Both the position numbers and the translations under genes were made by a program. The notes under the pieces are model-generated. The model saw only the letters and a program-made list of their open reading frames with translations. It had not been told where the DNA came from and did not search any database. 26,975 bases of DNA. Source: a virus. Lineage: Duplodnaviria; Caudoviricetes. Within the stretch, counting starts at the first letter, position 1. Each line of letters opens with the position of its first letter. Shown one piece after another: positions 1-26,975 of the stretch. Location of the stretch: the IMG/VR virus record IMGVR_UViG_3300020179_000149, positions 1 to 26,975 of that record. The stretch is one strand, 5' to 3'.

Positions 1-2
1 GG

Positions 3-500
3 CGGGTTGGTTTCGGTTTGCAGAAGTGGGGGTGGTGGTTGCGTCAGGATGTGGTGTTGGTGTCGGAGGGGGTTGTTGATGGTGAGGTAGTTCGGTTGCA
101 TCGGTATTTGTTTTTGTTGTCTAAGGGGCGCGGCTATTTTTTTAATAGTTTGGCGATTTCTGAGCGTGCGAAAACGAAACCTGGGGCTACTTGGTTGGAG
201 CGCAAAGCGGCGGGGGCTACGGCGGGGAATGTGATTGTTGATGATGGTAGGCGTAATGGGACGCAGAGGGTGGTGCATGGGAAAGGTGTTTCTTCTAATT
301 TGACGCGTCAGGATGGTTTGCGTAATCGGCGGTCGGTATGGTTTTTGGGTGGTGGTGGAGTGGGGTTGTCTGCTGATGCTGTGGATTTGTGTGTGAAGTC
401 GGGTTCTCGGGTTGGGGATGTTGTGTGGGATGTATTCGGGGTTGGTGACGTGGAGGGGGTTGTTGTTGGGTTGGGGCGGCGTTTCGTTTCAGGTTTTTAA
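3..500 (+). CDS. Degenerate N4/N6 DNA methyltransferase-like protein, C-terminal part (5' truncated by window edge; possibly a pseudogene)
   Basis: The frame is open from position 3 (RVGFGLQKWGWWLRQDVV...HRYLFLLSKGRGYFFNS...RNRRSVW...CVKSGSRVGDVVWDVFGVG...LGRRF). It is colinear with 9932..11320 (WRVALALQQDGWFLRQDII...HEYIFLLTKKANYFFDS...KNKRSVW...VLDTFFGSGTT...LGRDY), but the SAM-binding motif is eroded. Confidence 0.75.
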   Translation, partial: RVGFGLQKWGWWLRQDVVLVSEGVVDGEVVRLHRYLFLLSKGRGYFFNSLAISERAKTKPGATWLERKAAGATAGNVIVDDGRRNGTQRVVHGKGVSSNLTRQDGLRNRRSVWFLGGGGVGLSADAVDLCVKSGSRVGDVVWDVFGVGDVEGVVVGLGRRFVSGF

Positions 501-526
501 GATTGTTGAGCGAGGTGTTTTGCGTT

Positions 527-1048
527 CTAGATTTTGGTGAGTTGGTGTTCTTTTAGTACGAGGCGCGGTCCGTGTCCGAAGTCGGCGTGTTCGGCGTTTG
601 CGAAGAAGTTTTCGCGTGTGGTTCCGCCAAGTATTTGGAATTGTGTGTTCGTGCCGATGTTTTCTAGTTGTGTGGATGGTTGATTGCACCATACGACTAG
701 GCATTGTTCTGTTTCGGGTTTCCATAGCCCGTAGTTGCAGTGCTTTGGGTCGTTGATGATGAGTATTTTGCGGGTTGAGGTTTTGATTTCTGTGCTTTTG
801 CCGTTGATGGTGGTGTCGTGTCCGTGGTCTGCCCCGATGTAGATGTCCCAATCAACGGTGGTTCCGTAGTGGCGGGCGGTGATTACTTCTCCTGCTTTGC
901 CCATCATGATGATGCCCTTGGGGGTCATGGTGGCGGTGTATTTGCGGTCGGTGACTTTGTGTTGGCGTTTGTTTTCGTAGCAGTCGTTGACCCATTTGCG
1001 TAGGTATATGACTTCTTTGGCGGTGAGACGCATTATCGGGTAGGTCAT
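527..1048 (-). CDS. Putative PD-(D/E)XK (restriction-endonuclease-fold) nuclease
   Basis: GKAGE helix, then ADHGHD...GKSTEIKTS fitting the E...D...(D/E)xK pattern. ATGA overlap with the upstream ORF. Confidence 0.55.
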   Translation of the reverse strand: MTYPIMRLTAKEVIYLRKWVNDCYENKRQHKVTDRKYTATMTPKGIIMMGKAGEVITARHYGTTVDWDIYIGADHGHDTTINGKSTEIKTSTRKILIINDPKHCNYGLWKPETEQCLVVWCNQPSTQLENIGTNTQFQILGGTTRENFFANAEHADFGHGPRLVLKEHQLTKI

Positions 1049-1473
1049 TGTGGTTGGTCGTATTTCGGGTTGAGCATCATGTCCATTACTTCGTGTTGTT
1101 CAAGGATAAAGCCCTTGGCGGGGTTGTCGCTTTTGGGTGCAAAGTTTTGTTTGTTCTTTTCATTGAATCGTTCGGGGTGCGCCCGCATATAGCGTTTCAT
1201 ACGGGCGGTTTTTATCATGAGGAATGTACCGTCTAGGTGGTATTGGTAAACCCACCATTTCGCGGTGGTGATGTTGATGCCCGATTTTTTCCAACCTTCG
1301 TTGCGTGGATTTTGGTCGGTTTCTATGGCGATTCTGCCGTTGCGGTAGCGGTCTGTTTTGATTTCTATTGAGCCGCTGTTGGCGTCATTGAGGAAATCGC
1401 GAATGATTTGTTCCCCGTTTTCTCCGTGTTGGAGGTCTTTCAAGAAGTTTGGTGGTATGTCGTATTCTCTCAT
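1045..1473 (-). CDS. Putative PD-(D/E)XK-like phage nuclease
   Basis: FLKDLQHGENGE...IEIKTD...GRIAIE...KKSGINITTAKWW, a pattern typical of a common phage restriction-fold family. ATGA-coupled to both neighbours. Confidence 0.6.
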   Translation of the reverse strand: MREYDIPPNFLKDLQHGENGEQIIRDFLNDANSGSIEIKTDRYRNGRIAIETDQNPRNEGWKKSGINITTAKWWVYQYHLDGTFLMIKTARMKRYMRAHPERFNEKNKQNFAPKSDNPAKGFILEQHEVMDMMLNPKYDQPQ

Positions 1474-2207
1474 TGTCGTTCCATGTTTAGTTGAGCATCT
1501 TCAACATATCGGGGGTCTATGTCGTAGCCGATGTATTTTCGTCCCAATCGTTTTGCTGTGGTGGTTGTTGTTCCGCTTCCGTTGAACGGGTCAAGCACGA
1601 CATCACCAATTATGGTCGTGAGAAGAATGCAGTTCTCTACAAGTTGTTGGGGAAAGGGTGCAGGGTGAGTCGTTTGTTTTGGCGGTGCGATATTCCATAT
1701 TTCGGTTATGTAATCAGGGTTCACATTTTCCCTGTGGGTGCGGGGTTTGTTTTTCGTCAACCAATACACATGTTCGGTGTTCGGCAGTAGATGGTCTTTA
1801 CGAATATTTGGACTGTTGTGTCTATTCCAAATTATGAGTTGATAGATTATTGCGTTCGTTTTATGTATGAACTCGGTTGGCAGTCGTGCTTGGTTGTTGT
1901 ATCGTCGCGGTTTGTGGTTGAAAAAAATTGAGCCGTCACTTTTTATGACGCGAAGAAGTTGATTGATTACCGCAATTATCCATTCTTGATATTCTTCCTC
2001 TCGCATATTGTCGTGGTACGAGTTGTAGTCAATGTTGTGTTTCTGCCAAATCTGATTGCTGTTTTGTGTTCTGCCTTCCTGTATGCCTTTTTTGTTGTAG
2101 GGGGGTGATGTGACGACCGTGTTGATGGATTCGTCGGGAAGTTTTCGCAGTTCACTGAGCGCTTCCGCGCACCTAATTATGTTGGTCTCAATATTTGCAG
2201 ACGACAT
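1470..2207 (-). CDS. DNA methyltransferase, N4-cytosine/N6-adenine, beta class
   Basis: Catalytic TSPPYN near the N-terminus, HPAPFP, and SAM-binding VLDPFNGSGTT...LGRKYIGYDI near the C-terminus. Confidence 0.95.
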   Translation of the reverse strand: MSSANIETNIIRCAEALSELRKLPDESINTVVTSPPYNKKGIQEGRTQNSNQIWQKHNIDYNSYHDNMREEEYQEWIIAVINQLLRVIKSDGSIFFNHKPRRYNNQARLPTEFIHKTNAIIYQLIIWNRHNSPNIRKDHLLPNTEHVYWLTKNKPRTHRENVNPDYITEIWNIAPPKQTTHPAPFPQQLVENCILLTTIIGDVVLDPFNGSGTTTTTAKRLGRKYIGYDIDPRYVEDAQLNMERQ

Positions 2208-2217
2208 TTCGTCCTGT

Positions 2218-2661
2218 TTATTTTGTAACGAATGGGACTGTGTTGTTACTGCCGTTCAGGATGCTCTCCTCTTCCTTTTTCAATGATTTGTTGCGGGCAT
2301 GAATTGCCGAAGCGGTTTGACTGTTTCCGTGGGGATTCATGATGGTGAAACGCTTATCCAACTCTCGTATCATTGCAAATCCGTCCTGAGTAATCCGCCA
2401 TTGAATACCGTTGAAATGGCGTTCAAGGAAACCCGACTTTGTGAGAGTGTTCGTATAATGTTTTATTTTGTTTCGGTCAATTTTTTCTAGTTGAAAGTCG
2501 TAGTACTCGGTTCTCGTGAACCACTCACCCTCTTTCATTCGTGTGCGCATGCGTGCGTAGCACAATACCATGTAGGAGCCGCGTCGTCCCCCCTTCGCCA
2601 TGCCCGCGACCGTGTTGGCTTGCCAATCCGAATTTTCGGTGTTCATTTGGTTACTGCTCAT
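2218..2661 (-). CDS. Hypothetical protein, possible winged-helix DNA-binding domain
   Basis: Start moved from 2796 to ATG 2661 (alternative 2646) to avoid overlap with the divergent gene. The segment YTNTLTKSGFLERHFNGIQWRITQDG resembles a wHTH recognition helix and wing. Confidence 0.55.
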   Translation of the reverse strand: MSSNQMNTENSDWQANTVAGMAKGGRRGSYMVLCYARMRTRMKEGEWFTRTEYYDFQLEKIDRNKIKHYTNTLTKSGFLERHFNGIQWRITQDGFAMIRELDKRFTIMNPHGNSQTASAIHARNKSLKKEEESILNGSNNTVPFVTK

Positions 2662-2680
2662 GGTGCTAGATTCTACAGTC
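2662..2680. promoter_or_regulatory. Overlapping divergent -10 elements (bidirectional promoter) between two leaderless starts
   Basis: TAGATT on + (2667-2672) lies 8 nt before ATG 2681. TAGAAT on - (2675-2670) lies 8 nt before ATG 2661. Confidence 0.55.
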
Positions 2681-3253
2681 ATGGCACACCTTCCCGCTAC
2701 CCAAATCATTTCGTCGGACTTCAGTTTTTGGAGCAGAAAAGCCCCCGTTATGGGCGGTGTTTGGCAGGACGCTGCATCGTGTGCCTTGGAGTACATTTAC
2801 GATGTTGTTGCCGAGATGCAGGACGCGGAGTATGAACCGCATCTCACCGATTTGCGTAAAATGGTTGACGACGGCATTGGTTCGTTTTTTGACCAGCCAA
2901 TTCACCCAAATTTGGGGCGGTTTGCATTTTGGCGCGACTTGGGCGCAACTGGAGTGGTTTTGTCACGCAAGTTTTGTAGCCGTCCGATGCGACAGATGTT
3001 CGTACATGAGACTTTGGTGAACAAGCAGACGGATTACGGGCATGACAATGTTGCGCGGTTTGGTTCGCGTGGTTTGCTGGTGCGTATGCACGACAAGATT
3101 GCGCGTTTAGAGAACATCATTGCCAAGGGTGTTGACCCGAAGAACGAGTCGCTGTTTGATAATTTCATGGATGTTGCGGGCTATTCGGCAATTGGTTGTA
3201 TGTGGGAGGCGGACGAGTTTTTGTTGCCGTTGGCTAATGCGAAAGCGTCCTGA
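2681..3253 (+). CDS. DUF1599 / nucleotide-modification-associated domain 1 protein
   Basis: C-terminal KQTDYGHDN...GLLVRMHDKIARLEN...ESLFDNFMDVAGYSAIG signature. Start taken at ATG 2681 (alternative 2750). Confidence 0.8.
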   Translation: MAHLPATQIISSDFSFWSRKAPVMGGVWQDAASCALEYIYDVVAEMQDAEYEPHLTDLRKMVDDGIGSFFDQPIHPNLGRFAFWRDLGATGVVLSRKFCSRPMRQMFVHETLVNKQTDYGHDNVARFGSRGLLVRMHDKIARLENIIAKGVDPKNESLFDNFMDVAGYSAIGCMWEADEFLLPLANAKAS

Positions 3254-3488
3254 GCATCCCAAGAAACCCCAACCGCAGGGGGTGCGTTTGTCTGGGTCAA
3301 ATATTGTGCCGAAGGGTTTTAAGCCGTACGTGGTGCGTGACCCGAAGACGGAGCAGGATGTGGTGGATTTTTTGTCGTCTGCTGCCGAGGCTGGTGATTG
3401 GGAGGCGGAGTTATTGCTCGGTCTCCTGAAAGTAATGTCTTTAAATGATTTGATTGTTGAGGGTGCTATTCGTATTCAGCGGGGTTGA
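3237..3488 (+). CDS. Hypothetical protein
   Basis: ATG 3237 overlaps the end of the previous gene, and the ORF fills the gap before 3533 on the same strand. Confidence 0.6.
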   Translation: MRKRPEHPKKPQPQGVRLSGSNIVPKGFKPYVVRDPKTEQDVVDFLSSAAEAGDWEAELLLGLLKVMSLNDLIVEGAIRIQRG

Positions 3489-3532
3489 TGCCTGTTTATT
3501 TTGTGAGGCGTGGGGCTCTGTAAAATTGGTGA

Positions 3533-4072
3533 GTGGATAAGTTGTCTGTAAAAGTTCTCGGTACACCCATACGAAAGGCAAGTACAAAATCTATGTTTGA
3601 TGCCAACCAATCGGTTCACGACTTCTATCTCGTGATGTCCAACGCACAAGAAAAAAGCGAATCGCCATACACGAACAACGCGTTGCGTGAACGCATCAAG
3701 GCTCGCGTGATGGCTGGTTCGGAGGGTGGGCGACCCGGTCAGTGGTCTGCTCGTAAAGCACAACTCGTGGCGTTGCGATACAGGAAAGCGGGTGGGGGGT
3801 ACAAGAAGGGTAAACGCCCAAGCAAGAAGCAACGGTCGCTGAAAAAGTGGGGACGAGAAAAGTGGAGAACCTCGGACGGCAAACCAGCCTTGCGTGGGGG
3901 CAAGATGCGCAGGTATTTGCCCGATAAGGTATGGGGAAGGTTGTCGCCTGCTCAGCGTGCCGCCACGAATCGCAAGAAGATTCAAGGCGACAAGCGAGGA
4001 CGACAGTTTGTTGCGAATACCGAAACCGCCAAAGATAAGGCGAGAAGTTACAGGAAACGAAATAAATTTTAA
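3533..4072 (+). CDS. DUF5872-like highly basic protein
   Basis: YTNNALRERIK...GGRPGQWSARKAQL...GGGY...QRSLKKWGREKW...RYLP...KGRQFVAN-type motif string. TAAAAT lies 6 nt upstream of the GTG start. Confidence 0.75.
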   Translation: MDKLSVKVLGTPIRKASTKSMFDANQSVHDFYLVMSNAQEKSESPYTNNALRERIKARVMAGSEGGRPGQWSARKAQLVALRYRKAGGGYKKGKRPSKKQRSLKKWGREKWRTSDGKPALRGGKMRRYLPDKVWGRLSPAQRAATNRKKIQGDKRGRQFVANTETAKDKARSYRKRNKF

Positions 4073-4518
4073 TGAGCGTCAATAAAAAATCTGCTCCACA
4101 AAAACAGGTAGTAGAAATAGTTAGAGTAGGGCAGTGGGGTCGTGTTGAGTATCAGCATATCCTTGAATGTGGGCATGTTGAGGTTCGTAAACGCCCATCA
4201 AAAACGGACAAAATAGCGTGCACATGGTGCGTTATCGCCACAGAAAAACAGCGAGAACTCCGCACCTTGACAGTTGTACCTCCCCCGATTACCGAAGAAC
4301 CGTGGGACTTCTATGACGATGTTGCCGTTGATGAGATAAGGCTTGCGCAAACACGGTCAGCATTAGCACACGCTCTCGGATGTCCGCAGGAAAGCATAGA
4401 AATTGTGTCATCTGTTGACGAAAAGGGAGACTTGACGGTGAACTACATGACTGTGTTGCTTGACTACGGGCAGGCGCTGACAATAATCAAAAAATCGCAG
4501 AATATCGTTGACATCTGA
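4072..4518 (+). CDS. Hypothetical protein with putative Zn ribbon
   Basis: LECGH...CTWC motif. TAATG overlap with the upstream gene. Confidence 0.7.
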   Translation: MSVNKKSAPQKQVVEIVRVGQWGRVEYQHILECGHVEVRKRPSKTDKIACTWCVIATEKQRELRTLTVVPPPITEEPWDFYDDVAVDEIRLAQTRSALAHALGCPQESIEIVSSVDEKGDLTVNYMTVLLDYGQALTIIKKSQNIVDI

Positions 4519-4537
4519 ATTGGTCTGTGGTTATGCT
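4508..4537 (+). promoter_or_regulatory. Housekeeping-sigma promoter for whiB / primase operon
   Basis: TTGACA (4508-4513), 18-nt spacer, TATGCT (4532-4537), then 8 nt to ATG 4546. Confidence 0.7.
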
Positions 4538-4545
4538 TGGAGCCC

Positions 4546-5025
4546 ATGAACAAGAGCCTCCGCGCATCTCTCCCATTTGATTCATCCAAATCCGCTTGCC
4601 GTGAACACGGAGTTCGTGTCTTTTATCCAATCGTGGAAAAACCGACAATGTCAAATAGGATGCGTGCGTTAATTCAGGAAGCAAAAAAGATTTGCTCCAC
4701 ATGCGAAGTCAGGGAGCCCTGTCTCAACTATGCCTTAGAGAATGAGTCGCACGGAATTTGGGGTGGATTATCGGAAACGGAGCGACAATACCGTAGATTA
4801 GAACTAGGTATTACTTATAAACCGTGGGAAACAGGAAATGGTACCGAGGTGGAATCCATAAATGCGATTCGTGCCCGTCGTCGTTGGCGGGATGCTGAAC
4901 GAAAACGACGAGAACGTGAACGCAAATCAAAACAACGAGACGAACAAAATCCTGACCGAAAAAAGAGGCGCTCCAATGTCCAATACGAAGTGGTAATTGA
5001 AGATGAAATGATTGAATCAGAATGA
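4546..5025 (+). CDS. whiB: WhiB-family Fe-S transcriptional regulator with Arg-rich C-terminal extension
   Basis: Four Cys (AC...AKKICSTCEVREPCL) plus the HGIWGGLSETER turn motif. Confidence 0.93.
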   Translation: MNKSLRASLPFDSSKSACREHGVRVFYPIVEKPTMSNRMRALIQEAKKICSTCEVREPCLNYALENESHGIWGGLSETERQYRRLELGITYKPWETGNGTEVESINAIRARRRWRDAERKRRERERKSKQRDEQNPDRKKRRSNVQYEVVIEDEMIESE

Positions 5026-6776
5026 CACAACTTGCTTCTCCGACAGTTGAGTCGTTCTTAAACAAACTTAACGGCGTAAAAAAGACTGGCGCCGGTTGGC
5101 AGGCGCGTTGCCCATGTCGCAACGATGATGAAAATCCCTCTCTCTCTGTTGCGCAAGGGAATGACGGTCGCGTCCTCGTCACATGTCACCGTGGTAACGG
5201 TTGTGATGTGGTGCAAATTTGCACATCCCTCAGCATGAAAGTCACCGACCTTTATCCCCCACGCAAGGAGGAGCGGAAACTTTCTCTTGTTGCGACATAT
5301 GACTACCGAAACGAAAAAGGCGAAGTTATTTATCAGAAACAGCGTTTCGTAGACCAATGGGGAAAGAAAACATTTAAGCAACGCAGACCCGACCCAAGCA
5401 ATCCCAAAAAATGGATTTATTCGTTGGAGAATATAGACAAAACGCTATATCGTCTCCCCGAAATTATTCAGGCTCGTGAAAATAACGAAGTGATATGGCT
5501 CGTTGAAGGCGAAAAAGATGCAGATAATTTGGTCAAACTCGGCTGGTGTGCAACGACTCCGCCAAACGGCGCTGGCAAATGGCAGGATTCGTTTACCGAA
5601 ATTCTTCGTGGGTGCGGAGTATTCATCATCGCCGATAATGATGTACCGGGTTGGGAACATGCGAAAGAGATACAACGCCGATTACAAAAAGTTGGATGTA
5701 CGGTGAGCACATTTGTGCCACCTAAACAATTTAAGGATGTTTCCGAACTATTGGCAAACGGAGGGAATCTTGAAGAACTAATTGATTTTAAAGATGCAGA
5801 GCCTCTCAATTCGGCAGAACGAAAAGACGAAGAGAATGAAGAGTCAGATGAACAGGCTTTATCGGATGCAACATCTTCACTTGAATCCATAGCCTCGCAA
5901 ATCACCAAAGTTCTATTGCGCCAAGACCTTTCTGAAGATACGCGAATTTCTCGTGCGACCATGTTGCTTAATCAAATCAAAGGCGAGAACGACTATGACC
6001 GAGGACGACTCATTAATTGGCAGGATTTCCTTGGTGAGTCGGCAGACGAGGAATTTGATTGGGTTATTGACAATCTGATTGAACGAGGTGAACGCATAAT
6101 GGTGGTGGCAGCCGAGGGAGTCGGCAAAACCATGCTTGCGCGACAGGTAGCGATTTGTGCTTCCGCAGGTCTTCATCCGTTTAATTTTTCTCGTATAAAA
6201 CCTATTCGCACCCTGACTATTGACCTTGAAAATCCAGAGCGTATTATCCGACGAACATCTACGAATATCATGAACGCGGCATTGCGTTACGGTCATGTGA
6301 AGCAGGTTGATGCACACATACTTATCAAGCCTGCTGGTGTGGATTTACTGAGGGCTGAAGACAGGGCAATAATTGAGGAGGCTGTAGAGAGAATCAAGCC
6401 AGACCTTCTTGTTGTTGGACCTCTATATAAATCATTTGTAGACCCTGGCGGGCGAACATCAGAGGCTGTTGCCGTTCAGGTGGCAAAGTTCTTTGACATG
6501 ATTCGCGACTACCATAAATGCGCATTGTGGTTGGAGCACCATGCGCCCTTGGGTTCGTCAATGAGCACGAGGGATTTGCGTCCGTTCGGGTCTGCTGTTT
6601 GGTCGCGGTGGCCGGAATTCGGTCTTTCGCTACATCCCGACCCAACAATTGTTGGGGAATATGTTTACGATGTGCGACATTTTCGTGGTGCACGAGACGA
6701 ACGACCATTTCCGACTAAACTTAGAAGGGGTAAAGTATTTCCGTTTGAATTAGTTGATGTGAGAGACCAAATATGA
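5022..6776 (+). CDS. Bifunctional DNA primase-helicase (Zn finger + TOPRIM + RecA-like/AAA_25 helicase)
   Basis: CPC...CHRGNGC zinc-binding domain, VEGEKDAD and IADND TOPRIM motifs, Walker A AAEGVGKT, IDLEN, and LEHH...PFGSAVW. Confidence 0.92.
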   Translation: MTQLASPTVESFLNKLNGVKKTGAGWQARCPCRNDDENPSLSVAQGNDGRVLVTCHRGNGCDVVQICTSLSMKVTDLYPPRKEERKLSLVATYDYRNEKGEVIYQKQRFVDQWGKKTFKQRRPDPSNPKKWIYSLENIDKTLYRLPEIIQARENNEVIWLVEGEKDADNLVKLGWCATTPPNGAGKWQDSFTEILRGCGVFIIADNDVPGWEHAKEIQRRLQKVGCTVSTFVPPKQFKDVSELLANGGNLEELIDFKDAEPLNSAERKDEENEESDEQALSDATSSLESIASQITKVLLRQDLSEDTRISRATMLLNQIKGENDYDRGRLINWQDFLGESADEEFDWVIDNLIERGERIMVVAAEGVGKTMLARQVAICASAGLHPFNFSRIKPIRTLTIDLENPERIIRRTSTNIMNAALRYGHVKQVDAHILIKPAGVDLLRAEDRAIIEEAVERIKPDLLVVGPLYKSFVDPGGRTSEAVAVQVAKFFDMIRDYHKCALWLEHHAPLGSSMSTRDLRPFGSAVWSRWPEFGLSLHPDPTIVGEYVYDVRHFRGARDERPFPTKLRRGKVFPFELVDVRDQI

Positions 6777-7396
6777 CAGAAAAGGGTTTGACTCGTGAGT
6801 TCCTAGCCGAAAGAGACGTACGCATATTCAAAATGCGTCAGGCTGGTATCACCACCGCAGAAATTTCAAGAAGGTTTGGCATGACCAACAATGCTGTCAG
6901 TTCGTCTATACGGCGACAATTGGGCAGGTTGAGCCAAGAAGCGCTCATGGCGTATCCGGAGGTCTTACAGATGGAACTGGAGCGTCTGGATGCCCTTCAG
7001 AGCGCAGTGTGGCCGCTAACGCAACACAGAAAGGTCAAGTTGGATGACGGCACCGAGGTGTCTGTGGAGCCCGACATCAAAGCGGTGTCAACTATTTTGT
7101 CAATTATTGACAGGCGTGCTCGTTTGCTGGGAATGGAGCAAAACAATTTGAATGTTCGTATGGATGTTCAGGACTCCACGCAGAATCAGTTGCGGGCTGT
7201 TTTGGCTGGTGCTCCCGGTGCACAAGTTTCTGAGAAGTTTGACGCTGAGGCTGAAGCAAAGAAATTGCTTGCGATTATGCGTGATTCTGGCGTGATTGAG
7301 GAGACGACGGTGAATAAGTTGTTGGGTGATTTCCCTGCGTTGACCGAAGGCGGGGAAGACGATGAAGAGAAAGGTGAAGACATTCACCCCGAATAG
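6773..7396 (+). CDS. HTH protein, terminase-small-subunit-like
   Basis: N-terminal HTH (MRQAGITTAEISRRFGMTNNAV) followed by ELERLDALQSAVW...AVSTILSIIDRRARLLG, typical of actinophage TerS-like proteins. Confidence 0.65.
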   Translation: MTEKGLTREFLAERDVRIFKMRQAGITTAEISRRFGMTNNAVSSSIRRQLGRLSQEALMAYPEVLQMELERLDALQSAVWPLTQHRKVKLDDGTEVSVEPDIKAVSTILSIIDRRARLLGMEQNNLNVRMDVQDSTQNQLRAVLAGAPGAQVSEKFDAEAEAKKLLAIMRDSGVIEETTVNKLLGDFPALTEGGEDDEEKGEDIHPE

Positions 7397-7570
7397 TGCA
7401 AACGCTCACAAGTGGATAATTTATTATAAATGAATGCTTTTTTTGATAACAGCCCTTCTCTTCATTATCGCTTCAGTGTCATTCCACAAATTCGTTCTTA
7501 TGAGGGCAGTGGAACACCCATTTATCTGCTTGGACAATAAACCGCTATCGCGGATTAGGGCTGAGCGAGA

Positions 7571-8401
7571 CTATGCGCTTGTAAAAGCGACCTTATCCTT
7601 CTGAGGGGAGCAAAACTCAGTAGTAATGACGGGGTGGGTTGAAACCACACATTCCCTCTTATCGGGAAGTTGTTCTTTTACCATCAATCTCATCAACCAT
7701 CTATCTGTTCCGTCATAGCGAGGCTGAAAAGGCTTCCTGCCGTGAGCAACTTGATGATTATCAATAATGAGAACATCACCATCTTCAAGAACAATTTCTT
7801 TTATATTCTCGTCAACTAATTTCTTAAAACATTCCAAAGCGGAATTCGCAACTTCGGTTTTCCCCCTCATCAGGTCTTCGTCAAAAATGAATCTAAACTT
7901 TTTGTGTTTGAAATTAATGACCGGCACCAACCATTCATCGTATTGTTTTTTGTTTTCCTTGAAGGATAAGTCGGGTTGGATATAAAATTGGGGGCGCATC
8001 AACTCGTACATCAATCCGACATCTATATTTCTTAAGATGTCCCCAAAATTCACGTATGTGGTTGGAGCATTCTTATCTCCGCGTAAACACATCAAAATAA
8101 GAACATCTGGCTTATGCGGATGAAATGCTGTTTCTGTGTGCATTTTCAGCAATGCTTTGGAAGATGAAGAAATTTGTGCGAATTCCGTTTTGGGATTGGG
8201 AAGTACGTGTTGAATCAGGCGACCGTTCTGCTCCTGTTTGTAGGCGACAGGGAAACCATAATGAGCGCCGAACTTCAACAACAAATCGGATGCCTGTTTA
8301 ACGATGTCATCGCTCATCGGTGGTATCAGCGGAGTCGCAGGAATCTGACCTATCTCAACGCCTTTGATTAGTGTTAGGGGTTCATTCGGTTCAATCGTCA
8401 T
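7571..8401 (-). CDS. Fe(II)/2-oxoglutarate dioxygenase, TauD/clavaminate synthase-like
   Basis: HTETAFHP (HxE), LMCLRGD, and GDVLIIDN...HGRKPFQPRYDGTDRWLMR. Start moved to ATG 8401 because 8391..8588 occupies the upstream region. Confidence 0.9.
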   Translation of the reverse strand: MTIEPNEPLTLIKGVEIGQIPATPLIPPMSDDIVKQASDLLLKFGAHYGFPVAYKQEQNGRLIQHVLPNPKTEFAQISSSSKALLKMHTETAFHPHKPDVLILMCLRGDKNAPTTYVNFGDILRNIDVGLMYELMRPQFYIQPDLSFKENKKQYDEWLVPVINFKHKKFRFIFDEDLMRGKTEVANSALECFKKLVDENIKEIVLEDGDVLIIDNHQVAHGRKPFQPRYDGTDRWLMRLMVKEQLPDKRECVVSTHPVITTEFCSPQKDKVAFTSA

Positions 8402-8588
8402 CCCGTTTGCCTTCTCTGCGTTTTCGTTTCGGCGCAAGGTCGTGAGTTCTGAGTGGATGACCGTACGGCAAGCGGGTTCTCCGTTTTCCTGCTTTGGTTC
8501 CCGGCACTGTCTCATACTCTTTTGTTAAGTAATTGAAGCGTGTTCGTTGTTGTGCCCCACGAGAAACTTTCTTATTTTTCTTTCCCAT
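8391..8588 (-). CDS. Small basic hypothetical protein
   Basis: 65 aa, Lys/Arg-rich. 1-bp overlap with the MazG gene and short overlap with the dioxygenase start. Confidence 0.65.
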   Translation of the reverse strand: MGKKNKKVSRGAQQRTRFNYLTKEYETVPGTKAGKRRTRLPYGHPLRTHDLAPKRKRREGKRDDD

Positions 8589-8929
8589 TACCTATTGTCT
8601 CCATCTCCACTTAAAGTATTTAACTGTTGACGCTTTAGAAGTTTTTCAATGTTGTCTCGGGCAACTAGACCCATATTCATATCAACCGCAGAACATAGTT
8701 GGGCAACATACCACAGAACATCGCCTATTTCCGCCGCTAGAGCCTGTTTCATTTCAACTGTCAATTTTGAATCGTGGTCACGAATAATTTTCTTTACTTT
8801 GCCCGCAACTTCACCTGCTTCTGACACAAGACCGAGCGAAAGATACTCCAACATTTTTTCTTTTGGGTAAATAGCAGTTTGACTTGTTCTCCATTGATAG
8901 TTCGTAAAATCCATTTCGTGCGCCTTCAT
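8588..8929 (-). CDS. MazG-like nucleoside triphosphate pyrophosphohydrolase
   Basis: LGLVSEAGEVAGKVKK...EIGDVLWY...NIEKL...LSGDGDNR. Confidence 0.93.
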   Translation of the reverse strand: MKAHEMDFTNYQWRTSQTAIYPKEKMLEYLSLGLVSEAGEVAGKVKKIIRDHDSKLTVEMKQALAAEIGDVLWYVAQLCSAVDMNMGLVARDNIEKLLKRQQLNTLSGDGDNR

Positions 8930-9555
8930 AAATCGTCTCTGTAGAATATTTCAAAACCCAAATCCGTAATTGCGTCCGCGAGGGTTGCGTAAAATGATTC
9001 TTTGTATTCATCGGGTTGATTTGAGTCGGTATTCAACTTTAATGCAGCGTTTAGCGTCGCTGCATATGTTAGGTCTCTCAATACATTAAGGGCAGAGTAC
9101 CGTAAAGCCTTTCCGAACTCAACCACACGACCGATTTTGATTGAGTAAGGAACTGACACGAATACGGGTTCTTCACCAAAATGCGTGAAGGATATGCATT
9201 CCGAAACAGGCGAATTCGGTTTTGCAAAAAGGCTTGCCAAATCCTGGTCTTTTGTTTCGGATGGCTTTAAAGAACAATATCCTTCGGCAACAAATGTAAA
9301 TGAATCAACACCCCAACCTTGTCGCTTTATGCATGCTGCTTGCGTCAACTTTTCCAAACGCTCATTTCGGCTTATCTGATGTGTCTTCATGAGTTGCATT
9401 ATTGATACGAGTTTGTCCTGTTTCCAACTAAACAAATTTATGTTTATATCTTGACCGATTCCCTCCTCGTCAACGGTTTGTTGCTTGGCTATTTTCGTCG
9501 CCTCAACAGCAAGGGCTAGTTTGTCTATGTCCGTTTTGTAGGAGCCAGTTTCCAT
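8926..9555 (-). CDS. Hypothetical protein
   Basis: 209-aa ORF, ATGA-coupled to MazG. TATTTT lies 7 nt upstream of the ATG. Confidence 0.8.
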   Translation of the reverse strand: METGSYKTDIDKLALAVEATKIAKQQTVDEEGIGQDININLFSWKQDKLVSIMQLMKTHQISRNERLEKLTQAACIKRQGWGVDSFTFVAEGYCSLKPSETKDQDLASLFAKPNSPVSECISFTHFGEEPVFVSVPYSIKIGRVVEFGKALRYSALNVLRDLTYAATLNAALKLNTDSNQPDEYKESFYATLADAITDLGFEIFYRDDL

Positions 9556-9640
9556 CTAGTCCAAAATACCCCATATTTATTGGTCGTAAAAGAACTAGGG
9601 TGTTTCATTTTAGGTAGCCCAAATGTAGTAGTTTGCTGTC

Positions 9641-9919
9641 ATGGCACAAAAGAAGAAATCAACCCCAAAACAGAAGAAATCACCAGCAAAAAAGAAGGCT
9701 ACTCCTAAAAAGAGTCCTTCCAAGGCTGTTGTTAAATCCAATACCGCAGAAGCGGTAAAGGACGCCACTCAGTCTGTGGCGGCGGCAGTGGCTGAAGACA
9801 TCAGTGCGGCGGAAAAGTATGTTCAGGATGTTCTAAATCCTGTCATTATCTATGCCAACGACCTGAAGTCCAAGTCGCTTCGTCAGCGTGTACTTGCGTG
9901 GTTCAAGACCTCTAAGTAG
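9641..9919 (+). CDS. Small protein with histone-H1-like Lys/Pro-rich N-terminus
   Basis: KKKSTPKQKKSPAKKKATPKKSPSK repeats. TAGTTT lies 6 nt upstream of the ATG. Confidence 0.75.
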   Translation: MAQKKKSTPKQKKSPAKKKATPKKSPSKAVVKSNTAEAVKDATQSVAAAVAEDISAAEKYVQDVLNPVIIYANDLKSKSLRQRVLAWFKTSK

Positions 9920-9931
9920 ACTGTTCCCCTG

Positions 9932-11320
9932 ATGGGGAATGAAACTGTGGTGATTGACGAATTGCAGAATAATGCCGTCCAAGAACAGCCCCTTGTGCTC
10001 AACCCAAAAATTCTTTTGGGTGATGTTCGAGAATCTTTAAAAAGTATTCCCGATGGGTCGATTCATTGCGTAGTCACATCTCCTCCGTATTGGGGTTTGC
10101 GTGACTACGGCACAGGCAAATGGGAAGGCGGAGACCCTAATTGTTCGCACAAACGCGATAGTAAACAAAGCGACAAAACATCCACTGGTCAAAGGAATTT
10201 AGAAGGCGCAATCGGGGACGGTATTTATAAATCCTATTGCCGTAGGTGTGGGGCAATCAGGATTGATAACCAACTTGGATTAGAACCAACATTTGATTCA
10301 TATGTGGAAGATATGGTTGGCGTGTTCCGCGAAGTGCGGCGCATCCTCCGTGATGATGGCACTTTGTGGCTTAATTTGGGTGACTCGTATGCGGGAAGCA
10401 ACGGTAACGGATGGAAACAAACCATTGCGTCCACAAATGCTTCCAATGCTGGTGGAGAGAATGAGGATTTTCGTTCCCGCATCGGGCGCGATGACGGCTA
10501 TCTGAAACCCAAAGATTTGGTCGGCATCCCGTGGCGTGTTGCTTTGGCTCTACAGCAAGACGGATGGTTTTTGCGACAAGACATCATTTGGCACAAACCA
10601 AATCCGATGCCAGAGTCAGTAACAGACCGATGCACCAAGGCACATGAATACATCTTCCTTCTGACAAAAAAGGCTAACTACTTCTTTGATTCGGAAGCAA
10701 TCAAGGAGCCCGCAAAATATCCGCACGATAATAGGGGTGCGAGGGCTGATAGTCGTAAAGAAGCAGGAATCCCTAATGCGATGCACGGGATGACGGGTGC
10801 GTTCAAAAACAAGCGGTCGGTGTGGACAATAAACACAAAACCCTATAAGGAAGCACATTTCGCAGTATTCCCAACAGACCTAGTGGAACCGTGCATCAAA
10901 GCAGGCACAAGTGAAAAAGGTTGTTGCGCATCATGTGGAACACCATGGGAAAGAATCGTTGATAGAAAAAGAATACGCAGAAACGAACTTCCCGAAGATG
11001 ACCCCCGTTACCGTCCGAATATATACGAGGGAGAGTACGAAGAAATCAATGGCAAGGGCGACGCTGGTTTTGTAGAAACACAAACACTTGGTTGGGGCAA
11101 AGCGTGCGAGTGCGAAACTGACGAAACGGTGCCGTGCACAGTTCTTGACACATTCTTCGGTTCGGGAACAACTGGTGTTGTTGCGTTGCGTCTTGGGCGC
11201 GACTATCTCGGCTGTGAACTTAATTCAGAATATGCAAAAATAGCGACAAAGCGTATAGCGGACGAAGAAGAAGAAATCAGAAAAGAAAAAGAAACGGAAC
11301 AACTTAGTCTTTTTGAGTGA
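9932..11320 (+). CDS. DNA methyltransferase, N4/N6 beta class, with two Cys-rich insertions
   Basis: VTSPPYWGLRDY, WLNLGDSY, WHKPNPMPESVTDR, HFAVFP and VLDTFFGSGTTG. Confidence 0.95.
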   Translation: MGNETVVIDELQNNAVQEQPLVLNPKILLGDVRESLKSIPDGSIHCVVTSPPYWGLRDYGTGKWEGGDPNCSHKRDSKQSDKTSTGQRNLEGAIGDGIYKSYCRRCGAIRIDNQLGLEPTFDSYVEDMVGVFREVRRILRDDGTLWLNLGDSYAGSNGNGWKQTIASTNASNAGGENEDFRSRIGRDDGYLKPKDLVGIPWRVALALQQDGWFLRQDIIWHKPNPMPESVTDRCTKAHEYIFLLTKKANYFFDSEAIKEPAKYPHDNRGARADSRKEAGIPNAMHGMTGAFKNKRSVWTINTKPYKEAHFAVFPTDLVEPCIKAGTSEKGCCASCGTPWERIVDRKRIRRNELPEDDPRYRPNIYEGEYEEINGKGDAGFVETQTLGWGKACECETDETVPCTVLDTFFGSGTTGVVALRLGRDYLGCELNSEYAKIATKRIADEEEEIRKEKETEQLSLFE

Positions 11321-11696
11321 GTGATTCAGGTATCCGAATAGATATCTCTATTCTTTCTGCAAGCCTTTGAAGCAGTGCGACAGCCTCGTGCGTCGCATGG
11401 TTCTCGCACCATTCACTCGGGTCTTTAGCCAAAGCAGATTCAACATACTCGTACGCAACATGTACTTTCCCTTGGTTAACTGGTGGCACACCACATTCTT
11501 CCGTTTCCAATAAACCTTCTGCTAGTTTGCGTTCTGACGCTCCGCACGCAAGAAGAATCCCGCCCATGATGTCAATTTTGTGGGTGTACGGGTCATAGAC
11601 GAGACTGTTGGACAAACCGTGTCGCGAGATTGCTTCAGCAGCCTTATAGTAAATCTCGTGTACCCTTGCATCTTTGAGTACTGAAATAGTTGTCAC
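11304..11696 (-). CDS. Hypothetical protein (DUF6197-like pattern)
   Basis: GTG 11696 overlaps the nrdJ stop (GTGA). Pattern AAEAISRHG...IMGGI...W...EAVALLQRLA. Confidence 0.65.
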   Translation of the reverse strand: MTTISVLKDARVHEIYYKAAEAISRHGLSNSLVYDPYTHKIDIMGGILLACGASERKLAEGLLETEECGVPPVNQGKVHVAYEYVESALAKDPSEWCENHATHEAVALLQRLAERIEISIRIPESLTQKD

Positions 11697-13624
11697 CGGA
11701 TTGGGCAAGCCCCTGATGCGCAAGCATCAATGTCCAAGTCATCACCCGAAATCGGTGTTAGGGCAACAGACATGTCAATCTTTTCAAATATGGTGTCATA
11801 TTCCTCTTCGGTGATTTCTTCATACGGTGGCAACGGGAAGTTGTGGTCGCTGTGAAGCAAGAACGATACCGATTTGATGTTCTCGTCGTAGTTCTTGGAC
11901 AACCATTCTTTGATTGAATCAAGTTCTTCCTTGCGGTAATAGACGGTCACCGAAACTGCGTTATCTGCCCACACTTTCTGCATTTTCGCAACCCATTCCA
12001 ACTGGTCTATGGCAGTCATGTTCTTTGCGAGAACAGCGCCCTCGGGGGATTTGCAGGGGAACTCAACCACATATTTCGTGTGGTCTTCGCGCCCATCCAA
12101 ACCAATGTCCCAAACAACTTTGTGTCCACGCTTGCGGAGCGAGTCCACGAGCCCATCAGCGGCTCCGAATCGTACACGTCGGATGTAGAACGGCGCAAAA
12201 GCAGGGTGGATGCCAGGTGTGACACCTGGGAGTAGTGAAAGCGTCCCCGATGGTTGCACAGTGGTCAAACGCACTGATTTTGGAAAGTTCTTACTCTGCG
12301 AATATTTCTCGTCAAAATCAGCGAGCATCTCATAGGCGCGAGACAGCCAGCCTATTTTTTCCTCGGTGCACTGCAAGATGCCGGTGACGCTCTGCCCAAG
12401 TCGCGCATTCTTGCGGACGATATTCGTCGTCTTTTCGTATGGGTACTCAAGGCGGGTAATCTGCTTTTGAAGCATGTAGAGAAGGCGCGAAATTTCGTGA
12501 AATTCTTCTTCGCTACGGACATTGGGCAAGAAAATTGTGGACAGGTTGCATGACTCTCCGTCACTGAGACCGATTTCTGCACATGGATTGAAGCCCTCCA
12601 CCGTCGTGTCTGCTTTTGCTTCTCCTGTGCGACCGTACTTGCGGGCAAGGCGACGGTTTACGAGACCGTATGGCTCTCCATTGCCCGTGTAGCCCTTCCA
12701 TAGTTCGGGCATGATGTGGTCGTAATAGTCCGCGTAAATGCTGTTGTTGGAGTTTGCGCGCCAAGCGGGAATCTCACCCGAAGCCCAATTTTTTGCACGC
12801 AGGAAAAGTACATCGTCTGGGTCTCCGATTGCGATTTGTGCTGAGCGGCGAGACGAGCCAGAAACGACAATACGACCGATGATATTGCAGATGTCCAATA
12901 CATCAACGGAGCGGAGTTTCTTCCCTTCTCGTGCTTGGAATACCTCACTGATGTCCTTGATTCCCTCCACTAGGGCACCGGGTCCACTGGCGGTGCCACC
13001 AAATGCTTTTAGCGGTGCACCGAATTCGCGGACGAGAATAGTTGAATACGAGAACGACTTACCTGTGTCAAAGAAAGATTTCAGAACACTGTGCAAGAGA
13101 CGACGCCACCCCTGTCGCGAGTCGGGGACGATTATGTCGGCATCGTTGGTGCGCTCATGCGTGATTTTTACGCCCGCTTTGACCTTGGGGAGGTCGTGAA
13201 TTTTGGAGCGCTCTACGGAAAACCCGACTCCACCTCCGAGCATCAGGTAGTCAAACAAGAGTTCAAAGTCCTCAATTTTTTCAATGTTTGTAAAGTAGCA
13301 GTTGTTGAGTGACGATGCATTGAATTTTTTGATTAGCGGTGTTCCTAGTTGCCACAGTGCGCGACCCGAGAATGAGCAACGAAGGTTGTAAACATGGTCA
13401 AATATGGCTTCTGTTTCTTTTTGTGTCCACGGAACATTGATGTCTAGGGCACCGTTGACACAACGCGAAACTGTTTCAATCCATGTTTCGTTGCGGTCTA
13501 CACCCTCAATCGGGCGAGAGTATGTTCGGAGATAAACAATTTCTCCGAGTCCGCTGAAACCCCACGGCGGCGTGATGTGACGGTACTTCTCAAGAAATTT
13601 CGGAGTCAAGGAAACGTCCTTCAT
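11693..13624 (-). CDS. nrdJ: Class II (adenosylcobalamin-dependent) ribonucleotide reductase, monomeric RTPR type
   Basis: YLRTYSR, LNNCYF, GGGVGFS, GFNPCAEI (thiyl Cys), CNL, TTVQPSGTLS and C-terminal CASGACPIR. No beta subunit gene is adjacent. Confidence 0.93.
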   Translation of the reverse strand: MKDVSLTPKFLEKYRHITPPWGFSGLGEIVYLRTYSRPIEGVDRNETWIETVSRCVNGALDINVPWTQKETEAIFDHVYNLRCSFSGRALWQLGTPLIKKFNASSLNNCYFTNIEKIEDFELLFDYLMLGGGVGFSVERSKIHDLPKVKAGVKITHERTNDADIIVPDSRQGWRRLLHSVLKSFFDTGKSFSYSTILVREFGAPLKAFGGTASGPGALVEGIKDISEVFQAREGKKLRSVDVLDICNIIGRIVVSGSSRRSAQIAIGDPDDVLFLRAKNWASGEIPAWRANSNNSIYADYYDHIMPELWKGYTGNGEPYGLVNRRLARKYGRTGEAKADTTVEGFNPCAEIGLSDGESCNLSTIFLPNVRSEEEFHEISRLLYMLQKQITRLEYPYEKTTNIVRKNARLGQSVTGILQCTEEKIGWLSRAYEMLADFDEKYSQSKNFPKSVRLTTVQPSGTLSLLPGVTPGIHPAFAPFYIRRVRFGAADGLVDSLRKRGHKVVWDIGLDGREDHTKYVVEFPCKSPEGAVLAKNMTAIDQLEWVAKMQKVWADNAVSVTVYYRKEELDSIKEWLSKNYDENIKSVSFLLHSDHNFPLPPYEEITEEEYDTIFEKIDMSVALTPISGDDLDIDACASGACPIR

Positions 13625-13663
13625 AATGCAACTTTCGGATTGGGGTTGTTCAGGGAAAGAAAT

Positions 13664-13692
13664 ATTGTACCCTACCGAAGTGTTTCAGTAAA
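13664..13692 (-). promoter_or_regulatory. Putative promoter for nrdJ
   Basis: Minus strand TTTACT, 17-nt spacer, TACAAT. Confidence 0.5.
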
Positions 13693-13705
13693 GCCGATTT
13701 GAGTG

Positions 13706-14005
13706 TTATTCGTCCAACAATCCGTGTTCTCGTGCTTGTGCGACGGTTATTGTTTGTCCTTTGTGAAACTTAATCACTTTTATCTTTACATTTCCATACA
13801 TGATTCGTTCTTCAAGTATGTCTTCTTCTAGCATAATTTTTGTTTGTTTGTCTAAAGACAAAAACAATCCAGTTCCTGTCGGGTTTTTGATGGGTGATTC
13901 TTGTTGATGGGGCTTGCAGTCACCTGTCGGGTGACCACAAACAGGGCACGGCATGCGGTCAGCCCGCAGAATACGGTAGTCACCGTACAAGTATTCATCA
14001 CTCAT
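13706..14005 (-). CDS. Hypothetical protein with CxxC-H-C motif
   Basis: PCPVCGHPTGDC. TATTAT lies 6 nt upstream of the ATG. Confidence 0.75.
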   Translation of the reverse strand: MSDEYLYGDYRILRADRMPCPVCGHPTGDCKPHQQESPIKNPTGTGLFLSLDKQTKIMLEEDILEERIMYGNVKIKVIKFHKGQTITVAQAREHGLLDE

Positions 14006-14032
14006 ATAACAATAATAGTTGAAATAAGCGGT

Positions 14033-14518
14033 TTAGGATACACGCCTTGCATCGGGTGGTATTTCACCTGAAACTAAATATTCTTTCATTTGTTCTTCGG
14101 TCAGAGAAAACATATGATGCGAAAAATCCATGTTGCGGATATCTTCCTCAAGAGCCTTGCATATGGATTCATCAGCGCTAATTTGTTTGAAAGTAAGTAA
14201 AGTTCTACCGTCAAACCACCTATCGTCAAGGTCATAGTCGTACCCATCTGCTTCCCCTTTATGATTATGGGGATTTGTTACAAGCACATCTCCTACGAGA
14301 TTCATGTTAAACAGAAGGCTCGCCACGGGGTTGACCGAAAGCCCCAAAAGGAGACCCCTGTCATGGAGATAGCCCCTTATGCGCCTTTCGTGGTCATGTA
14401 CGCAATCAAAAGCGTCCCCATCAGCCACGAGTTTAGACACGGCGACATGCGCGTTCTTTTCGGGTAGGTCAACTCTTCGGTGTGTTCCGTCGGTTTTGAG
14501 AAGCAAAGCCCTTGTCAC
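14033..14518 (-). CDS. Hypothetical protein (DUF3846-like)
   Basis: ALLLKTDG...GYLHDRGLLLGLSVNPVASLL...LVGDVLV pattern. Confidence 0.65.
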   Translation of the reverse strand: MTRALLLKTDGTHRRVDLPEKNAHVAVSKLVADGDAFDCVHDHERRIRGYLHDRGLLLGLSVNPVASLLFNMNLVGDVLVTNPHNHKGEADGYDYDLDDRWFDGRTLLTFKQISADESICKALEEDIRNMDFSHHMFSLTEEQMKEYLVSGEIPPDARRVS

Positions 14519-14522
14519 GGGA

Positions 14523-14780
14523 TTATCGCTTTTTGTTGTTTACTGAGTACTTCTGCTTCTTCAGGATTTGGAATTCTTCTTCAAAGATGCGCTTGAATTC
14601 CTTGTTGTATTTGTTTTCAAGAACAAACCAAGCACGACGCTTAGCCTCCATGCGCTGACGGTTTTCAGCCTTGCGAGCCTCTATGCGTTGCTTTCGCTCA
14701 GCGTCGGGAAGTGGCTTACGCCCCCTACGGGAACCGACCTGCTCACGCAATTTTGTGTATGTAGTTTCCATGTTGTCCAA
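14523..14780 (-). CDS. Small basic helical protein, putative DNA-binding
   Basis: RRGRKP motif followed by a charged helix. GAGGT upstream; start is TTG 14780 or ATG 14771. Confidence 0.7.
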   Translation of the reverse strand: MDNMETTYTKLREQVGSRRGRKPLPDAERKQRIEARKAENRQRMEAKRRAWFVLENKYNKEFKRIFEEEFQILKKQKYSVNNKKR

Positions 14781-14822
14781 TACCTCATTTGTTGTTTATG
14801 GGAATACTTGATGTCGGTAGAC

Positions 14823-14851
14823 ACTTTAACTGATACCTAAATATTTTGCAA
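14823..14851 (-). promoter_or_regulatory. Leftward promoter
   Basis: Minus strand TTGCAA, 17-nt spacer, TAAAGT. Confidence 0.6.
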
Positions 14852-14855
14852 CCCC

Positions 14856-14906
14856 TTATGGGATACCCATAAATGTCAACCGTCACACAATTACAGGCTT
14901 GTAATT
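14856..14906. promoter_or_regulatory. Two palindromes (candidate operators) in a divergent intergenic region
   Basis: TTATGGG-ATA-CCCATAA (14856-14872) and AATTACA-GGCT-TGTAATT (14889-14906). Confidence 0.5.
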
Positions 14907-14921
14907 AGGTCTTGGGGGGGG

Positions 14922-14950
14922 TTGACAAACGCATTTCAAGACCGTACACT
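14922..14950 (+). promoter_or_regulatory. Near-consensus rightward promoter, leaderless
   Basis: TTGACA (14922-14927), 17-nt spacer, TACACT (14945-14950), then 7 nt to ATG 14958. Confidence 0.8.
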
Positions 14951-14957
14951 TATGGAT

Positions 14958-15527
14958 ATGAGTAATAGCACCAACACAACACAGCAACAACTACTTCTTC
15001 CTACGGTCAGGAACCTAGAGGAGTCTCGGGCGATTTGTCACGAGTTCTCTTCCGTTCTTACCGCAGGTCCGAGCAAATTGGAGGTCAAGGATTTCAACCA
15101 CCCTGACCACAAAATCGTGACATTTGATGATGTCGTGACACCCGATTGGGGTGATGCTCCAACCTTTGAGCATGTCCAAGAGATGATTGGGTGGGGTCAC
15201 GGTAGACAAAATCTACTTGTCCACTGTCATGCTGGCATAAGTCGCTCAACCGCTACGGCGTGGGGAATCGCAATCTCCAACGGATTCAACGAATACGACG
15301 CTTTCCACATGCTGAAGGCTAATCATCCAAGTATTTCGCGTCGCAATTGGTGGACTAACAAACAAGGCACGACTTTGAGCGATGTATATAAGCGCTCATT
15401 CTCACCAAATGAACTCATCGTTGAGCACCTTGAACGATTGTTTGGATTCAAGTCGGGTCGTCTAATCAAAATTCTGAGTCAGTCGTACGATTCATACATC
15501 AATCATGGCGACCTACTAGGGGAATAA
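14958..15527 (+). CDS. Cys-based (CX5R) protein tyrosine / dual-specificity phosphatase-like protein
   Basis: P-loop LLVHCHAGISRSTA, upstream FDDV acid loop and downstream SPNELIV. Confidence 0.9.
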   Translation: MSNSTNTTQQQLLLPTVRNLEESRAICHEFSSVLTAGPSKLEVKDFNHPDHKIVTFDDVVTPDWGDAPTFEHVQEMIGWGHGRQNLLVHCHAGISRSTATAWGIAISNGFNEYDAFHMLKANHPSISRRNWWTNKQGTTLSDVYKRSFSPNELIVEHLERLFGFKSGRLIKILSQSYDSYINHGDLLGE

Positions 15528-15531
15528 TCTC

Positions 15532-15798
15532 ATGGTTGCAATAAATCACGGCACCTACAACGCCTATACGAATGGCAAGTGCAGGTGTACGCTGTGCCGT
15601 AAAGCGGCTAGCGAATACATGAAAAAGTACCGACAAACCGAACACGGTTCGGGGTCGGCACGGTATTACGCTGTACTTCAGGCAAAACGGGCACAACTCG
15701 CGGCTCGGTGGGTAAAGAAAAACAGACCCGATGTTTGGGAAACAATTGCTTCAAAGGCGAACAAACAAATTGACAAAACTCGTTATGTTTGTGAATAG
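15532..15798 (+). CDS. Small Zn-finger protein (HGT...CRC..CR type, common in actinophages)
   Basis: HGTYNAYTNGKCRCTLCRKA. Confidence 0.75.
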   Translation: MVAINHGTYNAYTNGKCRCTLCRKAASEYMKKYRQTEHGSGSARYYAVLQAKRAQLAARWVKKNRPDVWETIASKANKQIDKTRYVCE

Positions 15799-15838
15799 GT
15801 AAGATACTGTAGATTTATACAACCGAGGAAAAAGACCG

Positions 15839-16108
15839 ATGACCGAAAAAGAATTTGAAAAGTTCAAACAAGAGTTTGAAGACGCAATCGCGACACTTGG
15901 CGCTCGTCTTGATGCCGTAGAAACAAAACTGAACGACATCGGAAAACTGATGCGGGAAGTGCAGACTGGTGTGCGTCGCGTTGACCAAAAGACCAATGTT
16001 GAATGGAATGGTCTTCGGGGAACGGTTGGTGACATTCAGAAAAAGATTTCTGAAATCGCTGAACCTATCCGCAACATCAAACGCAACAACGGGGGGTACA
16101 ATAAGTGA
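15839..16108 (+). CDS. Coiled-coil hypothetical protein
   Basis: Heptad-like pattern (LGARLDAVETKLNDIGKLMREV). GAGG upstream. Confidence 0.7.
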   Translation: MTEKEFEKFKQEFEDAIATLGARLDAVETKLNDIGKLMREVQTGVRRVDQKTNVEWNGLRGTVGDIQKKISEIAEPIRNIKRNNGGYNK

Positions 16109-16359
16109 GCATACCTGAATTTGATGACATGGAAGAGTGGATGCTCTACGGCTATCGGCAGGGTTGGTGCGGTCCGCCAGTATGCTCAATTCATGACGGC
16201 GTTCCAATGTCCGCGAGAGAAGAAGAATCAGAAGACGAATTCTGCGCTCATATCATTCGCTTGTACGAAGACCCCGATAGTCGCGTAGCAGTGGAATCAA
16301 ATCACTCACCGTCTTTATGGCGTGCAACCAATAGGGGTTGGGCTGAACGCGAAAACTAA
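16105..16359 (+). CDS. Hypothetical protein with Cys/His motif
   Basis: GWCGPPVCSIHDG...FCAHIIRLY. Same strand as, and overlapping the end of, the previous ORF. Confidence 0.7.
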   Translation: MSIPEFDDMEEWMLYGYRQGWCGPPVCSIHDGVPMSAREEESEDEFCAHIIRLYEDPDSRVAVESNHSPSLWRATNRGWAEREN

Positions 16360-16360
16360 T

Positions 16361-16774
16361 TTACTTGGTTTTGAACTCTGTCCAAGTTTTATCGCCTACA
16401 CCAAAATATTCTCTCGCATATCCTGCTTGGATAATGTCCGTATTTAGGCACGCTGTTTTGGGGTCGTCAACCTTGTCTGAAGAGAAAATTCGGGCAAGTA
16501 TGCGACCATACTTGTCGTTCTTGTCGGGGATTGTGTTCACATAAACCCATTGATGGTTTGTCAGCCAATCTGAAGTGAACGATTTTGCTTTCAAGCCCAT
16601 TTCTTTTTCGGCAAGGTCCTTTGTTCGCGATTCGGGGGTGTTCACACCGTACAGTCGCACACGAATCTTGTGGTGGATATTGAATCCAAGGTCAATCATC
16701 AAATCAATAGTGTCGCCATCAATAACCTTCAGCGGTTTGGCACCGTACCAAAATCTTTCACTCATCTTTATCAC
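16361..16774 (-). CDS. Thermonuclease (staphylococcal nuclease-like)
   Basis: KVIDGDTID, RVRLYGVNTPE, DKYGRILA and IQAGYAREY. Start is GTG 16774 or ATG 16765. Confidence 0.92.
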   Translation of the reverse strand: MIKMSERFWYGAKPLKVIDGDTIDLMIDLGFNIHHKIRVRLYGVNTPESRTKDLAEKEMGLKAKSFTSDWLTNHQWVYVNTIPDKNDKYGRILARIFSSDKVDDPKTACLNTDIIQAGYAREYFGVGDKTWTEFKTK

Positions 16775-16915
16775 CTAATTTATTTTTTGTGATTGAAGCG
16801 TCTATTCGTTTGATACGCATATCGCTGATGCAAATGTTTACTCTGTACCACAACGAAACTATGTAAAACCATAGACGAACAAACATTCGTCAATTATCTC
16901 ACAAAGTAAAGTTCT

Positions 16916-17077
16916 TCATTCGCTATTGCCACGGGAGCGTTTTTTGACTTCTTCATTTCCACTGAAAGTTTGTAGAAACTTTTTGACCCATTCCCGTTTT
17001 TGCTCAGGGGTCATTGTCCAATATTCTTTTGGAATGTTGCTGTTTCGGAAAACGAAGCGGTTTTTGCTGTCAGCCAT
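16916..17077 (-). CDS. Small hypothetical protein, 53 aa (absent from ORF track)
   Basis: Hand translation MADSKNRFVFRNSNIPKEYWTMTPEQKREWVKKFLQTFSGNEEVKKRSRGNSE*. It starts 3 nt after the stop of 17081..18631. Confidence 0.55.
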   Translation of the reverse strand: MADSKNRFVFRNSNIPKEYWTMTPEQKREWVKKFLQTFSGNEEVKKRSRGNSE

Positions 17078-17080
17078 ACA

Positions 17081-18631
17081 TCACCCAACCACTATTATAC
17101 GAAAAGAAAGTTGTTTAGAACCTGCCTTGTTGCTCTTAAAATAACGACCACCAGAAATATGGTGCGAGCCACCCATTTCATACAAATTGTCATCATCTGC
17201 TGTAATCATTCCCTCTATTTGTGAGCGCGACGAACCTTGGAGACGCTTGGCAAGTTCGTCAGGCAATATTCCCGCCTTCTGTTTGGGAAAATCACCCCTC
17301 GCTAAAACAAAAGCGTTTTGCCCCCTTGTTTCCATTGCCAGAGCACCATGAACCGATTCTGGCATCATTGACTTGTGAGCCTGATACGCCGCCTCCTCTC
17401 CATGTCGGTCAAATCCACGCCCTGTGGCGAGATGTCCAAACACATCGTGAACAGCCCTGAACTTGTCGTTTGTGTCGTCATCCCAATATGGATGAGAACC
17501 AGTCACCGATGTTTTCATAACCTTGAGCCGTTTGTTCTCAACAACATCTTTTCGCATTGAATGGAATCCGTCATAGGGGTCGTAGTCCACAAACTCTACG
17601 GTTATACCCATTTCTCTTAGCATTTCAAATTGACGCTCAACTTCTTCTTTGAGTTCGTCATACGCTTTTTTTGCTTTTTCATCAACCTCTGGCTGTAGGT
17701 CGTAATGGTCGGCAATTCGTTGTCTTTTCTCAGGCGCAACTGCTACAACATCACTGAAATCACCTTTCAAATGTTTAGCAAACATTGGAATAGGTTCAGC
17801 CAATTGCATGGTCACATTCTCAGGACCAGTTTTATCCATATTCTTGGGTTCCACAATGGTGGGTTTGGCATTAGTGACAGATGGTTTTCTCTTTGACCGC
17901 ATTATTTCTACTATCGGGTCAAAGGTATACCAAGGAATCGTATCTGCCCCATCGCCATCGGTCGTCAAAAAAACGTTTTCCCACTCCCCTGTTTCTTTAG
18001 CCCTCCACAACCTCTCAAGAAAAGCAATTGACTTTTGATTCTGCGCTTTACCTAACTCGTAAGCCCGTTCCCTGTTTTGTTCATTGTTTTCATAGATGTC
18101 AACAACATCAATATAAAACATCCCATTTTCAATCCAAGCCCCAACCCCAACTTGCCTCGCACCCTCTAGCGGTTCGTCAAAAACTCTCTCCCCGTGATAT
18201 TCCATCCATGCAATCACGCGGTCAACCGCATCCTCACGAACCTCGCCATTCTCATCAAAAACCTTATCCATATCCACCGACATACCGTGCTTATTCCTGC
18301 CAACCGATATGCCTTGCTTGACATCAATTTCAAGATTTCTATCCGCAGTGAAACCACCAGACTTTGCCTCAATTAGCCATTTGCGAACAATTTCCGATTT
18401 TTGGGGGCTATCTTGTCTTAATTCAAATTTTTTTATACGAAAACTACGAAGAGTGTTGATGGCATAACTAACTGCCGTAGCAAGGGGTGTTTTGTCCTCG
18501 TCGCTACCCGGCATGGTGAACATTCCGTCACCATCTCCATCTTTGGGAAATTTGGGTTTCCCACCAAGCGCAACACGTCGTATGTTGCCGATGTTCAGTC
18601 CAAGGATTTTTACTTTAATTTCGTCAGGCAT
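17081..18631 (-). CDS. Multidomain head-region protein with DxDxDG motif and C-terminal HDxxGH (zincin-like) domain
   Basis: KDGDGDG near the N-terminus, a middle GGFT...GAW...YIDV...LG..QNQ.SI domain, and C-terminal NDKFRAVHDVFGH...GF...GEEAAY..H...ETRGQN. Confidence 0.8.
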   Translation of the reverse strand: MPDEIKVKILGLNIGNIRRVALGGKPKFPKDGDGDGMFTMPGSDEDKTPLATAVSYAINTLRSFRIKKFELRQDSPQKSEIVRKWLIEAKSGGFTADRNLEIDVKQGISVGRNKHGMSVDMDKVFDENGEVREDAVDRVIAWMEYHGERVFDEPLEGARQVGVGAWIENGMFYIDVVDIYENNEQNRERAYELGKAQNQKSIAFLERLWRAKETGEWENVFLTTDGDGADTIPWYTFDPIVEIMRSKRKPSVTNAKPTIVEPKNMDKTGPENVTMQLAEPIPMFAKHLKGDFSDVVAVAPEKRQRIADHYDLQPEVDEKAKKAYDELKEEVERQFEMLREMGITVEFVDYDPYDGFHSMRKDVVENKRLKVMKTSVTGSHPYWDDDTNDKFRAVHDVFGHLATGRGFDRHGEEAAYQAHKSMMPESVHGALAMETRGQNAFVLARGDFPKQKAGILPDELAKRLQGSSRSQIEGMITADDDNLYEMGGSHHISGGRYFKSNKAGSKQLSFRIIVVG

Positions 18632-18648
18632 CAAAAATAATTATCCCA

Positions 18649-18707
18649 TAAAAAGCGTAGCCCCCGCCTCAACCCCATATTTCGGAGTCTCGGCGGGGGC
18701 GACGCTT
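18649..18707 (-). terminator. Intrinsic terminator after major capsid gene
   Basis: Inverted repeat AAGCGTAGCCCCCGCC (18653-18668) / GGCGGGGGCGACGCTT (18692-18707) with one mismatch, ending in a T-run on the minus strand. Confidence 0.75.
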
Positions 18708-18725
18708 ATTGCGTGTTATTCGGTA

Positions 18726-20042
18726 TTACGGAGCCGCGTCGAATGTGACCTTGACGAACGCTTCTGGACGCTTGACAGCAAGCGCTAGGCGCTGCTCGGC
18801 GAGAATCACAATCGCGTTGCGCACGAAGAAGTCCGCGTGCTGTTCGCTGATGCGAATGTTCGCCGTCTCGCGGTCGTAGATTTGCGCCGCGGTGCCGAAC
18901 GCGCCAACGAGGGCTGTTCCTTCGGCAATTGCGGGCGTGTCCACAATCGGGATGCGCCAGATTCTTGGCTGACCACCAAGGGCGACCGATACAGCAACGA
19001 GGTACTGACCGTTGTCATCCTTGGACAGTTCAATGTCTTCCCAGTCGTTCGGGTGCATCACGACGCCTGTCGGCTCGTAGTACGCCAAGAAGGACAGGGT
19101 CGCGGCGCGACGGATTGCATCCGCCTTGAGGTCGCCTACGCCACCCGCAGACCACGAGTAGGTCTGGATACCGGTGGTGTTGAGCACGCCTTCAAGGTTT
19201 TCGCCGGTGCCGTCGCCGTTGAGGATTTGGGTGTCCTCAAGGAGGCGCAGACCGTACATCAGTTCGTTGTCGATGATGCTACGGAGTTGCGGCTCATCGG
19301 CAAGGACATTGCGGTGAGCGGCTTCCCAGTGAGCCATCGTGCGAACCGGTGCCTGATGTCCAGTGAACTTCAGACCCGACTGCGGCTTGGTGGCGAACAC
19401 TGCGGGCGTACCCGAGCGCTCAGCAACAGTTGCCGCGTTGTTGGTCGGAGGCGTCATGCCAGCCGGGGAGGTGTAGCCGATTTGACGGAAGTACTCAATC
19501 ACGGCAGCGTTGGTGGTGCGCTTCGGGAAGAGGTCGCGGACGCGACGGGTACGAGTCGGGGCAACGACCATCGGGTCGCGCTGGAACGTACCGAACTGCT
19601 CAACCGACGAAAGTGGCGACGCCGGACCAGTTGGCATACCCGTGAAGACATCCTTCACGTTGTACTCAAACGGGGCAGGCATGTTGGCGCCATTGCGACC
19701 TGACTTCAGGGACTTGAACTCCTCTGAAGCGAGGAACGCTTCACCGATGCTCTTGATTTCACGCGAGGTCAGTTGCTGAACTGGCTGAGCGGCGGCGCTT
19801 GCGACCGACTCAGAGGCGGGCTGTGAAGCCCACTTCTCTGCATCGCGCATGCTCTCCATGCCTTCAATCAGGCTCTTGATTTCGCGGATGTCCGACATGT
19901 TGCGGTCGAACGCGCTCTTTTGTTCGGCAGAAACAACAACCGTGCCGTCTTCAACTTTGAATGAGTCGGCGATGGTCTTGTTGTCTGTCATCTTTTCGCG
20001 AAGTGCGGTTTGCAGTTCGCGAAGGCGAATGTCATCAGACAT
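18726..20042 (-). CDS. Major capsid protein, HK97 fold, with N-terminal delta/scaffold region
   Basis: Coiled-coil N-terminus, RVRDLFP, ILNGDGTGENLEG, VMHPNDW..I...KDDNGQY, IWRIPIV and FVRNAIVILAEQRLALAVKRPEAFVK. Strong AGGAGG RBS and GC-biased codon usage. Confidence 0.96.
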   Translation of the reverse strand: MSDDIRLRELQTALREKMTDNKTIADSFKVEDGTVVVSAEQKSAFDRNMSDIREIKSLIEGMESMRDAEKWASQPASESVASAAAQPVQQLTSREIKSIGEAFLASEEFKSLKSGRNGANMPAPFEYNVKDVFTGMPTGPASPLSSVEQFGTFQRDPMVVAPTRTRRVRDLFPKRTTNAAVIEYFRQIGYTSPAGMTPPTNNAATVAERSGTPAVFATKPQSGLKFTGHQAPVRTMAHWEAAHRNVLADEPQLRSIIDNELMYGLRLLEDTQILNGDGTGENLEGVLNTTGIQTYSWSAGGVGDLKADAIRRAATLSFLAYYEPTGVVMHPNDWEDIELSKDDNGQYLVAVSVALGGQPRIWRIPIVDTPAIAEGTALVGAFGTAAQIYDRETANIRISEQHADFFVRNAIVILAEQRLALAVKRPEAFVKVTFDAAP

Positions 20043-20172
20043 TTGAATCCCTCCTGGGGAATGTGTGTGGGTGATTGTAATCGTTATACGACTTAGGTAA
20101 GCACCCAGTCACAGTAAACTATTCATCTACTGACAATACGAGAATAACATGTTTTGTTGTTGTGGCTTGCAA

Positions 20173-21294
20173 CTAAGAGAGTTTGTGTCGCCTGACAACA
20201 TTTTGCGGACAACAACCATCAATAATCTTTACACCGTTTGTTCCATCGGTGAAATAGCCGTCTTTCTTGACTGATTTGACATCCTTGGATGGGTGGTTGT
20301 CGGGAACCAAATCAAAGTCCATTCGTGAACCGCGAGGCATCGGCTCATCCGAACTCATCGCCTTGAGGAAAGTCAATACACGCTTCTTGGCATCTGCCTC
20401 AGAACCAGCAATCAACCCGCGCAAATATACCTGCTTAACATCACGCAAATTAGTTTTGTAAGCCTGCTTCTTGGCGGACGCATTATGTTTACGCACAAGA
20501 ATTGCTAAATCATTAATGGTCTCGCTGCTCACATTTGGCAAACGTTTTTTGGGTCGGGTAACCATTTTTTGTTGCACATCACGCAAACCATCAAAAGATT
20601 TCTTGCCGGTTCGTACACGAGGATTCTTCTTCGGCGACCTATCTGTCCGCAGACCCATAACCCTGTTGTAGTCAGAACCGTTAGAGCATGGCAACCAAAC
20701 GGTTTTGCCGTCACTAGCCGTATATCGCCTGATTCCGATACACCCCAAGTTTCTTGCCCGTACACGGGCAGAGTCGGGGTTTTGAAACACATCGGGGTCG
20801 GTTGACCTACTCACACGATTAACGAAACTCTTGCCCTCCATATTTGAATCAGGACAACAGTTCTCGGACTTGGCAGAAACAAGACCACCATCAGGCAAAG
20901 TTTCAATACCCGCAACACCTCGTTCCCGTAGGGGGTCAAACCGCTCAGTTGCCACACACGGCGCATAGTACTTGTGTCCACCAAAAACAATCGTCCGCAC
21001 ACCCTTACATCCACGCTTGCGGGATGCTTCCTCTGCCATTGCACGAGTCTCGTACATTTCGCCAGATTTTGATTCTGCTAGAGCAGAGCGATGCTCCAAC
21101 TCTGTTCTAGGGATACGAAAACTTTTCGCTGATGCTTTACGCATCTCATTGGAGCCCTTGCGAACCGAAAGAAACTCATCGTGAGAGGCACATGGCATCC
21201 ATGACCCGTCATGCTCATGCGCACCGCGGCAACCGAGTTGACGGGCAACCATGAGTGCCTGCTCCCGAGTTACTTTGGGTTTTTCGTCGCTCAT
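20173..21294 (-). CDS. Head-region protein with three GC.G...PC repeats (DUF3721-like)
   Basis: ARQLGCRGAHEHDGSWMPC, SRKRGCKGVR...YYAPC and ARNLGCIGIRR...VWLPC. AAGGAAG RBS. Confidence 0.8.
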   Translation of the reverse strand: MSDEKPKVTREQALMVARQLGCRGAHEHDGSWMPCASHDEFLSVRKGSNEMRKASAKSFRIPRTELEHRSALAESKSGEMYETRAMAEEASRKRGCKGVRTIVFGGHKYYAPCVATERFDPLRERGVAGIETLPDGGLVSAKSENCCPDSNMEGKSFVNRVSRSTDPDVFQNPDSARVRARNLGCIGIRRYTASDGKTVWLPCSNGSDYNRVMGLRTDRSPKKNPRVRTGKKSFDGLRDVQQKMVTRPKKRLPNVSSETINDLAILVRKHNASAKKQAYKTNLRDVKQVYLRGLIAGSEADAKKRVLTFLKAMSSDEPMPRGSRMDFDLVPDNHPSKDVKSVKKDGYFTDGTNGVKIIDGCCPQNVVRRHKLS

Positions 21295-21302
21295 TTGCTT
21301 CC

Positions 21303-21605
21303 TTAGATATTTATGACCGCGTAGCCAAGTTTCTTGATGATGGCATCAATTTTAATTTTTGCTTCACCCGAGTATTCGCCTTCTTCGGAATCGTAATAAC
21401 TGAAACCCGTCGTCAAACCTTCCAAACTTTTGAAGAACTTGTTTGGTCTTGGGTCTGAATAAATCTTTTTGGAAAACTCATAAAATGTAATGTCGTCTTC
21501 TTTGCTGTTTGAAAACTGACGAACACCATCCCTCACCTCAATGAAAACAATCGGCATGCCTTTGAAGTTAAGGATTTCCGATGGGGTGAACATGCGATAC
21601 TTCAT
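21303..21605 (-). CDS. Small hypothetical protein, candidate immunity protein for the upstream kinase
   Basis: 100 aa, starting 9 nt after the stop of the kinase-domain gene. The function is inferred only from position. Confidence 0.7.
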   Translation of the reverse strand: MKYRMFTPSEILNFKGMPIVFIEVRDGVRQFSNSKEDDITFYEFSKKIYSDPRPNKFFKSLEGLTTGFSYYDSEEGEYSGEAKIKIDAIIKKLGYAVINI

Positions 21606-21614
21606 AAAACAATT

Positions 21615-24308
21615 TTATCCTTTCAGAATGATTGTGGTTATTTCTTCAGGGTCGGCGTCCATCAACCATTGCAGACGCTTATCGGTATAGGCGACCATAT
21701 GGTCAGGTTTATTTCCCTTAATTTTTCGTGGGTTACCCGGTGTGCCCGCTGCTTCCATTACTTCCTTGCCGAACAGTGCAAATTGTACTTTTTCTTGATT
21801 TTCACGCAAGCGTCGCTGAACCGCAATCACCTGTTCTTTAACTTGCTGACGAGTTAATTCTCCATCTTTAACCCTGGCACGAATTCCATTAAGGATATTA
21901 TTTCTGCCAGCAGCACCATCCACCCAATGTTTTAGACCTTCTGCATTTGCGTAGTCTTTATCGTCAGCAAACATACCTGCTTGATGGAAAGTTAAAGACA
22001 TATCAATCGGCACAATACGCCTCAAGCCATTTGAGTCACGAACCACGAAATAATTTCCGCCGTGTCTGTCCACATTCAAAATTGCATAATCCAAAAGGGT
22101 CAACGCAACGCCGTCCTCAACATTTACGTCACGCATGTCATCAAACATTGCTGGCTGCCCAATTTGGTCCAACACATAGTTAGACACATGTTCAAACAGA
22201 ACTGCTCGTCCGTCGCCTTTGTTATCTTTATAGACGGAACCCACAAAACGGAAACCACCAACAGGAAAACCCATTCTTCCGGCAATATTATTCCCTAAAA
22301 CTTCGGCAACATCTTCTTGTTCTCCGTGTGCGCGCCGTTTTTCGTATTTCAACAAATATTGTTTACCAGTTGTTCTATCGGTAAACACACGCATCTCCCC
22401 GTTGATGCCGCCCCTCATTTGCCCGATTTCGTAACGCTTGTCTGACTTTGGTCCGAAAGGACCGTTAGGGTCCTTGTCTGCGTTTGCCTCAAGTGCGCTA
22501 ATGACAAAAACATCGGGTACATCTCGCAAGTCCCCACCATTTTTCAGATGTTCTGCAGCCTGTTCAGCACTACTGATTTTTGTGTTCGGTTCTACCGCTT
22601 TCCCTGCGGGAAGACCGTCATCGCCAAGGGGAGCCAGTTTGTTGTCTTCTTTATTTTGTTTTCCGCCAATCTCTGCGGTCTTCACCTTCGGTGCATCTCC
22701 ATCGGCTTTCGGTTTATTTTTCTTGGGTGAAGTTGGCGGTTTCGGAGGAGTCGGAGTGGGAGCCCTTGGGTTTGACGGCGGAGTTTCGGGTGGCTCTGGC
22801 TTTCTCCACGGCGGGTCGTCAACGGCTTTTTGGAACATCTCGTTTTCTAAATCACGTCGCCTGATGTCTTGTTTGTTCAGAATGATTCTGCGAAGAGCAC
22901 CCTCTCGTTCTCCGGCTGACCGATTTTTTTCGCGGAGAAAGTCTATGTCTTTACTTATGCGTTCAGCCGCCCCACGCTTTTCTTGGTCGTTGATTGCGAT
23001 ACGTTCTTTAAGTTCTTCAACATCTCCCCAATTTCCGTCGCGCACTTCGTCTTCAAATCTGTCTTGAGCGTCCAAAGTGAATTCTTGTTCTTCCCAAAGA
23101 CTCTTCATTCGTTGAAAGTCATCATTGTCGAGACGGTCTATGTTTCCCCTCTCAAGCAACATATTGATATTGTCAAACAAAATATTAAACGCTTCGTCGC
23201 CGTCCGTAGGTGTGCTCGGTTTCTCTGGTGTGGGGGTACTTGGCTTTTTCGGTTCAGGCTTTTTCGCTGTTGGTTTCTTGCGTTTTGGTTTCGGTTCTGG
23301 CTTGACAGACGGTTCCATCGGTTCACCAGTAGGGCGCTTCCCCGCAGTTTCTTTAGCCCTTTCTTCTGACGCTCGTCGCCTACGGGCTCGTGCAGGACGC
23401 TTTGGTTTCGGTTCAACGATTTCTTCTGAACCCGTACGGGGTGCGCCAGGTTCCTCTAACTCTCTGCGCACTCTACGACGCTCAGAGTCGCGCAAACCTT
23501 CATCGCGTGCGTCGGAATCAAAACCACCTCCGCGTACACCACCCCTACGTCGTGGTGCAGGCTTCTTTGGCGCACGAGGCTCTTTCGGTGCGTCACCACC
23601 TTCAAGTGCTTCCGCAACTCCACGCAAACCCCGCTCAATGCGACCACCCTCCTCTGCCCGACCAAGGCGTTGCAACATTCTTCGGTTACGGCGCTCAAGC
23701 CGACGTCCGCGTCGTCTATCGTCAACATTTTCCAATCGTTCACCGATGTTGGTAATAGCATTGGCGATTCTTCGTGCTACACCCCAACCGCAATTTCGTC
23801 CGAATCTGTCGGTTATCTGCCCACCATATCGCGTGCCAACTGGACATCGCCATCCGCCGCGACGACCAGTGCCAGGAATTGAGAGACCCGGGTCCCAAAG
23901 TGCTCTTACTCGTTTTACCTCATAATTGAAAGTTGTCTTGCGTGATTCTGATACGAATGCGCGTGCCTTAAACTGAATTGTTTCGCGTTTTTCGTTTGCG
24001 GAAAAGTATTTAATCGGTATATCAGAAACAGATATTTTTTCTGCAAATTTTTCTTTTGGTTTGGGTTCGCGTCGGAGAGCCTGTGCAACAAGCGTTTCGG
24101 GCATTGGACCTTCTACGGTCATCCCGCGGTCAAGAGCGACGCTTAGTTCCTGTTTTGTTATTTTTGAATTTTTGTATTCATCTTTGAAAGCGTCAACCAA
24201 CCCTTTGGAATCTTCGGCGATTGCGCGAAAAGTCGTTCCAACATCCGATGTTGTGGCGACGAAGTACGGCTTGTCTTCGCGGTTTCTGACGATAAATGCA
24301 GTTTTCAT
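21615..24308 (-). CDS. Large multidomain protein with C-terminal PI3/4-kinase/HipA-like kinase domain
   Basis: RGGING (Gly loop), QYLLK, EDVAEVLG, LLDYAILNVDRHGGNYF and IVPIDMSLTF. N-terminal WDPGLSIPG...WRCPVGTRYGGQITDRFGRNCG domain and Pro/Lys-rich linkers. Start taken at ATG 24308. Confidence 0.85.
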   Translation of the reverse strand: MKTAFIVRNREDKPYFVATTSDVGTTFRAIAEDSKGLVDAFKDEYKNSKITKQELSVALDRGMTVEGPMPETLVAQALRREPKPKEKFAEKISVSDIPIKYFSANEKRETIQFKARAFVSESRKTTFNYEVKRVRALWDPGLSIPGTGRRGGWRCPVGTRYGGQITDRFGRNCGWGVARRIANAITNIGERLENVDDRRRGRRLERRNRRMLQRLGRAEEGGRIERGLRGVAEALEGGDAPKEPRAPKKPAPRRRGGVRGGGFDSDARDEGLRDSERRRVRRELEEPGAPRTGSEEIVEPKPKRPARARRRRASEERAKETAGKRPTGEPMEPSVKPEPKPKRKKPTAKKPEPKKPSTPTPEKPSTPTDGDEAFNILFDNINMLLERGNIDRLDNDDFQRMKSLWEEQEFTLDAQDRFEDEVRDGNWGDVEELKERIAINDQEKRGAAERISKDIDFLREKNRSAGEREGALRRIILNKQDIRRRDLENEMFQKAVDDPPWRKPEPPETPPSNPRAPTPTPPKPPTSPKKNKPKADGDAPKVKTAEIGGKQNKEDNKLAPLGDDGLPAGKAVEPNTKISSAEQAAEHLKNGGDLRDVPDVFVISALEANADKDPNGPFGPKSDKRYEIGQMRGGINGEMRVFTDRTTGKQYLLKYEKRRAHGEQEDVAEVLGNNIAGRMGFPVGGFRFVGSVYKDNKGDGRAVLFEHVSNYVLDQIGQPAMFDDMRDVNVEDGVALTLLDYAILNVDRHGGNYFVVRDSNGLRRIVPIDMSLTFHQAGMFADDKDYANAEGLKHWVDGAAGRNNILNGIRARVKDGELTRQQVKEQVIAVQRRLRENQEKVQFALFGKEVMEAAGTPGNPRKIKGNKPDHMVAYTDKRLQWLMDADPEEITTIILKG

Positions 24309-24388
24309 TTGGGTCTTTCCAATGGTCTGCCAACACCATGCAGACGGTGTTCCAATAATACCATTCACCCAAACAGGGCGTAATGTAA

Positions 24389-24706
24389 CTATTTTTTTTG
24401 ATTATTTGATTTTGAAGGGAGTTGCCCTTTGAGTTTCGTTAACGCATCATCAATCTCTTTTTGAGAAGCGTTTTCTTTCAAAGAAACATTGTATTTGGAC
24501 ATCCCTGTTGAAAGCGCGATTCGTGCTTTGTAGGGAGTGGAAAACACGGTCTTGGCTGCGTCGTTATACCTAGAACTATCTTCCTCTGCGCCAGACAAAT
24601 GGTAACGTTTCCACTTGTTTGCTGCGGTCACAACAACAACCTCATACAAAAATGGTGGCTCCTCTTCGTCAGGAGATGTTACTTGTAGGAGATACGGAAA
24701 GCCCAT
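24389..24706 (-). CDS. Small hypothetical protein, candidate immunity protein for the upstream kinase
   Basis: 105 aa with an AGGA RBS, starting 17 nt after the stop of the second kinase-domain gene. Confidence 0.7.
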   Translation of the reverse strand: MGFPYLLQVTSPDEEEPPFLYEVVVVTAANKWKRYHLSGAEEDSSRYNDAAKTVFSTPYKARIALSTGMSKYNVSLKENASQKEIDDALTKLKGQLPSKSNNQKK

Positions 24707-24723
24707 GTGTTTATCCTAGTCAA

Positions 24724-26973
24724 TTAATTGAATTGTCTGATAAGGTCTTCTTTGTGTCGCTTCAAATAGTCTAGTCTGTCAGCGACAATACGGCGAATAG
24801 CGTTTAAATGGTTTATTTCTGCCTGTGTAAGTTTCATGCCCGCTTGTTCCAGTTCCTGTTGAGACATAATTTGTTCAAGTTGTTTTTCCAAAACTCTTAT
24901 GGTGCGGTCAACGGTTCGCGCAAATCGTTCTCTGGCTTCTTGGCTCTGATGATTGAATCCTAAGCGTTTCAAACCCTCAATACCGTTATTCCATTCGTCA
25001 TGATATCCTCGTACGCCATCACGTTGCAGTCGTGCGCGATGATTTGCCACTTCGTCCTCCCATCGGTCTAGGCTTGGGGGGTTAACATCGTCTGCATCAA
25101 CCTCACCCTCTATTCCGCGACCATATGCGATTAGTCCGTGGTCAATTAACCCCAAACGGGCTTTGCCGTTCTGGTCAACCGTATACATAAAGTTTCCTCC
25201 GTGTCGGTCGCCATTTTTGAACACAAAATCCAACACGGAAATTCGCGCTGCGTCTTCAGGCGCTATATCTTCTGCGCCAACTTTAGGGTCACGCGGTAGT
25301 TTTTTGACGTCAGCCCATTCCTGTTGGGGCTTGACGCCTGCTCCGTGGTCCCAATCCATGATTCCACGCATCATCATCCACCGATGTCGTTTCCCTGTGT
25401 CCGCGTCTACTATTTCTTTTCCGATGCGCAAGTGTGCTCTGTCATTTCCTAATTGTATTGCTTCGGCGGCGCGCATCCCGATGCTCTCAAGCATCGCTCC
25501 GTGGTGACCATATACGGCTGCTTTGACAAACCAGGTTTGTCCAGTCCGTTTATCTCTTACCTTAACAACATCCCAAACACCGTTACCGCTACCGCCGGGA
25601 TGAACCTTGATTAACTCGAAATTGAATCTCCTGTTTTCCATTTCGCCACCCTCAGCCATGAACGCACTGAAACCCTTCGTCTGTAAATCTTCTTTGCTCG
25701 GAACATCTTTCTCATCAAAAATCATATTTTTGTTGCCGACATATGCAAGGCTTTCGTCAAACAATGCGTCAACAATCACCTCGTCAGCAACATCTTCTAT
25801 GGATACACCTTGATTTCCTTCGTGAACAGCCTTGACAGCATCTTCATAATTTCTAATCCGTATAGACCCTGGTCTACGAATCGGTGATGGTTCATTCGGA
25901 ACTATCAAACCACTGCCGTCAAATGTTTCGGTTTGCTGTGGTGCGACCTTGTCTAGGTGAGCGTCATATTGTTTGACCATCTTGTCAAGCGCGTTCATTT
26001 CTGCAGCGTGAACGTTTACGGAGTCCATTCTGTCTTTAAGTTCTTGCTGTTCGCGCTGAGACAATGCATCTAGTTTCTTTCCTTCGTATTCTTTCAATTT
26101 TAATTCAAGTATTTTCTGTGCAGCATCATACCCCTGACGCCATCTCAATGAAGCGTCGGCTATTTGATTGCGTCTCTTTCTCAACTCTTCAGGTGTCATT
26201 TGCGCAATATCGTTATCGGCAAATCCCAAGTACATTTTTTCTTTATTTTTGGCAAGCGTTTTAATTCTTGCTCTATATGCATCTCGTGTTTCTCCAGCAA
26301 GAGACCCGTCCTGCGGAATAATTTTTTCTAATGGAACTTGGTCTGCTGAACCGCCAAGAACGTTGACTGCTTCTGTTGGGCTCGGCACTCTCATATCTGG
26401 TGCTTCTGGTGCTTCTTCCAAAAACCCTTCATCCCTCTTCTTTAGTGCCCTGGCAACGAGTTCGCGCCTACGTCCAATATCCTGCTGAATTCTTGCAATA
26501 GCACCCAAAATTTCGTTTTGCCTTCGCTTGCTCAATTCGCCACCGCGGGTTGTTCGCTGGTCGCGGAGTTGTTTCATCATATTTGCCAACGTTGCTTGAT
26601 GCGCAATAATTGACCTTCGTTCGTCAAACATGAATTGTTCGGCTTTTTGAATATCGGTTATTTCAGCAATTCGCTTTTCATCAAGTTCTTTAATTCGCGC
26701 CCGTGCCCCTTTTTGTCCTTCATATTCTTGACGGATAAGATTTCTTTCCCCTTCATCAAGTTGTCGCCATCCCATACCGAGTGCTTCAATGAGTTCCTCA
26801 ACTGACGAGAAATTGTCAGCGTTCGCCGTATTCGCTTTTGGTGTTTTTGGTTTTTCTTTTTCTTTGTCTTGCGCAAGAATCGCGTTAAAAATCTGACCGC
26901 CTCGTGGATTCAGTTTCCCATTACGGTCATAAAACTGACCTAGGGCAGCCTCAATCTTTGCCCTATCTTCGTC
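24724..26973 (-). CDS. Large coiled-coil protein with C-terminal PI3/4-kinase/HipA-like kinase domain (5' truncated by window edge)
   Basis: PGGSGNG, TWFVK, MLESIG, VLDFVFKNGDRHGGNFM and LGLIDHGL. The frame stays open upstream of ATG 26775 to the window edge (DEDRAKIEAALGQFY...ELIEALGMGW). Confidence 0.85.
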   Translation of the reverse strand, partial: DEDRAKIEAALGQFYDRNGKLNPRGGQIFNAILAQDKEKEKPKTPKANTANADNFSSVEELIEALGMGWRQLDEGERNLIRQEYEGQKGARARIKELDEKRIAEITDIQKAEQFMFDERRSIIAHQATLANMMKQLRDQRTTRGGELSKRRQNEILGAIARIQQDIGRRRELVARALKKRDEGFLEEAPEAPDMRVPSPTEAVNVLGGSADQVPLEKIIPQDGSLAGETRDAYRARIKTLAKNKEKMYLGFADNDIAQMTPEELRKRRNQIADASLRWRQGYDAAQKILELKLKEYEGKKLDALSQREQQELKDRMDSVNVHAAEMNALDKMVKQYDAHLDKVAPQQTETFDGSGLIVPNEPSPIRRPGSIRIRNYEDAVKAVHEGNQGVSIEDVADEVIVDALFDESLAYVGNKNMIFDEKDVPSKEDLQTKGFSAFMAEGGEMENRRFNFELIKVHPGGSGNGVWDVVKVRDKRTGQTWFVKAAVYGHHGAMLESIGMRAAEAIQLGNDRAHLRIGKEIVDADTGKRHRWMMMRGIMDWDHGAGVKPQQEWADVKKLPRDPKVGAEDIAPEDAARISVLDFVFKNGDRHGGNFMYTVDQNGKARLGLIDHGLIAYGRGIEGEVDADDVNPPSLDRWEDEVANHRARLQRDGVRGYHDEWNNGIEGLKRLGFNHQSQEARERFARTVDRTIRVLEKQLEQIMSQQELEQAGMKLTQAEINHLNAIRRIVADRLDYLKRHKEDLIRQFN

Positions 26974-26975
26974 AC

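Follow-up and report, generated by a model that had tools for sequence, protein, structure and literature searches.

A polymorphic array of kinase-like and other cargo genes with small partner genes between the prohead protease and capsid genes of a tailed phage

Described systems closest to the array

The systems that most closely resemble the locus analyzed here are the MuF toxins (Jamet 2017, PMC5576092; Paulet 2025, PMC12226406), which are encoded in the head module, combine a conserved N-terminus with a variable C-terminus and have a small downstream gene in 89.4% of MuF toxin genes (PMC5576092 / PMC12226406). However, their MuF domain resides on the toxin itself and a single cassette is present, whereas the cargo genes of the array lack MuF and several full-length cassettes stand in tandem. 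The array is also dominated by kinases, while the word 'kinase' is absent from the main text on MuF toxins (PMC5576092 / PMC12226406). Furthermore, MuF toxins have been reported only in temperate phages (PMC5576092, PMC12226406), whereas for the array neither an integrase nor a prophage copy turned up. None of five related records (four of them at least 90% complete, the window's own genome being incomplete) matched PF00589 or PF07508, a scan of GTDB genomes gave no genuine match (a single spurious one of 27 aa, L164), and tblastn with the RCP domain and the K2 kinase (see below) recovered no match from 50,697 GenBank phage records. A tail sheath was likewise not matched in the five related records. 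The phages bearing the array are apparently lytic.

A HipA-like kinase gene similarly located between the portal and capsid genes has been described in the 'Gratiaviridae' (Benler 2021, PMC8008677). In the available sections of that account it is a single gene per genome in five Bacteroidetes phages, adjoined by an AAA ATPase and a glycosyltransferase, and these sections say nothing of an array, a common leader, swapping or partner genes; the two are set apart by description only. The HipBST / hipJS toxin-antitoxin modules (PMC8262856) also join a HipA-superfamily kinase core to an alpha/beta partner of ~100 aa, but HipBST has an adjacent HTH (HipB) gene, whereas S1, S2, K1, K2 and the DUF3721 gene of our locus gave no Pfam HTH match. 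Polyvalent proteins (Iyer 2017, PMC5512222), as far as the available excerpts go, are large, probably capsid-packaged, vary in a cassette-like manner and include modifying enzymes such as kinases and GNATs. Their kinases, according to the same excerpts, lack a C-terminal subdomain and occur in phages of Verrucomicrobia and Bacteroidetes, whereas the array kinases keep a helical C-lobe and each array enzyme comes with a partner gene of its own. T7 kinase and T4 Alt are phage enzymes that modify host proteins early, and Alt is packaged in the head (PMC5512222, in excerpt). Unlike the array genes, both are single, non-polymorphic genes without a cognate small partner, and T7 kinase, in the sections available of PMC8008677, is a member of a different kinase family and, instead of being packaged, is expressed early. 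Our literature search recovered no description of this RCP kinase/partner array system.

The locus and its cargo proteins

The window, that is the whole stretch of 26,975 nt that was analyzed (IMG/VR record IMGVR_UViG_3300020179_000149), derives from a lake phage that likely infects actinobacteria, and is 99.97% identical over 13,239 nt to the related contig L030. Its features are:

4537..5025, plus strand: WhiB gene, outside the array and given for context only; an actinobacterial host marker in the available part of PMC6802176
18726..20042, minus strand: HK97-type major capsid protein with an N-terminal leader
20173..21294, minus strand: DUF3721-repeat gene, 373 aa, the conserved downstream boundary of the array
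21303..21605, minus strand: S2, 100-aa partner ORF of the K2 clade
21615..24308, minus strand: K2, 897-aa cargo gene with a partner-like NTD, RCP domain, Pro/charge-rich linker and C-terminal kinase-like domain
21618..22517, minus strand: K2 kinase-like domain with intact catalytic motifs, predicted Fam20/PI3-4K/CtkA/HipA-like superfamily
23727..23993, minus strand: RCP domain of K2, consensus YKA..F..YEVKRVRA.WDP.LSIPG..RRGGWRCP.GTRYGGQITDRFGRNCGWG
23964-23972 and 23910-23921, minus strand: two invariant Lys motifs in the K2 RCP domain, candidate prohead-protease sites
24060..24308, minus strand: K2 NTD, ~residues 1-83, predicted beta-beta-beta-alpha-alpha-beta-alpha, like S2
24389..24706, minus strand: S1, 105-aa partner ORF of the K1 clade
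24724..26975, minus strand: K1, a cargo gene of 1638 aa truncated at the window end, of which the 3' 749 codons are present
~24727-25626, minus strand: K1 C-terminal kinase-like domain

The gene order in the phage runs from a portal-MuF fusion, an S78 protease and a scaffold-like gene, through an HExxH cargo with a 74-aa companion, an RCP protein of 450 aa, K0 with S0, K1 with S1 and K2 with S2, to the DUF3721 and capsid genes, and the same frame was found again across the fetched loci. Both genes with kinase motifs and both small ORFs lie where the initial annotation had put them, the small ORFs beginning 17 and 9 nt after the kinase genes. However, what it took for two gene/small-ORF pairs is the end of an array of four such cassettes between the prohead protease and capsid genes, and its placement upstream of the capsid gene holds with the qualification that the DUF3721 gene separates the second small ORF from the capsid gene. 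K2 most likely starts at the ATG at 24308, the start also seen in L001 and L004; with the in-frame GTG at 24368 it would be 917 aa long. The full length of K1 is known from near-identical contigs; its middle part is charged and helical, and its N-terminal RCP domain falls outside the window.

K1 and K2 had been thought highly divergent outside their kinase domains, which is not so, since they have in common an N-terminal domain that is 74% identical over ~97 aa. The RCP domain is common to the cargo genes, occurs in three subtypes (268 representatives at E<=0.001) and is conserved at the N-terminus of the large proteins across 163 related loci, in agreement with the non-MuF N-terminus proposed earlier. 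Full-length K0, K1, K2, slot-A and P proteins gave no Phage_Mu_F match; the sole match (E 1.8e-8) lies at the C-terminus of the portal fusion, which lacks a toxin tail. Two Lys columns are invariant in 52/52 RCP leaders, and the motifs resemble, as judged by eye without statistical control, Lys motifs in 5/5 protease leaders and in capsid leaders. Proteases of the HK97 type are specific for Lys. The RCP domain may serve as the trafficking domain of the cargo, with its Lys motifs as putative cleavage sites of the prohead protease.

The Gly loop, beta3 Lys, helix-C Glu, DRHGGN and ID motifs reported initially were recovered in both kinase-like domains (DRHGGN at 25192-25209 and IDHGL at 25132-25146 in K1; DRHGGN at 22053-22070 and IDMSL at 21993-22007 in K2), and K57, E72, D150-R151-H152, N155 and D172 are invariant in 24/24 K2-related kinases. 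In HMM searches of the C-terminal domains, Pfam PI3_PI4_kinase (PF00454) matched K1 with an E-value of 2.2e-6, which passes the cut-off, and K2 with one of 0.011, which does not. These matches, and the repeated pairing of such domains with a small ORF described below, argue that the motifs are not due to chance. A helical C-lobe is retained, with ~100-150 residues beyond the ID motif in 27/27 aligned domains, and in the Atlas the domains stand at 0.94 to the PF00454 and PF20613 clusters. Judged by sequence, the K1 and K2 domains carry the motifs that mark the Fam20 / PI3-4K / CtkA / HipA superfamily of atypical kinases, of which they are predicted members.

Profile matches to solved structures are weak, the best being eukaryotic Fam20 and PI3/4-kinases (E 1e-5 to 0.1). 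These could be called upon for enzymes that target eukaryotic grazers ingesting infected cells or virions, a Trojan-horse role that the available text of PMC6802176 proposes for freshwater-phage ADP-ribosyltransferases. Nothing was found to favor grazers, named among the possible targets by the initial annotation, and we consider them a highly improbable one: the structure matches extend no further than the catalytic loop, the closest clusters in the Atlas consist of proteins from bacteria or phages, a translocation domain was looked for and not found, and a eukaryote-specific enzyme would need no cognate partner in the bacterial cell.

Co-variation and joint exchange of C-termini and small ORFs

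The comparison set consisted of the 163 related loci, the best matches of profile searches, which are related to one another, so that the counts are not those of independent events. Behind the RCP N-terminus the large proteins have variable C-termini, with 142 non-redundant genes falling into 28 C-terminal clusters, and the phage kinase-like domains, each clade with its cognate small partners, make up seven clades or more. Other C-termini we take, from a reading of their motifs, to be GNAT-like, zincin-like (HExxH) and ART-like, labels not confirmed by Pfam, NCBIfam, PHROGs and PDB profile searches; the only database matches among these other C-termini were to DUF3626 (L056), an RNase_T exonuclease (L158) and a ParB-like PHROG (L099).

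An ORF of 60-180 aa stands behind 59/59 non-redundant intact kinases and behind 98/106 A/R-type cargo genes. The best small-ORF match falls in the same C-terminal clade in 90/91 cases, and in 73/75 once pairs of >=40% identity are dropped, the chance expectation being 6-8. In 66 pairs with N-termini 70-94% identical and different C-termini, the small-ORF scores were at background (median 29, maximum 42), and in 56 same-class pairs their median was 349; DNA identity returns <=32 nt from the small-ORF stop in 5/5 chosen swap pairs. Truncated cargo genes without an enzyme also lack the small ORF, and the K2 body and S2 have been lost together in L005/L006. Related contigs thus display the C-terminal swapping with co-varying small ORFs that had been anticipated, and the variable C-termini, clade-specific small ORFs and their joint exchange bear out the likeness to the layout of polymorphic toxins. 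The locus is a polymorphic effector/partner array. Kinases are split by frameshifts in a few relatives (L060, L067, L092), which may be assembly errors, and L067 was left out of the best-hit and swap tests.

Within the lake population S1 is hypervariable. Between the window and L001 it differs at 9/94 residues and K2 at 0/897, and in one contig of run X23, 14/17 differences lie in S1 and not in the K1 C-lobe. This variability beside a near-constant C-lobe argues against a strict lock-and-key pair, which would not predict such a pattern. The dN/dS values between the window and L004 are 0.75 for both the K1 kinase and S1, 0.51 for the K2 kinase, 0.32 for S2, 0.15 for the K2 N-terminus and 0.06 for the capsid gene. 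The reported dissimilarity of S1 and S2 holds for BLAST, but at profile level their families are weakly connected (HHalign 13-14%, E 2e-3, 66 columns).

Whether small ORFs occur independently of kinases in relatives, a point raised by the initial annotation, has a divided answer: every intact kinase is paired, but five orphan small-ORF homologues, four of the K6 type and one of the GNAT-like type, lie behind another cassette without their own enzyme, and they complicate a pure inhibitor reading. Along with the 16 different cassette strings, some with unclassified genes, among 46 loci spanning the array, these orphans could point to enzymes that are expressed late, remain unpackaged and damage or exclude co-infecting phages in the producing cell, with partners protecting self and orphans protecting against rivals. 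A similar role has been proposed for the 'Gratiaviridae' kinase, in the available sections of PMC8008677. We regard this account as distinctly unlikely, as it explains neither why the cargo genes have an N-terminal domain in common whose invariant Lys motifs resemble those of protease and capsid leaders, nor the linkers of 600-1500 aa.

Possible role of the array and its pseudokinase

We lean towards viewing the locus as a head-module polymorphic array whose RCP cargo would be packed, trimmed and ejected, whose kinases would act on host proteins and whose small proteins would silence the enzymes. In this array the large proteins trade a C-terminal enzyme-like domain and the small gene that follows it as one unit; they would likely be packed into the procapsid, likely be trimmed by the prohead protease and likely reach the next host by ejection. 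There the kinases would phosphorylate host proteins of the defence or gene-expression machinery. During late synthesis each small protein would likely bind and silence its own enzyme. We infer packaging, cleavage, ejection, kinase activity, substrate, binding, inhibition and toxicity from the head location, pairing, co-variation, swaps, co-loss, dN/dS, invariant Lys columns and literature precedents, which such a scheme explains best. The precedents are the MuF toxins, whose immunity genes lie downstream (PMC5576092, PMC12226406), ejection proteins that a protease cleaves (PMC10052503) and the broad counter-defence by T7 kinase described in the available part of bioRxiv 2024.12.20.629319. The scheme would give polymorphic toxins a new delivery N-terminus and widen their range to phages of lake actinobacteria that are apparently lytic, and the RCP leader might double as a capsid-loading tag. 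The small partners of the kinase-like clades, which have no matched fold, are available for kinase/inhibitor tests, and the natural swaps, deletions, orphans and pseudokinase offer matched pairs bearing on the purpose of head-packaged toxins (host takeover, counter-defence, phage-phage conflict).

The array also contains a conserved pseudokinase, its 22 representatives probably constituting one lineage, that has no separate small gene (0/22). The protein after it opens with a partner-like fused NTD in 20/22 cases, as against 5/11 when the P gene lacks the pseudokinase (Fisher p 0.008, among related sequences), and the models suggest that the pseudokinase retains a partner-like domain in this fused form. 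In view of this result the 0/22 count is not taken as a clean immunity control. The S2 model is confident and has no match among solved structures; it shares its element order with the NTD model, and both match BFVD A0A6J5NIJ3 (E 8.9e-7 for the NTD and 0.084 for S2). Given that the pseudokinase is usually followed by an NTD with the predicted topology of the partners, the partners may also dock cargo; and since a pseudokinase needs no inhibitor, an NTD in this position fits docking better than inhibition. Instead of inhibiting the C-terminal domains, the small proteins could then serve them as cognate subunits for docking or chaperoning (or as decoy substrates), with the pseudokinase/NTD pair chaining cargo for packaging or ejection, and the near-invariant Tyr in the S-Y motif of the S2 family would suit such a function. 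However, the sequence evidence for an NTD-S2 relationship is weak (HHalign 3%, E 0.01-0.02; HMM iE 0.093) and the models were compared by element order, without superposition. Moreover, each of the unrelated enzyme classes is paired with a small ORF that is unrelated to the others, and enzyme-less truncated cargo lacks one while orphan partners exist, as is typical of immunity genes; we thus find docking as the general function unlikely.

Returning to packed enzymes with their own inhibitors, a fuller picture can tentatively be drawn, which we hold possible, though doubtful. A lytic lineage of lake phages would carry a combinatorial, capsid-packed arsenal of kinases and other enzymes, delivered through a protease-cleaved RCP leader and each with its own inhibitor; orphan inhibitors would neutralize effectors brought in by co-infecting rivals, and a single kinase-inhibitor pair would have turned into a catalytically dead clamp, made up of the pseudokinase and the fused partner domain, that docks and links cargo. 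If true, polymorphic toxins would here be used by phage against phage and be delivered by a new module. In relatives that have lost K2 and S2, the K2 NTD itself persists as an ORF of its own, 97 aa long.

The cargo array upstream of the capsid gene

The 26,975-nt virus record encodes WhiB, ribonucleotide reductase, a primase-helicase and an HK97-type capsid protein, and its capsid-proximal part includes the following features:

24724 to window end, minus strand: K1, a large cargo gene ending in a kinase-like domain
24389-24706, minus strand: S1, the small partner ORF behind K1
21615-24308, minus strand: K2, the second such cargo gene
21303-21605, minus strand: S2, the small partner ORF behind K2
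20173-21294, minus strand: DUF3721 gene, followed by the capsid gene, also on the minus strand

The kinase motifs of K1 and K2 lie at exactly the positions assigned to them in the initial annotation. Inside the window, alignment of the two genes is limited to the catalytic-loop region (34% over 87 aa), and BLAST gives no alignment between S1 and S2, in agreement with the earlier view that these ORFs are mutually dissimilar. Lake-water metagenomes, possibly from one campaign, account for all 24 listed runs containing the stretch. The full array order of this phage was pieced together from the window and the related loci L030 (99.97% identical to the window across 13,239 nt), L040 (on the same contig as L030) and L091 (99.94% identical to L040). 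It begins with a portal-MuF fusion, the S78 prohead protease, a scaffold-like gene, a 1202-aa HExxH gene with a 74-aa ORF and a 450-aa gene, and continues with K0 (1923 aa) and a 116-aa ORF, K1 (1638 aa) and S1, K2 and S2, the DUF3721 gene and the capsid gene.

K0, K1 and K2 have in common an N-terminal domain of ~90 aa, the RCP domain (74-80% identity; core W-R-C-P-x-G...Q-I-T-D...C), and variants of the W-R-C-P core occur in the 1202-aa and 450-aa genes (leader subtypes A and P). A domain search of the array proteins detected no MuF domain in any of these five cargo genes, so that the proposed non-MuF N-terminus of the effectors was upheld, with the shared RCP domain in its stead. At E<=0.001 the RCP-domain profile retrieved 268 of 1.84 billion representatives, and in 130 of the 135 listed representatives of at least 600 aa the C-terminal class was already known from our loci. 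More distant loci (L123, L127-L137, L150-L163) have genes of 850-2900 aa in the same slots, with leaders missed by the R-subtype profile.

The DUF3721 repeats (20173-21294) bear Cys/His pairs (GCxGxHxH...WxPC); the gene ranges from 232 to 1194 aa across relatives and in L016 is fused to an NTD, the partner-like domain found at about residues 1-83 of K2. The S78 protease (L091:1266-3935; L024:694-3036) has a long variable C-terminal extension with DUF6321, its total size among relatives being 525-1139 aa. Right behind the capsid gene lies a 517-aa gene (17081-18634; phrog_3170, E 1e-43; HDVFGH motif), which is kept in close relatives and missing at that place in others, such as L010 and L024.

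Co-variation of C-terminal tails and small ORFs

The kinase-like domains belong to the Fam20/PI3-4K/CtkA/HipA superfamily: they match Pfam PF00454, phrog_3162 and Atlas clusters (at 0.94-0.96), and their best PDB profile match is C. elegans Fam20 (4kqa, E 1e-5 to 1e-4), with PI3K, PI4K, TOR and CtkA weaker. They fall into at least seven clades of ~20% mutual identity. Tails of other kinds include DUF3626, exonuclease and ParB-like domains; for further tails the labels GNAT-like, zincin-like and ART-like are tentative motif readings, confirmed by no domain library searched.

Five scans, two of them contributing their best 80 matches only, yielded 163 loci. From these we took the 333 cargo genes whose 3' end is complete and is followed by no less than 420 nt; collapsing them at 90% identity of the C-termini left 142 (by leader subtype 75 R, 36 P and 31 A). 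An ORF of 60-180 aa follows all 59 cargo genes with an intact DRHxxN and 98 of the 106 A/R genes (counting L067, a split kinase that was later dropped), and follows none of the 36 P genes. The eight A/R exceptions comprise five truncated, split or enzyme-less genes, one exonuclease and two genes with a ParB-like tail, both of which lie ahead of the remains of a decayed kinase with its small ORF. At L099:5851-9300 the ParB-like tail has displaced the kinase, leaving a decayed 253-aa ORF and then a 124-aa small ORF.

For 90 of 91 small ORFs the best match belonged to the same C-terminal clade; once pairs of at least 40% identity were left out, this held for 73 of 75 (6-8 expected by chance). Since neighbours are co-inherited anyway, swapping is the decisive test. 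Among 97 genes we found 66 swap pairs, in which the N-termini are at least 70% identical over at least 200 aa and the C-terminal classes differ; their small-ORF scores are at background (median 29, maximum 42), as against a median of 349 in 56 same-class pairs. In five pairs, picked from the top of the swap-pair list, the 5' parts of the genes are 71-89% identical at the DNA level; this identity ends ahead of the kinase and returns within 32 nt of the small-ORF stop codon. The C-terminal swapping with co-varying small ORFs anticipated in the initial annotation was thereby recovered. Moreover, the K2 body and S2 are lost together in L005 and L006, where only the first 97 residues of K2 remain, five orphan partner homologues stand behind another cassette, and 46 array-spanning loci show 16 different cassette strings, some with unclassified genes; because the sequences are related, none of the counts in this comparison represent independent events. 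Contigs of four runs (X1, X22-X24) depart from the window directly behind S1 or directly behind the K2 NTD (24391-24393; 24031), a hint that these samples contain further arrangements of the cassettes.

On these genomic comparisons the case is strong: the array is real, is polymorphic in its effectors and partners, and has a leader other than MuF. It would represent a new variant among phage polymorphic toxin systems, with putative toxicity and partner action. The comparison literature comprised PMC5512222, PMC9503650, PMC6802176, PMC3482391, PMC12226406, PMC10052503, PMC8262856, PMC8008677, PMC7824862, PMC5576092 and bioRxiv 2024.12.20.629319; in literature searches covering mainly open-access main text we found no description of the array, the RCP domain or the partner families, and the supplementary domain lists of PMC5512222 and PMC3482391 could affect how novel the RCP domain is.

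Partner proteins, strain variation and the pseudokinase

S2 is predicted to fold (pLDDT 92.7) as three strands, two helices, a strand and a helix, and its model has no clear match among solved structures. HHalign comparisons show homology among the partners of the K2, K5 and K6 kinase clades (91-95% to that of K2), a weak link between the S1 and S2 families (13-14%), and no relation of the kinase partners to the partner families of other enzyme classes.

Among co-occurring strains S1 is hypervariable, while K2, S2 and DUF3721 are nearly invariant. Relative to L001, 94 codons of S1 show 9 amino-acid changes and 7 silent ones, and 897 codons of K2 show 0 and 3. Across four runs S1 holds 24 of the best-supported 40 of 206 differences; the residue is altered in 13 of the 16 touched codons among its listed differences, and on one contig 14 of 17 differences fall inside S1, with at most 3 in the ~700 nt spanning the spacer and the K1 C-lobe. 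Such hypervariability beside a quiet K1 C-lobe counts against a simple inhibitor reading of the partner. Nei-Gojobori dN/dS for one pair, the window versus L004, was highest for the K1 kinase and S1 (0.75 each), followed by the K2 kinase (0.51) and S2 (0.32), with lower values for the K2 N-terminus (0.15), DUF3721 (0.12) and the capsid gene (0.06).

A pseudokinase devoid of DRHxxN ends 22 P genes, with no separate small gene behind them; loss of the beta3 Lys, the His and Asn, and the ID Asp was seen in the five aligned. This conserved C-terminus (L012:2595-4739, L024:7464-9680 and 20 more) has been lost in the window's lineage. The next cargo opens with an NTD of 80-100 aa after 20 of these 22 genes, versus 5 of 11 P genes without a pseudokinase, and an NTD also opens K2 and K0. 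The NTD and S2 models have the same order of elements and both match one BFVD entry, their sequence likeness being weak. If the two are homologous, the dead kinase would retain its partner, which points to docking, and a pseudokinase with a fused partner-like NTD likewise counts against simple inhibition. Both the placement of the NTD and its S2-like element order favour partners that act as docking subunits, an explanation to which we give about one chance in five.

Leader lysines, delivery and lifestyle

All 52 R-type leaders share two invariant Lys columns (F/Y-K-A; V/I-K-R/G), and a Lys at a similar position, judged by eye with no control set, is present in the printed A-type (n=19) and P-type (n=33) rows, in 5 of 5 protease leaders and in capsid leaders. 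HK97-type proteases typically cut after Lys. In phage SPN3US the prohead protease cleaves internal head proteins, according to PMC10052503. The location of the cargo between protease and capsid genes, together with the invariant leader Lys columns, suggests indirectly that the cargo is packaged. We slightly favour a mechanism in which the partner would keep the late-produced cargo silent; the RCP leader would mediate loading, cleavage at the Lys motifs would trim the cargo, and ejection would bring it into the next host, there to modify host proteins before the partner is remade. Of the other targets initially considered, co-infecting phages, against which the enzymes would act in the producing cell, seem improbable, and grazers highly so.

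The phages look lytic. WhiB is present in all five related records of 114-145 kb, none of which has a tyrosine integrase or serine recombinase, and the GTDB scan returned no prophage copy. A dual-specificity phosphatase-like gene (14922-15527; HCxAGxSRS; Pfam DSPc E 2.7e-6), 6 kb away from the kinases, is possibly their counterpart. The window further encodes a TauD-like dioxygenase and two N6/N4 DNA methyltransferases (7571-8515; 1470-2207; 9932-11320), MazG (8588-8929) and a thermonuclease (16361-16774), and its first kilobase is strongly G+T-skewed (positions 1-500; GC skew 0.45, AT skew -0.46).
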